From Salinispira sp. (GTDB taxonomy: Bacteria > Spirochaetota > Spirochaetia > DSM-27196 > Salinispiraceae): a stretch of 64,000 nt of DNA. Position numbers and translations under genes: made by a program. The notes under the pieces are model-generated. The model saw only the letters and a program-made list of their open reading frames with translations. It was not told where the DNA came from and did not search any database. The stretch is from the NCBI GenBank assembly GCA_965602015.1, contig OZ271918.1:512001-576000 (forward strand). Direction: 5' to 3'. Every line of letters begins with the position of its first letter. Position 1 is the first letter of the stretch. Below are positions 1 to 64,000 of this stretch, one piece after another.

Positions 1-529
1 AGCGCTGTTCGGGGGCAGAAAAATACGCTTCCTCAAAGGCGAAATATGCACCATCGATGTCCCCATTGGCAACTGCCGCCAGACCCTCGGAAAAAAGCTG
101 GTCGACGTCGCCGGATGCCCAGCTCAGGTCGCTCTCGTCGGCCCGGTCCGCCCGTACTCCCGCGGTGGCCGTGGAGCTTCTCAGGTTTTCTTCCCGTGCC
201 TGGAGGTTTTGCAGCCGGCGCGAGAGTCCCCCGAGGACTCCCGTCGAGTTACCCTCTGAGGCGGCCGAGTAGAGCCGCCTGAGCAGAAACCTTCCTTCGG
301 AGGACAAGAAAATTCTCGATCCGTTAAACTCAAGCTCCAGCAGGGCACCGCTTTCCAGTTCAACCTGGGAATCAATCGGAAGCCGATCGCCGATATCCAC
401 GCTCCGGGCGCCATTGCTGAGGTATACAAGGACATTTCCGTCGACCCATACGGCGTTCATATTCTGGGCATTGATAGCAAGAGACAGGCAAATCAGAAAC
501 AGGGCTAAAATCACTATTCGACGGTTCAT
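1..529 (-). CDS. Exported protein, possible FecR-like N-terminus followed by a TPR-like helix; runs off the window
   Basis: Not in the ORF track. Manual translation from ATG at 529: MNRRIVILALFLICLSLAINAQNMNAVWVDGNV...STATAGVRADRADESDLSW...LFSEGLAAVANGDIDGAYFAFEEA. Open to position 1, signal-peptide-like start. Confidence 0.7.
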   Translation of the reverse strand, partial: MNRRIVILALFLICLSLAINAQNMNAVWVDGNVLVYLSNGARSVDIGDRLPIDSQVELESGALLELEFNGSRIFLSSEGRFLLRRLYSAASEGNSTGVLGGLSRRLQNLQAREENLRSSTATAGVRADRADESDLSWASGDVDQLFSEGLAAVANGDIDGAYFAFEEAYFSAPEQR

Positions 530-572
530 ACTATAGACCATATACCCGCGGGGACCGATTAACAAGGCGGAA

Positions 573-606
573 CCGGGCGACCGCGGCAAAACCGCGGCCG
601 GCCCGG
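573..606. terminator. GC-rich hairpin downstream of the amylase gene (possible terminator or 3' stabiliser)
   Basis: CCGGGC..CCGCGG-CAAAA-CCGCGG..GCCCGG inverted repeat; no clear U-tract. Confidence 0.4.
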
Positions 607-646
607 AGATAAACTGCCCTGAGCCCGGGGTGTGAAAATCGCACTC

Positions 647-3355
647 TTACTCCAGTCGGATTATCGCCGTATCATCCATTATCAGCGGGTCGAGCTCGAA
701 ATCTCCCCCGCCGAAAATATAGGCGTCGGGGGCAGACTGGAGCAGCCTGTTGGCGCTTTCAAGGCCGTCGTAGTCCCAGGTGGTCACGTAGATTTGAAAA
801 CCCTCCAGGCTCCGGGGATAATCCAGGCCCGATCCCTCTAATGAAAACACAATGGTTCTGCGCTCTTCATCGACGGTGACTCCCAGGGGACTGTTGAGTG
901 CCGTGCCGTAACTGTCGGCCCCGGCTCCCCGGGCGGAATACAGGCTGCTGTGCCATCCACCGGCCATCATCATCACATCCCAGTCAAAGCCCTCAGGGGT
1001 CTGGCTGTTTTGGAAGGGTAGGGCGTTTGCGCCGGTCTTTTCCGGATCGTCAAAATACACGTAGAAATACACATGGTCAAAACCATTTTGGGGATCCCAT
1101 ACCGTGGAAATTTCTCCAGCGGTGGTGATTTCCAGGCGGATATTTGTTCCAGCCCGGTATACCGCCACCCGTTCAATATCCATTTGATTCGTGAAGCTTT
1201 CGTGAAGCGGGTATTCGTATCTGCCCTCGGGGCCGCTGTCGTCCCCCAGTTCGTCCTCCAGCACCTCAGCCAGGAAGTACTCCAGGTCGATTGTAAGGGG
1301 GTAGCGGGGAGAACTCACCAGTGCGCCGGTGGAATCCCGGCCGATAAGCGCCAGATTATGAGCGCCGTTTGCATAGTTTTCCGCGGGAAACAGCACGCTG
1401 AACTCACCGGACCCATCCGCCTCGACCGGAACGGACTGTGCCAAATTGCCGTCGATGACCAGCAGCAGGTCGTCGGAGACCGTACTGCGTCCCCGCAGCA
1501 TAAGATTTCCGGTAACCGTCGGATTGCCGGTGATATTTTCGATGCTGATGACCTCGCTGGCTTCGGTGCCGGCGGCCGCCGGGGCTCCGGGCTTGAGAAC
1601 CAGGGCGGACTTTCCCGGAAGAATAATATCGATCCTTCCCCGGGAATCGCTTACCAGGTTGTCGGCGTCGTTTCTAAGGGCATAGCGCACATCAAGATAA
1701 AACGATCCGCCCAGGCCGGTGTCAAGATCAGTCGCCAGGAAATCGTGGGAGGCGGTGTTTATGATGACGATGCTTTTATCATCGCCCTCTTCGAGGGCGT
1801 AGGCAAGCAGACCGGCTCCGCTGTTGTTCGCCCCCAGAGCCCGATACCGTCCGCGGCGGAATTCCGGGAGCAGGCTGCGCATTTCGCTTAACCCGGCGAT
1901 GTAGCGGTAGGTGGGGCTTTCGCTGTCGAACCAGTCCCGTCCGCCCGAGGCGAAACCGTTTGCAAACATCGCCTGCCGGGTTTCGCTGAACTGCTGTTCG
2001 GTGCCGTAATAGACAATGGGGATTCCCGGGGCCGTGAAAAGGTACAGCAGGGCGAGCTCCATATCCTGTACGTTCGCAATGGACATAAAGCGGTCCATAT
2101 CGTGATTATCGATGAAGGTGTAGAGGTAATTGGGGTCGCCGTAGTGCTCATAGGCCTTTTCCATGCGGTAGTGAAGGCGGTCCGTATTGCCCCCGCCGGC
2201 GAACACAGCGCGGATTTCCGTGTTGAGGGTGAAATTCAGCATGGAAACCAGGGCGGGATCATCTTCGCTTCCCATGTACGCGGCAATCTGCCGGTCGGCC
2301 TCGTCATCGTATGCCGCGGTTCCGATCCACGCCTCTCCGAAGGTGACAAAGCCGTCTTTGCCTAACGAGCGGGCAAGGGGAATGATTCCCGGAGCATCAT
2401 TATCATCCGAATAGTGGAAATCGGTGAAGAAATCCAGAGGAATATATTTCACCGTATCGATGCGGAAGCCGTCTACCCCGACCTTTTCTATCCAGTACCC
2501 GTAGCTCTCCCTCAGAGCCCGGCGAACCATCGGGTTCTCCGTGTTGATATCATCGAGATCGGACAGTTGATAGTTGAGAAGCTGGCTTTCCACATTGTAG
2601 TTTGAAATCGGGCCGGTCCAATGGTAGGCGTCGATTTCAACGGCTTCGGGATCCCGCGGGTCATTCATGTTGAAGGGAAACTGACGAGGCGCATAGCGGG
2701 GAACATAATTCTCGTTCGGCACATAGTTGCGTTCCGGCCGGGCCTGGCTGGAAAGACCGCTGTAGGTGAAAAAGTTGCCTGTATGGTTCGGCACGATGTC
2801 CTGAATGAGGTACATGCCGTTGCGGTGGAGGCTGGCGGACAGGAGCTGATAGTCCCGGAGGCTTCCCTTGTGGGCATCGACTTTCATAAAGTGCTCGCCC
2901 CAATATCCGTGATACCCCCCGTAATTCACCATGTAGTCGTACCACTGATTGGCTACCGGCGGGGTAATCCACACCGCGCTGGCCCCCAGGCCCTTGATGT
3001 AGTCGATATTATCGGTAATGCCCTGAAGGTCTCCACCGGAGTAATGGCTGTTTCTTCCCGGATCGTATTCTCCCGCGCCCTGATCCGAGTTGCGGGGATT
3101 GCCGTCGTCGAAACGGTCAGTCATTATGAAATACACAACCTGATCGCGCCAGTCCGGACTGGGAACATGGAGATAGTCGTCGATTTCATCCCGGGCGACG
3201 GTTTTTACCGGAACTACCTGAGCTCGTTCCTCACGACTGATCCACCCGGGCCGTTGATCCGGACTGTCGGGACCCGTTGTGCAGGAAGCAAGCATTATGA
3301 GGGCAAGCATCCAAAACATGCCTCTTTTCATTCGCCGATTCATCATAGTTTTCAT
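647..3355 (-). CDS. GH13 alpha-amylase family lipoprotein with a C-terminal glucodextranase/DOMON-like domain
   Basis: Lipobox LASC; GH13 motifs DIVPNH, GFRIDTVKY, FGEAW, FIDNHD; C-terminal DDSGPEGRYEYP...WDPQNGFDH region; start at ATG 3355 after GGGAGA. Confidence 0.9.
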   Translation of the reverse strand: MKTMMNRRMKRGMFWMLALIMLASCTTGPDSPDQRPGWISREERAQVVPVKTVARDEIDDYLHVPSPDWRDQVVYFIMTDRFDDGNPRNSDQGAGEYDPGRNSHYSGGDLQGITDNIDYIKGLGASAVWITPPVANQWYDYMVNYGGYHGYWGEHFMKVDAHKGSLRDYQLLSASLHRNGMYLIQDIVPNHTGNFFTYSGLSSQARPERNYVPNENYVPRYAPRQFPFNMNDPRDPEAVEIDAYHWTGPISNYNVESQLLNYQLSDLDDINTENPMVRRALRESYGYWIEKVGVDGFRIDTVKYIPLDFFTDFHYSDDNDAPGIIPLARSLGKDGFVTFGEAWIGTAAYDDEADRQIAAYMGSEDDPALVSMLNFTLNTEIRAVFAGGGNTDRLHYRMEKAYEHYGDPNYLYTFIDNHDMDRFMSIANVQDMELALLYLFTAPGIPIVYYGTEQQFSETRQAMFANGFASGGRDWFDSESPTYRYIAGLSEMRSLLPEFRRGRYRALGANNSGAGLLAYALEEGDDKSIVIINTASHDFLATDLDTGLGGSFYLDVRYALRNDADNLVSDSRGRIDIILPGKSALVLKPGAPAAAGTEASEVISIENITGNPTVTGNLMLRGRSTVSDDLLLVIDGNLAQSVPVEADGSGEFSVLFPAENYANGAHNLALIGRDSTGALVSSPRYPLTIDLEYFLAEVLEDELGDDSGPEGRYEYPLHESFTNQMDIERVAVYRAGTNIRLEITTAGEISTVWDPQNGFDHVYFYVYFDDPEKTGANALPFQNSQTPEGFDWDVMMMAGGWHSSLYSARGAGADSYGTALNSPLGVTVDEERRTIVFSLEGSGLDYPRSLEGFQIYVTTWDYDGLESANRLLQSAPDAYIFGGGDFELDPLIMDDTAIIRLE

Positions 3356-3527
3356 TAAGTTCTCCCGATTGCCCGCTGGCAGTATCCCGGTTTTAAACCC
3401 AGACACTGACTAAGACAGTAGGTGGTGCCCTTCGTTTTTGTCAAGAAAATTCCAATGAGTATAGTGCTTCAATAAAAAAGCCCTCCTGCCATGGCGGGAT
3501 CGGGGCCCGCCGATGTAGTATGGAAAC

Positions 3528-5153
3528 ATGAAATTCGACAGACTATACAATCCCTATCCGTCAATCCGGAACCCTATCGTCGCCTCCAATGGTATGGTTG
3601 CCACCAGTCATCCCGCGGCGGCAGACATCGGGCTCGATGTGCTAAAGGCCGGCGGGAACGCCGTGGATGCAGCCATAGCCGCAGCAGCTTCCCTTGCGGT
3701 GCTCGAACCGACCTCCAACGGTCTCGGCGGCGACTGTTTTGCCATCATCCATGACGGAAAGTCTCTATACGGTTTGAACGCCAGCGGGTGGAGCCCTTCT
3801 GGCCTCAGCGCAGAAAGCCTGGCATCAGCCGGCAAGAGCGCTATTTCGCCCTTCGGATGGGATGCGGTAACCGTACCCGGGGCCATGTCCGGCTGGCATG
3901 AGCTGGGCAGGCGTTTTGGCAGCCGCAAACCCGCAGAGCTCCTGTCCGGGCTCATCGACCGTTTTGAGAAGGGGCTTCCTGTGCCTCCCACGGTGGCGGC
4001 CAACTGGAAACGGGCGCATCAGACATACAAACGGGTACTATCCGACGGAGACGGAGCGATTCCCGGACATTTTCGACATTGGTTTGAACATTTTGCCCCC
4101 GGCGGGTCCACTCCCGCGGCCGGTGATGTATGGACCAGCGGCGATCAGATCAAAACCCTCAAAATTCTGGCGGATGAAGGTTTCGAAAGCCTCTACCGGG
4201 GCAGCCTGGCACAAAGGCTGGTGGAGTTTTCGAAAAACACCGGCGGATACCTGACAACTGAAGATGTGGCAGAGTACCGAGCCCGCTGGGTCGAACCTAT
4301 ATCGATGGAGTACCGGGGACATGAGATTTGGGAAATCCCCCCAAACGGTCAGGGAATTACCGCTCTCATGGCCCTGGGCATTCTCGGCGGGGACTCATTG
4401 AAGGCCCCCGGCAGCCCCGATGACACACACCGGGGAATCGAGGCAATCAAGCTCGCATTCGCCGACAGCATGACCTATGTTTCGGATCCCCGGGAAATGA
4501 GCCGAAGCTCCGCCGACCTTCTCAACCGGGACTACCTGGAATCAAGGAGGGCCCTCATCGGTGAGCACGCCCTTGAGCCGGCCCCGGGAATACCGCCGAA
4601 GGGCGGGACGGTGTATCTGGCCACCGCCGATAAAAACGGAATGATGGTCAGTTTTATACAGAGTAATTACATGGGCTTTGGCAGCGGTTTAGTAATACCC
4701 GGTACGGGAATATCGCTTCAGAACCGGGGACACAACTTCACTCTGGAGGAGGGGCATGAAAACCGCCTGGAGGGGAGAAAGTATCCGTTCCACACCATCA
4801 TTCCGGGGTTTATCACCCGGGGGAACAAGGCTGTCGGGCCATTCGGGGTAATGGGGGGATTTATGCAGCCCCAGGGGCATCTTCAAGTCATTCAGAACAT
4901 GCTCGACTATGGTCTGAATCCCCAGGCAGCCCTCGACGCCCCCCGCTGGCAATGGATGAAAAACCGCCAGGTCATGCTCGAACCGGATTTTCATCCGTCC
5001 CTTGCCTCAGAGCTGGGCCGAAGGGGACATGAAGTGAGCATCGAAGGCAATTACGGACATTTCGGGCGTGGACAGATAATCCTCCGGGGAGAAAACGGCG
5101 TGTATACCGCCGGAACCGAAAAACGCTGCGACGGCTATATCGCCGCCTATTGA
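3528..5153 (+). CDS. ggt: Gamma-glutamyltransferase family protein (cytoplasmic, YwrD-like)
   Basis: GGNAVDAAIA, NGLGGD, catalytic-Thr motif TVYLATAD...SFIQS, GVMGG; no signal peptide. Confidence 0.9.
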   Translation: MKFDRLYNPYPSIRNPIVASNGMVATSHPAAADIGLDVLKAGGNAVDAAIAAAASLAVLEPTSNGLGGDCFAIIHDGKSLYGLNASGWSPSGLSAESLASAGKSAISPFGWDAVTVPGAMSGWHELGRRFGSRKPAELLSGLIDRFEKGLPVPPTVAANWKRAHQTYKRVLSDGDGAIPGHFRHWFEHFAPGGSTPAAGDVWTSGDQIKTLKILADEGFESLYRGSLAQRLVEFSKNTGGYLTTEDVAEYRARWVEPISMEYRGHEIWEIPPNGQGITALMALGILGGDSLKAPGSPDDTHRGIEAIKLAFADSMTYVSDPREMSRSSADLLNRDYLESRRALIGEHALEPAPGIPPKGGTVYLATADKNGMMVSFIQSNYMGFGSGLVIPGTGISLQNRGHNFTLEEGHENRLEGRKYPFHTIIPGFITRGNKAVGPFGVMGGFMQPQGHLQVIQNMLDYGLNPQAALDAPRWQWMKNRQVMLEPDFHPSLASELGRRGHEVSIEGNYGHFGRGQIILRGENGVYTAGTEKRCDGYIAAY

Positions 5154-5181
5154 GGGGCGATGAGGGGCGGTGGCCCCCCCC

Positions 5182-6162
5182 CTATCGATAATCCTCCCGG
5201 AAAATGCTCATGTACAGTTCCGGCCGGTAGGCCTTGAGGACCAGGAGTGCCCGGTAACTGTTCATGGGGCTCGGCCCCCCGGGTTTTTCCATGTCGAAGA
5301 AGACCCGTCCCGAGTGTTTTCCCTGATTCGGCCACAATCCGTCGCTGCGCTGTTTTCCGATGAGGATGTCGAGGGCCTCCTCCATGCGGCTGTCATAGGG
5401 CAGGCCGATCCGCGCCATAAACACCAGTCCGCGCAGAATGTCGTATTTCCAGCGATTGGGAAAGGACAGCAGGGTGAGGCGCTTGTCAAAAATCTCTCCG
5501 TCGTGCTCCGAGCGAAACAGCCGCTTGCGCAGAAGAAACTCCGCCCCGCCCAGAATGGCCCGGTCAATTTCTTCTCTCCTATATGGAGCGCCCATGCGGC
5601 GGTACTCATCCAGGCCCTCGATGACGCTGATGGTACTGTGGACCGAGCCTTTTGTGCTTCCCCGGTACATATCGCAGTTAAAGCCGCCGTTGGGCATGAC
5701 CGATTCCAGTAAATAATCGATGATTTGCCTGCCGGTATTGCCGTTCCGTCCTCCGTAGCTGTACAGCCCCAGGAGCATACCGCTTATGCACACATCCTGA
5801 CGGGAGTACCGGTCCTTTGCGTTGAGGTCCCGGCTTCCGAGCTTAAGTCCCTCTTCGCCCCACACGTGCTCCACCAGGCCGTCCAAGGCTTTGGCGAATA
5901 TCGCGTTGTCGCCGGGGACCGCCAGGTCCTTTAATGTCATAAGGGTGTAATGGGTGCTGATCCATTTCGGGCCGTACCAACCGCCTCCCCAGGTGCCGCT
6001 TGCGTTGTCGAATTCCTCAAGAAAGCGCTTTCCCCAGCCTTCCATTCCCAGCCGCCGTCGGATCGCCCGGATGCGCACTTCAGGGGTGTTGCCCAACAGA
6101 TCCCGGTAGCTCAGGTACTGGACGGAAATATCGCTTTCAATCAAGTGGTCAATAATCAGCAT
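5182..6162 (-). CDS. Prenyltransferase/squalene-cyclase-repeat (alpha/alpha barrel) family protein
   Basis: QW-like repeats (NASGTW, MPNGGF, QRSDGLW), YGPKWISTHYTL; start at ATG 6162 after GAGGA. Confidence 0.65.
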   Translation of the reverse strand: MLIIDHLIESDISVQYLSYRDLLGNTPEVRIRAIRRRLGMEGWGKRFLEEFDNASGTWGGGWYGPKWISTHYTLMTLKDLAVPGDNAIFAKALDGLVEHVWGEEGLKLGSRDLNAKDRYSRQDVCISGMLLGLYSYGGRNGNTGRQIIDYLLESVMPNGGFNCDMYRGSTKGSVHSTISVIEGLDEYRRMGAPYRREEIDRAILGGAEFLLRKRLFRSEHDGEIFDKRLTLLSFPNRWKYDILRGLVFMARIGLPYDSRMEEALDILIGKQRSDGLWPNQGKHSGRVFFDMEKPGGPSPMNSYRALLVLKAYRPELYMSIFREDYR

Positions 6163-6264
6163 GCTTTGGTATCCTCGAAGCATTGTACCCGCAGATTGCC
6201 CGCTGGGGAACCGGAAGAAAATAGCCTGTCGTCTCCGGGGCTTCCGGGATACAATGGTGCCACT

Positions 6265-7473
6265 ATGGATGAAATACCCGCCTACAGCAAAATTCCCCCC
6301 ATCACGCAGTTCGCCGATATTTTTAATCACGAATTCTATTATCTGCCTCCGGAGAGCTGGCATTTTGTGATGACCGATGTGGTCAACTCCACCGGCGCCA
6401 TCGAGGAGGGCAGGTACAAGGAAGTGAATACCGCCGGCAGTCTCGGCGCCATGGCCATCTCCAATATCCTGGGTGATATGCAGTTCCCCTTCGTGTTCGG
6501 CGGCGACGGCATGACCTACCTTATTCCCGGTCAACTGCTGGACCGGGTGGTGGAAGTGCTCATCGATACCCGGGACATGGTGCAAAAGGTTTTTGATCTC
6601 AAGCTCAGGGTCGGAGTTATCCCGCTGCGCGAGCTGATACGACAAAATGCCCAGATCCGGGTGGCCCGATTCGCCGTCTCTCCCCGCTACACCCAGGCCA
6701 TCATAGGCGGCTCCGGGGCCGATCTGGCGGAAACCCTGATTAAGGACCCGTCCCCCGCTAACCCCTGGATAGTTCCCGAAGACGCGCCAGTGCCCGGCGT
6801 CGCGGATTTCTCCGGATTTACCTGCCGCTGGCAGGACATACCCAGCCGAAACGGTGAAACCATCTCTTTCATCGTCCGGGCCCGGGGAGCCTCAGCGGAG
6901 CGCCGCAGCGAAATTCTGAAATCAGTGCTCCGGGACGTGGGCGAGCAGTTCGGGACCGAAGAACGCTACCATCCCTTGAGTCTCGAGGGACAGCGTCAGA
7001 GCCGGAGCCAGTTCCGTTCCGAAGCCCGGGTGCTGAGCGGCAGGCGCCGGGGAGCTTTGTATGCCTTTCGTTTTATCGCAATAAGTCTCGAAACCACTGC
7101 CCTAAAAATAATCGAGAAGCTTCGAATACCCCTGCATCGCCGAGGCAAATATTTCCGCGATGTGAAAATGGACAACATTATTAACTCCGATTTCCGCAAA
7201 TTCGACGGCACCTTGAAAATGGTGCTCTCGTGCAGCACCGGGGAACGGAAAAAATTCCAGCGTGTCCTGGAACGCAGGCGGGCGGCCGGGGAACTGTACT
7301 ACGGCATTCACGTGAGCGACCGGGCCCTGTTGACCTGCCTCATTCAGTTTTCCAGCGGCGAAGAGGTCCATTTCGTCGACGCCGCCGACGGCGGCTACGC
7401 CGCTGCCGCGCTCATGATAAAATCCCAAATAGCCGAGGATGGAGAAGCTTCTCCAAGCGGCGGCAGGTCCTGA
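6265..7473 (+). CDS. DUF3095 family protein
   Basis: TDVVNSTGAIEEGRYKEVN, FPFVFGGDG, GFTCRW, DFRKFDGTLKMV, HFVDAADGGYA; ATG 6265 downstream of TACAAT. Confidence 0.8.
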   Translation: MDEIPAYSKIPPITQFADIFNHEFYYLPPESWHFVMTDVVNSTGAIEEGRYKEVNTAGSLGAMAISNILGDMQFPFVFGGDGMTYLIPGQLLDRVVEVLIDTRDMVQKVFDLKLRVGVIPLRELIRQNAQIRVARFAVSPRYTQAIIGGSGADLAETLIKDPSPANPWIVPEDAPVPGVADFSGFTCRWQDIPSRNGETISFIVRARGASAERRSEILKSVLRDVGEQFGTEERYHPLSLEGQRQSRSQFRSEARVLSGRRRGALYAFRFIAISLETTALKIIEKLRIPLHRRGKYFRDVKMDNIINSDFRKFDGTLKMVLSCSTGERKKFQRVLERRRAAGELYYGIHVSDRALLTCLIQFSSGEEVHFVDAADGGYAAAALMIKSQIAEDGEASPSGGRS

Positions 7474-7563
7474 GCGATTCTATTTTTTCCGGAGCACAGC
7501 TGCGGTTCGGGCATTTGATTTTGCACTGCCCGATAATTTACCATTATAGGTAACGAGGTGAAG

Positions 7564-9453
7564 ATGGACGTATCTGCGGTAAAAAAGACGGTGATTATGT
7601 GGCTGGTCGCCGCGTTTATGGTGCCTCCGGTGGTATGGCTTGCGGCGGGTACGTATATAGACATCTGGAATGCCCAGGAGCTCGTGCGCATTATGCTCTC
7701 TCCGTTTATTTGGATATACATTCTTGTCTATGTCGGCCTAACGGTTTTTGCGGTAAACCGTCAGCTGACCAGGCTGACCGGGTACCTTCGGCGCGCTCAC
7801 GAACTAGATGATGATGAGCTTCACAACGCCATCGGACTGGTAAACCGGATTCCCCGGCTGTTCCTCATACTCATGAGCGTCTACTGCCTTGTGGGACCAA
7901 GTGTTGCGTTGCTCGGCCAGACCATCGGCGAACCCTTCCTCGACGGCTTTGAGTACCTATTAGCCAATCTCCTCGGCGTGCCCCTCATCCTGCTGTTCAC
8001 CATCCCGTTTTTTATTCAGTTCATTAAGAGCCTGGAGCGGTTCACGTCCCCGTTGAATGTCAGCGGGACCAAACGCTTCCTTGGTTTGCGGGCAAAGCTG
8101 ATTATCAGTTTTCTCCTAAATATCATCGGGGGGATTTTTACCCTGGTAATCACCGGCCTGACCATTCTCTACAAGACCGATCCGACGCTGGTGCTGCAGG
8201 TATTCAGCGTGAAGCTCCTGGTCGTCGGTTCGGTTGTGCTCATAATTTCCGCCGTCAACCTGGCCCTGACCGAAGGACAAATTACCCGCCCGGTACAGAA
8301 GCTCACTCTCGCCCTCAGCGAAGTTTTTACTGCGTTTTCAACCGGCAGGGGTTCGCTAAAAACCGAGATTGATATTATAAGCCGGGACGAATTGGGGTAC
8401 ATTTCCCGTCGATTCGGCAGATTTATGCACTCCCTGAGAATAATAATTGCTCAGATTCAGGATTTGGCGGTTGAAAGCAATGCAAAAAACCAGGAGCTGC
8501 TGGGTCTCAGCGCCCATGCCCGGGAAGCGGTGGAGCACGCCGAAGACTCCAGCAAATCGATAATGACCCTCATGGTAAACATCCAGGAGAACGGCCGTCG
8601 ATACCGGGAGTACTCCCGGGAAGTTCAGCGCTTTATACGCGACACCGCAGAAAAGATCGAAGCCCAAAGCGGGGCCACCGGCGATATATCAGAGGAAAAC
8701 CGGGGCATAGCAGAGGAACTCAAAAGGGAAATGGGTGAATCCCGGAACCGCCTGGAGTACGTGCAAAAGGCGGAAGAAGCCTCCGATGAAGCCCAGCGAT
8801 CCATTCAGAGCTCGGTGAAGCAAATGATTAGTATTCAGCAGAGCTCACGACGGATTCTTGAAATTCTCAATGTTATTAACGACATCGCCGAACGGACCAA
8901 TCTCCTGGCCATGAATGCCGCCATCGAAGCCGCCCATGCGGGAGATTCCGGGCGGGGCTTCGCGGTGGTGGCCGGTGAAATCCGCGGCCTTGCGGAGATG
9001 ACCGGCGAGAATTCCCAGAACATCGACAGCTCCATCAAATCCATCGTCGAAGAAATTGATCAGACCGAGCAACAGGCGCGCCGTACCTCGGCGAAAATGG
9101 AGGAAAGCTTCACGGATTTGCATCAGTTGACCGGAGGCCTACAGCAAACAATATCGGTGATTAGCGAGCTGGGAGCCAAGTCGGAGGTAATGACCGGTCA
9201 CCTGACTGACCTGGTCGAAGACTCCCGGGGCATCAGCGATTCGGCGAAAATATCCAACGAACGGATTACCAGCGTACGGGACGGGCTCGAGGATCTGGTA
9301 GGGTCCCTGGACAAGGCCCAGGATGCGGTAGACCAGGTGTACCGGGCAATTATGGAGCAGCGGGAGCTGTTTGCCCGCACCGAAGAATCCATAAAAGCCG
9401 GAAGCGCGGGCATCAGAAAGCTGTACGAAACCGTCAAAGGATTCGAGACCTGA
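7564..9453 (+). CDS. Methyl-accepting chemotaxis protein (multi-TM sensor, HAMP)
   Basis: Several N-terminal TM helices, HAMP (SRDELGYI), signalling core [34 protein letters not shown]. Confidence 0.9.
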
Positions 9454-9487
9454 TGAACCTCCGCCCCATGACTGTATCGGATTGCCT

Positions 9488-10972
9488 ATGATGTCCCCGC
9501 TGCTAGCCGCCGCGGCAGGTCTCGTACTGGTTGGGCTTTTAACTGTTTTTCTTCGCAGTGCGCGGGTGCCCAGGGGCAAACCGGTTTCCCCCATCGCCCG
9601 GGATCCGGATGTTCCCGACTTTGATGTACGGCTTGAACGATTCCGCCGGGCCTTGAAAATTCCCACCGTCACCCACAGCGATTATTCTGCAAATGACCGC
9701 AGCCGGTTTTTTGCCTTTCAGGATTTTCTGCTGACCGAGTTCGCAGGCTTTTTAGAGAGCTGCGAGGTCCATCGCTTTGACTGCTACGGCCTGGCCATCC
9801 GCTGGCCGGCTCATCCCGGCGGGTCGCACAAACCGCTTTTGTACATCGCCCATTACGATGTGGTTCCCGTTGACGGGCAGGACTGGAGCCGCGACCCCTT
9901 TGCAGGGGAAAGCGCCGACGGCTTCGTCTACGGACGGGGCAGCCTTGATACGAAAAATTCCCTGATGGCAATTCTCGAAGGGGCGAGCCTTGCGTGCGAG
10001 AACGGCTTCACGCCCCGGCGGGATATATGGTTTGCCTTCGGCGGTGATGAAGAGTCCGCCAGCACCGAAGGCGCCGCGACCATGGCCCGGTGGTTTGAAC
10101 AGCAGGGCATTCGCTTCGCCTGGGTGTTCGATGAGGGGGGAATAATCGCCCGGGACATGATACCCGGGGTGAAGGGGAACGCGGCCCTTGTGGGCGTCGC
10201 AGAAAAAGGCTTTGCGAATTACCTCCTGGAATCCCGGTCGGCGGGGGGGCATTCGTCGACGCCCTCGCTGAGCACCGCCCTGGGCAGGGTAGGGCGCTCG
10301 ATAGACCGCATCGAATCAAGCCCCCGGAACGACCGCATTCCCGAAACCATGGTCAATTTCCTCATACAAAGCGCTGCATTCCAAAAAATCCCCCTTCGGA
10401 TTGTCATGTCGAATCTTTGGCTCTTTGCCCCCCTGGTCCGGGCAATCTTGCGGAAACGCGATTCGAGCAGGGCCATGCTCCACAGCACCTTCGCTCCTAC
10501 CATGGCGGGAGCCAGCAGTAAGGAGAACATTCTGCCCAGCCGGGCCTGGGCTGTCGTCAACGTTCGCATAGCGCCCGGCGAAACCATTGCTTCGGTTTTG
10601 CAGCGCTTGCGGACCAATATCAGGGACTCCCGGGTCGATATTTCTGTGCTCAATATGGACGAGGCCAATGATCCGGTTCTGCCCGGAAATCCGCGCCGTC
10701 AGGAAGGCTTTCTACGCAGCGTCGAATTGGCCCTGGGCGACAGCACGGAGCTTCTTGCGGCCTTTCCCTACCTCATGACCGGTTCCACCGACAGCAAATA
10801 TTACGCTTCCCTGGCTGAGGAGGTATACCGCTTTGTCCCCATGCTGCTCGATGCCGAGGAGCTGGCGCGCGTACACTCCGCCGATGAGCGCATCAGCAGT
10901 AAAAACTACCGCCGCATGATTTCGTTTTATCGACGGCATATAGAATTAAGCGCATCAGGAGAATCGCAATGA
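9488..10972 (+). CDS. M20 family metallopeptidase/amidohydrolase with N-terminal membrane anchor
   Basis: AHYDVVP, YGRGSLDTK, GGDEE, DEGG, GGHSS, GSTD, HSADE. Confidence 0.9.
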   Translation: MMSPLLAAAAGLVLVGLLTVFLRSARVPRGKPVSPIARDPDVPDFDVRLERFRRALKIPTVTHSDYSANDRSRFFAFQDFLLTEFAGFLESCEVHRFDCYGLAIRWPAHPGGSHKPLLYIAHYDVVPVDGQDWSRDPFAGESADGFVYGRGSLDTKNSLMAILEGASLACENGFTPRRDIWFAFGGDEESASTEGAATMARWFEQQGIRFAWVFDEGGIIARDMIPGVKGNAALVGVAEKGFANYLLESRSAGGHSSTPSLSTALGRVGRSIDRIESSPRNDRIPETMVNFLIQSAAFQKIPLRIVMSNLWLFAPLVRAILRKRDSSRAMLHSTFAPTMAGASSKENILPSRAWAVVNVRIAPGETIASVLQRLRTNIRDSRVDISVLNMDEANDPVLPGNPRRQEGFLRSVELALGDSTELLAAFPYLMTGSTDSKYYASLAEEVYRFVPMLLDAEELARVHSADERISSKNYRRMISFYRRHIELSASGESQ

Positions 10973-12405
10973 ATACATCAGTGAAAATCGGCAAGGGCGC
11001 ATTTATCATGGCGGTTCTCATCCTCCTCGGACTCATGACGGTGAGCGGCCTGCTGACCGTGGCGCTGGACTCCGGTGAGTACGAGCGCGTCAGCATTGAC
11101 GGCCGGGTAATGATTACTCCGGGCAGCTACGAGACTGTGGCGAAACCCGATTACCCTTTCTGGCGTTGGTTTACCGCCCCGGTTGAAATCCTTTTTGCCG
11201 AGGGAAACGCTACGCTGATTACCCTCATACTCTTTTTGTTTGCCGTGGGAGGCTCCATCACCATCCTTGAGCAAATTCATGTCATGGATATGCTGGTTCA
11301 AATGCTCATCGACCGCTTCCGGGAGAACCGTTATATGCTTATGGGGGTGGTGATTCTTCTTTTTATGGCCCTCCCTTCGCTCCTTGGCATATACGAAGGC
11401 CTGGTTCCTGTCATTATTTTCGTGGTTCCCATGGCGAGGAGGATGGGCTGGGACAGTCTCACCGGTCTCGGCATGAGTCTACTGCCCATGGCCTTCGGCC
11501 TGTCAGCCTCCATCTCAAATCCCTTTACCATAGCGGTGGCTCAAACCATCGCCGATCTGCCGATTTTCTCCGGAGCCTGGCTGCGCATCATATTCTTTGC
11601 CCTGGTGTATGCGGCGGTATACGGATTTGTATACCGCTACGCCCGCCGGGTCGAAAAAGACCCCGCGAAGAGCCTGTGTCACCGGGAGGACCAGGGCCTT
11701 GAAATCGGCGAGCATCACGACTTTCATGAGTCGGAAGCCCGGCTGGTGCGGCGGGGATTGCGATGGTTCGCCCTGTGGATCGGCGTTGCTCTCCTGGTGG
11801 TACTGGCGGTCGCCTTTGTCCCGAGCCTGGGGTTTCTCGCCTTTCCCCTGATGGGGCTGATGTTCCTCATCGGCGGCTTCGGCGCCGGAATGCTCAGCGG
11901 ACACAGCGTTGGGAAGGTCATAGCCATATTCCTGAAGGGAGGCAAAAATATTATTCCCGGCGCCCTGCTTATTCTCCTCGCCTATTCAGTGAAATACATC
12001 ATCGATTCGGGCATGGTTACCGACACTCTGCTGTTTTTGGCTGCGGGAGCCATCGAGAGAGCGTCAGCCTTCGAATCGGTATTGCTGGTGTATGTTATTA
12101 CGCTGATAATGAACTTCTTTATCGGGTCCGCCTCGGCAAAGGCCTTTTTGATGATGCCCATTCTCGTTCCCCTGGCCGATCTGGTAGGAATAACCCGGCA
12201 GACTGCGGTACTGGCCTTCGGATACGGCGACGGCTTCAGCAATATGATATTTCCAACCAATCCGCTGCTTCTCATCGCCCTGAGTTTTACCGTGGTCTCC
12301 TACGTCAAGTGGATACGTTGGACCGCCCTGCTGCAGCTGTTTATGGCACTGCTTTCCCTGGCGTTTCTGTTTTTCGCCGTCCGCATCGGCTTCGGGCCGT
12401 TTTAA
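10969..12405 (+). CDS. YfcC-family transporter
   Basis: Polytopic membrane protein, GEYER loop, NPFTIAVAQTIA, GDGFSNMIFPT; ATGA overlap with the M20 gene. Confidence 0.8.
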   Translation: MNTSVKIGKGAFIMAVLILLGLMTVSGLLTVALDSGEYERVSIDGRVMITPGSYETVAKPDYPFWRWFTAPVEILFAEGNATLITLILFLFAVGGSITILEQIHVMDMLVQMLIDRFRENRYMLMGVVILLFMALPSLLGIYEGLVPVIIFVVPMARRMGWDSLTGLGMSLLPMAFGLSASISNPFTIAVAQTIADLPIFSGAWLRIIFFALVYAAVYGFVYRYARRVEKDPAKSLCHREDQGLEIGEHHDFHESEARLVRRGLRWFALWIGVALLVVLAVAFVPSLGFLAFPLMGLMFLIGGFGAGMLSGHSVGKVIAIFLKGGKNIIPGALLILLAYSVKYIIDSGMVTDTLLFLAAGAIERASAFESVLLVYVITLIMNFFIGSASAKAFLMMPILVPLADLVGITRQTAVLAFGYGDGFSNMIFPTNPLLLIALSFTVVSYVKWIRWTALLQLFMALLSLAFLFFAVRIGFGPF

Positions 12406-12406
12406 G

Positions 12407-13234
12407 TCACCACAATGAGTACGCGAAGGCGGCGAGGGCGGTGCAGAGTGCGCTGCCGGCGGCGTTTGATATGAGGTTCACCGCGTCGTTGTTCATCCAG
12501 GGCAGCCCCCGTATCAGTTCGCCGACGGGTCTTTCGGTCAGCCTGCCGCGTCCGTCCCGGTAGAGCGCCTGAAGTCCGGCGCCGAGAAGCGAGTCTATAA
12601 GGCTCCCGCCCAGGCCGCCTGCCAGAACCGCAAACAGCGATGGCAGAAGCGCTCCGGCGCCGGCTGTGCGGAAGATAAGGGGAATAGCGGCCAGGAAAAT
12701 AGCCGCCGCCCCCGCCGCGGAAGCCAGGGTTCCGGCAACGCTCACCCCGCCGCTTGTTCCGGGCTCCACGCTGCGAAATGTCAGAATCGACCGGGGCGGC
12801 TGCCCCGCCAGGACTCCCAGTTCGCTCGACCAGGTGTCGGCAGTTGCCGCGGCCATTGAACCGGTAAATGCGAACAGCGCCCAGGGCTGACCGAAGATTG
12901 CATACCAGAGCATCGCAAGAGCGCCTACTCCGGCATTGGCGAATGCCTGCCAACCGTCCCTGGTGTGACCCTTCTCGTGAAGCTCTTCAAGACCGATCTT
13001 TTTGGCTGATCCGAAACGGCTGAGAACCGAGGAAGATATAAAAAACATCAGGAGCACGCCCCAGGCTGCAAATCCCCCGCCCAGATATATCATGCTGCCC
13101 AAGACAAACCCGGTACATGCTCCGGATAGGCTAACCGAGCGCCGCCAGTACGCAACGCCTGCCAACGCGGTGTTGGCAAGCAGGGTAAGAACAATACGGG
13201 TCAACAGCGCGTTCCGGCTCAGTTCGGCAATCAC
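12407..13234 (-). CDS. DUF92/TMEM19 family membrane protein (VTE6 phytyl-phosphate-kinase-like)
   Basis: RDGWQAFAN, AAATADTWSSELG, GTSGGVS, DSLLGA, NNDAVN; probable GTG start overlapping the upstream stop (GTGA). Confidence 0.85.
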   Translation of the reverse strand: MIAELSRNALLTRIVLTLLANTALAGVAYWRRSVSLSGACTGFVLGSMIYLGGGFAAWGVLLMFFISSSVLSRFGSAKKIGLEELHEKGHTRDGWQAFANAGVGALAMLWYAIFGQPWALFAFTGSMAAATADTWSSELGVLAGQPPRSILTFRSVEPGTSGGVSVAGTLASAAGAAAIFLAAIPLIFRTAGAGALLPSLFAVLAGGLGGSLIDSLLGAGLQALYRDGRGRLTERPVGELIRGLPWMNNDAVNLISNAAGSALCTALAAFAYSLW

Positions 13235-13914
13235 GAAAACACCTGGGAGTAGAATATCCAATAGCCAAGAGATGACAGAAGCGGCACGCTGATATTATCC
13301 AGCCCAAAAGGGGTAACCAGTTCGACGAGCCCCGCTGCAAGAGCCAAACCAAGGGCCGCAATGACAATAGCGAGCACATCTCCGCTGTCGAGGAAGAGAA
13401 TCTGCATGACAAGGGCGACGGTAAAACTCGCCGCAACCATGGCGATGCTCCCCGCCAGGCTTTTGGTGTTACCGAAAATTTTCATGTGCCGCCGGCTGCC
13501 CAGCGGGCTCTGGCCGATTATCGCCGCCATACCGTCACCCCAGGCCATTACCATGATTCCCAGACCGCCGATCCATTTCGGCATTCCCCAAAACCAGGTC
13601 ATGAGAACGAGGATGAGGAGGCTGATGGGATAATAGACCGTACCCATGTTCGACCCTTCGCTTTCCATTGCCGGCAAAAGATGGGCTCTGGCGATTACCA
13701 AATTTATGAGAATAAAACTCGCCGGCCCGATGAGGGCCACCCAGGGGGTGACGATGCTGTACATGGCGATGAACCACCAGTGCCCCACGGCGATATGTAT
13801 CAACTTGCGGGCGGTCGATGATGTGAGGACTCCCCGTGAATTCAGAGCGGAGGCGATCGCCATACAGATAAAAATAAACAGATATGCTATGGCCAAACCG
13901 AGATATTGATTCAT
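13231..13914 (-). CDS. Phytol/dolichol kinase-like CTP-dependent polyprenol kinase (VTE5/COG0170-like)
   Basis: RKLIHI, GTVYY, WGDGMAAIIG, KSLAGS, DNISVP motifs; polytopic. Confidence 0.85.
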   Translation of the reverse strand: MNQYLGLAIAYLFIFICMAIASALNSRGVLTSSTARKLIHIAVGHWWFIAMYSIVTPWVALIGPASFILINLVIARAHLLPAMESEGSNMGTVYYPISLLILVLMTWFWGMPKWIGGLGIMVMAWGDGMAAIIGQSPLGSRRHMKIFGNTKSLAGSIAMVAASFTVALVMQILFLDSGDVLAIVIAALGLALAAGLVELVTPFGLDNISVPLLSSLGYWIFYSQVFS

Positions 13915-14002
13915 ACCTTTACTGTAGAAGGTTTTTGTCCTCAGGTAAACGCTTATTCACAAAATCACCATTGCGCCGTACACTGGTTATCCGGAGGTGC
14001 GT

Positions 14003-14950
14003 ATGAGGCGTTTTGTATTACACCTGGTAATTTCTGCTGTGCTCCTGTTTACCTCTGTATGGGTTTTTTCCGGCGAAGGGCCGGCTAATTTTTTGAACAG
14101 GGCTTCCGCTCTGGAAATCGTAATCTCCATATCCTTGTCGCTGGCTTTGGTCAGTTTTCTCTTCGGAATGCTGTTTTCCGACTATTCCTGGGTCGACCGA
14201 TTGTGGAGCACTGCCCCGGTGCTCTACGCGTGGGTGTATGCGGCAAAAAGCCGGTTCGCATGGCCGGTGGTGGTGGCTGCGTTGATCGTTACCCTCTGGG
14301 GCGTCAGACTGACCTGTAATTTTGCCCGCAAGGGGGGATACTCGGGCAGAGAAGATTATCGCTGGCCTGTTTTGAGGCAGAGAATTTCCCATCCTGTTCT
14401 GTGGCAACTGTTTAATCTTCTGTTTATCTGCGGCTTCCGAATCGGACTGTTTATTCTCTTCACCGCGCCGTTCATTCGCCTGGGAGCGAATCCCCAGTCG
14501 CCCAGGCTCTTTATATCCTCGTCTATTCTCATGCTTGCCTTCCTGTTTCTCGAAACCATCGCCGATCAGCAGCAGTGGATTTTTCAGAAGGCGAAGGCAT
14601 CGGCCCTGAAGCACCATCAGGTAGTCACCACCGTGGATCATCAGGCGGATATTTCCCGGGGCTTTTTAACCGGGGGGCTGTTTTCCCTGGTCCGGCATCC
14701 AAATTATCTCGGTGAGCTCGGCGTATGGTGGAGCTTTTACCTCATGGCTTCATCGTATTCCGGGAGCCTGCTGCACTGGAGCCTGTCGGGACCGGTGGTA
14801 TTAAGCCTGCTCTTTGCCGGTTCGACGCTGTTCACCGAATCACTTTCGGTAAAAAAGTATCCCGAGTACCGGGATTATCAGCATCGGGTTCCCGCCATCG
14901 TGCCCTTTATGATGACCGGCGCCCGTCGGGAGGGTCAGGAGGAAGCCTAG
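14003..14950 (+). CDS. DUF1295 family (steroid 5-alpha-reductase-like) membrane protein
   Basis: YSWVDRLWS, WGVRL, EDYRW, ETIADQQQW, GLFSLVRHPNYLGE; GGAGG SD. Confidence 0.85.
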   Translation: MRRFVLHLVISAVLLFTSVWVFSGEGPANFLNRASALEIVISISLSLALVSFLFGMLFSDYSWVDRLWSTAPVLYAWVYAAKSRFAWPVVVAALIVTLWGVRLTCNFARKGGYSGREDYRWPVLRQRISHPVLWQLFNLLFICGFRIGLFILFTAPFIRLGANPQSPRLFISSSILMLAFLFLETIADQQQWIFQKAKASALKHHQVVTTVDHQADISRGFLTGGLFSLVRHPNYLGELGVWWSFYLMASSYSGSLLHWSLSGPVVLSLLFAGSTLFTESLSVKKYPEYRDYQHRVPAIVPFMMTGARREGQEEA

Positions 14951-15013
14951 CTTGCTCGCGATTTCTCGTTTATACAGTGGGGTTTTTCCGCAGTCAGAAA
15001 TGTCAACGGTCGG

Positions 15014-16480
15014 TTAACTCGGTCGGATCAGCTGTTCCCAGTGTATGAGCCTTCCCGGGGCGTTTTCCAGTTCTTCGGGGTAGTGGGTTATGATGATGGT
15101 TGGAACCGGCGATTCGGCGTGAAGGTCAAAAAACCTCTGCCAGAGCGCCTGGCGAGCCTCCCTGTCCAAATTGATAAACGGCTCGTCCATCAACAGGGCG
15201 TCGGCTCCGTAGAACCATGCGCGGGCCATGGCAAGGCGCTTTCGCATGCCCCCCGACAGTTCGTGGGGGTAATGCCCTTCCCAGCCTTCGAGTCCCCATA
15301 GCGACAAAATTTTCCGCGCCCTTTCAACTTCCCCGGTGTTCCAGCCGGGAAAGACCGGCAAAAGCACATTGCCCAGGGCGTCCCGGTGGTCCAGAAGCAG
15401 ATCCTCCTGAAACAGCAGCACGGTTCGCTTCGGCGCGTCGACCCGGCCGCCCATTGGAGAAAACAGCCCGACGATTCCCTTTAGCAGGGTTGTTTTCCCG
15501 CAGCCCGAGGGGCCGGAAATGATCAGCGGTTTCTCGGCGTCCACCGTGAGGTCTATCCCTGAGAAAATCGGGCTGCCGTCGAACCCCATGGATAGCTTGC
15601 TGACTGCAATTTTTGCACCTTCCGCCGGAGTTGAGGATTCCGGTTCAGGGTACCTTTTGCTACCGTCGCCGGCGGGCAGACGACCACGGCGCGGGGATGA
15701 GCCATTTGTTTCCGCGGTGGCCGGCGCCCGGCTGGGGAACAGCCGTTCAACGGTATGGCGGATCGCCAGGGACAACAGCGCCATGCTTAACAGAAAGAGC
15801 AGGGCCCAGGTAAAAAAACTCTCCAGATCGAAGAACTGATAGTAGGTATTAATATAACGCCCGAAACCGTTTTGCGCGGCAAACCACTCGGCAAGCATGG
15901 CGCTTTTCACCGCGGTCATTATGCCCAGATGAATGTTCACCTTTACCGCGGGCAAGAGCCGGGGGAGGTACAGTTCCTTCCAGAGTACCGCCCGGGCTGG
16001 GTTGTATATCCGGAACATGTGGTGGGCCTGCTCGGGAATCAGTCGGCGGGCTTCATATACGTGACTGGTTAGCAGGGGGGTGGTGACCAGAAAGGCCACC
16101 GCCGGCGCCGCGGCTCCATTGGTGCCCAACCACAGGACCAGCGGGGTTATCCACAGCAGGGGAGGGGCGCCCTGGAACAAAAATACCGGGAAAAAACCCA
16201 GGCGGCCGGCGGCGGGCTTTGCGCCCATGAGCAGGCCCAGGGGAAAGCTGATGATCCACGCTAAGGCAAAACCCCCCAGGGCCCGGCTTAGGGTGAGAAA
16301 GATCGCCGGGAGGAATCGGGCATATAATTCGGCTTCAGCCAATCGCCGGGCGACGGCCGCCGGGCCTGGCAACAGCGTCGGACCCGCCAACAGACTCCCG
16401 CCCCACCAGATTATCAGAAAAATCCCGAGTCCGGCGGCATACTGGGTTGCCCTGCGAATTATTGATGCCCTGACAGTCAT
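15014..16480 (-). CDS. NitT/TauT-family ABC transporter, permease fused to ATPase
   Basis: N-terminal permease (LPGP, AEW...GFG); C-terminal GPSGCGKT, LSGGM, LLMDEPF, ITH. Confidence 0.85.
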   Translation of the reverse strand: MTVRASIIRRATQYAAGLGIFLIIWWGGSLLAGPTLLPGPAAVARRLAEAELYARFLPAIFLTLSRALGGFALAWIISFPLGLLMGAKPAAGRLGFFPVFLFQGAPPLLWITPLVLWLGTNGAAAPAVAFLVTTPLLTSHVYEARRLIPEQAHHMFRIYNPARAVLWKELYLPRLLPAVKVNIHLGIMTAVKSAMLAEWFAAQNGFGRYINTYYQFFDLESFFTWALLFLLSMALLSLAIRHTVERLFPSRAPATAETNGSSPRRGRLPAGDGSKRYPEPESSTPAEGAKIAVSKLSMGFDGSPIFSGIDLTVDAEKPLIISGPSGCGKTTLLKGIVGLFSPMGGRVDAPKRTVLLFQEDLLLDHRDALGNVLLPVFPGWNTGEVERARKILSLWGLEGWEGHYPHELSGGMRKRLAMARAWFYGADALLMDEPFINLDREARQALWQRFFDLHAESPVPTIIITHYPEELENAPGRLIHWEQLIRPS

Positions 16481-16486
16481 CTATGC

Positions 16487-17389
16487 CTATTCCAGGTAAA
16501 ACGCGTCGGCGGGCTGGGGAACCCCCATGGTATCCGCATAGGTTTCTATAAGCATCCGGTCTTCGGCCGCATCGAACAAACCAAAAAGGCTCGATTCGAT
16601 TGCCCGGGCAATGACCGGTTCGGGCATATCAAAAACCGGGCCATACTTGGCGGCAAAGGCATCACCGTCGGCCTGAAGTTCCTGCACAATATCCTTCAGC
16701 CGGGTCCGGAATTGATCGAGGGAACGGCGCTGCTGTGGATGGTATTCGGTGCGGACAAAAATGCTCACCTGGGGACTCCTGGGTTCACCGCCGGATATTT
16801 CTGCATACATGTCCTGGATGTTGGCAAAACGGAAGGCCTGGCCTCCGATTTCGAGCCGGGATGCAATGGGTTCCACCAGCACCGCCGCGCCGGCTCGTTT
16901 TTGGGCCAGCAATCCGGCGGCCTGGGGAAACGGAGCGTAGGCAATGCTCACCGAATCAAGCAGGCCTTCTTTTTCCAGCAAGGCCTTAACCTGCACATCG
17001 ATGGGGCTGCCCTCGAAAGGAACGTAGAGAACCTGCCCCTGAATATCCGAAAGTTCATCAATTTCCTCGGCGGTCATCAGGGCGGACACGCCCCACACAA
17101 GGGTGTCCAGATGTCCGATGTCGCCGGCGCTGAAGCTCCTGCTGTAGCCCACCGTGAATCCCGAGGCCAGGATATCCAGCTCTCCGTTGATCAGCTGTCC
17201 CAGGGCTTGCGGATGATCGGTGTACACCGAGCCCTGGTACTGATCGGGGTAACGCTCGACCAGTTCCATCAGCGGAATGGAACTTATGCTCATGGGGTAT
17301 CCCAGTGATTGAATCTCCTCGCTGCCTCCGGCGGCGAAGGCCGCCGATGCGTACAAGGCGATGAGTATATATACGATTATTTTTCTCAT
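16487..17389 (-). CDS. ABC substrate-binding protein (NitT/TauT-like)
   Basis: Signal peptide ending AFAAGGSEE, AAVLVEP motif, adjacent to the permease-ATPase gene; AGGAG SD. Confidence 0.75.
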   Translation of the reverse strand: MRKIIVYILIALYASAAFAAGGSEEIQSLGYPMSISSIPLMELVERYPDQYQGSVYTDHPQALGQLINGELDILASGFTVGYSRSFSAGDIGHLDTLVWGVSALMTAEEIDELSDIQGQVLYVPFEGSPIDVQVKALLEKEGLLDSVSIAYAPFPQAAGLLAQKRAGAAVLVEPIASRLEIGGQAFRFANIQDMYAEISGGEPRSPQVSIFVRTEYHPQQRRSLDQFRTRLKDIVQELQADGDAFAAKYGPVFDMPEPVIARAIESSLFGLFDAAEDRMLIETYADTMGVPQPADAFYLE

Positions 17390-17572
17390 GTGTTTTCTCC
17401 TAGATGTGGCATCATACATAAAGCGCTATCGATCTTCTACCGCTTGTATCGCCGGCGGATGGATAATCGGCATATTTGAATAAGCGGCCCGCTGGCCTTA
17501 AGCTGTAGGCAGGAGAGCGATCCTAACTGGAAAGCGATCCTTCTGGGAGAGCGTTTATTATTGGAGGGCGTC

Positions 17573-18631
17573 ATGGAAAAAAGCGTTACGAAGCGTTTCG
17601 GGATTCTCACTGCCGGAGGGGACTGTCCGGGTTTGAATCCGGCAATCAGGGGAATATGCAAGGCGGCCCATCATCAATACGGAATGGAAATAGTGGGAAT
17701 CGAGGAGGGGTACCGTGGACTTGTGGAGGGCAAGGCCAGGATACTCAAACCGGAAGATTTTTCCGGAATCATTCATAAGGGCGGAACCATTCTCGGCACC
17801 AGCCGCGAGCGTCCGTTCAAAGATCCGGTGAAGGTCGACATGATGATGGAGAATCTCGGCAAGTGGAACCTCGACGCCCTGGTGGTGCTCGGGGGAAACG
17901 GAAGCCAGAAAAGAGCTTACTGGCTGGCCGAGAAGGGGGTGAATGTCATCGGCCTTCCCAAAACCATAGACAATGACGTGTACGGCAGCGACATGACCTT
18001 CGGCTTTCACACCGCCCTGGACATCGCAACCGACGCGGTTGACCGGCTTCACACCACAGCGCATTCCCACCGCCGGGTGCTCATTGCCGAGATAATGGGC
18101 AACGAGGCCGGCTGGTTGACCCTCTATGCGGGAATCGGCGGCGGAGCAGACGTAATAATTATTCCGGAAATCCCCTATGATATCGACAGCATAGTCCGCC
18201 ACCTGGAAACCCGGCTCGCCCACCCCGAAGGATTTTCTGTCATCGCCGTCGCCGAAGGCGCTCGAAGCATAAAGGACGCCGAGCTTTCCCGCAAAGAACT
18301 CAAGGCCCTTCGAAAAAAGGGCGGAAGCTCAGGCCATCGATTATCAGAGGCTATCAACCAGGCGGGAAATTTTGAGTCCCGGGTATCAGTACTCGGATAC
18401 CTGCAGCGGGGGGGCTCCCCCTCGGCGTATGACCGGGTATTGGCAACCCAGTTCGGAACCCGCGGGGCAGAACTGCTCGCCCGGGGAGATTACGGTCGCC
18501 TGGTGGTACTGGACGGTCAGGAAGTCAGTTCAATTCCCCTGGAAGAGACCGCCGGGAAAACGAAATTCGTTCCCGAGGGCGACCTGTCCATACATTCGGC
18601 AAAGGCTGCGGGAACCTGCTTCGGAGATTGA
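17573..18631 (+). CDS. pfkA: 6-phosphofructokinase (probably ATP-dependent, group III)
   Basis: GGDCPGLN, GGTILGTSR, GGNGS, PKTIDND, EIMG, LGYLQRGG. Confidence 0.92.
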   Translation: MEKSVTKRFGILTAGGDCPGLNPAIRGICKAAHHQYGMEIVGIEEGYRGLVEGKARILKPEDFSGIIHKGGTILGTSRERPFKDPVKVDMMMENLGKWNLDALVVLGGNGSQKRAYWLAEKGVNVIGLPKTIDNDVYGSDMTFGFHTALDIATDAVDRLHTTAHSHRRVLIAEIMGNEAGWLTLYAGIGGGADVIIIPEIPYDIDSIVRHLETRLAHPEGFSVIAVAEGARSIKDAELSRKELKALRKKGGSSGHRLSEAINQAGNFESRVSVLGYLQRGGSPSAYDRVLATQFGTRGAELLARGDYGRLVVLDGQEVSSIPLEETAGKTKFVPEGDLSIHSAKAAGTCFGD

Positions 18632-18705
18632 GCTTCTTTTTCGCCGGGCTGCGAGGGGCGGGATTTCCCTCGACGTCCCATTCCCCCGGCTAGTACCTTA
18701 GTACT

Positions 18706-19212
18706 ATGAAAAAGGCGACAATTCCGGTCATAATTTTGTTTGCAATAATCCTGACCTCCTGCAATAGCATGGGCTTGAGGGCGTTGCGAGGCAGCTTCCC
18801 GGACCCCGAGCTTGATGTCAGGGAAGTGGTCTCAATTCAGTTGCGGGCGCTGCAGAGTAACAACCGGGAAAACGAGGGAATCGCCATTGTCTACCGTTTC
18901 GCAGCCCCTTCGAACAAAGTGGTAACCGGCCCCATCGATCGATTCACCCGGCTGTTCGAGACCAGGTCTTATTCACCTATGCTGGGTTCACAAGAGATCG
19001 AACTGCTTGATTCCCGGGTTGAGGGACGCTTTGCCCTCCAAAGGGTGAGGGTGGTGGGAGACTCCGGGCAGGAGGTGTTCTATCTGTTTGTATTGGAAAA
19101 ACAACAGAGGGGCAATTACGAGGATTGCTGGATGACGATTTCCGTTCAGCTGTTTTCCGGAGATTTGCCCGGTCCCGAGTTTGATTTCGATTTCGAAGCC
19201 CAGTCAATATAG
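18706..19212 (+). CDS. DUF4864-like lipoprotein
   Basis: Lipobox LTSC; VVSIQLRAL, YRFAAP, FTRLF..SYSPML, CWMT. Confidence 0.65.
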   Translation: MKKATIPVIILFAIILTSCNSMGLRALRGSFPDPELDVREVVSIQLRALQSNNRENEGIAIVYRFAAPSNKVVTGPIDRFTRLFETRSYSPMLGSQEIELLDSRVEGRFALQRVRVVGDSGQEVFYLFVLEKQQRGNYEDCWMTISVQLFSGDLPGPEFDFDFEAQSI

Positions 19213-19215
19213 ATT

Positions 19216-20772
19216 ATGGAAACCCGGCGAATCAGGCTGATCCTCGGAGATCAACTCAACCCCCAACACTCATGGTTCTCCAGTGTCGATGACAAAACCC
19301 TGTACGTCATGGCGGAGCAGCGGTCGGAGACCGATTACGTGACCCACCACGCCCAAAAGCTCATAGCGGTATTTTCCGCCATGAGGGTGTTTGCCGAAGA
19401 ACTGCGAAACAGGGGCCACCGGGTGGAGTACATCGCCATTAATGATGACCATAATTGCCATGACTTCGGGAAAAATCTGGACCGAATCGTCGCCGAATAC
19501 CATCCGGAAGCAATAGAACGGCAGCGCTGCGACGAATATCGCCTTGAGACGGACTTGCAAGCCGCCTTCTCAGACCTGTCGGAAACCCATGGCCTCGATA
19601 CGGCGGCGGTGGACAGCGAGCATTTTATCTGCGCTGACGACGAATTCGACGCCTTGATGCGATCCGACAAACCGCCGATTATGGAAACCTTTTACCGGGC
19701 CATGAGACGCAAGACCGGGGTTTTGATGGACGGAGATGAGCCCCTCGGCGGGCGCTGGAACTTCGACAAGGAGAACCGCTCGCCCAAACGGGACTCCTCC
19801 GAATTGCCTTTACCCCCTTTTGAGTCCCGTGATGAATCGGAGCTTTGGAATCACATTATCGCCTCAGGGGTTGAGCATTTCGGCGAACCAAAGGCCGATA
19901 AGACCATATGGCCCGTAAACCGGGAACAGGCTCTCACGTACCTCAATGACTTTATTCACAATCGCCTGCCACTGTTCGGCAAATATCAGGACGCAATGCT
20001 TGCCGACCAGCCCTGGATGTACCATTCACTTATCAGTTTTTCCCTCAATACAAAAATGCTGTCACCGGAAGAGGTTATTCACCGCAGCATCAGCGTATGG
20101 GGCGATAAGGCGACCGGCGATGCAGTACTCTTGGCCAGCCTCGAGGGCTTTGTGCGGCAGATACTCGGCTGGAGAGAGTACATGAGGCAGGTCTACCGAA
20201 TCGCCATGCCCGATTATGAGCAGATGAACGCTCTGTCCGCCGCCCGGGATCTGCCCGAATGGTACTGGACCGGGAAGACGAAGATGAACTGTCTTTCCCA
20301 AGTAATCGGTCAGAGCCTGAACGATGCCTATGCCCACCACATACAGAGACTCATGATAAGCGGGAATTTCGCCCTAATCGCCGGCGTACATCCGGATCAG
20401 GTCGACCAATGGTATCTGGGCGTATATATAGACGCATTCCAGTGGGTGGAAATTACCAATACCCGGGGAATGAGCCAGTACGCCGACGGCGGACTGGTAG
20501 CCACAAAGCCCTATGCCGCCAGTGCAAGCTATATTCACCGAATGAGCGATTATTGTGGAAACTGTTTCTACAATCACAAGCTGCGGCATGGTGAGAAAGC
20601 CTGCCCGTTTAACTCGCTGTACTGGGATTTCATGCACCGCAATCGGGATGTGCTGTCGGGTAACCACCGCATGGCCATGATGTATCGAAGCTGGGAGCGG
20701 TTTTCATCCGAGGAGCAAAAGGCCATTCTCACTCAGGCGGCGGAATACCTCAATACCATGGATTCCCTCTGA
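19216..20772 (+). CDS. FeS-cluster bacterial cryptochrome/(6-4) photolyase (PhrB/CryB-like)
   Basis: LILGDQL, HHAQK, GGRWNFDKENR, EGFVRQILGWREY, AHHIQRLM, YIDAFQWVE, four Cys (MNCL, YCGNC, ACPF). Confidence 0.9.
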   Translation: METRRIRLILGDQLNPQHSWFSSVDDKTLYVMAEQRSETDYVTHHAQKLIAVFSAMRVFAEELRNRGHRVEYIAINDDHNCHDFGKNLDRIVAEYHPEAIERQRCDEYRLETDLQAAFSDLSETHGLDTAAVDSEHFICADDEFDALMRSDKPPIMETFYRAMRRKTGVLMDGDEPLGGRWNFDKENRSPKRDSSELPLPPFESRDESELWNHIIASGVEHFGEPKADKTIWPVNREQALTYLNDFIHNRLPLFGKYQDAMLADQPWMYHSLISFSLNTKMLSPEEVIHRSISVWGDKATGDAVLLASLEGFVRQILGWREYMRQVYRIAMPDYEQMNALSAARDLPEWYWTGKTKMNCLSQVIGQSLNDAYAHHIQRLMISGNFALIAGVHPDQVDQWYLGVYIDAFQWVEITNTRGMSQYADGGLVATKPYAASASYIHRMSDYCGNCFYNHKLRHGEKACPFNSLYWDFMHRNRDVLSGNHRMAMMYRSWERFSSEEQKAILTQAAEYLNTMDSL

Positions 20773-20813
20773 GCCTGATATACCCGGACACGACGATAGG
20801 GTAGAATGCTCCC

Positions 20814-21392
20814 ATGCTTCCGTCCATGGACAATCTGCGTGAAAGCCTTCAGGAACGCTTCTCTTCAGTGTGGAAACTGCTTTTTGATACCGACCGCTTT
20901 CTCAGCCGAACAGATCTGTTTGATTCCCTGGAGGCGAATCTTCGCAGCTGGCGCCGGCAATTGCAGGAAAAGCAGAACGATGCCGATGAGCTCGGCAGAA
21001 TCCGGGGAGAAATCGTAGCCCTTCGCCGGGATCTCAGAAAGAGAGGCTACAATCTGCGCCTGGGGTCCTACGACCTGGAAATCGCCGGGTTCAGGTCGGA
21101 CGACGCCCTGGGTCTCGGCTTTGCCCGTGCCGTGCTGACCCTGACATCAGGCGGCATGAGAGCCCTCGCCGGGCAGGCGAACCACAATGAATTGCAGGAA
21201 TACATCCTCAATGACATTCACCGCAGAGGTTTGTCATTAAAAGGGCACATCCATTCTCTGTGGTACCGATGGGACAATCGTCTGCTCAGGGTTTCCGGGG
21301 CTGATAGTGAGGGAAAAGAAGAATTTGAAGAACTCAGACGCCTGGCGGAAGACCGGGAGATGGAGATAATAGCCGCTTTTCGGGCGCTATAA
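20814..21392 (+). CDS. Hypothetical protein
   Basis: 192-aa ORF filling the intergenic space, TAGAAT 6 nt before ATG; no recognised domain. Confidence 0.7.
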   Translation: MLPSMDNLRESLQERFSSVWKLLFDTDRFLSRTDLFDSLEANLRSWRRQLQEKQNDADELGRIRGEIVALRRDLRKRGYNLRLGSYDLEIAGFRSDDALGLGFARAVLTLTSGGMRALAGQANHNELQEYILNDIHRRGLSLKGHIHSLWYRWDNRLLRVSGADSEGKEEFEELRRLAEDREMEIIAAFRAL

Positions 21393-21394
21393 CT

Positions 21395-22099
21395 CTAGTA
21401 AATCGGCTTCCAGTAGTGGTCTTCCTGCATGTTCAAGTTGATGGAGAAGGTAAAGCCGATGCTTACTTCGCACATTCCGGGAAACATCTTCGCATCGATA
21501 TCGCCGAGATCCAGACTGACAATGCCGTGGCTGTTCATCCTGCCGGGATTTTCGAGAACCGCTTTTTTTATTGTAGTTGCGTTATTCTCTGCCGACAGGT
21601 AGCCCAAATCATCCGCCGGGCCGTAGACCGCAATGACGCCCCGTCCGGAAAACTCCAGTATTTCTCCGTTCTCCAGCATTTCCGTGTGTGTGAGATCCAC
21701 GATGGGAACGGCCAGGGGCACAATCATGCCCTCGGGCTGGCATGCGAAGTAGTCCGCCAGGTCCGGAGGCACATCATCCACTGACGCGAGAATCAGGGTG
21801 AAAAAGCGTTTGTGGTCTTTAATTGAGAGACTTCCTTCCTGGGGGCGCCGGAACTCGATGCAGGAGCGCCAGTTATTTTCCTTCGAAAGCTTGCGGTAGT
21901 ACATTTCGCTGTGGCCGCTGATCATCAGCGAGTCCCAGTCCATGGCCGGATACTCGAAGCAATACTCGCTGTCACCATGCATATCAAGGGTAAAACCCTT
22001 GACGGCGGTTTTTATCCCGTCAAATTCCAGAAGAAAACATCTGATGCGGTTTTGCAGATTAAGCTGCAGTTCCTGCTCTGTCGTCGCTGTGGTAATCAT
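21395..22099 (-). CDS. Hypothetical protein
   Basis: 234-aa ORF convergent with the previous gene, GGAG upstream of ATG 22099. Confidence 0.6.
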   Translation of the reverse strand: MITTATTEQELQLNLQNRIRCFLLEFDGIKTAVKGFTLDMHGDSEYCFEYPAMDWDSLMISGHSEMYYRKLSKENNWRSCIEFRRPQEGSLSIKDHKRFFTLILASVDDVPPDLADYFACQPEGMIVPLAVPIVDLTHTEMLENGEILEFSGRGVIAVYGPADDLGYLSAENNATTIKKAVLENPGRMNSHGIVSLDLGDIDAKMFPGMCEVSIGFTFSINLNMQEDHYWKPIY

Positions 22100-22209
22100 T
22101 CCGGACTCCAAAAATATTTGCTTTAATAATACACCGACTGCCAGAAACGGAGAAGCCTTCACCGCGGCGAAAAAAATTTTTCAGATGACCGTATGGAGAA
22201 ACAATCGGA

Positions 22210-23487
22210 CTATCGGCTATGCTGAAGCTCTTTTTCTACGGTGGGTTGGCCACCTGCTTCATCGGGCGCGTGATCGTCGGATTCTTCATTCCAGCGCTGA
22301 TAAATATTGAGAATGGTGTCTTTCATCGAAATAAAAATTTCCACCAGCTCGGGGTCGAACTGTTTTCCCGCCTTGTTTCTCATGTATCCAAACGCCGTCT
22401 CGATGTCCCAGGCTTCCTTATAGCTCCTCTTGGATACCAACGCGTCGAACACGTCGGCAATTGCCGCAATCCGGCCCGAGAGGGGAATATCCTTTCCCGA
22501 AAGCCCGGCCCCCTGGTGCAGGTCATCGGAAAACAGGTCTTTGACATTCCCCGGATATCCCCGGCCGTCCCAGCGCTCATGATGTCTCAACGTGACTTCA
22601 AACGCGACCCGGTCCCACACGGATGTCCTGCGATGGAACAGCCGGGCGCCGTATATGGTATGCCACACCATTTTCTGCTTGTCCTCGACGCTGAACGCAT
22701 CGGATTTTGAGAGCACTTCGGGGTCTATTCCCACCTTGCCGATATCGTGGAGGATGGCTGCGAGTCTGAGAGCTTCCTTTCCCCGGTTTCGCTGGGCCAG
22801 GGGGGTTCCCGCCTTGGTGGCGTAGGCGTCGAACAGGGCTGCTGCATAATCGCCGACCCGCTGGGCGTGTTTTTGGGTCTCATGGGGGTCCCGGAGCTGA
22901 GAAACCTCAACCAGGCGCATTATCATCTGCTTGGAAAACTCAACCTTTTCCATGGCCAGGGCGGCGTGCTGGGCAAAAAGCGAAATGGACAAGCGGTCCT
23001 GATTGGAAAAGGGAACAGCTTCGCCGTTTTCGTTCAAGGCATTGATAAGCTGGATTACGCCGATGCATTCGCCGTCGGAGTTTTTTAGCGGTACTGCCAT
23101 AATCGACTTTGTGTGGTAATGGCTCTTTTTGTCGAATTCCGGATTGAATTGATACGAGAGGTTATCCGGCAAGGCGTACACGTCGTCGATGAGAAGTGAC
23201 TGACCCGATAGGGCAACGAACCCCGCAATTGAACTATTGTTCACCGGAATAGAGCGTTGGGTGTAGACGTATTTGTCCTGCTGGTTGCCCTGTTTGAACA
23301 GGGTTTCGTTCTCGATATGAGCGAAATACAGTTGGTTGTCTTTATGATGATACAGGGTGCCTGCATCTGCCCCGATAAAAACCCGGGCTTCATGGAGAAT
23401 ATTTTCAAGCAGGATGTCCATGTCTTTATGGCTGTGAAGCCGTTCGGTAGTCCGCAGCAAAGCTTCGGCGTCGTGTAAATTGGGCAT
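22210..23487 (-). CDS. GAF + HD-GYP cyclic dinucleotide phosphodiesterase
   Basis: GAF (SIAGFVA, FNPEFDK, SIMAVPL, GVIQLIN); HD-GYP (HAQRV, LHDIGK, HHERWDGRGYP, ADVFDAL). Confidence 0.9.
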   Translation of the reverse strand: MPNLHDAEALLRTTERLHSHKDMDILLENILHEARVFIGADAGTLYHHKDNQLYFAHIENETLFKQGNQQDKYVYTQRSIPVNNSSIAGFVALSGQSLLIDDVYALPDNLSYQFNPEFDKKSHYHTKSIMAVPLKNSDGECIGVIQLINALNENGEAVPFSNQDRLSISLFAQHAALAMEKVEFSKQMIMRLVEVSQLRDPHETQKHAQRVGDYAAALFDAYATKAGTPLAQRNRGKEALRLAAILHDIGKVGIDPEVLSKSDAFSVEDKQKMVWHTIYGARLFHRRTSVWDRVAFEVTLRHHERWDGRGYPGNVKDLFSDDLHQGAGLSGKDIPLSGRIAAIADVFDALVSKRSYKEAWDIETAFGYMRNKAGKQFDPELVEIFISMKDTILNIYQRWNEESDDHAPDEAGGQPTVEKELQHSR

Positions 23488-23558
23488 ATAGAGTAGTATA
23501 ACCTGTTTTTGGGATTAAACGCATCCCGGAAATTTATTCCTGATTTTTTTTGTTGTCA

Positions 23559-25619
23559 TTACAACCTGAATCGCTTGATGCTCTCCAGCAGTGTTGCGAT
23601 GCTCCGCTTATTTTTTTCGCTGAGGTCATTTACTTCGTTGACGCTGGCGGTTATTTCTTCCGATCCGGTGGCCATCTCCACCATCCCGCTGGCCACCTCC
23701 TGGGCGATATGCGAGAGCGACTGTGTCCGGTCCTTGATTTCCTTCCCCTTCTCGAGAATGGCGGAAGATTGCCGGTCCACATCCACGGTTATTTCGCTCA
23801 GAGACCCCACATTCTCCTGTACCAATGCACTCCCTCTTGTCTGGGCTTCCATGGCGCTCCGTATTTCATTTTCCTGCTTACCGATGAGTTGTATCTCTTC
23901 GGTCATAATACGAAAGCTTTCCTGAATTCCCTCTATTGATGAAGTGGTGTCGTCTATGGAGATTTTAATCTGAGTGAGGATGTCTCCCACCGACTGCGCT
24001 TGGGCATTTGATGATTCGGCGAGTTTTCGCACCTCATCGGCGACCACCGCAAAGCCCTTGCCGGATTCGCCGGCGTGGGCGGCTTCGATGGCGGCGTTCA
24101 TGGCCAGCAGGTTGGTCTGGCTGGCTATGCCCTGAATTACCGAGCTGATTTCCATCAGGTTTTCCGACTGCTTCGCCACGTCCTGGATATCCTGGGTTAC
24201 CTTCTGCAATTGATCCTGGCCTGATAGCGATGAGCGGACCAGGTCCTGTATGTTCTGAGCATTTTTTTCAAGGGTGGCTCCCACAGTGTTTATGCTTTTC
24301 ATCATCTCATCAATGGCGGCGGTGCTGTCCTGTACCTTTTGGGACTGGGAATGTATTCGGGTGTTCAGAGCCTGTATTCCATCGATTATCTCCTGCGAAC
24401 TGTCGGCAACCCGATGAATCCCGTCATTTTGATTCTGACTTTGGCTCTGGATGCTTCCGATATTTGCATTAATTTCCGTTACCGCCGCCGATGTCTCGTT
24501 CATATTCGCGGCGAGATCAACTCCGACCTGCTCGAGCATTCGGGCTTCATCGAGGATGGTCGATACCAGGCTGCGCAGATTTCCGATGGTCCCGTTGAGA
24601 TTTGCCGCCATTTCGCCGATTTCGTCCCTGGACTTCACGGAAATTTCCCGGGAAAGATCTGTTATGTCCTCAGCGAAGTACTCGCCGAGCTGACTGTTGA
24701 TTCGAGAGATTGGACGGGTGATGGTTGCCGATAGGATCAGGGCGAGAAGCATGGTGATGATGATGGCCGCCACGCTGATAATGGAAAGGAGAACGGATTG
24801 TGCGCGTTGCTGGCTGAGAGAGGGCCCGAGGTCGTAATCAAGCCGTATCATGCCCTGCACACCGCCGGTAACAGGGTCGAGCAGGGGTAAAAAGGTGGAC
24901 TGAAACTGTCCGGCGGTTCTCAGGGCAAAATCTTCGCCTCCTTCCAGAACCGCGAACATCTCAGGTTCCTGCTGGCTGCCTATGACGGCCTGTTCGCTTT
25001 CGAGGGTGCTTTGAATGAGCACATCGCGCTCATAAAGGGCGATTTCACCGACGAGATCCGATAACTCTTCCAGAAGATCGGTGTTGAGGTTGAAACCGAC
25101 CTGAAAGGTGCCTGCTACCCTGTTATTTTGATAAATCGGAACTATGCCCCTGACTGCAAGCCCGCTGCTGCCGAAGACGAATCCGACCACCTGATTGTCC
25201 TGGAGTACCCGGGCAATGGAACTGTTGCCGCTCTTGTCATCGCCGAACCTCCCGGGGATATGACCGCGCAGGAATACCCGGCCGTCGGCATCACCGAATT
25301 CGAAGACCGTAACTCCAACGTTGGCCGAGAGGGTCTGGAAAATCGGCGCAACCGCCGATTCCAGGGCCGCCCGGTCCCCGCTGAAAAATGCTTCTAAAAG
25401 AACTTCATCACGGGAGTACTGGAGTGCGAGATTTAAGGCCGATTCCTCCTGACCGTCGAAGTAGAAGGAAACCACACTCTGATTTCCTTCCCTGATGTAA
25501 GACTGGTAGTAATTAAAGGTCTGCCTGCTGATAAGAAGGGTGCTGATGATGACTGATAGGAGAATAAGCAGGGTGACGAGAATAAAGGCCGATGCGAATT
25601 TGAATCGAATGCTTTTCAT
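23559..25619 (-). CDS. Methyl-accepting chemotaxis protein with Cache-type sensor
   Basis: Two TMs around a periplasmic domain ([16 protein letters not shown]), [34 protein letters not shown]. Confidence 0.92.
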
Positions 25620-25722
25620 ACTGTCTCCCGAAGAGTGATTATTTATTAGTAAAAGAATAATAAATTACTTGTGAGAAAACATGTACTGCCCCGAAAACAG
25701 CTGATTTCCAGGCAGTATGTAT

Positions 25723-25764
25723 AAAAAACCAGGCTGCCCCGGTACATCTCGGGCAGCCTGGGTT
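25723..25764 (-). terminator. Intrinsic terminator of cstA
   Basis: Minus strand CCAGGCTGCCC-loop-GGGCAGCCTGG-TTTTTT. Confidence 0.8.
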
Positions 25765-25794
25765 GAAAGAGAGCTAAAATTCCGCCTGATATAA

Positions 25795-27237
25795 TCAGCT
25801 GGCGGCTTTTACTTCCTTAATCTGCGCCGCGCTGATGCGGTAGTTTGCGAAGAGGAATCCGGCCATTGCCAGCGCTGCGGCGACAATTCCCACGGGATAG
25901 CCGATTTGAGTGCTCAGCTGAAAACCCTCGGGGGCAATCATGATGTAGGTGGTCACGACCGCGGTCATAAAGGTTGCGGGAATTGATGCAATCCAGTGGA
26001 ATCTTCCCTTTGTTGCCAGATACATCGCGGCAGTCCACAGCACGATGGTAGCCAGGGTCTGATTTGACCATGCGAAATAGCGCCAGATTATTGAGAAGTC
26101 GACAAAGTTCAGGACAAATCCGATTGCGAAAACCGGAATTGCCACGAAAAGCCGGTTTCGGATTTTTTCCTGGTTCACACCCATGAAATCTGCAATGGTC
26201 AGTCGAACTGAACGGAATGCCGTATCGCCGGAGGTGATGGGGCACGCAATAACTCCGAGGATTGCCAGGATTCCGCCGACGGATCCCAACAACCCGAGGG
26301 AGATCTCATTTACCACCAGGCCTGCTCCGCCGGTAGCGATGGTTTCGGAAAGACCGGCGATTCCGCCGTTAAAAAAGGTCATAGCCGCGGCGGCCCAAAT
26401 GAGGGCGACAATGCCTTCCCCGACCATTGCCCCGTAGAATACGTGGCGGCCGTGTTTTTCACTGGGTAGACAGCGGGCCATCAGGGGAGACTGGGTAGAG
26501 TGGAATCCTGATATGGCACCGCAGGCAATGGTGATAAAGAGCATGGGCCACAGGGGTAGTTCCCGGGGATGCAGGTTTGCCAGGGTAATTTCGGGAATGG
26601 GCATGCGGTTAAAAATCAGCGCGCCGGCAACGCCAACAGCCATAATCATCAGAACCGCGCCGAACAGGGGATAAATCTTTCCGATCAGCTTGTCCACCGG
26701 AAGAACCGTCGCGACAAAGTAGTATGCCAGAATGATGCCGAGCCAAACCCAGCGATTGGCGAAAATACCGCCGATGCCCAGGTTCGCCAGCAGTCCCGCC
26801 GGACCGGCCATAAAAACCGTACCGACAAGCACGAGAAGCAGCACGGAGAAACCCCGCATTACCACGCGCATTTTGTCGCCCAGGTAAATGCCCACAACTT
26901 CGGGAATCGATTTGCCGTCGTGCCTAATGGAGAGCATTCCGGAGAAATAGTCGTGCACTCCGCCGGCGAGAAGGGTTCCCAGAACTATCCAGAGAAATGC
27001 CGCCGGGCCGTACAGAGCGCCCATAATCGCCCCGAAGATCGGTCCGAGACCGGCTATATTGAGAAACTGAATGAGAAAGATTTTGTACCAGGGCATTGGT
27101 ACGTAATCGACGCCGTCATTCAGTGCAATTGCCGGGGTTTCCCTGTCCGGCTCGACGCCAAAGACTTTTTCGACGACCAGGCCATAGGTGAAATAACCGA
27201 CTACCAAAACTGCTAAAGAAATCAGAAAACTAATCAT
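25795..27237 (-). CDS. cstA: CstA family transporter (peptide/pyruvate; BtsT-like)
   Basis: DGVDYVP, IAGLGPIFG, FITIACGAISGFHSTQ, PITSGDTAFR, WSNQ; GGAGG SD before ATG 27237. Confidence 0.9.
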   Translation of the reverse strand: MISFLISLAVLVVGYFTYGLVVEKVFGVEPDRETPAIALNDGVDYVPMPWYKIFLIQFLNIAGLGPIFGAIMGALYGPAAFLWIVLGTLLAGGVHDYFSGMLSIRHDGKSIPEVVGIYLGDKMRVVMRGFSVLLLVLVGTVFMAGPAGLLANLGIGGIFANRWVWLGIILAYYFVATVLPVDKLIGKIYPLFGAVLMIMAVGVAGALIFNRMPIPEITLANLHPRELPLWPMLFITIACGAISGFHSTQSPLMARCLPSEKHGRHVFYGAMVGEGIVALIWAAAAMTFFNGGIAGLSETIATGGAGLVVNEISLGLLGSVGGILAILGVIACPITSGDTAFRSVRLTIADFMGVNQEKIRNRLFVAIPVFAIGFVLNFVDFSIIWRYFAWSNQTLATIVLWTAAMYLATKGRFHWIASIPATFMTAVVTTYIMIAPEGFQLSTQIGYPVGIVAAALAMAGFLFANYRISAAQIKEVKAAS

Positions 27238-27268
27238 GCTTTCCTCCATTGTGCGTTTCTGCTGGCGC

Positions 27269-27344
27269 ATTATGTCATCGAAAAAACGCTTTGAGGGGAG
27301 ATGAGCACCAAATGCATAAATAGGTACATGAGCTGCACGAATAG
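27269..27344 (-). promoter_or_regulatory. cstA promoter: extended -10 plus candidate LytTR direct repeat
   Basis: Minus strand TGaCATAAT (-10 at 27269-27274); plus-strand TGCATAAATAG (27313-27323) and TGCACGAATAG (27334-27344), 21 bp apart. Confidence 0.6.
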
Positions 27345-27376
27345 CGGTTTTTTTGCGGGAGGGTGTATTGCTCGGG

Positions 27377-28150
27377 TTAAATTCCCATGAGATTGCGGAA
27401 GGATTGAACCTTGCTTCTGCTCACCGGCACCTTATTCTTTTGTCCGGGGAAGCAGATCTCGTAGCCGTAGCCCGCGGCCAGGTCAATACACTCTATTGCC
27501 GACAGGTTAACGATAAACGAGCGGTGGCAGGCAAAGAAATCCGGTTCCTTGAGAATAGTCTGCACCTTTTGAAAGCTGAAGTTTGTTTGGAATTCGCCGT
27601 TCTCGGTTACGATCCACACGTTTCTGCCACGGGCCTCGGCGAAGAGTATTTTATCCAGGGAAAAGGGTTGCAGGGCGCCGCCGCGGTACACCGAGATAAA
27701 TCGGGACTCAGGTTTTTCCGGGAGCAAATGTTCCCGAAGCAGGCTCTCCATGCCCTTGTACGGATCCAGTGATGCTTTGACTCTTTCGCCGGCCTTGCTG
27801 AGGGCTTCTCGGAGACGGGAATCCCGAATCGGCTTCATAAGATAATCGACGGCGTGCACCTCAAAGGCCTTAACCGCATAGGAATCATATGCGGTGGTGA
27901 AGATTATCTGGCTTGGAATATTTTGACCGCGGCATCTGCCGGCTACCTGAATCCCGTTTAAACCGGGCATCTCAATGTCCAGAAGAATTATCTCAGGCTC
28001 ATCGGAAATAATTAGCTCAAGGGCCTCCATACCGTCCCGAGCCTCCCCGATTACGTAAAAACCCGATTCAGATGAAAGCAGGTGCCGCAATTCTTCCCGG
28101 GCATGGGGTTCGTCATCGGCAATCAGGATGCTAATGGGATTGTCATCCAT
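27377..28150 (-). CDS. LytTR family response regulator (BtsR/YehT-like)
   Basis: ADDE, LLDIEMPG, FTTAY, DYLMKP; LytTR CHRSFIVN, VPVSR. Confidence 0.92.
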   Translation of the reverse strand: MDDNPISILIADDEPHAREELRHLLSSESGFYVIGEARDGMEALELIISDEPEIILLDIEMPGLNGIQVAGRCRGQNIPSQIIFTTAYDSYAVKAFEVHAVDYLMKPIRDSRLREALSKAGERVKASLDPYKGMESLLREHLLPEKPESRFISVYRGGALQPFSLDKILFAEARGRNVWIVTENGEFQTNFSFQKVQTILKEPDFFACHRSFIVNLSAIECIDLAAGYGYEICFPGQKNKVPVSRSKVQSFRNLMGI

Positions 28151-29817
28151 ACTTTGGTTACCTCCCCGGGCGTGCTTTCGATGTTCAATCCGCAATCTTC
28201 TCCGTATGCGTTGCGCAGGCGCTGGTGAACATTGGACAGGCCGACCGAGCCATTGCGCCCCGAAAGGATATCCTTCAATTTATGCTGCTCAATTCCGCAG
28301 CCGTTGTCCTCGACGCTGAGCAGGATTCCCCTGTCGGTTTTTTCGGCTTTGACGGTAATTTTGCCTCCCCGTATGCTCTGCTGAATTCCGTGTTTCACCG
28401 CATTTTCCACCAGGGGCTGCAGGATCAGGGGCGGAACATGGCAGCTGCAGTCCGGATTAGTGGCAAATTCCACTTCCAGCCGGTCCTCGAACCGGGCTCT
28501 TTCGATTTCCAGATAGGCGCTGGTGTGTTCCAGTTCCACGTTGAGCGGGATAAATTCTTCGGGACTCTGCAGGCGGTACCGGTAGTAATCACTCAAATCG
28601 AGGAGCAGGTCCCGGGCTTTTTCGGGCTTGGTTCGAAGCAGCGAGCTGACGGTATTTATGGCGTTAAACAGGAAGTGAGGGTTGATCTGCGACTGCAGGG
28701 CGCGCAGTTCAGCCCGATTTATGAGCCGCGATTGCTCCTCTATCCGGCTTTTCTCAATCTGGAGGGAGAAGAGGGAGGCAAGGCCCAGCGCCAGTTCTTC
28801 ATCTACCCGGGTAATTCCGTACTCTGCGTCCCGATACAGCTTCAGGGCGCCGATTACCCGGTCCTCGCGAGTGAGCGGGACAATTATCGCTGATAAAAGC
28901 GGACAATTATTATCCTCGCAGTCAATCTCTCTCCTGGTGTTGGCTATACGATAGATTCCGTCTTCGAGAACCTGCCGGGTCAATTGGGTCTTGATTGGAG
29001 ATCCCGGGCGGTGATGGTCACCCCCCAGACCGGCGTGAGCGATGCAGCGGTCCGTGTCGGTAAAATTCACCGCTGCCAGATTGAACTGTTCGAGTATAAT
29101 CTTTCCCGCATTTCCAGCGGTTTCGGAGTTATAGCCCCTGCTAAAAAACGGAAGGGTTTGTTCGGTGATGCTGAGAACCAGTTGGGCGTTTACCGCCGCG
29201 ACCCTGTCGTGATCCCGGTAGAGTGATTCTGCAATGGCCACGAACAACGCGATGGCCAGTCCGTTGCCTATTATCATCGGAAGCCCAATGGTTTCCACCA
29301 GGGCAATTGCGTCCGCCAGCGGCCGGGCGGTGGCAATGATGATGATCATCTGGATAATTTCGGCCACCGCTCCCCACAGCCCGGCAAAAAGCCATTTGTT
29401 GCTGCTCTTCTGGAAGCGGTTCGACAGGCCTGCTGCCAGTAGACCGCCGATGATCGTGGAAATCATGCAGGGAAATGCGGTAAATCCGCCGATATCGATG
29501 GCCCAACGATGAACACCGGCGACAATACCCGTCACCACCCCGATTACCGGTCCGCCTATCAGGCCGGCGACGAAGACGCCCACAACCCTGGTGTTAGCAA
29601 GGGCTCCTTGCACGGGGATTCCCGTGTAGGTTCCGATTATGCCGATCGCGCTGAAAAAGGCGATGAGCAATGCGGTTTCTCCCCGGGAGAGGGAAAGTTT
29701 TGCGAAGATGCGGTGGAAGAAGCGGCTCCTGGTCAAAATTAGGCTGAATATGGCTATCATACCGCCCTGGCTGACCAGGTTTCGAAGCAGTATAAGAATG
29801 TCATTCCTGATACTCAT
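28123..29817 (-). CDS. LytS/YehU family sensor histidine kinase (5TM-LYT, GAF)
   Basis: IIGTYTG, ANTR, LQSQINPHFLFNA, LQPLVENAVKHG, DNGCG, VGLSNV. Confidence 0.92.
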   Translation of the reverse strand: MSIRNDILILLRNLVSQGGMIAIFSLILTRSRFFHRIFAKLSLSRGETALLIAFFSAIGIIGTYTGIPVQGALANTRVVGVFVAGLIGGPVIGVVTGIVAGVHRWAIDIGGFTAFPCMISTIIGGLLAAGLSNRFQKSSNKWLFAGLWGAVAEIIQMIIIIATARPLADAIALVETIGLPMIIGNGLAIALFVAIAESLYRDHDRVAAVNAQLVLSITEQTLPFFSRGYNSETAGNAGKIILEQFNLAAVNFTDTDRCIAHAGLGGDHHRPGSPIKTQLTRQVLEDGIYRIANTRREIDCEDNNCPLLSAIIVPLTREDRVIGALKLYRDAEYGITRVDEELALGLASLFSLQIEKSRIEEQSRLINRAELRALQSQINPHFLFNAINTVSSLLRTKPEKARDLLLDLSDYYRYRLQSPEEFIPLNVELEHTSAYLEIERARFEDRLEVEFATNPDCSCHVPPLILQPLVENAVKHGIQQSIRGGKITVKAEKTDRGILLSVEDNGCGIEQHKLKDILSGRNGSVGLSNVHQRLRNAYGEDCGLNIESTPGEVTKVWMTIPLAS

Positions 29818-29854
29818 GCCCAAGTCTATTCCCCCTTACTCCGGCAATCTTGCC

Positions 29855-31546
29855 TTAAAAGGCCGAATCATCCACCCCGTCAAGCCATTGGGCGACTGAT
29901 TCTGCCACCTCGGCAATGGTATCCTCTTTAAAAGGGTTCTTTATTCCCGCTCTCTTTACCAGCTCAAGGAAGGGTGCCGATCCCCCCATGCCGCACAGGT
30001 CCTTGTAGCTTTTCCATGCTGCGCCATGGTCATCACGGTCCCATTTCCAATACTGAAAGGCGCAGATTTGCGCAAGTGTGTAGTCAATATAATAGAACGG
30101 GGATTGGAATATATGGCTTTGCCTGTGCCACCAGGCTCCCCGCTCCAGATTTTCAATGCCGCCGTAATCGATATTCGGCCAGTATCGCGATTCGCATTCC
30201 CGGTAAAAATCGCAGCGCTGTTCGGGGGTTGCCTCGGGGTTTTCATAGACCATGTGTTGAAATTCATCGACCATTGCGCCATAGGGGAGAAAACGCAGGG
30301 CATCGGTCAAATGGCCGTATCGGTATTTATCCGCATCATCGGCCAGAAGATCCATGTGCGGCCATGCGAAGAACTCCATGCTCATGGAATGGATTTCGCA
30401 GGCTTCGTAAGTCGCGAACAGATATTCTATAAAGCGGTGGTGTCTGCTCGAATAGGTTTGAAAGGCGTGCCCGGCCTCGTGGGTAAGAACATCAATGTCT
30501 CCCGACGTGCCGTTGAAATTAGAAAAAATGAAGGGAACTTCGAACTCCGGAAGATAATCGCAGAATCCGCCCCCGGCCTTGCCTTTCCGGGCTTCCAGAT
30601 CCAGCAACTCCCGCTCAACCATGAATCTGAAAAACTCGGATGTTTCCGGGGAGAGTCTGTCATAAAACTCCCGGGCTCTCTCTGTCATCAGCGTTTTGTC
30701 ACCCGCAGGCATTGGATTGCCCGTTGGAAACACATACCCCCGGTCCCAGACTTTTGGGTCCTGTATTCCGAGGCGCTTCCATTGAGCGCTGTAAAGCTTT
30801 TCCGCCAGGGGAACGATGTGCTTTTGAATAGCCTTGCGATACACGGCAACTTCATCCGGCCCATAGTCCGTGCGCAGCATCCTGTCGTATCCGAGCTGCA
30901 CATAATTATCGTATCCGAGTTTTTGTGCCATTGCGGTGCGCAAACGGACCAGCTCGTCATATATACTGTCCATCTCGGAGCCCTTCTCCTGATTAAACGC
31001 ATTGAGGGCTCTGACCGCTGCTTCCCGTTCAGCGCGTTTGCTCACCTGGCAAAACGGGACCATCTGGGCGAGATTTCTGTCCTCGCCTTTGTAGGGTATT
31101 CTTGCAGAGGCTCGTAGCTTCACATAGCGGGAAACAAGGGAGTTCTCTTTCTGCATGTCCTCAATTATTTCCGGTTTGAATGAAATGAGCTTTTTTTCCG
31201 CCAGATTAAAATAATGCTGCCCCATCCTGGAGCTGAGCTCGGACTTGTACGGCGTTGCGCAAAGCGCCTTGAAGTAGGCGTTCACCGCTTCTTCATACAG
31301 GGGTTCGTTTTCATCAAAAAAATCATTTTCAGCGTCGTAAAAAGAATCGTCGGTGTTCTGCTCATGACGGATGATGCCCAGGGAGGCTTGCGAATCAAAC
31401 GTGACCCGAATATCGTTTATTTTCTCCATCACGGCGAAGGCGTCATCTGCCGATCGGGCTGCGGAAAACTGTCCGATGAGCTCAGCCATGGACTGTTTGA
31501 GTTTGGCGATATCGGGTCGTGAATAGGGAAGTTCCGAAAATTTCAT
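29855..31546 (-). CDS. M3 family oligoendopeptidase
   Basis: GKAGGGFC, THEAGHAFQ, EIHSMSMEF, PFYYIDY. Confidence 0.92.
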   Translation of the reverse strand: MKFSELPYSRPDIAKLKQSMAELIGQFSAARSADDAFAVMEKINDIRVTFDSQASLGIIRHEQNTDDSFYDAENDFFDENEPLYEEAVNAYFKALCATPYKSELSSRMGQHYFNLAEKKLISFKPEIIEDMQKENSLVSRYVKLRASARIPYKGEDRNLAQMVPFCQVSKRAEREAAVRALNAFNQEKGSEMDSIYDELVRLRTAMAQKLGYDNYVQLGYDRMLRTDYGPDEVAVYRKAIQKHIVPLAEKLYSAQWKRLGIQDPKVWDRGYVFPTGNPMPAGDKTLMTERAREFYDRLSPETSEFFRFMVERELLDLEARKGKAGGGFCDYLPEFEVPFIFSNFNGTSGDIDVLTHEAGHAFQTYSSRHHRFIEYLFATYEACEIHSMSMEFFAWPHMDLLADDADKYRYGHLTDALRFLPYGAMVDEFQHMVYENPEATPEQRCDFYRECESRYWPNIDYGGIENLERGAWWHRQSHIFQSPFYYIDYTLAQICAFQYWKWDRDDHGAAWKSYKDLCGMGGSAPFLELVKRAGIKNPFKEDTIAEVAESVAQWLDGVDDSAF

Positions 31547-31767
31547 GAGGTCCTCCGTTTCCGTATCTTACTACCGCGGGTTGCAGGCACAGTAGCAGCC
31601 GCTCAGTGATTCAGCAGATTGCATTAACATCAGATCACGGTGGGTAATCTTAACACGATATTCGATGATGATAATTTTTTTTAGCGATCAACCGGCTCGA
31701 TGAGGGAGGTTTGACCGATAACTCCATCACTTGCCGCAGAGTGCGATTGGCACTATGCTCGTATATT

Positions 31768-32991
31768 ATGAGGTCAATCCGGGAACTATTCCGTATCGGC
31801 AGGGGACCATCAAGCAGTCATACCATGGGTCCCGGTATTGCCGCCGAGCAATTCAAGGTAAAGAATCAGAACGCCTCTTCCTTCAGGGTCACCCTTTTCG
31901 GAAGCCTCGGGGCGACGGGCAAAGGCCACCTGACAGATTATGCGGTGGAACTGGCACTCCGTCCTGCGCCCGTCGAAATTGTGTGGAAGCCCGGCGAAAC
32001 TCTGCCCTTTCATCCCAATGGAATGCTGTTTGAAGCTCTCGACGCCCATGCGCGGCTAATGGCCGATTGGACGGTGTACAGCACTGGCGGCGGCGCTCTT
32101 TCCGAAGGGAAGCCGGTAGACGGAAACAGCGAAGGCGATATCTATCCGCTCACCAATCTCAGCGATGTAATCTCCGAATGCGCCCCGAACGGCGTTGAGT
32201 TCTGGGAGTATGTGGAACACATTGAGGGACCGGGAATTTGGGATTTCCTCGCTGATGTCTGGGAGGCAATGATGCATTCGGTCGACCGGGGCCTTGAAAA
32301 CAGCGGCGTCCTTCCCGGTGGTCTCGGAGTGTCGCGAAAGGCTTCGGCGTTGTACCGAAAGGCCCAACTAAGCGGCGGGCAGTCCAACAGAACCGGCTTC
32401 CTGGCAGCCTATGCCCATGCGGTTTCCGAGGAAAATGCCGCTGCGGGAATTGTCGTCACCGCGCCTACCTGCGGATCCGCCGGAGTGGTTCCTGCAGTGC
32501 TGAGATACCTCCACGAAACCATAAGCTGTGATAAACGGGTGTTTCTTCAGGCGCTGGCAACCGCCGGTCTGGTGGGCAATGTGGTGAAGCACAACGCTTC
32601 CATCAGCGGAGCCGCGGTAGGCTGCCAGGGGGAAGTCGGCGCGGCCTGCGCAATGGCCTCGGCGGCGGCGGCCCAGGTTCTCGGGGGAACCGTCCGGCAG
32701 ATAGAATACGCGGCGGAAATCGGCCTGGAACATTTCCTCGGGCTGACCTGCGATCCGGTAGCCGGTCTTGTGCAGATTCCCTGCATTGAACGCAATACCT
32801 TCGGCGCCACCCGGGCGATGAGCGTTGCGGACTATGCGATGTTTACCGATGGGTACCATCGTGTGAGCTTTGACGAGGTGGTTCATGTGATGAAAAAGAC
32901 CGGTCATGATCTGCCTTCATTGTACCGGGAAACCTCCGAAGGCGGGCTTGCGGTGCATCTTTCTGATCCCCGGTTTCGCCCTCTCCAGTAA
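31768..32991 (+). CDS. sdaA: L-serine ammonia-lyase, FeS-dependent
   Basis: GPSSSHTMGP, TGKGH, VTAPTCGSAG, GCQGEVG, LGLTCDP, QIPCIERN, RETSEGGLA. Confidence 0.92.
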   Translation: MRSIRELFRIGRGPSSSHTMGPGIAAEQFKVKNQNASSFRVTLFGSLGATGKGHLTDYAVELALRPAPVEIVWKPGETLPFHPNGMLFEALDAHARLMADWTVYSTGGGALSEGKPVDGNSEGDIYPLTNLSDVISECAPNGVEFWEYVEHIEGPGIWDFLADVWEAMMHSVDRGLENSGVLPGGLGVSRKASALYRKAQLSGGQSNRTGFLAAYAHAVSEENAAAGIVVTAPTCGSAGVVPAVLRYLHETISCDKRVFLQALATAGLVGNVVKHNASISGAAVGCQGEVGAACAMASAAAAQVLGGTVRQIEYAAEIGLEHFLGLTCDPVAGLVQIPCIERNTFGATRAMSVADYAMFTDGYHRVSFDEVVHVMKKTGHDLPSLYRETSEGGLAVHLSDPRFRPLQ

Positions 32992-33049
32992 CAGTCAATG
33001 GGATTACGGCTCCCCGGTGTGACCTTCCCACTCCCGACATCTACCCATG

Positions 33050-34744
33050 TTAGGTAAGAACAACAGCGGTATGGACTTTGCCGGCCCGCTCGTGGCTGGC
33101 GGTAAGCATTAGTTCAGTTCCGCTCGGTGCCTTGATGACCCATTCCACACTCGCCCTATCCGGATAAAACTGTCCCTGAAACATGGTCCAGGGAGTAACC
33201 GCAGTATGGGAATATGAGCGGCCCTCAAGCTGTTCTCCGATAACCCGTTTCTTTCCCGAAAGCAGGGCAGCGCCCTCGGGAATATCAATTTCATAACAGA
33301 CGCCCCGGACGATTTTTTTCTCAATCGCCTGTTTGGATACATATGTGGGGAGCCAGCCGTTGTTTTGCACCGACATTTTCACAAGCCAGGAATCCTGGCC
33401 CGTCTGTTCCACCTCGGTCTTGAAAATCTCCAGGCAGGGGGAAATGGCGAGATGCCATACCAGCCAATCGGTAAACGGCGCAATTTCCGCCTCGAGGTAG
33501 GCGCCGGGGGGATTTCGCCAGCAATAAAGATAGTCCCATCCGCCGAGCTCCACGCTGCCTAGATCAGGATGCTCGAAGGGGTACCAGTCGATGTATCCCT
33601 TTCCGTCGAGTTTTTCATCGCTCCATTTTATCATCTTTATATCGTCTTCAATCGGATGATTGCGGTACCAGTCTATGTAGTGTTTCGGTTCAACCCCGGC
33701 CTGACGCTGGGGACTCCAAATTTCCACCGTCCAGGAAAACAGGCCCAGGTGGGAGAACAGCCATTCATCAAAACCGCCGGTAATAACCTGCTTGGGGTGA
33801 TAGCGAAAATCATGGTACACCGAGTACACCGGATAGCCGGTTATTTCTGTCGCCTTTTCACCGATCTCCTTGTATACCCACAGATCTTCAGGAGCAAAAT
33901 CATCATCAGGGTGGGTCTCGAAGGGTCGCAGGATGACTCCGCTCCAGGTATGAAAGGCGACGCCGCCGGTAATATTCCGGTGAGCAGTGATAAAATCAAC
34001 GGCAGCCCGCACTTCAGGTTCGGATCCGGGGTAGGGACCTGCGCCGATTTGTTCACCTTCGCCTCTCCAGTTCGCCGGAAAGTTTCTGTTGAAATCCAGG
34101 CCCTGTTTTTTCTTGGCCCAGTCGATTCTGATTCCGTCGAAATCCTTTACCCGGCCCTCACGGAGTACCCGGTAATACTGACCTCCGCTTTCCGCCGGAT
34201 CTCTTCTTACCATTAGTCGGGGGTCTGCTTCCGAGGTCTTCCACTGCCCGTCGGGATCGGGAATACGCATGGAAAGAATCCGGCCGTCACCGTCAACATC
34301 CCGGGCTTCAAGCCCTTCTGTGGGATCCTCGTCAAACGGCCAGGGGCGGGTTCCCGAACGAACCTCTTCGAGCCGGTCTGAGAGAATGAGCTCAGCACCG
34401 TCGGGGTTAAGCCGGGGACAAATATAAAACGCCCGGGTGTCCAAAACGCGGGTAATTTGGGGATCCTGGCCATATCTGCGAATCAGTTTGTTAATCGCGT
34501 ATAAGCAGGCCGAAGAGGGTGCGAGCTCCGTGGCATGAATATTTCCATCCACCCACATCGCCGGCTTGTCAGCCGCTGGCCCGGTCTTGCTGTTGGTTAT
34601 TTCTACGAGCGGAATACTGCGGCCCTCATGACTTGTACCTATTGAAACCAGAGTGCACAGCTGCGGATACTCAGACTCGAACTGCTTCAGGATTCCGGTG
34701 AGATCATCATAATTGTAGTAGCGGTCAAACTGCACGTCAGCCAT
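33050..34744 (-). CDS. M14 zinc carboxypeptidase family protein
   Basis: IHATE, NPDG, DFNRNF, SEPE, FHTWSG; AGGAGG SD before ATG 34744. Confidence 0.88.
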   Translation of the reverse strand: MADVQFDRYYNYDDLTGILKQFESEYPQLCTLVSIGTSHEGRSIPLVEITNSKTGPAADKPAMWVDGNIHATELAPSSACLYAINKLIRRYGQDPQITRVLDTRAFYICPRLNPDGAELILSDRLEEVRSGTRPWPFDEDPTEGLEARDVDGDGRILSMRIPDPDGQWKTSEADPRLMVRRDPAESGGQYYRVLREGRVKDFDGIRIDWAKKKQGLDFNRNFPANWRGEGEQIGAGPYPGSEPEVRAAVDFITAHRNITGGVAFHTWSGVILRPFETHPDDDFAPEDLWVYKEIGEKATEITGYPVYSVYHDFRYHPKQVITGGFDEWLFSHLGLFSWTVEIWSPQRQAGVEPKHYIDWYRNHPIEDDIKMIKWSDEKLDGKGYIDWYPFEHPDLGSVELGGWDYLYCWRNPPGAYLEAEIAPFTDWLVWHLAISPCLEIFKTEVEQTGQDSWLVKMSVQNNGWLPTYVSKQAIEKKIVRGVCYEIDIPEGAALLSGKKRVIGEQLEGRSYSHTAVTPWTMFQGQFYPDRASVEWVIKAPSGTELMLTASHERAGKVHTAVVLT

Positions 34745-34808
34745 GGAAGCCTCCTGGTATTTGCTATGAAAGTATACCATGAGACAATCCGGCTCAGCGA
34801 AAAGATTA

Positions 34809-35266
34809 GCTTCAAGTCCAGATGCTTATCGATAAAAAAAAGCTTCCAGATCCTTATAGATCTGAAAGCTTTTTTTGATGCGGCGAACTGGACTTGCCCT
34901 CCGGTCGTCGCCATCGTGGCTCCTCCCTCCGGGCCGCCTCCGTCGCTAAATCGCCGTCCAGGCGATTTGCGCTCGCAGCGCTCGCGCCGCTCCTCCGTTT
35001 CAAGTCCAGCTATTTGGCCATAAAAAAAGCTCGTCGATCTAAAGATCAACGAGCTTTCTTTGCGGCGAACTGGACTTGGTCTACAGCCTTCGGCGTCCTG
35101 CCTCAGGCTTCCGACCCGTCTCAGCTCCTGATTTGCCATCCCGGCAATTCGCGCTCCAGGTGTTCGCGCCGGAGCTTCGCTTCAAGTCCAGATGCTTATC
35201 GATAAAAAAAAGCTTCCAGATCCTTATAGATCTGAAAGCTTTTTTTGATGCGGCGAACTGGACTTG
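34809..35266 (-). repeat. tRNA-linked tandem array: three copies of [tRNA-Leu 3' end + terminator hairpin + anti-T-arm] separated by ~100-bp structured inserts
   Basis: TGCGGCGAACTGGACTTG at 34879-34896, 35061-35078 and 35249-35266; 88-bp blocks 34809-34896 and 35179-35266 are identical. Confidence 0.9.
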
Positions 35267-35332
35267 AACCAGCACGTCCTAACGGACACTAGCCCCTCAA
35301 GCTAGCGCGTCTACCAATTCCGCCACCGCCGC
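35249..35332 (-). tRNA. tRNA-Leu(GAG)
   Basis: GCGGCGGTGGCGGAATTGGTAGACGCGCTAGCTTGAGGGGCTAG...GGTTCAAGTCCAGTTCGCCGCA; long variable arm; no CCA. Confidence 0.95.
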
Positions 35333-35383
35333 AGGTAGACATTTTCGCGCACTGCCTAAAAGCCGCCGCGAAATGTAAGCGTG

Positions 35384-35412
35384 ATATTATCGAAGCATTG
35401 CGAACGTGTCAA
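35384..35412 (-). promoter_or_regulatory. Sigma70-type promoter of tRNA-Leu(GAG)
   Basis: TTGACA (35412-35407), 17 bp, TAATAT (35389-35384). Confidence 0.65.
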
Positions 35413-35434
35413 CAGAAAATAGTCAAAGCCACGC

Positions 35435-36109
35435 TTAGCCTTTATCTTTGGTTTTCCGCTGTGTTGACGCCAGCTCATCAATGCTGATTCCGCGGTAATC
35501 CGTAATTGTTTTGAGGCAACCTGCGGCCCTGAGCTCCGATCTGCTATGGGTGCTTTCAATACCAATAACCCGTACACCCAAGTGACGAGCCGCCTCAATT
35601 CCCGCGAAGGAATCTTCGAAAATGACCGCTTCATCGGGACGGATATCCAATAACGACAGGGTCCTGGCAAATATTTCCGGATCGGGCTTTCCTTTAGTGA
35701 TGTCCTGGCTGCCGCTGATAGCGTTAAAATAATCGCGAATTCCAAGACCGTCTAGAATAAAATCAATATTCGGTTTGTCCCCCATGGTCGCCAACGCGAT
35801 TTTGAGGCCACAGGATCGGGCTTCCGCAAGAAAGGCCGATAGTCCCCGTACTTCCTTCATCTCCGGTTTATACATCTTCCTGTAGAGCTGCTCTTTTTCC
35901 TGCCCCAAAGAAATGAGTTGTTGGCGGTCCGTGTCGATTCCGAAAAACCGGCCGATCACCTCATCAATGGTTCCCTGGATGGCGCGTTGAGCATCAGCGG
36001 CCGTCAGATGCACCCCGTGACGGCTGAGAAACTCGATCCATGAGCGCTGATGGACATGCATGTTATCAACCAATGTGCCGTCCATATCAAAAATCAAGGC
36101 GCGAATCAT
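35435..36109 (-). CDS. HAD family phosphatase (beta-PGM-like)
   Basis: FDMDGTLVD, GKPDPEIF, FEDSFAG. Confidence 0.9.
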   Translation of the reverse strand: MIRALIFDMDGTLVDNMHVHQRSWIEFLSRHGVHLTAADAQRAIQGTIDEVIGRFFGIDTDRQQLISLGQEKEQLYRKMYKPEMKEVRGLSAFLAEARSCGLKIALATMGDKPNIDFILDGLGIRDYFNAISGSQDITKGKPDPEIFARTLSLLDIRPDEAVIFEDSFAGIEAARHLGVRVIGIESTHSRSELRAAGCLKTITDYRGISIDELASTQRKTKDKG

Positions 36110-36190
36110 TTTGCGATCAAACCCCCGGGGTACCCGCCCAAAACTGTCTGGCCCCGCGGAAATCCGCGAGGCCTGCCTGGACCACCTTTT

Positions 36191-38002
36191 TTATGCAAGT
36201 AAATCTTCCAGCTCGTCCACCAGATTGCCGAATAGTTTCATGGCGTTGTTCACCGGCTCGGGTTTCGACATGTCAACGCCGGCGACCTTCAGGCTGTCGA
36301 TTGGAAAACGGCTGCCGCCGCTTTTCAGAAACTTGAAGTAATCCTCGCGTTCCCCGTCGCCTCCTTCCAGGACACGGGTGCTTAGGGCGATGGCAGCGCT
36401 CAAACCGGTTGCATATTTATAGACATAGAATGCCCGGTAAAAGTGCGGTATTCGAAGCCCCTCCATGCTGGCAAGTTCGGGAATTTCCACATCAGGCCCA
36501 AAATAGGTCTCAAGCAGTTTGCGGTATTCGTCCCGAAAACTCTGAACCGTCATTGCCTGCCCGCCTTCGACGAGTTCGTGGCAGCGCAGTTCATACTCGG
36601 CAAACATGGTCTGGCGGAAAATAGTGCCTATCATATCGTCGACCCTTTTATTCACCAGGTAGGCTTTGAGTTTAGGATCGTCGGTCTTATTCAACATGTG
36701 AGTGAACAGGAGCTGTTCGTTGAATGTGGAGGCCACTTCCGCTTCGAAAATAGTGTAATTGTAATGGGGAAAGGGGTTGCTCTTGGAGGAATACCAGGAG
36801 TGCATTGAGTGTCCCCCCTCATGGGCCAGGGTAAACACATCCCGAAGCAGGTCCTCCTTGAAATTCATAAGAATATAGGGTTCGCCGATAAAACTGCCTG
36901 CGCTGAACGCCCCGCTGCGTTTTCCCTTGTTCTCATACTTGTCGACCCAGCCGCCAGAAGGACCGCCCTTGAGGCCTTTTGCAATGGTTGCCACATATTC
37001 TTCGCCCAGGGGAGCCAATGCCTCGGTGATTACTTCAACCGCCTGGTCATAGCTGTGGTTCATCGTCACATCGCCAACAAGGGGAACCCGGGTGTCGATG
37101 AGAGAAAAGTCTTTTATTCCCAGTACCTTCTTTCTCAAACCGTAGTATCGGTGGAGCAGGGGAAGCTGATCGTTCACACTGTTTACCAGATTGTGATACA
37201 CCGACGGGTCCACGTTGTCCGGAAACAGGGCCGCCTCAAGGGATGATCCGTACCCTCGTACCCTGGCGCGGTATATATCCTGATTGATGCTGCCGGCATA
37301 TAGGCTGGAAATGGTGTTTTTATGATTTTCAAGTTCGGAGTGGTATTGGGTGAATGCGTTGCGCCGAACATCCCGGTCGCTGCTTTGCATAAAGCTGGCC
37401 AAGGTGCTGTTGGTCAGCGGTTTTCGCCCTTCTGGGGTATCGATCTCGCCAAAATCGATATCTACATCAAGCAACGCGTCAAAGGTCTTGGAAGGAGTCT
37501 GACTGCTTTCTGCCTGCATGGCGAGAAGCCGTTCTTCCTTGTCACTGAGGATGTGGGGTTTATAACGCAATAGCTTGCTGAGGAAAATCCGGTAATCGGC
37601 GAAATCCTCGCGTTTCAACCAGGCTTCGATGCTGCTTTTCTCGATAGTCTGAATTTCCGGGGCTATAAAGCTTGTCGCTGCTTCGGCCTTTGCGGCCACC
37701 TGCATAAAACGGCCCTGACGGGATTGGCTCTCTGAATCACCCTGATCTTCCGCCATGCGGAGGAAGGCATAATACCCCAGGCGCTCGGAGAGCAAGTCGA
37801 GTTTGAAGTTGAGCTGAAGGCACTCGAGCAGTTTTTCCGCCGAATTACCCAGGCTTCCCTTGTATGCCTCTATGGCGGGGTAGGATTTTTCCAGTTCGGT
37901 AAGGCCGCGTTCCCATTCCTCGGGTCCGTTATACAGGGCGGAAAGATTCCATCTCTGGTCGGCCGGAACGGCGTTTCTTTCGCGCGTGGGATTAATGCTC
38001 AT
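36191..38002 (-). CDS. pepF: Oligoendopeptidase F (M3B)
   Basis: WNLSALY, GKRSGAFS, TLAHEGGHSMHS, AEVAST, RQTMFAE, IPHFY, FYVYKYATG. Confidence 0.93.
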   Translation of the reverse strand: MSINPTRERNAVPADQRWNLSALYNGPEEWERGLTELEKSYPAIEAYKGSLGNSAEKLLECLQLNFKLDLLSERLGYYAFLRMAEDQGDSESQSRQGRFMQVAAKAEAATSFIAPEIQTIEKSSIEAWLKREDFADYRIFLSKLLRYKPHILSDKEERLLAMQAESSQTPSKTFDALLDVDIDFGEIDTPEGRKPLTNSTLASFMQSSDRDVRRNAFTQYHSELENHKNTISSLYAGSINQDIYRARVRGYGSSLEAALFPDNVDPSVYHNLVNSVNDQLPLLHRYYGLRKKVLGIKDFSLIDTRVPLVGDVTMNHSYDQAVEVITEALAPLGEEYVATIAKGLKGGPSGGWVDKYENKGKRSGAFSAGSFIGEPYILMNFKEDLLRDVFTLAHEGGHSMHSWYSSKSNPFPHYNYTIFEAEVASTFNEQLLFTHMLNKTDDPKLKAYLVNKRVDDMIGTIFRQTMFAEYELRCHELVEGGQAMTVQSFRDEYRKLLETYFGPDVEIPELASMEGLRIPHFYRAFYVYKYATGLSAAIALSTRVLEGGDGEREDYFKFLKSGGSRFPIDSLKVAGVDMSKPEPVNNAMKLFGNLVDELEDLLA

Positions 38003-38097
38003 GATGGCTCCTTGTTGATTATGTAATGATGTATGTGTGTTTTTAGAGTACGAAGCAATCCGGATTCCGGCAAGCAGAATCTCGCGGCTGATTACTT

Positions 38098-38763
38098 CTA
38101 ATTCCCCCGGTCGCTGTCTGCTCCGAGAGATTCCAAGAAGGAGAGAATGCGGCGCGTTGCCTTTGCTCTATGGCTGACTCTGGCTTTTTCTCCAGCCGGA
38201 AGATCGGCCACGCTTATTCCCCGTTCAGGAAGGAAGAAGATCGGATCGTAACCAAAACCGCCCGAAGCAGTTGAGGGTTCAGGGGCGATTTCACCCTCCC
38301 AGGTCTCCTGTGCAGTGAAAAAACGATTGTTATTGATCAACAGGCTCATACAGCAGACATATCTGGCGCTCCGCTTGTTCTTTCCCGCAAGTATTTCTAG
38401 CAGGAGCGCATTTTGCTCGGCAGGGCTGAGCTTTCTTCCAGCTTCCCGGTGGCCGAACCGCGCTGAGAAAATTCCCGGTGCTCCGTCGAGGGCGTCCACG
38501 CAAATTCCCGAATCATCGGCGAGCACCGGCGGTAGAGGGCATTCGGGAAAGCGGTTCTCAAAGGCTTTCTTCCCGGTTCTGCTGGTCAACAGTTGGTATA
38601 GTTCCCTCGCCTTTATCAGGCTATTTTCGAGAAAACTGTTTCCGTCCTCCGTTGGGTCGAAATCCGGGAAGATGGAGCCAACAGGTATTAATTGGTGACC
38701 GGTTAGTATATCCTGCAGTTCTTCAATTTTATGTTGATTATTGCTGGCAATAATAAGGTTCAT
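38098..38763 (-). CDS. rdgB: Non-canonical purine NTP pyrophosphatase (Ham1 family)
   Basis: ASNNQHK, DDSGI, GAPGIFSARF, GFGYDPIF, SHR. Confidence 0.92.
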   Translation of the reverse strand: MNLIIASNNQHKIEELQDILTGHQLIPVGSIFPDFDPTEDGNSFLENSLIKARELYQLLTSRTGKKAFENRFPECPLPPVLADDSGICVDALDGAPGIFSARFGHREAGRKLSPAEQNALLLEILAGKNKRSARYVCCMSLLINNNRFFTAQETWEGEIAPEPSTASGGFGYDPIFFLPERGISVADLPAGEKARVSHRAKATRRILSFLESLGADSDRGN

Positions 38764-38790
38764 GCACGCAGAATACCCGCAGACCTGCGG

Positions 38791-39702
38791 TCATTCAAGG
38801 GAAAATCGGGAGAGCTCCCGGAAACCGAAGCCTCCGCGCTCCCGATGCCGCCGCTGAAGACTGAATAAATTGCTGTCCACCGTTCCCTTGGGAATACCGG
38901 TCACCTTTGCAATCTCCCTGTGAGTGGAAAAGAGATTCGAAGCGAACAGATTTTTCTGTGTGCGCCGCATTCTCTCTACCAGAGACAGGCGGCGCCCATC
39001 GCAGCCCTCATAGCCCTTGACTTGGAGAAAACGACTGTTTCTGCATGTAATTATCGACTGTATTCGCTCCATCCGAGGGATGAGCAGGCGGTGAAGCTCT
39101 TGCCTCATGCCTAAAAGGAGTATTTCGGAAACTTTGGTGTATTTTGCCAGCTTGCAAATGATTGAATCATCCCAAAACATCGAGTGTTTGAGGGCCAGGA
39201 GCAAAATACTTTTTCGTTCAGATTTGATATGTTTTAAAGGCTGGCGGTACCTGCTATGGAACGTGATTTGAGGACGCTCGGTCGGCGGCGGATTGACCGA
39301 CAGCTCAAACACCGCCGGTCCGCGGGATTCAGGCCACAGCGAAGCCGAGGTATCGGGATAAAACCCAGTGCTATTGAGTATCACCTGGTAGCTGTCCCGA
39401 AAAATCGAAACGAGCCGTTTCTGCTTGTCGCCCTCCCTGGTCTCCCGCCCCTTGAAGGTCCTGGCCTGGAAGAAAATAATCTTTCGAAGATATGATTCGA
39501 AAGCAAGCCGCTGGAATTTGAAACGCATAATTGCCCGCAGAAGTTTTGGACGAAGGCTGAGATAGAGTTCATCGATTTCCGTGTGTGTCCAGTCCCTTCG
39601 GCAGCCGAGGGTTTCGCGAAAAATTGTTCGCATGTGTAGGAGAATGTCGCTGAGCGTCCAGCAACCCTGTTGGTAGCAGAGAATTTTTTGGGTCAGATTC
39701 AT
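38791..39702 (-). CDS. Hypothetical protein with sigma-70 region-2-like N-terminus and region-4-like HTH
   Basis: IDELYLSL..AIMRF..FESYLRKI and HREIAKVTGIPKGTVDSNL; GGAGGGA SD before ATG 39702. Confidence 0.65.
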   Translation of the reverse strand: MNLTQKILCYQQGCWTLSDILLHMRTIFRETLGCRRDWTHTEIDELYLSLRPKLLRAIMRFKFQRLAFESYLRKIIFFQARTFKGRETREGDKQKRLVSIFRDSYQVILNSTGFYPDTSASLWPESRGPAVFELSVNPPPTERPQITFHSRYRQPLKHIKSERKSILLLALKHSMFWDDSIICKLAKYTKVSEILLLGMRQELHRLLIPRMERIQSIITCRNSRFLQVKGYEGCDGRRLSLVERMRRTQKNLFASNLFSTHREIAKVTGIPKGTVDSNLFSLQRRHRERGGFGFRELSRFSLE

Positions 39703-39861
39703 GATTCCCTCCGGCATAAATCGTTCGGGAGCGCATTTACACAACCCCCGGTAATAAGGTTCTGCTTGGACCACCGGGCGGATTATTTATTTTTGTACTG
39801 AAAATCGTATTTGTAAAGAGCAAATTGGCTTTTTTATCCGGATTCTCTAATTTATACGTTA

Positions 39862-40845
39862 TTACTTGTTGAGTAGTTCACCGATGCGGGTTCGGATTTT
39901 TTCGAAGGTTTCGCCAAGGGGAAGATCTATGGTAAATCCCGCGGCTCTGGCGTGTCCCCCGCCTCCGAACTCAGCGGCCAGGGCGCCGCCGTCAATCGCC
40001 TGGGACGTGCGGATACTCCCGGTTGTACGGCCGGGAACCTCCTCCCGGAGCACAAGCAGTATTTCCGTCTGATCAACATTCATGAGCTGCTGATACAGGC
40101 TGTCGGAATCCCGGTTTGGCCTGCCGTAGCGGGCGATATCTTCATGGGTCTCCCAGGTGTACAGAAGGCGGCCGTCAAAGTAGGACTCAACTCGCTGCAG
40201 CATGAGTCCCAGGTGTTTTCTGCTCTCGAGACTGACCCCATGGGAAATTTTTTCATATATTTTCCGGGGGGAAGCGCCGGCTTCCACCAGTTTGGCAATC
40301 ATCTGAAAGCTGACATGGGTCCGTTCATCCAGATGCCGGAAAAAACCAGTATCGGTGGTGAACGCGAAGAAAATATATTCGGATTCTATTTGGCTAGGCG
40401 CATAGCCCATTTCCTCGATTATCTGCTGTACCAGGAGGCTCGTTGAGGGGGCCGTCGGATTGATGAAGCGGATATCGCCGAAGGGTTTGCCGGTGCTGTG
40501 ATGGTCGATGATCGCAGTGCTAAGATAGGCAATATCCTCATACAACTCGCCGATCCGGTCGCTGGTAGAGCAATCAAGGACAATTGCAGCGCTATTTTTT
40601 TTATCAGAAAGAAGTTCAGCGGGAATTCTTTTCGCGAACAGCGGCTCGAATTCGTTTATTTCCCTTCGGCCGAAGGGGCCGGGATTAAAATAATGGACGG
40701 ATTTCCCGATGCGCGAGAGGAACTCTCCAAGGGCCAGGGAAGAGCCGACGCAATCACCATCGGGATCGATGTGGGAGATAAGAAAAAACCGCTGGTGGCT
40801 TTCAAAGAATGGTATGAGATCCGAGGGCAGTGATTGGCTTTCCAT
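39862..40845 (-). CDS. nrnA: DHH/DHHA1 phosphoesterase (nanoRNase/pAp phosphatase)
   Basis: HIDPDGD, LDC, IDHH, TDTGFF, GGGGHARAAG. Confidence 0.9.
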   Translation of the reverse strand: MESQSLPSDLIPFFESHQRFFLISHIDPDGDCVGSSLALGEFLSRIGKSVHYFNPGPFGRREINEFEPLFAKRIPAELLSDKKNSAAIVLDCSTSDRIGELYEDIAYLSTAIIDHHSTGKPFGDIRFINPTAPSTSLLVQQIIEEMGYAPSQIESEYIFFAFTTDTGFFRHLDERTHVSFQMIAKLVEAGASPRKIYEKISHGVSLESRKHLGLMLQRVESYFDGRLLYTWETHEDIARYGRPNRDSDSLYQQLMNVDQTEILLVLREEVPGRTTGSIRTSQAIDGGALAAEFGGGGHARAAGFTIDLPLGETFEKIRTRIGELLNK

Positions 40846-40856
40846 AGTTATACCAG

Positions 40857-40887
40857 AAAAATACCCCAACTGTGCGTTGGGGTATTT
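40857..40887 (-). terminator. Intrinsic terminator after the 40927-41352 gene
   Basis: Minus strand AAATACCCCAAC-GCACA-GTTGGGGTATTTTT. Confidence 0.65.
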
Positions 40888-40926
40888 AGCATGAATCTTC
40901 GCCGGTGAAAATGAGAAAGACGGCGG

Positions 40927-41352
40927 TCAATTATAATTGATCACCAATTCCTCTGAAGCAAAGTTCGCTTCGGTATCCTCCTCATCATTGAGCACCGTCC
41001 AGCTGACATGATCATAGGTCGGAATTAAGAACAGGCGCACATGGGAGAAGGCGCCGTCGCGATAGTAGACCTGCATAAACGGGGCCGCTTTGGTCCACGT
41101 GTCAATTTGCTCTGCCTTGCCTGCTGCGCTTCTGAACCAATCGTGGGGGATATACGCATAGTGTAGTCTTCCCCGGCCGTTGCGGTATGTTACCCGGTAC
41201 CCGAAGTCGCCCAGGGCGACCTGACTGATTACCATATTTCTCACATAATAGGCTGAAGTTCCGTCGTCAGCATTATTCTGAGCGCTCAACGGAGCGATGG
41301 ATGCAATCAGCAAGGTTAGAGTAAAGAGCAGAATGAGCGTTTTTTTATCCAC
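40927..41352 (-). CDS. Exported hypothetical protein
   Basis: GTG start after AGGAGG, signal peptide ending APLSA, 141 aa. Confidence 0.75.
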   Translation of the reverse strand: MDKKTLILLFTLTLLIASIAPLSAQNNADDGTSAYYVRNMVISQVALGDFGYRVTYRNGRGRLHYAYIPHDWFRSAAGKAEQIDTWTKAAPFMQVYYRDGAFSHVRLFLIPTYDHVSWTVLNDEEDTEANFASEELVINYN

Positions 41353-41444
41353 TTCAACCTCCTTGTCGTACTGCTGATTTAAGTATAGGGCAGCTACTGT
41401 AAATTCTGCAAGAAAAGTTGAAAAATCAAGAGCTTTATTCGGGT

Positions 41445-44129
41445 TTATTCGTCCTCAAAGATGACCTGCTGGACGTCGGCGATCCCTTCAGCGAAATCGA
41501 AACTGATAGCTCTTTTAACTTCCGAAGGCAGTTCGTCGTAATCCTTTTTATTCTTTGCCGGGAGGATTATAGTGGAAAAACCGTTGCGGTGAGCTGCCAG
41601 AACCTTTTCCTTGATGCCGCCGACTGGCAAAACTCTGCCGGTCAGGGTGATTTCGCCGGTCATGGCGCATAGGTGTTTCACAGTTTTTCCGGTGAACACC
41701 GAAAGCAGGGCGCTGGTAAGGGTAATGCCCGCGCTTGGGCCGTCTTTTGGTATGGCTCCGGCGGGAACATGGATATGAACATCTGCATTATGCGACAGAT
41801 TCGCCACTTCGTCATTTCCCGCTTCCTCAAGTATTTTCCTGGCGAGGGAGAGGGCTATGCGGGCGCTTTCCTTCATAACATCCCCGAGGCTGCCGGTAAG
41901 GGTCATTTCACCCTTGCCGTCCCGATTGAGAATGACCGCCTCGACGGGAAGCAGTTTCCCGCCGAGCTGGGTCCAGGCCATGCCGTACACAAGTCCGGGA
42001 GGTGCTTCTTCGTAGAGCAAATCGCTGTCGTATTTTTCCGGGCCCAGGAGCTTGGGTACCAGTCCGTTGGTAACCTTGTAGGCAAACTTCGGATAGTTAT
42101 AGCTGATGTCTTTTGCCGCGGGCAGTTCGGTTTCGCCGGGTTCTATTTTTTGATTATTGTCCTGCTCCGAAGCCCGGTCTGAATTCTCATTGGATTCGGC
42201 CCCTACTTCAGCCTTATTTTCGGCATCGGCATCGGCATCGGGAGCGGCATCGGGAGCGGCATCGGCATCGGGAGCGGGAGCGGCGTCAGGTTCGGGCTCA
42301 GCATCAGCGTCGTTTTCGGAATCGTCCACGGAGGCCGGAAAAATTTCCGTTGAAGGCTCTGAGGGCATTGCGCTGGCCTCCGGCGCTTCGGCTTCGGGCA
42401 CTTCCACGGGTACCGGCACTTTGCCGTCCTCAACAGCCTTGCGGGCTATTTTCCGCACGACCTTGGCTATTTCCCGTTCGAGGTTCCGCACGCCGCTTTC
42501 CCGGGTATAGTGATCGATTATGGTCTTGAGGGCTTCTTCTGAGAATCTGATGTCCGCCCAGTCAAGGCCGTGTTCGGCTATCTGTTTGGGTATGATAAAG
42601 CCCTGGGCTATTTTCCGTTTCTCGATTCTGGTGTACCCGGGGATTTGAATGATTTCCATTCGGTCAAGCAGCGGGTAGGGTATTCCGTCGAGACTGTTGG
42701 CAGTGGTGACAAAAAGCACTTTTGAGAGATCGACCGCGAGTTCCATGTAGTGATCGGTGAAGTTTTTATTCTGCTCCGGATCGAGAACCTCGAGAAGAGC
42801 TGATGACGGATCTCCCCGATGGTCACTGGAAAGCTTGTCGATTTCATCCAGAAGGAATACCGGGTTGGCGCTTCCGGCTTTTTTAAGACCCTGAATGATT
42901 TTTCCCGGAAGAGCGCCGACGTAGGTACGGCGGTGACCCCGGATCTCCGCCTCGTCCCGGACTCCGCCGAGGGATATTCTCACAAATTTCCTGCCCATGG
43001 CCCGGGCAAGGCTCTTTCCCAGGCTGGTTTTTCCGGTTCCCGGAGGACCGACGAAGCAGAGTATGGGACCTTTGAGATTCTGCTTCATTTGCAGAACGGA
43101 CAGGAAATCGAGGATGCGGTTCTTTGGTTCGCTCATGTCGTAGTGATCTTCATCGAGAATGCCCGCGGCTTCATCGATGTCTATGCGGTCGTCGCTGTAC
43201 CGGTCCCACGGCAAATCGGCTATCCATTCGAGATACGAACGGAGTATTCCCGCTTCGGGACTAATGGGTTGGAGTCTTTTGAGCCGCTTTATCTCTGTTT
43301 CGACCTTGGCCTGAACTTCTTCCGGAAGTTCTCTCCCGGCAAAGCGCTGTTCCAGCTCTCCCACGCCGCTGGGATCTTCTTCAGCCTTTCCCAACTCTTT
43401 ATTGAGTTCCTTTATTTGCTCGTTTATGACGAACTCCCGGTGATTGTCATCCATCCGCTGCTTAACGCGCTTGGAGATATCTTTCCGGAGGCTCAAAACC
43501 TGTTTTTCGGATTCGAGTTCAAGGGCCAGCTTGTCCAGTCGGGCGGTGGTATCAGTTTGAGTCAGGAGTTCAAGCTTCCGATCGAAGGCGATTCCGGTCT
43601 GGGAGAGTATCTGGTCGATGAGTGTGTGGGGATTATCAGCCCGTTCTATGGCCTGGAGGATTTCCTTGGGCACTTTTTTGCTATCCCGGGAGAAACTGCG
43701 GAAACTGTCCTGGAGGGCCCGCATTCGAGTCGTAACTTCCGGATTCAGTGAATTATCCAGGGCGATGGGGTTGGTTCGTCCGATAAAAAGGCCGTCCTCC
43801 TCCTGGAGCGAGAGAAGCCGGACCCTGTCGCTGCCTTCCAGCAGAACCCGGGAACTGTTGTTCGGCAGCTTCATTACCTGCACAACACGGGCGAGGGTGG
43901 CTACCTGGTTGAGGTTTTCCATGGTAAGACGGCTGTCCTCGCCGTGAAAATACGCCAGGACTATAGTGCGTTTGCCCGCCATTGCCTTTTCAATCGATTT
44001 CACTGCTGCGGGTTTCTGAACATATATCGGCGCAGCGGAATGGGGAAAGAGCACCATATCCTTTATTGCAATCAGGGGATACTCGGCGCCCTTCACCAGT
44101 GATGATTCATTTTTTTTGAACAATTTCAT
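41445..44129 (-). CDS. lon: ATP-dependent Lon protease with acidic low-complexity insertion
   Basis: Lon N-domain, GPPGTGKTS, LLDEIDK, RESGVR, PKDGPSAG, GGIKEK. Confidence 0.96.
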   Translation of the reverse strand: MKLFKKNESSLVKGAEYPLIAIKDMVLFPHSAAPIYVQKPAAVKSIEKAMAGKRTIVLAYFHGEDSRLTMENLNQVATLARVVQVMKLPNNSSRVLLEGSDRVRLLSLQEEDGLFIGRTNPIALDNSLNPEVTTRMRALQDSFRSFSRDSKKVPKEILQAIERADNPHTLIDQILSQTGIAFDRKLELLTQTDTTARLDKLALELESEKQVLSLRKDISKRVKQRMDDNHREFVINEQIKELNKELGKAEEDPSGVGELEQRFAGRELPEEVQAKVETEIKRLKRLQPISPEAGILRSYLEWIADLPWDRYSDDRIDIDEAAGILDEDHYDMSEPKNRILDFLSVLQMKQNLKGPILCFVGPPGTGKTSLGKSLARAMGRKFVRISLGGVRDEAEIRGHRRTYVGALPGKIIQGLKKAGSANPVFLLDEIDKLSSDHRGDPSSALLEVLDPEQNKNFTDHYMELAVDLSKVLFVTTANSLDGIPYPLLDRMEIIQIPGYTRIEKRKIAQGFIIPKQIAEHGLDWADIRFSEEALKTIIDHYTRESGVRNLEREIAKVVRKIARKAVEDGKVPVPVEVPEAEAPEASAMPSEPSTEIFPASVDDSENDADAEPEPDAAPAPDADAAPDAAPDADADAENKAEVGAESNENSDRASEQDNNQKIEPGETELPAAKDISYNYPKFAYKVTNGLVPKLLGPEKYDSDLLYEEAPPGLVYGMAWTQLGGKLLPVEAVILNRDGKGEMTLTGSLGDVMKESARIALSLARKILEEAGNDEVANLSHNADVHIHVPAGAIPKDGPSAGITLTSALLSVFTGKTVKHLCAMTGEITLTGRVLPVGGIKEKVLAAHRNGFSTIILPAKNKKDYDELPSEVKRAISFDFAEGIADVQQVIFEDE
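42220..42287. repeat. Degenerate 6-bp unit tandem repeat inside lon (encodes Pro/Asp/Ala)
   Basis: Runs of GCATCG and GGAGCG units encoding PDADAAPDAAPDADADA. Confidence 0.8.
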
Positions 44130-44147
44130 ATTCCGCCCCGACGGCCG

Positions 44148-45386
44148 TCAGGCAGATTTCTTTTTCCTGACGATGATTTCCGGCTGCTCGCCGTTTTTTA
44201 TTACTTCCTTGCTGATTACCACTTCCTTGCTGCCCTTCATGGACGGCAAGTCGTACATAATATCAATCATAACCGATTCGACAATGGCTCTCAGCCCCCG
44301 GGCTCCGGTTTTCCGGCTAATGGCCAGCTCGGCAATGGCCTCTACGGCGTCTTCGGTGAAATTGAGGTCAACATCATCGAGTTTCAGGCTCGCCTTGTAT
44401 TGCTTTACGATTGAGTTCCGGGGCTCCTGAAGGATTCTCACCAGGTCCTCCCGCTCAAGATCGTTCAAGGCCACATGTATGGGCAGTCGGCCGACGAATT
44501 CCGGGATGAGGCCGAATTTCACCAGGTCGTCGGGATGCAGCGACTTAAACAGCTCGGTAACATCATCGCGTTTGTTGTGAACCCGCGCCCCGAAGCCCAT
44601 GGGGTGTTCGGAAACCCGGTTTTCAATAATTTTATCCAAACCAACAAAGGCTCCCCCGCATATTATGAGGATGTTGCTGGTATCGATTTTTATCATTTCC
44701 TGGCTTGGGTGTTTTCGACCGCCCTGAGGAGGAACCGAAGCGATTGTGCCTTCGATAATCTTCAAAAGAGCCTGCTGCACCCCTTCACCGCTGACGTCAC
44801 GGGTAATCGAGACATTTTCGCTTTTCCGGCCGATTTTATCGATTTCGTCGATGTAAATGATTCCACGCTCGGTGGCGGAAATATCCTGCCCGGCCGCCTG
44901 ATAGAGCTTCAGAAGAATGTTTTCCACGTCCTCGCCCACATAACCGGCCTCTGTAAGGGTGGTGGCGTCGGCAATGGCAAAGGGAACTTTTAACTTCTTG
45001 GCCAGGGTCTTGGCGAGCAGGGTTTTTCCCGTACCCGTGGGCCCCAGCAGGAGAACGTTCGATTTTTCAATCTCCACGTCTTCCTCAATGCGGGTTTTTT
45101 GGGTGATGCGCTTGTAATGGTTATACACGGCTACCGAAAGAACCTTTTTTGCCTGTTCCTGCCCCACTACATACTCATCGAGATACGACTTGATTTCCTG
45201 GGGCGAGGGGACCTCGTCCAGAAACTCTGTGGTGAGCACATCTTCTTCTTCATCGAGGATTTTCTTGCAGACGTTTACGCACTCGTCGCAGATATACACC
45301 CCGGGACCGGCGATGAGCCGTCGGGCGAAATCTGCGGGTTTTCCGCAAAAGGAACAGGCTTTGTTGCTTTCGGTTTTTTTACTCAT
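44148..45386 (-). CDS. clpX: ClpX ATPase
   Basis: CSFCGK...CDEC zinc domain, [31 protein letters not shown]. Confidence 0.97.
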
Positions 45387-45391
45387 ATGTC

Positions 45392-45997
45392 CTACTCGTT
45401 TTTATTGCGGACCAGAACGTTGTCTACCAGACCGTATTTAACCGACTCCTCAGAGCCCATGAAAAAATCCCGCTCCAGATCGTTGATTATTACGTCTCGT
45501 TTCTGACCGCTGTGCTTGACCAGTATATCAATCAGCAGATTTTTCAGCCGTACCATCTCTCTGGCCTGTATGCCGATATCGCTGGCCTGACCCTGGACCC
45601 CGCCCCATGGCTGATGGAGCATAACCCGCGATGAAGGAAGGGCGAGGCGTTTGCCTGCAGTGCCTGAAGCCAGCAAAATCGCCGCCATGCTGGCCGCCTG
45701 GCCCATGCAAATGGTCTGCACGTCAGCCCGGATGTACTGGATGGTATCATAGATTGCAAGCCCTGCAGTTACCGAACCGCCGGGCGAGTTGATATACAAC
45801 GAAATATCTTTATCGGGATCCTGGCTTTCCAGGAACAGCAACTGGGCAACGACGATATCAGCATTGATATCGTGTATTTCGCCGTCGAGAAAAATAATCC
45901 GGTCTTTAAGCAGCCGGCTGTAAATGTCGTAGCTTCGCTCGCCGACTCCGGTCTGCTCGATAACCACCGGAACGAGGTTATTGTTCTGAACATTCAT
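45392..45997 (-). CDS. clpP: ClpP protease subunit
   Basis: [32 protein letters not shown]. Confidence 0.97.
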
Positions 45998-46031
45998 GTT
46001 GTCATCCTGTCTGTTTGGGTATTTCGTAAAT

Positions 46032-47384
46032 CTACGCATTTCCCTGGATGAAGTCCAGATACTTAACCTTCTTGCCCTTCTTCACAGTGTTTTCACCGAG
46101 CAGCTGCTCAATAAGCCGCTTCTCCTTGATGTCCTGTTTGACGTATTCCATCATTTGATTTTTTTCGTAGTAATCCCGGACCTCTTCCTCGGACATCTGA
46201 CTCTGGGCGGCGGTTTTGGCTATTTCGGCGTTGACTTCATCATCGCTAGCCTCCACCTTGCGGTCTTCGATGAGTTTTTGAAGGATGAGCTGAGCCTTGA
46301 GCCGCTTTTCGGCAGCTGGCCGCCACTCAGCGTAGAGGGCTTCCCGGGTGCTGTTTTGGGCACCTAAAAGACTTTCAACCATCTGCTCATCACCGCCGAA
46401 CTGCCGGATGAAGTTTTGCCAGTTAGCCTGCAATTCGGCTTGAACCATGCTGTCGGGTAGAATAATGGGATTCTTCTCAATGAGCTGATCCATGAGACTG
46501 TCGGTCTTCACCTTTCTCAGCTGATTGTCCTTGTTTTCCTCCAGGCGTTTTTTAATATCCTTTTTGAGGTCCTCAAGGGTCTCATATTTTTCGTCCACAT
46601 CCTGCGCCAGCTCATCATCGAGGTTAGGCAGATCCCGCACCTTGATTTTCTTGAGGCTGACCTTGATCTTCTTGGTCTGGCCGGCCAGGGATTTGTCTTC
46701 CTCGTCTTCGGAATAGGTCTTATCGATGACCTTTTCCTCGCCGATCGCCATTCCGATAACTTCGTCGTCTATTTTAAACAGGTTATAACCGCTTCCGATG
46801 GTGAAGCTGTAATCTTCACGTTGGGAATCCGGTACTTCGCTCCCCGAATCATCGAGTTCGCAGTAGTCGATGGTTACGATGTGGTCTTTTTCCGCCTTGC
46901 CCTCGCTCTTTTCCGCGACGATGGCATTCTGCTCCTGGATTTGCTTGAGTTCTGCTTCCAGGGCGTCCTTGCCGATGGTGACCTGGGGTTCTTCAACGGT
47001 GAACCCCTTGATCTCTTTTAGGTCTACTTCGGGGAAAATGTCGTAGGTAACCGCATATGAGAAGGCCTCTCCGGGGGTAAAATCCAGTTCGCCGTCGAGC
47101 TCAGGGGCGGCATATTGAAGGGGCTTTTCATCAATTTCTTCATAAATTGTCTTCATGCTCTCTTCGATGAGCTTCTGAGCCACTTCAACGCGAATGCTAT
47201 CGCCGAATTTCTTTTCGAGTACTGCTGCCGGCGCCTTTCCGGGCCGAAAGCCCTTGATGTGGGCTTTTTTGCTGTATTCCTTGAGCAGGCTGTCGTACTC
47301 TTTTTGCGCGTCGTCCTTTTTTACCGTTACCGAAAGGCGAACCCGACTCTGATCGAGTTTTTCAACATTTTTAGAATCAATCAT
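46032..47384 (-). CDS. tig: Trigger factor
   Basis: GFRPGKAP motif, FKBP-like middle domain, tig-clpP-clpX-lon order. Confidence 0.95.
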
Positions 47385-47446
47385 GCTCTCTCCTGGAGAA
47401 CGCCGGTGGGATCGCCGGCAATTTTGGATAGTCGTGCGAAATCGCA

Positions 47447-47481
47447 GAAAAAAAAAGCGACCTGGAGTTCACCAGATCGCT
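47447..47481 (-). terminator. Intrinsic terminator of the tRNA cluster
   Basis: Minus strand AGCGATCTGG-TGAACT-CCAGGTCGCT followed by a T run. Confidence 0.8.
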
Positions 47482-47492
47482 GTATTCGTGTA

Positions 47493-47565
<73 letters not shown>

Positions 47566-47636
47566 AGGATGCTTCTCTGGAGAATACAGTATACCATAAT
47601 CTCCGTACTGCCGTCAGTAATCATATAGAGAGTGGA

Positions 47637-47718
47637 TGCGAGAGGAGGGACTCGAACCCTCACACCGTAAGGCACTAGATCCTAAATCTAGCGTGTCTAC
47701 CAATTTCACCACTCTCGC
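47637..47718 (-). tRNA. tRNA-Leu(TAG)
   Basis: GCGAGAGTGGTGAAATTGGTAGACACGCTAGATTTAGGATCTAG...GGTTCGAGTCCCTCCTCTCGCA. Confidence 0.95.
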
Positions 47719-47816
47719 AGACACTGCTGGCAGATACTATATTAAATTGTTTTTTCCCGTCAAGATACTTTTGCAAGAAATCTTGGGAGATGCTCCTCAC
47801 TATTGTGTGGGGGCGA

Positions 47817-47889
47817 TGAGCCGTGAAGGGATCGAACCTTCGACCCGCAGATTAAGAGTCTGCTGCTCTACCAGCTGAGCTAACGGCCC
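47817..47889 (-). tRNA. tRNA-Lys(CTT)
   Basis: GGGCCGTTAGCTCAGCTGGTAGAGCAGCAGACTCTTAATCTGC...GGTTCGATCCCTTCACGGCTCA. Confidence 0.95.
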
Positions 47890-47932
47890 CTGTTGTTACT
47901 TGTGTACTACATGTTTTTTCCCCGAAGGGAAT

Positions 47933-48006
47933 CGCGCCCGGCAGGACTCGAACCTGCGACCCACGGATTCGAAGTCCGGCACTCTATCCAGCTGAGCTAC
48001 GGACGC
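47933..48006 (-). tRNA. tRNA-Arg(TCG)
   Basis: GCGTCCGTAGCTCAGCTGGATAGAGTGCCGGACTTCGAATCCG...GGTTCGAGTCCTGCCGGGCGCG. Confidence 0.93.
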
Positions 48007-48058
48007 GTATTACGGTCAAAGTCCGTCTACATACTAATGACGTCCCTGTTCCGCTTAG

Positions 48059-48131
48059 GGTGGATGACGGGACTTGAACCCGCAACAACCAGAACCACAA
48101 TCTGGTGCTCTACCATTGAACTACATCCACC
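48059..48131 (-). tRNA. tRNA-His(GTG)
   Basis: G(-1)GTGGATGTAGTTCAATGGTAGAGCACCAGATTGTGGTTCTGG...GGTTCAAGTCCCGTCATCCACC. Confidence 0.95.
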
Positions 48132-48169
48132 GCGTGAGCGCTTATATATATAGTACGCGCAAAGTTTTG

Positions 48170-50419
48170 TCAAGAAATCATGATTGAAAGGATGGAAAGT
48201 CGATACCAGCGCTGCCAGCCGGGAAGACCGGTGGCGGATGCCCCCGGCTGATTCAACGCGCCGGAAATCCCCGTGAGAACCGCATCCAGTTCATCTTTCG
48301 AGAGGCATTTCTCTAATGCGCCGCGATAATCGCCGTTTTCCATCCATTGCCGGATTTGCGATAAGCCGGGCACACGCCCGGTTTCTACGGCAAACAGCTG
48401 TTCTTCAAAGACGTTTTGTCCAACCGGAAGAAAATCCCCGGGTTCGCCAACCCCCTCCTTTTTACGCCGTTCGGTGAAAAAAACCTGTTCGCCCGCGGCG
48501 AGTTTCTCCGCGAGCCTGGTGTCGGCTTGGGGCAGCCGGGAGAACCAATGCGAAAGGGAAGGGCGGATATGGGCAGCTGAGTCAAGCTGGCACATAATCC
48601 CCGGCATATTGTCAGTCCCTTGCTCACCCCACAATGATGTCCCGATTTTCGCCGTTTCCCGGCTGCCGCCAAAAAACAGCATGAGATCTGCCGGCGGAAG
48701 ATCCTCCGGGCTCACGGCGGCATCGAGTATGACCGGTCTTTCCAACTCGGGCGACTGGGCAGCCAGGTATTGTACCCGTTCCCGCTCATCAGAATCGTAA
48801 AAAAGCGCCGAAACCTGTCCTTCGGGACAGCGCCTCAGAGCTTCCCATACCAGGGGGCCGATGTGCTCGCCCGCCAGGATTATGCGGCTGGAGCGGGTCA
48901 TTCCGGTCCGGGTTTCCAGCAGATCAAACAAGGTGTTTCTCAGGTTCTCCAGGCTGGCGGTCAGCGATCCCTCGCTACGCTCGATCCACTGTTCCCGCTC
49001 ACGGCCGCCTCGGCTCTCCCGTCCGGAGTAAGAGAGGATCTCCCGGTACGGGTCGCGATCCAGTTCAAGCTGCAGCTCCCGGCGCCGCAGAACCGACTCA
49101 TAGCGCTGGGCTTCAAATCCGAGCCTTCCCCCGGGGTAAAACACTCTTCCGCGCAAATCGCCGGGGAGGTAATTCTGGGCGACCCAGTGTTCGGAAAACG
49201 CATGGGGATACTGGTAGCCCCTGCCGTGACCGAAGATCTCTTTGTCACGGCTTGCATCTTTCAAGTGATTCGGCACATCGCTGTTGGCGTTTTCGGCCTT
49301 AACGGCTTCCAGGGCATCGAAGTAGCCAAGGGTCGAGTTGCTCTTCGGGGCGGTCGCCAGGTAAATGGCCGCCTGCGCCAGGAAAAACTGCCCCTCCGGC
49401 AAACCGACCCGGTCAAATGCCTTGGCGGCGCTTTCGACCTGAGCAAGGGCATCGGGATCGGCCATTCCGATATCCTCCGAGGCGGAAATCAGCATTCTGC
49501 GGAAAATGAAGCGGGGACTTTCGCCGGCGTGGATCATCCTTGCCATCCAGTAGAGGGATGCGTCGGGATCCGATCCTCGTATGCTTTTGATAAATGCCGA
49601 GATACTGTCGTAGTGATAATCGCCTGACTTGTCATAGAGGACGGCTTTCTGCTGGATGCTGTCCTCGGCAATTTCCAGGCTTATGTGTATATCGCTGCCG
49701 GCGGGCGGCGGGAAGTCCGGAACTGATGTCTCTACTGCAAGTTCAAGAGCACCCAAAAGAGCCCGGGCATCACCCCGGGATGCACCGATGAGATGGTTTT
49801 TGGCGTCTTCTTCTATATATATATGATACTGTCCGTAGCCCCGAACCGGATCGGCCAGACATTGTTGTAATATTTTATCCAGATCCCCGGAAGTCAGGCT
49901 CTTGAGCTGAAAAATACGGCTTCTTGAGACCAGAGCCGCATTTACTTCGAAGTAGGGGTTTTCCGTTGTGGCCCCGATGAGGATAAACGTACCGTTTTCC
50001 ACCCATGGCAAAAGAGCATCCTGCTGCGCCTTGTTCCAACGGTGAACCTCATCGATGAACAGGATTGTTCGGCGGCTGTAATACGCCTTTTGGTTTTTTG
50101 CTTCTTCAATGGCTTCCCGGATTTCTTTGACTCCGGAGAGGACGGCGTTGATGCTTTGGAATCGGCTCTTGGTGGTTTCGGCTATGATGCGGGCTAAGGT
50201 GGTTTTGCCGGTTCCCGGCGGGCCGGAAAAAATAAGCGAGCTGAGCTGATCTGCCTCGATTGCCCTTCGAAGAAGCCTTCCTGGAGCGAGAATGTGCTCC
50301 TGACCGGCGAAATCCTCAAGGGTTCGGGGACGCATTCTGCTTGCCAGAGGTTCGCCCGGACCGGTACCTTGATGATTGCCGGTGTTTCCGGTAAAAAGAT
50401 CACTGGACCCTTTGCTCAT
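48170..50419 (-). CDS. rarA: Replication-associated recombination protein A (MgsA) with ~300-aa C-terminal extension
   Basis: PLASRMRPRTL, GPPGTGKTT, FIDEVHRWNKAQQD, ATTENP, ISAFIKSIRGSDPDA, ASEDIG, PKSNS, YQYPH. Confidence 0.92.
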   Translation of the reverse strand: MSKGSSDLFTGNTGNHQGTGPGEPLASRMRPRTLEDFAGQEHILAPGRLLRRAIEADQLSSLIFSGPPGTGKTTLARIIAETTKSRFQSINAVLSGVKEIREAIEEAKNQKAYYSRRTILFIDEVHRWNKAQQDALLPWVENGTFILIGATTENPYFEVNAALVSRSRIFQLKSLTSGDLDKILQQCLADPVRGYGQYHIYIEEDAKNHLIGASRGDARALLGALELAVETSVPDFPPPAGSDIHISLEIAEDSIQQKAVLYDKSGDYHYDSISAFIKSIRGSDPDASLYWMARMIHAGESPRFIFRRMLISASEDIGMADPDALAQVESAAKAFDRVGLPEGQFFLAQAAIYLATAPKSNSTLGYFDALEAVKAENANSDVPNHLKDASRDKEIFGHGRGYQYPHAFSEHWVAQNYLPGDLRGRVFYPGGRLGFEAQRYESVLRRRELQLELDRDPYREILSYSGRESRGGREREQWIERSEGSLTASLENLRNTLFDLLETRTGMTRSSRIILAGEHIGPLVWEALRRCPEGQVSALFYDSDERERVQYLAAQSPELERPVILDAAVSPEDLPPADLMLFFGGSRETAKIGTSLWGEQGTDNMPGIMCQLDSAAHIRPSLSHWFSRLPQADTRLAEKLAAGEQVFFTERRKKEGVGEPGDFLPVGQNVFEEQLFAVETGRVPGLSQIRQWMENGDYRGALEKCLSKDELDAVLTGISGALNQPGASATGLPGWQRWYRLSILSIMIS

Positions 50420-50449
50420 TCCCGCACTATATCACGAGGTGGTGCTTCA

Positions 50450-52129
50450 ATGGTACACGCCAGATACTTCCGTCTTAGCCTTCTCTTCGCGGTGATATTC
50501 TCTCTTTCGCCGGCGATCTCCCCGCAGGAGGATGGGCCCGGGTCAGATAATGCAGGTCCTCGGGTATATGTGTCTTCCTGGTCGTCAGAGTATCACCATG
50601 CCCTCGACAGAGCCGTCGAACTGTTGCTTTCACAAGATGTATCTCAAGATATACGAGAAGCCGGCGGAGCATTGTCCGCCTGGCGGACCGAGTACCAACA
50701 GTCCGCCCTGCTGTTGTACCGTGAAATTCTTCCCATCGGCGAAGCCCATGACGATGCGCCGCAAATCAGCGATTCCGGCGTTGATGTGATAAGAGGCCGC
50801 ATTGAATCAGCCCGCAATGTGCTGACGGTTCTGGAACGGGCATCCCGCAGTTGGGAGGATGCAGGCGCAAAGCTGTGGGGGGAATCCCTGGGAGAACTGA
50901 TTGCCATTTCGATGGTGCTCATGCGTCCCGATATTACCCCCTCGGCTGATTTTTGGCTTTCAATGCTACATCAGGGAGTCGAAGCCTCGGAGTTTTTAAC
51001 AATCTCCGCGCTTGCCTCGCGGCGAAGTCTCAACGAGTATCTTTCCGATGGGGATTATCCTGTGGCATTTATCAATGCGCTGACCTTCAATCCCCAGGCA
51101 GCGCTGGGATTCGAATCGCTGATTCCCGATGTGGTTTCTCATATATATCATTTTGATGGACCGGCAGTGCCGGCAATACGCGACGATTCGGCTCACAGCT
51201 ATAACCGGCTGGTGGACCGCAGGGTCTTCCTGGATATTAGCTCGAGACCCGACAGCCGTTGGCCGGACTATCTCTCGGACTTGAGCCGTTTAGAGAGGAG
51301 TTTGAACAGCATACTCCCGGCAAGTCTTTCCGGTCCGCCCCTAAATGAGCGGCTCTTTCTGCCCGACGGTCAGTTCAGCGATTCATACTGGGCCCTGCTC
51401 AGTCTGCTTGAAAACCCGTTTTACATCACAAACGCAGACCGGGCGGCACAGGTAGAGCAAATATACCTGGGCTATCTGGAGGATATCCGCCGGGTATACC
51501 CCGGCGAACTTGAGCTTTACGCCGCTTTGATTGAACCGTCCGGACAGGGGCCCGAGTTTTCTCTCTCTCCCCTCGGCCAGGCGCGCCGGTACACCCTGGC
51601 GCTGATCGACGGGGAACGTCCGCGGGAGGGGCTCAGTCTTCAGGGGCTTTGGTCGGAGCTGAGCAGGGGCGCCGGAGGCATAAGCCCTGACGACCCCTGG
51701 CATCTGCAAAGCGGGTTGTATGTGGTGCGCCGGGATGCCCTGCCCGCCGACCCGGCAAGTCTGACCGACGGCTTGGCAGCCCTCTCTATGCTGATTTCCG
51801 TCGCCGAGGAACTCGGGGGAGCATTGTCCGGGATCGATACCATGGATCCTGCGATTCCCTACCTGCTTTCATTAAGACGAATGATGATCTTCCAGGACAT
51901 CAGAAGCCTTGTTCTCCAGGAGGGCTTGTGGGACGACGTGGACCTCGAACTGAGGGTTTGGCTCAATTTGAATACGAATCTTCTCCGGCATATTCTCGCC
52001 GGGGAGGCGGTAAACATTCCCTTGGCAATCGAGCAAATCAGAATCGGCGTAAACCGTCCGGAGGCAGAAACCCAGCTGATTGACCAATTAAAGCAGAGAC
52101 TTGCGGGCCGAGTAGGGGATGCGCCATGA
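50450..52129 (+). CDS. Exported hypothetical protein
   Basis: GAGGTGG SD, signal peptide, 559-aa Leu-rich ORF. Confidence 0.7.
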   Translation: MVHARYFRLSLLFAVIFSLSPAISPQEDGPGSDNAGPRVYVSSWSSEYHHALDRAVELLLSQDVSQDIREAGGALSAWRTEYQQSALLLYREILPIGEAHDDAPQISDSGVDVIRGRIESARNVLTVLERASRSWEDAGAKLWGESLGELIAISMVLMRPDITPSADFWLSMLHQGVEASEFLTISALASRRSLNEYLSDGDYPVAFINALTFNPQAALGFESLIPDVVSHIYHFDGPAVPAIRDDSAHSYNRLVDRRVFLDISSRPDSRWPDYLSDLSRLERSLNSILPASLSGPPLNERLFLPDGQFSDSYWALLSLLENPFYITNADRAAQVEQIYLGYLEDIRRVYPGELELYAALIEPSGQGPEFSLSPLGQARRYTLALIDGERPREGLSLQGLWSELSRGAGGISPDDPWHLQSGLYVVRRDALPADPASLTDGLAALSMLISVAEELGGALSGIDTMDPAIPYLLSLRRMMIFQDIRSLVLQEGLWDDVDLELRVWLNLNTNLLRHILAGEAVNIPLAIEQIRIGVNRPEAETQLIDQLKQRLAGRVGDAP

Positions 52130-52142
52130 TTGAGGATGCGTC

Positions 52143-54023
52143 ATGAATAGACAACTAATCGAAAAAACCTTTTCCCGCAGCCCCCGGTTCAAACTGATCC
52201 TTGCCGCAGCTGTATGGACCATGCTTCTCGCCCTGTTTTCCTGCGACGGGATCTCACAAAACGATGAGCAGACCGACGATTCATCGCAATCGGTAACTAC
52301 TCAAGATGAGCCCGAGCTCCTCGATCCCTGGGAGTCGATAGCCCAGCTTCGAATCCTTCCAGCCTGGTTCACCGTTTCTCCCGTGCAGAACCCGATACAC
52401 AGCAAGTCTCCGGGATTTCGGCTTGATACCTTAAGCGGCGAACTCATCCGGCTGGACAATGAAGCCGCCAGGCAGTACGCCACAGTTGAACTACCGCCGT
52501 CCCTGCTGGAGCCTTCCCTGCCGCCCACCGGGGAGCAGATGTCCTCTACCTGGTATCCGGCGCTCATCGAAAACTACCTTCTTACTCCCGAGCAGCCCGG
52601 CGGCATTACGCTGTACGATGTCATAAACCGCAGCAGCCGAACAGTTTACCTTCCGGGCGGCGCCATAAATTCCGTTTCCTATCAGCCCCTCATACCCGGT
52701 TCCTTGTTCCTCTCAAGCAGATTTGCTGCGGTTTCCCGCATCAGCCTGGATGGCTCGGGCCGCCAATGGACGACGGGGTATGCCAGACCGGTGCGCATTC
52801 TGGGCATCAGCGGCCTGAATCAGGATGACAGCGAGGACGACGGCCGGGACGACGGCCGGGACGACGGCCAGGACGATGCGGTTGAAGGCGCTGAGGGTGA
52901 AGGCGCTGAGGTAGAGGATGAAGATTCCGGGAGAAGAGACGAAGACCAGCAGGCCGGCGACACTCAGGACACGGGAGATAGTATTCAACCGGTGCTGATA
53001 CTGGTCAGCGATAGCGGCTGGTTTGCTATCGTCGATCCGGATAGCGGAGAGCTTATCGATCGCAGTTTGGATATGCCGGGCTTTCGCGCGGCGGCCCTGT
53101 CCGGGGACGGCAATCTTTTGCGGAGCGGAGGCGGAAGCGCGGAGATGCTACGCTTGACCAGAGAGGGAGAAATCCTGTCTCTGGTAAAAACCTCACTTCC
53201 CTGGAGATCTCCCCAATCGGTCGCCCTCAACGGGAACCTGATGCTCGGCCTGGTCCCGGAGGACCCGTCGCCTGAGACTGAAGAAGATGCGTCTGGGACG
53301 GAGCCGGTCAATAAGGCATCAACCCTGATTTTTGCCGTTGATCTGCTGAGCCGCGAGGTTCCCTGGACCTTTGTTCTCGAAGGCGGCTATGACAGGATTA
53401 TCCCCGTGGGCGGCATGGGCTACCTGCTGGAGTCCGATGAACACTTCCTTTTTATGCGCTTGAACGGTTCAGATGCCCGTCGGGATTTTCCGGTCTTCCT
53501 GCATTACCCGGCTTCCACGCCAGGCCGCTCCGGACTGTTTGAAATTTCGCGTCACATCGTTCCCCGGCTCGACGCTCCGGGGTTTGAGGAAATAGTCGGC
53601 CAGACTCTTCGTCCCGAACTACGCCTGGCCTTGCCGGTGAACTCGGTTTCAGAATCATTCGCCCTTGTCTTGGGACCGGCCCAGCTCGAGGCTATCGGGC
53701 GGGCGACCGGCGCCGACGGCAGCGATTTTATTCACAAGGACCGCAACTACCGGTACAGCGTTTCGTCGGAGGTTCTGCCCCTTGAAATAGCGGTTAATCC
53801 TCAGGTGAGAAGGCGGGGGCGGTTTTCCGTGGAGTCCACCCGTCAAATTCTTTTGCGTATTTTTGATGACCGGGGAAACGAACTTCTCTCGAGCCTGGAC
53901 AAGGTTAGTCTGGAGCCCGAACTGGACTACACCCTCGATCCGGGGCAATATGTGCTCCGCCTTGAGGATGCGGGCGGCGAGGTGCCCGAGGATTCGTTTG
54001 TGCTTCTCCACCGGAATTTTTAA
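52143..54023 (+). CDS. Lipoprotein with possible beta-propeller (PQQ-like blades) and acidic insert
   Basis: Lipobox LFSC; blade-like AIVDPDSGE, FAVDLLSREVPWT, ISLDGSGRQWT; C-terminal LDPGQYVLRL. Confidence 0.65.
   Translation: MNRQLIEKTFSRSPRFKLILAAAVWTMLLALFSCDGISQNDEQTDDSSQSVTTQDEPELLDPWESIAQLRILPAWFTVSPVQNPIHSKSPGFRLDTLSGELIRLDNEAARQYATVELPPSLLEPSLPPTGEQMSSTWYPALIENYLLTPEQPGGITLYDVINRSSRTVYLPGGAINSVSYQPLIPGSLFLSSRFAAVSRISLDGSGRQWTTGYARPVRILGISGLNQDDSEDDGRDDGRDDGQDDAVEGAEGEGAEVEDEDSGRRDEDQQAGDTQDTGDSIQPVLILVSDSGWFAIVDPDSGELIDRSLDMPGFRAAALSGDGNLLRSGGGSAEMLRLTREGEILSLVKTSLPWRSPQSVALNGNLMLGLVPEDPSPETEEDASGTEPVNKASTLIFAVDLLSREVPWTFVLEGGYDRIIPVGGMGYLLESDEHFLFMRLNGSDARRDFPVFLHYPASTPGRSGLFEISRHIVPRLDAPGFEEIVGQTLRPELRLALPVNSVSESFALVLGPAQLEAIGRATGADGSDFIHKDRNYRYSVSSEVLPLEIAVNPQVRRRGRFSVESTRQILLRIFDDRGNELLSSLDKVSLEPELDYTLDPGQYVLRLEDAGGEVPEDSFVLLHRNF
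52836..52913 (+). repeat. In-frame 12-bp and 15-bp tandem repeats
   Basis: GACGACGGCCGG x2 plus GACGACGGCCAG; GAAGGCGCTGAGG x2. Confidence 0.85.
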
Positions 54024-54079
54024 ACTCTGCTTCGAAAAACTGGAAATATTACGGGGTTTTTCGTAGAGTTTAAGCCATA

Positions 54080-55135
54080 ATGCTTTTAGGAAAGCAGGTT
54101 CACGGTGAAGAGTCCACGGCCTCTTCCACATACGCCAGGCACGCATCGAGCGCCTTTAATCGCAGGATGCACAAAATTCTACAGGATCTCTGCAGGGAAA
54201 TTGCCGGCGAACTTTCCGGAAAGCTCTATGCTGTCATCCTCGGCGGAAATTACGGCCGGGGAGAAGGCGGGATCAGACGGGTGGTTGAAGGTCATGGTTC
54301 GGGGGTGTGGTCCATTGGGGAGGCGCCGGCGGAAGATATCGACATCCTCATCGTGTCATGGTTTGACCTTCGGGGACGGCATGATGTCATGTCCGGAATC
54401 CTCAAGAAGTATGAGGGCATATTTACGGTTCCAATCGATCTCGCGCCGGTCATCACCCCGCCCCGTCTGTTTTCCATTCCCCGCCGGTTCAACTGGCTTC
54501 GCCTTATCAGCAACTCCAAGGTTCTCTACGGTCCGCCACGGCTGCCTCAGATCCTCTCACACCGCTATGGCCAGGCGTTCGCCGCAGACCCCTGTCTCGC
54601 ATGGAGCCTGCTTCTGGATCAGGGGCTTCGACTTATCGATGTCATCGCCCTTGAGCAGGGTCTGAAAGAACAGAGCGGCGAGACGAATATCCTGGTCCAT
54701 CAGGGTAAATTCTTCAGGGAAATCGCCCAGGCCATTATCATCGCCGCCGGCCGCTATCAGCAATCCGGAGATCTCCAGCTTCATGAATACATTGTTCTTA
54801 TCGATGAGGAAATACAAAGCCACGAGCATTTGAAGCTCTTGAAAACCCTGCTTCCCAAAGCCCTCTCTCTTCTGAAGGAGCCTGAACAGATGGCTCTCGA
54901 TATGCCGGAGAACTGGTTGTTTCATCTGAATTTATGGCTTGAAGCATTTACCTATTGCCAGGAGCACATAAAGCCCTGCGCCGGTTTTCTTCTTACCAGG
55001 CGGCTGGGTAAATGCCGAAAGGCCATAACTGAAATCGCGGCAAATAAGGGCGTTGTAGCCCCGCAGACCATCAGACTCGTTCAAAAACAAATAAAACTGC
55101 TTCACTGGATACGGCATCACGTCTTCTTCGCGTAA
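54080..55135 (+). CDS. Pol-beta-type nucleotidyltransferase-like protein
   Basis: VILGGNYGRGEGG...EDIDILIV, later IDL and KVLYG; helical C-terminus. Confidence 0.6.
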   Translation: MLLGKQVHGEESTASSTYARHASSAFNRRMHKILQDLCREIAGELSGKLYAVILGGNYGRGEGGIRRVVEGHGSGVWSIGEAPAEDIDILIVSWFDLRGRHDVMSGILKKYEGIFTVPIDLAPVITPPRLFSIPRRFNWLRLISNSKVLYGPPRLPQILSHRYGQAFAADPCLAWSLLLDQGLRLIDVIALEQGLKEQSGETNILVHQGKFFREIAQAIIIAAGRYQQSGDLQLHEYIVLIDEEIQSHEHLKLLKTLLPKALSLLKEPEQMALDMPENWLFHLNLWLEAFTYCQEHIKPCAGFLLTRRLGKCRKAITEIAANKGVVAPQTIRLVQKQIKLLHWIRHHVFFA

Positions 55136-55141
55136 TGCGGA

Positions 55142-56287
55142 TTACTGCAGATCTGCTTCGTCTCCCCGGATTTTCCCCTGAGATGCGATTTCCTTGTCCA
55201 GATCGGAAATGGTTTTTTTCACCCTGTCGATCTGTTCCTTCAAGTCATCGTACTGCTTTGTGAGTTTGTCTTCTTTCAAGCTGAATCGTGCCTTTTCTTC
55301 TTGCAGGGCAAGAATCTTCTGAGCCGCCTGCAGTCGGCGGATTTTTTCTTCCTTCGCCCTATTCTCTTCGATGAGCTGGGTAATATTCCCGTAGAATTCC
55401 GAAAGGGTTTCCGGTGGCTTTGATGAAGTCTCATGGTACAGAAGCCTTCCCGCATCGGTGAGAATTCTTCTCTGCTCCTCGTCGACTTCGGATATTCTGA
55501 TCTGTAATTCGGTAATCTGGGCGTCCGGTTTGCTCGAGCCGACCTGTTTGGTCAGCTCCGCGCTGATTTCCGTCAGTTGCTTGTGCTGTTTTTCGATGAT
55601 CTTCTGGATCTCATCGATTTTGCTCTGCTGTTTGACAACCGGATCCATTATGCCCTTCAATTGTGATGATTGGCTGTCCGACGCAGCTGCTCTGTTCTTT
55701 ACCAGATCTGCGCCGGTTTTTTCCAACGCTTCGCTGATTTTTTTGGCAAGGCCTTTGTGCTGATTCTTTTGGAACTGAAGCTTTGTCTGGCTCACGAGCC
55801 GCTTTATGATCGGATCTGACTCGCTTTTCTTTTGGAGCCCTTCTATCCGGGATTCTACATTGAACTGATCGCGATGCAAGCTGTCGAGTTCGGAAAACCC
55901 CGGCGCCAGCGGGAGGTAGCTTTGAGGCGATGAGGCATACAGCTCGAACGCTTTCGCGCCGAAATCCCGCAGCATCTCCCGGTATTCACTCCGGAGTTTA
56001 ACTATCTCGTCTTCCCGCCCTTTTATGCTGCCCTCAACATCCTGCTGAGCATTTACCAGTTCTTCAATTTTTCCGATATGGGCGATAAGTTCGTCTTTTT
56101 TGGAGTTGTGATCCCCTGCGGTTTCCAGCAGCTCGCTGAGATTTTTTTGATTTTCATCTTTTACCGGCTCTGCGAGGTCTTTGTGCTCCATGACCGCCGT
56201 TCCGATATGCCAGTATTCCTGGTTGATGATGTTTTTGTTTATCGTGAGATCTCTCTCGTAGTTTTGGATTTGCGCGCTGTAATCCAT
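55142..56287 (-). CDS. Coiled-coil protein with four ~82-aa repeats
   Basis: K/E/Q-rich heptads; GAGGAG SD; recurring hydrophobic-Gly motif. Confidence 0.75.
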
Positions 56288-56488
56288 GCCTTTGCTCCTC
56301 AGCTGGGTAGGGTCGTGAGCGAAACTATCTTCTTCCCCAATTCAAGTGTGACAGATAGGACGGCTATATTCCAGAGTTCTACCCTTATATTTGCCCATGA
56401 TCAAGGTTCTTTGTGTTTCGCAAAATCGGTGGATGATCCCGGGTTCATACCGGTGGACGTCGGCCAAATTTATTTTTATTTTTTCACC

Positions 56489-56881
56489 ATGAGCGACAAG
56501 AAAGAGAAAATCATCAAAGACTGGAAGAACGTGCTTCCCGTCGATGTGTACGAAGTGACCAGGAATAACGGCACCGAGCCTCCGTTCACCGGCAAATACT
56601 ATCTGGAAGAACGGGACGGCACCTATTGCTGCTCAAATTGCGGTACCCAACTGTTCAGTTCGCACACTAAGTATCACAGCGGCAGCGGATGGCCGAGTTT
56701 CTTCCAGCCGGTTTCACCTGACGCAGTAGTCGAGATTCGCGACACCAGTCACGGCATGGTTCGCACCGAGGTGCGATGCGCCGCTTGTGATGCCCATCTT
56801 GGACATGTGTTCCCCGACGGACCGAAACCGACAGGAATGAGATACTGCATCAACTCCCTCAGTCTCGACTTGGAAGGGTAA
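56489..56881 (+). CDS. msrB: Peptide-methionine (R)-S-oxide reductase
   Basis: [36 protein letters not shown]. Confidence 0.95.
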
Positions 56882-56969
56882 AGCGCCGGTATCTAAAACA
56901 GAATTGTCTCCTCTTTTATCGACATTTCCCGATATCCCCTCTTGGTCGTTTTTTTCTGTAAAATTTTGG

Positions 56970-56998
56970 TTGACAGCTACTCTGACTGGCTATAGCAT
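56970..56998 (+). promoter_or_regulatory. Sigma70-type promoter of the sugar ABC operon
   Basis: TTGACA (56970-56975), 17 bp, TAGCAT (56993-56998). Confidence 0.7.
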
Positions 56999-57009
56999 GG
57001 TGCCTGAAC

Positions 57010-57048
57010 TTAACCGGTTTACTAAAACGATTTACTAAACCGGTCTAC
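57010..57048 (+). promoter_or_regulatory. Three tandem 13-bp LacI-type operators
   Basis: TTAACCGGTTTAC / TAAAACGATTTAC / TAAACCGGTCTAC: CG-centred palindromes just downstream of the promoter. Confidence 0.7.
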
Positions 57049-57104
57049 AAAACGCACTTCCTTCTCATAACCAATGAGAAGGGCAATCTACTAGGGGGTA
57101 GACC

Positions 57105-58322
57105 ATGAAAAAACTTCTCGTGCTCGCTCTGGTACTTGTTGTTGCAGCTTCTGCGGTTTTCGCAGAGGGCGGACAGGAAGGCGCCGGATCCGATGAAGTT
57201 ATGATTACTCTGTGGACTCAGGAAGGTGAGTCTGACGGATCGCTCCAGTTCATCCTGGACAAGACTGATGAGTTTATGGCGGCAAATCCGAACATTACTG
57301 TTGAAGTAGTGCAGAAGGATACCGAAGCTCTTCGCGAAGATTTTCAGACCGCATCTCTTGCTGGCACCGCTCCTCAGCTTCTGTGGACCGTTTCCGACCA
57401 TGCAGGTCCCTTCACCGCTGCAAACCTGATCCAGCCCGTTGACGGCCTCTATGATGCAGATGCATACGTAGAATCCGTAATCCTCGACGGCCGCACCTGG
57501 GCAGTACCCATCTTTGTTGGTAACCACCTGATGCTGCTGTACAACAAAGACATTGTTGCCGAAGCTCCCGCTACTTTCGAAGAACTGATCGCTTTTGGTC
57601 AGGATTTCACCGATGGTGAGAACTACGGTCTTGTATACAATGTAACCGAGCCCTTCTGGATGGTTCCCTTCCTTGGCGGATACGGCGGCGGCGTTTTCGC
57701 GGCTGACGGCGTGACTCCCAATCTGAACACTCCCGAAATGGTTCGGACTCTTCAGTTCATGTCTGACCTGAAGTTCGAGTATGGCATCACCCCCGCTGAA
57801 GCGGACTACGGCACCATGGATACCCTTTTCAAAGAAGGAAAAGCTGCTTTCATCATCAACGGTGACTGGAGCCTCGGCGACTACCAGGGCGTCCTCGGCG
57901 ACAGCCTCGGCGTTGCTTCCATGCCCAGCCTTCCCGGCGGCGACATACCCCGGCCCTACACCTCCGGCAAGTACTTCATGATTGCCAACGGTGTTTCCGG
58001 TGCTGAACTCGAAGCTATCGGTCAGTACGTTGAGTTCATGATCAGCGATGCAGTCCTTCTCGAAGGAACCGCTCTTCTGAACCGTCTTCCCGCTTCTCTG
58101 AGCGCTCTTCAGGATCCCTCAATCACTTCTAACCCGATCCTCGAAGGTTCTGCAGCCCAGCTGGCTACCGGCGTTCCCATGCCCACCGTTGTTGAAATGC
58201 GTGCGAACTGGGATGCCATGAAGCCCGAGCAGAATGCTGTGCTTGCCGGCACCAAGACTGCTGCACAGGCTGCAGCGGACATGCAGGTTGCTGCTGAGAA
58301 CGCAATCGAAGCTCTGCAGTAA
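57105..58322 (+). CDS. Sugar ABC substrate-binding protein (maltose/maltodextrin-like)
   Basis: Signal peptide VFAEGGQE, LLYNKD, APATFEEL, INGDW, PMPTVVEMRANW. Confidence 0.85.
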   Translation: MKKLLVLALVLVVAASAVFAEGGQEGAGSDEVMITLWTQEGESDGSLQFILDKTDEFMAANPNITVEVVQKDTEALREDFQTASLAGTAPQLLWTVSDHAGPFTAANLIQPVDGLYDADAYVESVILDGRTWAVPIFVGNHLMLLYNKDIVAEAPATFEELIAFGQDFTDGENYGLVYNVTEPFWMVPFLGGYGGGVFAADGVTPNLNTPEMVRTLQFMSDLKFEYGITPAEADYGTMDTLFKEGKAAFIINGDWSLGDYQGVLGDSLGVASMPSLPGGDIPRPYTSGKYFMIANGVSGAELEAIGQYVEFMISDAVLLEGTALLNRLPASLSALQDPSITSNPILEGSAAQLATGVPMPTVVEMRANWDAMKPEQNAVLAGTKTAAQAAADMQVAAENAIEALQ

Positions 58323-58358
58323 GCCGGACTTTAACAGTCGTTCTTGAGTTAAAGGTAT

Positions 58359-58396
58359 GGGCACCGATACTGCTAAAATATCGGTGCCCTTTTTTT
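58359..58396 (+). terminator. Hairpin plus U-tract between binding-protein and permease genes
   Basis: GGGCACCGAT-loop-ATCGGTGCCC-TTTTTTT. Confidence 0.75.
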
Positions 58397-58410
58397 GGGG
58401 GTAATAGCAC

Positions 58411-59478
58411 ATGACCTTGTCCTTTATTTTACAAAGTTTATCGGATGTACTGCCTACGATAGTTGTCATCGCAGCGGCGATGGTTCTCGTCGAAATAGGC
58501 TTGTACTTCCTTCTGTACCGGGCATTGAATTACCGTTTTGCCCTTCCGTTTATGCTGGTCGCTCCCGCTGCGATCGGTTTATCCGTCCTGGTGATCTATC
58601 CCATTATTTACAATGTGTGGATTGCTTTCAGCGATGTCAGTCCTATGGCCGGGCGATGGTTCACCATTGAAGGTTCCATTACCTATGGATTGGCTCCATT
58701 CTGGAACAATATCGTCACGGTATTCACCAGACCGATACTGCAGCAGCAAACATTTTTTCCCGTTCTGTTGCGGACCCTCGCCTGGACTTTCGTACAGGTA
58801 ACCTTCCATGTAACCCTCGGTTTCTTCCTCGCCTCGCTGATGAACCGGCCGATGAAAATGCGCGGAATTTACCGAACGCTTATCCTCTTTCCCTGGGCCA
58901 TTCCCCAGGTTATCGCCGTTCTGGCATGGAGAGGGGAGTTCAACTTTGAATATGGATACTTCAACATAATGCTGAGAAATCTTAACCTCACGCCGGTCAA
59001 CTGGATGTCCGATCCGGTGTGGAACTGGGTGGCGGTGAATATCACCAACATCTGGCTCGGGGTTCCGTTTATGTCGGTAATTCTTCTTGGCGGACTCCAG
59101 TCCATCGACTCCTCGTACTACGAGGCCGCTGAAATGGACGGTGCAAGCAAGATGGATCAGCTGCGGAATATCACCCTGCCACTGATGCAGCCGGTAATGA
59201 CTCCGGCAATTATCCTTGGAGTCATCTGGACATTCAATCAGTTCAATGTTCCGTTCTTTATCAACCAGCAGGAGCTGGAGACTTCAGACATCCTGATAAC
59301 CGCCCTGTATCGGGCAGCTTTTGAGTACAACCGCTATGCATTTGCTGCGGCCTTCGCCCTTGTAATTTTCGCCATACTTCTGGTATTCACGTTAATCTAC
59401 ATGCGGGTTACCGGATTTGAGCTTCAGGTCGGCGAAGAGAAAAAACGACTGGCTGCCGCCAAGGCTGTAGGAGAATAA
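58411..59478 (+). CDS. Carbohydrate ABC permease (MalF-like)
   Basis: PWAIP, WLGVPF, EAA motif YYEAAEMDGAS, ITLPL. Confidence 0.92.
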   Translation: MTLSFILQSLSDVLPTIVVIAAAMVLVEIGLYFLLYRALNYRFALPFMLVAPAAIGLSVLVIYPIIYNVWIAFSDVSPMAGRWFTIEGSITYGLAPFWNNIVTVFTRPILQQQTFFPVLLRTLAWTFVQVTFHVTLGFFLASLMNRPMKMRGIYRTLILFPWAIPQVIAVLAWRGEFNFEYGYFNIMLRNLNLTPVNWMSDPVWNWVAVNITNIWLGVPFMSVILLGGLQSIDSSYYEAAEMDGASKMDQLRNITLPLMQPVMTPAIILGVIWTFNQFNVPFFINQQELETSDILITALYRAAFEYNRYAFAAAFALVIFAILLVFTLIYMRVTGFELQVGEEKKRLAAAKAVGE

Positions 59479-60404
59479 TGATGAGTGATCGCGCAATTAG
59501 CTCAATAAAAGCTCCCACTGAATTCGATCTCATGCGGAAATACGGTTTCGGCAGGTGGTTTTTCCAGCGGGCCAGGGGGGATTCCCCATTCAAGCGGCTG
59601 CTGATACATCTCGTGCTGATATTTACGGTTATTATTGCTGTATATCCCGTACTCCGGGTCGTGTCCGTATCGCTTCGTCCGGGAAGCCGGCTTTTGTCGA
59701 CATCGCTGGCCATCATCCCCGAGGATGCGAGCTTCGAGAATTATTACAACGTTCTGTTCAACAGGGATTTCTTTCAGTGGTTGTGGAATAGTTTAGTCAT
59801 TACCGTTTCGACAAGTATTATCGGCGTCATGATTGCCTCGACCTCGGCATATGCCTTCTCCCGATGGCAGTTTCCCGGACGTAATCCTTCGCTGATCTTC
59901 CTCTTTGCTACACAGATGATCCCCGGCCCCATGTTGATGATTCCCATTTTCATCCTGGCGGCCCGGCTCAATCTGATCAACACATGGAGGGGATTGGTGG
60001 TTGCCTATTCGGTGTCTGCGGTACCCTTTAGTATATGGATACTCAAGGGCTACTACGACTCGATTCCCATGGAGCTTGAGCAATCAGCAATGGTCGACGG
60101 CGCAACGAGAATGCAGGCTTTCTTTAAGATTATTCTGCCCTTGAGTACGCCGGCCCTGGCTATCGCATTTCTGTTCAACTTCACCCAGGCCTGGAATGAC
60201 TTCCTCCTGGCGCGGATTATGCTGCAGAGGACAGAGCTCTATACCTGGCCCCTCGGCCTGCAGAGCATGCAAAGGCAGTTTACCACCCAATGGGGTGAGT
60301 TCTCCGCCGCTGCTCTTATGGTCTCGGTACCGGTTATGATTCTCTTTCTCACATCGAGCAGGTGGCTTATATCCGGTCTTACTATCGGTTCTGTAAAGGG
60401 CTGA
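59478..60404 (+). CDS. Carbohydrate ABC permease (MalG-like)
   Basis: AYAFSR, LEQSAMVDGAT, IILPLS, GSVKG C-terminus. Confidence 0.92.
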   Translation: MMSDRAISSIKAPTEFDLMRKYGFGRWFFQRARGDSPFKRLLIHLVLIFTVIIAVYPVLRVVSVSLRPGSRLLSTSLAIIPEDASFENYYNVLFNRDFFQWLWNSLVITVSTSIIGVMIASTSAYAFSRWQFPGRNPSLIFLFATQMIPGPMLMIPIFILAARLNLINTWRGLVVAYSVSAVPFSIWILKGYYDSIPMELEQSAMVDGATRMQAFFKIILPLSTPALAIAFLFNFTQAWNDFLLARIMLQRTELYTWPLGLQSMQRQFTTQWGEFSAAALMVSVPVMILFLTSSRWLISGLTIGSVKG

Positions 60405-60419
60405 TTCCTGTTTCCCAAC

Positions 60420-60439
60420 GCTGCGGCTTCGGCCGCAGC
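60420..60439 (+). terminator. Stable UUCG hairpin after the permease genes
   Basis: GCTGCGGC-TTCG-GCCGCAGC; weak U-tract. Confidence 0.5.
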
Positions 60440-60506
60440 TGAGGGAACTTGTTTACATCACATATGTGTTCACTAATGCTCGAACTTCACACAAAGGGGC
60501 ACCGCT

Positions 60507-61532
60507 GTGCGGGTTACCATAAACGACATCGCAAAGGCCTCGGGCTTTTCCAAGACATCAGTCTCTTTCGCCTTCAACGATCCGAAACGGATCAGCAAGG
60601 AAACCCGCAGTAAAATTCTTAACATCGCCGAAAGCCTTGGCTATGTGCCCGATCCCGTGGCCCGCAATTTGTCCATGCGAAAGGTCGGCACCATCGGTTT
60701 CCTGGTGCCCCAGGCGATTAGCCAGGTGTTCCTCAATCCCTATATGAACCAGATTCTGTTGGGAATAGGGGAGGCCTGCCAAAAGCATGAGTACTCCCTC
60801 ACCGTGGTGCCTCCGCTCAAGGGTAGGATATTCGACGGCGCACGCACCGCCGCAGTGGACGGTTTTATCACCATGGGCCTGCATCCTGAAATGAAGGTGG
60901 TGCAATTGATACGCCGCCGGCACATTCCCTTTGTCACCATAGACGGTACCCCTGCCTCCGACATCCCCGGAGTAAACACCCGGGATGAGGATGCGGCATA
61001 TGCAATGATGAAGCGCATCCTCGATTACGGCCACCGGAACATTGCGATTTTCGCCCTGGAGTATGCAAAAGGCAGTGAAGACCGGGTGTACACCGGAGCC
61101 CGGGATTGGCGGATGGACGGGTTCAAAAAGGCTCTTGCGGAGTGTGGTCTGGATCCGTACTCGGTGCCGGTGTACGACACCGAATCCAGTCTGAGGGGAG
61201 GGCGAAGCGCCGTTGCCCGGATTATGGAGGACTATCCTGACACCCGGCCGACGGTTATCGCCTGTATGAGCGATATCTGTGCCATCGGCGCCTTGCTTGA
61301 ACTTGCCGACCGGGGGGTTTCGGTGCCCAATGAGATTTCAGTTACCGGATTTGACGATATTCCCGAAGCATCACTGGTTAATCCAAGGCTGACCACCATC
61401 GCCCAGCCCGGCTACGATATCGGCCTGACCTCCGGAAGCATGCTGTTCGAGTTGCTGGAGGAGCGTCACCCGGAGCACCACGTGTATTTTGAATCCCATC
61501 TGCTCGAACGCGAATCACTTAGGCCCATATAG
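60507..61532 (+). CDS. LacI family transcriptional regulator
   Basis: TINDIAKASGFSKTSVSFAFN HTH, GYVPDPVARNL hinge, SVTGFDD, LTTIAQP. Confidence 0.93.
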   Translation: MRVTINDIAKASGFSKTSVSFAFNDPKRISKETRSKILNIAESLGYVPDPVARNLSMRKVGTIGFLVPQAISQVFLNPYMNQILLGIGEACQKHEYSLTVVPPLKGRIFDGARTAAVDGFITMGLHPEMKVVQLIRRRHIPFVTIDGTPASDIPGVNTRDEDAAYAMMKRILDYGHRNIAIFALEYAKGSEDRVYTGARDWRMDGFKKALAECGLDPYSVPVYDTESSLRGGRSAVARIMEDYPDTRPTVIACMSDICAIGALLELADRGVSVPNEISVTGFDDIPEASLVNPRLTTIAQPGYDIGLTSGSMLFELLEERHPEHHVYFESHLLERESLRPI

Positions 61533-61588
61533 ACTATCCTTTCCTGCGGTATACACTTAGCGGGCTTTATTGTATATTCGCCTCAACT

Positions 61589-63430
61589 ATGAAGAAATTT
61601 ACTGATTTTGATTTACATCCCGATTTACAGCGGGGTATTGATGATGCCGGCTTCGAACATTGTACGCCGGTCCAGGAAGAAACTTTCGCCGCAATTTTCA
61701 GCGGTCGCGACGTTACAGTAAAATCCCAAACAGGTACCGGAAAGACAGCAGCCTTCCTTATTTCCCTTTTTCAGACCCTCATGGATGAACGGCAGAAACG
61801 CGCCGAAAACGATGCCAATGCTACACCGGAGAATGAACAGGTTCTTGTGCTGGCTCCGACCCGCGAACTGGTTGTTCAAATAGAGGAAGAAGCGGAAATG
61901 CTCTCCGAGCACCTCGATTTCAAGTTCGCCACGGTATACGGCGGGGTGGGCTATAACAAGCAGGAAGATGAACTGGCGGCGAATCCCGATTTTATTATTG
62001 CTACTCCCGGTCGCCTAATGGATTTTATGCAGAGCCGCAAAATCGACAACCGGCGCTTCGGCTATCTCGTTATTGATGAAGCAGACCGGATGTTCGATAT
62101 GGGTTTTTATCCCGACATTCAAAAAATCCTTCGGGGTATGAAACCTCCGGGAGAACGTCGGACCCTGTTGTTCAGCGCAACCCTGGGAACCCGGGTCTTG
62201 AATATCGCCTGGGAACATATGAATAACCCCGTCGATATCGAAATTGAACCGGAACACATAACCGTCGAAGCCATCGATCAGACCCTCTATCACGTTTCGA
62301 GAGATGAAAAAATGTCCCTGCTTTTGGGGCTCATTAAAAAGCATCAGCCCGAAAGCGCCCTCTTTTTCACCAACACCAAGCGCATGGCCGAGGAGTTGTC
62401 AAACCGCCTTCGGGCCAACAATTTTACCGCCGAGTTCATTATGGGCGATCTACCCCAAAAGAAGCGCCTAAAAATCATCAATGCGGTCAAGCACAAGGAA
62501 ATCCGTTTCCTCGTTGCCACCGACGTGGCTGCCAGGGGACTGCACATCGATGATCTCGAGATGGTGTTCAACTATGACCTTCCGGAAGATTCAGAAAATT
62601 ATGTTCACCGTATCGGCCGAACTGCTCGAGCCGGTGCGACCGGCAAGGCAATCAGTTTGGCCGATGAGCACTCGGTGTACAATCTGAGCTCCATCGAGTC
62701 GTATGTCGGCGTTAAAATTCCCGTCGATACGGTAAGCGACGACCTGCTCGCCGAGGATCTGAGCCGGGGCATGAGAATGCATTCCGAGTACTACGGTTCC
62801 GGTCGATCCGATGGCGGTCGTGGGGGCTCAAGAGGCGGCGGGCGCTCAGGCTCTCGCGGCGGAAGGTCCCGCGGTCGGGGAGAAGGCAGAAGCGGCAGCC
62901 CGCGTTCTTCGGCGGGCTCCCGTGCCCATGACGGCCGGGATGAAAAGCCGCAGGAAAAGAGCCGAAGCGGACGCGGCGGGGGACAGGACCGTCGGGTGAA
63001 AAGCCGCGGTCATAATGATGGGGCAAAACCCCGCAGCGGAGCCAAACCAAACAAGCCGGTCAGTAAAATGTCAAAAGAAGAGCGGCTTGCGTACTATGCC
63101 GAGAAGTACGGAGAGGACTTTGGCGGAAAACCGGGCAAATCCGGTTCAGCCAAGCGCAGAAAAGGCGGGAAACCCCGCAGCGAACAGTCAAGGAACAGAT
63201 CGCAGCAGAGTAAATCCACGGCCGATACCAAATCATCACAAGGGCAAAGCAACGACAGGCGCAAATCCGGCTCCAAGAAAAAAGGGCATTCAGCCCCGAA
63301 TACATCACGACCTCAGGGCAAGCCGGTCAACAATTCCGCTCAGCAGGGAAGACAGGAAACAAAGGCCGCTAAATCACCGCGCTCAAAGGGATTGTTCGGC
63401 GCGATAAAGCGGCTCTTCGGCGGTGAGTGA
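61589..63430 (+). CDS. DEAD-box RNA helicase (RhlB-like) with basic disordered tail
   Basis: QTGTGKT, PTREL, TPGR, DEAD, SAT, ARGL, HRIGRTAR; RGG/K-rich C-terminus. Confidence 0.93.
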   Translation: MKKFTDFDLHPDLQRGIDDAGFEHCTPVQEETFAAIFSGRDVTVKSQTGTGKTAAFLISLFQTLMDERQKRAENDANATPENEQVLVLAPTRELVVQIEEEAEMLSEHLDFKFATVYGGVGYNKQEDELAANPDFIIATPGRLMDFMQSRKIDNRRFGYLVIDEADRMFDMGFYPDIQKILRGMKPPGERRTLLFSATLGTRVLNIAWEHMNNPVDIEIEPEHITVEAIDQTLYHVSRDEKMSLLLGLIKKHQPESALFFTNTKRMAEELSNRLRANNFTAEFIMGDLPQKKRLKIINAVKHKEIRFLVATDVAARGLHIDDLEMVFNYDLPEDSENYVHRIGRTARAGATGKAISLADEHSVYNLSSIESYVGVKIPVDTVSDDLLAEDLSRGMRMHSEYYGSGRSDGGRGGSRGGGRSGSRGGRSRGRGEGRSGSPRSSAGSRAHDGRDEKPQEKSRSGRGGGQDRRVKSRGHNDGAKPRSGAKPNKPVSKMSKEERLAYYAEKYGEDFGGKPGKSGSAKRRKGGKPRSEQSRNRSQQSKSTADTKSSQGQSNDRRKSGSKKKGHSAPNTSRPQGKPVNNSAQQGRQETKAAKSPRSKGLFGAIKRLFGGE

Positions 63431-63431
63431 C

Positions 63432-63460
63432 TTGACAGCGGCGCCGCGCATTGATATTGT
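63432..63460 (+). promoter_or_regulatory. Sigma70-type promoter of rpsD
   Basis: TTGACA (63432-63437), 17 bp, TGa-TATTGT (63455-63460). Confidence 0.7.
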
Positions 63461-63521
63461 AGCGATTCAAATCTAACCGGCCTGCAGGGTAAGACCCTGT
63501 AGCGTCAAGGAGTACGTGCAA

Positions 63522-64000
63522 ATGGCAAAGAACAGTACAGCCAGAGGTAAAATCGTACGCCGGTTCGGGCTAAATATTTTCGGTAATCCGAAATATGACA
63601 GGCTTCTCAAGAAGAAGCCTGCTCCTCCGGGAGAGCCTAAAAAGGGCCGGCCGCGACAGTCCGAATACGGTCGGCAGCTTGCAGAAAAGCAGAAAATCAA
63701 ATTTGCTTACGCACTGTCCGAGCGTCAGTTCCGCAACGTTTTTGAAAAAGCAAAGCGGATGAAGGGTGTTGCCGGTCACAACATGTTGATCCTGCTGGAA
63801 CGCCGGCTTGACAATGTTATTTACCGCCTCACCATGTCGGCCAGCCGGGCTCAGGCTCGGCAGCTGGTCAGTCACGGTCACATCTATGTGAACGGCCGTC
63901 GATTAAACGTTCCGTCCGCCCTGGTCCGCGCCGGTGATGTCATCACCATCAAGGAAAGGGAGGGGTCCAAAGAACTCGTTCGCAAGACCCTGTCCGAAAA
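63522..64000 (+). CDS. rpsD: 30S ribosomal protein S4 (partial, runs off window)
   Basis: Not in the ORF track. MAKNSTARGKIVRRFG...SEYGRQLAEKQK...LERRLDNVIYR...ARQLVSHGH; AAGGAG SD. Confidence 0.95.
   Translation, partial: MAKNSTARGKIVRRFGLNIFGNPKYDRLLKKKPAPPGEPKKGRPRQSEYGRQLAEKQKIKFAYALSERQFRNVFEKAKRMKGVAGHNMLILLERRLDNVIYRLTMSASRAQARQLVSHGHIYVNGRRLNVPSALVRAGDVITIKEREGSKELVRKTLSE

Follow-up and report, generated by a model that had tools for sequence, protein, structure and literature searches.

The closest described systems are the tRNA-linked repeats (TLRs) of E. coli. In the available part of PMC8144298 these number 22 at ten loci, lie directly downstream of a tRNA or rRNA gene on its strand, are recognised by 18-19 bp that repeat the 3' end of that gene and have no known function, and they fall into the groups rtT/rtV, rsX, rpK, raQ/Z/V, the lys-cluster repeats and rrA/B/F (PMC8144298, citing Egan and Landy 1978 and Rudd 1999). 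Transcription and processing to discrete RNAs are given there for rrA/B/F and rtT only. A second point of comparison is the CTX phage, in which two inverted sites 90 bp apart pair within a single strand and host XerC performs one strand exchange (PMC3089051, in the part available).

The window (the whole stretch of DNA that was analysed, 64,000 nucleotides) holds an array that is a TLR by definition and layout, though not a member of Rfam RtT, and that belongs to a spirochaete-wide family of tRNA-linked units, each about 180 nt long, gene-less, tightly folded and located behind a tRNA gene. The features of the array and its flanks are as follows.

35435..36109, minus strand: HAD-like hydrolase gene, upstream flank, outside the element (flank annotation)
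35384..35412, minus strand: predicted sigma-70-like promoter of tRNA-Leu(GAG) (TTGACA, 17 nt, TAATAT; 10 of 12 consensus matches)
35249..35332, minus strand: tRNA-Leu(GAG), the intact host gene; the putative target is tRNA positions 54-73 (35268-35249)
35204..35246, minus strand: terminator-like hairpin A of unit 1 (A-tract, stem-loop, T-tract), an inverted repeat in the sequence
35181..35191, minus strand: reversed arm 1, complementary to tRNA positions 54-64
35079..35180, minus strand: core 1, 102 nt, stem P1 leading to hairpins P2 and P3, then P4 adjoining the tail copy (model R1, 118.3 bits; a training copy)
35061..35078, minus strand: tRNA tail copy 2 (positions 56-73), a CAAGTCCAGTTCGCCGCA match
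35022..35060, minus strand: terminator-like hairpin B of unit 2, an inverted repeat in the sequence
34999..35009, minus strand: reversed arm 2, a CTGGACTTGAA match
34897..34998, minus strand: core 2, 102 nt, folded as core 1, with 63% identity to it (R1, 119.1 bits; a training copy)
34879..34896, minus strand: tRNA tail copy 3 (positions 56-73), a CAAGTCCAGTTCGCCGCA match
34834..34876, minus strand: second copy of terminator-like hairpin A, identical to the unit 1 hairpin
34809..34821, minus strand: reversed arm 3 and a 2-nt stub of core 1, where the array is truncated (from the sequence)
33050..34780, minus strand: M14 zinc carboxypeptidase gene, downstream flank, outside the element (flank annotation)

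A sequence-only reading of this DNA had described the layout exactly, from the positions of the 18-mer to the arm, the terminators, the 12-nt gap and the 88-nt identity. On the minus strand the 18-mer CAAGTCCAGTTCGCCGCA lies inside tRNA-Leu(GAG) at 35249-35266 and again at 35061-35078 and 34879-34896 (offsets +188 and +370), and these are the only three copies in the 3.87-Mb source genome. The 11-nt reversed arm CTGGACTTGAA, at 35181-35191, 34999-35009 and 34811-34821 on the same strand, has five copies genome-wide on both strands, and every copy in the array is preceded by an A-tract, hairpin and T-tract and by the 12-nt gap. The minus-strand order is thus tRNA, hairpin A, gap, arm, 102 nt, tail, hairpin B, gap, arm, 102 nt, tail, hairpin A, gap, arm and stub, with units 1 and 3 identical over exactly 88 nt and the core of unit 3 reduced to 2 nt. 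What had been taken for variable inserts are 63%-identical copies of one conserved, folded 102-nt core. A five-tRNA cluster elsewhere in the window (His, Arg, Lys, Leu and Gly, 47493-48130) is without any unit.

The array is genuine, and assembly duplication is ruled out as its origin by contig depth. The 88-nt repeat piece stood at 31.4 against 17.1 for the unique 342-nt middle piece in run X1 and at 42.7 against 22.2 in run X2, a ratio of 1.8-1.9 that marks a true two-copy repeat, in a test in which no piece spanned the whole array and the four runs were one sample, possibly the source. A 183-nt joint that appeared to skip a unit was excluded, its contig having six mismatches and probably representing another core locus.

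The same layout recurs at other tRNAs, both in the source genome and in its relatives, a comparison that the sequence-only reading had proposed. A profile from 10 seed copies gave 14 strong matches in the source genome (E<1e-10), one weak match behind tRNA-Val and three weak matches that are unrelated. Covariance model R1 was built from 30 copies, alignment A1 using 30 of 35 units after two mis-bounded units and three near-duplicates were left out. It finds 15 cores in the source genome among the 150 of 1353 first-look candidates that were scored, all on the tRNA-sense strand; 12 of these lie behind nine tRNA/tmRNA genes, at 1-3 cores per gene, and the other three at fragments of tRNA-Leu(CAG) that have been displaced to the distal side of an island. 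Arrays in the congener G002 reach six. Across the phylum, R1 matches occur in 23 of the 151 genomes sampled, and a same-strand tRNA or tmRNA lies upstream in 27 of 28 fetched non-training loci, the 28th beginning its contig. A fixed-pattern search with one genome per species returned 88 stretches, and among the 80 listed 77 are titled spirochaete; the three others (L104, L114 and L144) have no model match and were taken as chance. Pooling gave 157 units. For 127 of them a host gene was called within the locus, and these genes are of 23 kinds; the other 30 mostly have a tRNA tail in a locus that is cut off or an array that is longer; the loci are kin and partly picked by fixed pattern, and such counts overstate independence.

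The comparison with the E. coli rtT repeats, made in the sequence-only reading, is correct in anatomy. The window units likewise lie downstream of a tRNA on the same strand, at 1-5 per locus and several loci per genome, with an 18-nt tail copy, and in E. coli K-12 the units at serX and proK likewise run from terminator through reversed arm to a GC-rich core. A reversed match to the tail of 7-9 out of 9 is present in 14 of 17 E. coli units, where host specificity is weak (the cognate tRNA comes first alone in 7 of 17, shares first place in 8 and is beaten in 2). Units of both groups have a short CGGCCCGNAGG-like motif near the junction. The minimal spirochaete core, that of L090, shares its GNA-capped hairpin with E. 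coli, where GNA triloops are frequent in the TLR cores (26 of 57 counted). The spirochaete cores differ in being larger and in having GNA/GNA internal loops and ASGAN tip loops, and their tail starts at C56 rather than at about A58. Homology of the cores is not significant (HMM E=0.7 for rrB; R1 E of at least 0.13 on seven E. coli loci). The Rfam comparison that the earlier reading had proposed came out negative: RF00391 (RtT) has no match in the source genome at E<=10 among the 150 of 164 candidates scored and none in the window region, where the tRNA alone matches Rfam. No mention of RtT was found in the latest version of PMC10542128.

The reversed arm tracks the host tRNA. At positions 57, 59, 63, 64 and 65 the arm is complementary to the cognate host in fractions of 0.93, 0.93, 0.82, 0.75 and 0.59 (n=124 units) and to non-cognate hosts in 0.47, 0.51, 0.28, 0.29 and 0.35, the informative positions being 57, 59 and 63-66 only since the arm's invariant positions are built into the search model. 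The suggestion that the anti-T-arm changes with its host is therefore borne out at positions 63-64, with 82% and 75% cognate against 28% and 29% non-cognate matches. Loci L083 and L096 were left out of this arm/host comparison, and two doubtful tRNA calls were left out of the genome-wide tRNA counts. Among tRNAs with the same T-loop the pair run is 10.0 for the cognate against 7.5 for others (n=99). The pairing run is also longer with the intact gene than with the unit's own tail copy (mean 8.4 against 6.6), a difference partly due to the frequent truncation of terminal tails. The junction itself is fixed: of 87 units whose tail is well kept, 71 have a tail copy that starts at C56. Identity of the copy is 17-18 of 18 in 83 of 124 family units and 18 of 18 in both window units. 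Arm and tail are paired in 100% of cells in alignment A1 and 91.9% in A2, partly by construction of the alignments. At L096, a tRNA-Thr(CGT) variant, the core is preceded by a complete reversed T-arm and followed by a complete direct one.

The reading favoured here, plausible if short of probable, is that the units are non-autonomous cassettes that fold as single-stranded DNA, are inserted at the T-loop by a trans-acting recombinase and are then shuffled between the 18-nt repeats. In its favour are the strict tRNA linkage, the junction at C56, the host-matched arm, the regular spacing of tail and arm, the covarying fold with its DNA-like mismatches and the signs of movement. Tail, terminator, reversed arm and folded core would together form one cassette, with the fold on the tRNA-sense strand. 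Insertion would fall in the T-loop between positions 55 and 56, leaving the tRNA intact and displacing the old tail downstream, and the reversed arm would be a base-pairing half-site that joins the cassette to the target T-arm, as in the folded attachment site of CTX. By elimination and analogy only, the catalyst would most likely be a tyrosine recombinase, either a tRNA-visiting island integrase or the host Xer. Duplication, deletion and mosaicism of resident units would come later, through ordinary recombination between the 18-nt repeats. Such recombination would account for the A-B-A order of the window array, for which no cassette-inserting enzyme is needed. The earlier statement that the array is not simple slippage was thus half right; it does not hold for units 1 and 3, whose 88-nt identity is most simply a recent duplication between 18-nt repeats.

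The geometry of the units also bears on an enzyme-free selfish structure, in which a folded unit on the lagging-strand template, or on the strand displaced by transcription of the tRNA gene, would align the 18-nt repeats and cause polymerase slippage, fold-back synthesis around the terminator would make the arm and template switching would move the cores from one tRNA to another. This we consider rather doubtful. It would be consistent with a terminator placed about midway in the palindrome that tail and arm form (median offset +4 nt, with 61 of 106 units no more than 4 nt away), with an arm match that decays with distance, reaching background by position 70 and extending to 22 nt in one locus, L071, with near-perfect tandem arrays such as that at Leu(TAA) (99% identity), with collapsed tail-arm palindromes at island ends and with the failure to find a helper gene. 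Slippage gives no account, however, of a phylum-wide conserved 100-nt four-helix core with fixed loops, of a junction fixed at C56 or of paralogous cores that resemble independent arrivals. The spacing from upstream tail to arm, 60-69 nt in 77 of 106 units although their terminators are unrelated, speaks for the cassette reading. Of the unit-bearing genes, 4 of 11 are co-directional with replication, compared with 21 of 34 among the remaining genes, as judged from a weak GC skew.

The core has one architecture throughout, a stem P1 branching to hairpins P2 and P3 and a hairpin P4 that adjoins the junction, and its helices covary. In an unfitted alignment 89.0% of cells were paired, with both-side changes in 26 of 36 pairs (slid controls 22-43%; 0 of 500 shuffles), and in a fitted alignment 92.9% of cells and 31 of 36 pairs (0 of 500 shuffles), figures that are inflated by kin among the sequences. 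On the tRNA-sense strand purines make up 77% of the unpaired core positions, and the internal loops are GNA/GNA and GA/GA, which indicates that this is the strand that folds; a model in which the bottom strand folds was dropped on the same grounds. When mismatches were scored with no credit for G-T, 140 cores contained 15 G-T (0.7%), 12 A-C (0.6%) and 91 G-A (4.4%) in 2082 positions, while the terminators of the same units contained 120 G-T (7.1%), 4 A-C (0.2%) and 2 G-A (0.1%) in 1687. A direct count over the tRNA stems of the source genome gave 37 G-T and 0 A-C of 528 (7% G-T). The usual wobble bias of the neighbouring RNA helices is therefore absent from the cores, and the fold is probably selected as DNA and likely acts as single-stranded DNA. 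The GNA triloop is very stable in DNA (PMC3201870, in the part available).

These counts weigh directly on the view that the units are selected small RNAs, made by terminator read-through as structured RNAs with a tRNA tail, cut by tRNA-processing nucleases and bearing GGA tips that titrate CsrA or a similar protein. The CsrA site is A(N)GGAX. The fold does lie on the transcribed-sense strand, the P3 tip loop is AGGAN in 82 of 102 distinct rows and so resembles such a site, and the source genome encodes CsrA. In E. coli, titration of CsrA by RrA/B/F is reported, and RrB is transcribed, processed and bound by CsrA and Hfq, in the available part of PMC8144298. Against this stand the G-T pairs of the cores, no commoner than A-C, unlike those of terminators and tRNAs, which argues against selection as RNA; the P4 tip, which is ACGAN in 36 rows against AGGAN in 45; and a patchy presence, in 23 of 151 genomes and differing between congeners. 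The same source, in part, gives scores below 0.01 for CsrA binding of 19 tRNA-linked E. coli TLRs, and its supplement lists an E. coli strain lacking 22 TLRs (PMC8144298). On balance a small RNA function appears unlikely as the reason for the family.

Comparison of cores and of congeners points to movement. Cores at different tRNAs of one genome have a mean identity of 0.649 (83 pairs), close to the 0.637 of cores at different tRNAs of different genomes (3312 pairs), among which some pairs reach 0.84-0.89. The nearest-neighbour core lies at another tRNA type in 59 of 89 cases against 77.5 expected by chance, which shows some fidelity to host tRNA type also. Unit number and order, which the sequence-only reading had proposed to compare between strains, do differ between congeners: G002 has five units at tRNA-Asn and five at Pro(GGG), where the source genome (G000) has none at either, and at Leu(GAG) G001 has one full and one truncated unit and G002 three units of other make-up. 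The core of the G002 Leu(GAG) locus (L040) looks mosaic by eye, its first half resembling the G000 Met core (L032) and its second half core 1 of the window. In the last unit at tRNA-Leu(GAG) of G001 (L005), an insert of about 130 nt bounded by inverted repeats lies between terminator and arm.

At tRNA-Leu(CAG) either order of units and island occurs: in G002 two units separate the tRNA from an island-type left end, and in G000 they lie beyond the island. The G000 island is a 51-kb low-GC stretch (C1:3600290-3651230; L001-L003) that encodes an integrase and contains an arm-like repeat in four copies. Two of its right-hand junctions have a 3' half of the tRNA with a hairpin added in the variable loop, a collapsed tail-arm palindrome and a core, and a third (C1:3611834) is full, undecorated and without a core. 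At tRNA-Arg(TCT) of G000 (C1:970836-970909; L031) the T-arm of the gene is unlike that of both congeners (L191 and L194) and the congener version persists in the downstream tails, so that an insertion has replaced the 3' part of the tRNA there; the replacement could be the scar of an island and not the work of an inserted core. Both congeners have island-like DNA at this tRNA, and its right end in G002 carries a core. Cores at island junctions are a possible route between genomes.

Such loci raise the question of whether the units themselves are island scars, that is, the joined left and right ends of a cargo-less integrative element with the core as part of an attachment arm. Cores at the right-hand junctions of two small elements within the 51-kb tRNA-Leu(CAG) integrase island, together with the island-like DNA at tRNA-Arg(TCT) in both congeners and the core at its G002 right end, would be in keeping with this. 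The islands observed, however, use the anticodon loop and their own arm-type repeats, the full junction at C1:3611834 has no core, no intact element with arm, cargo and core in order was observed, and a uniform unit length at 23 host types demands repeated exact cargo loss. We judge this origin improbable. The units share with tRNA-integrating islands and satellites a regenerated tRNA, a displaced 3' fragment and stacking at one site, as at tRNA-Leu(CAG), and differ in having no cargo or arm-type repeats, a constant length, a reversed arm and one core family at many tRNAs. The integrase arm-type repeats and the cargo or integrase remnants expected of island attachment scars are likewise absent, the arm-like repeat being confined to its island and found in none of the window units.

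A further hairpin module of about 45 nt, termed type B, has 12 strong matches in G000: seven behind tRNA/tmRNA genes, three in or near rRNA operon spacers and two upstream of GxxExxY genes, where it lies within hairpin DNA. Copies include C1:970718-970764, 1482804-1482850, 1616993-1617038, 2259855-2259900 and 2939600-2939913, and in the rRNA-spacer set at least one copy is nested inside another. Its insertion sites are tail copies, terminator flanks and cores. Some G000 arrays, in the C1:1352300 and C1:970100 regions, are followed by small accessory genes that by eye are toxin-antitoxin or nucleotidyltransferase-like.

Serial insertion by an enzyme acting in trans, as proposed in the sequence-only reading, would still be the best account of the units, and the searches for a helper found none. 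The recombinases of the source genome are XerC, XerD, an integron integrase and two island recombinases; a Y1 transposase and a reverse transcriptase had no match in that genome. Neither Y1 transposases (8 of 23 core-bearing genomes against 55 of 151 overall) nor the GxxExxY nuclease, PDDEXK_3 (6 of 23 against 31 of 151), follow the distribution of the cores. No integrase, transposase or reverse transcriptase was found in 76 ORF pieces from the short flanks downstream of units, and cores had no match in plasmids, phages or viral contigs. The integron integrase (C1:1742714-1743973; L099) matches TIGR02249 at 379.5 bits, and a crude scan of 16 kb around it gave no attC-like site; a link to the integron was set aside on this result and on a junction that does not fit.

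Integron attC sites have RYYYAAC/GTTRRRY boxes and a crossover at G|TT, and their bottom strand folds. With CTX attP(+) and attC the units have in common two inverted target-like sites that are separated by about 100 nt and able to pair within a single strand, the lack of a recombinase of their own, purine-rich unpaired parts and tandem arrays; they differ in a target that is apparently the tRNA T-loop rather than dif or attI, in having no attC R-box and in being gene-less units of 180 nt. They were rejected as attC cassettes, given the junction at 55/56, the TT that precedes the tail copy in 1 of 87 and is absent from the other 86, and the fold on the tRNA-sense strand. REP/REPIN sequences and IS200/IS605 ends are small hairpin elements of single-stranded DNA moved in trans by HUH Y1 transposases, with a guide next to the hairpin base that is complementary to the site of cleavage. 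The putative guide here differs in being 9-16 nt long and in changing with the host tRNA, and the tRNA linkage is strict. The lack of a Y1 transposase in the source genome and of any co-occurrence led to rejection of the units as non-autonomous members of that class.

Several points count against the reading as T-loop cassettes. A tRNA integrase is expected to cut at the edge of the 7-nt T-loop, with which the 55/56 junction does not coincide. The helper searches were empty, and plasmids, phages and viral contigs hold no core. Movement would involve circles, and a circle from one tRNA carries the wrong acceptor strand to another, so that retargeting needs an extra, unexplained step; near-identical cores at Ser(TGA) and Ser(GCT) of G068 each end in the tail of their own host. 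In the available part of a study of the E. coli K-12 mobilome, RNA-gene regions had no discordant reads and their raised coverage was read as RNA/DNA hybrids; tyrT/rttR is one such region and to that extent counts against cassettes (10.1101/2024.07.17.603846).

In the literature searched, no description of spirochaete TLRs, of a host-matched reversed arm or of a DNA fold was found, though the original TLR papers (Rudd 1999) may describe the arm; nor is the unit motif described in the available parts of PMC8632094 and PMC11109978, supplements apart. The E. coli TLRs have been known since 1978 without known function or origin (PMC8144298, in part). In a second, phylum-wide family of about 150 diverse copies the fold covaries, its mismatches resemble those of DNA, the junction is fixed and the arm matches the host tRNA. 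E. coli by itself could not reveal these features, and the family makes the origin of TLRs testable. For annotation, the units mimic island attachment sites, and model R1 can flag them. It is a speculative and somewhat unlikely possibility that TLRs form a cross-phylum class of tiny base-pair-guided mobile DNAs, in which a conserved single-stranded scaffold would recruit an enzyme and the T-loop would be picked by an arm of 9-16 nt, copied from the host tRNA and open to rewriting. An arm that serves as a guide would make retargeting of the system feasible, and should the reading as base-pair-guided mobile DNA be true, the family would represent a new programmable insertion system and would account for the repeats of E. 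coli.
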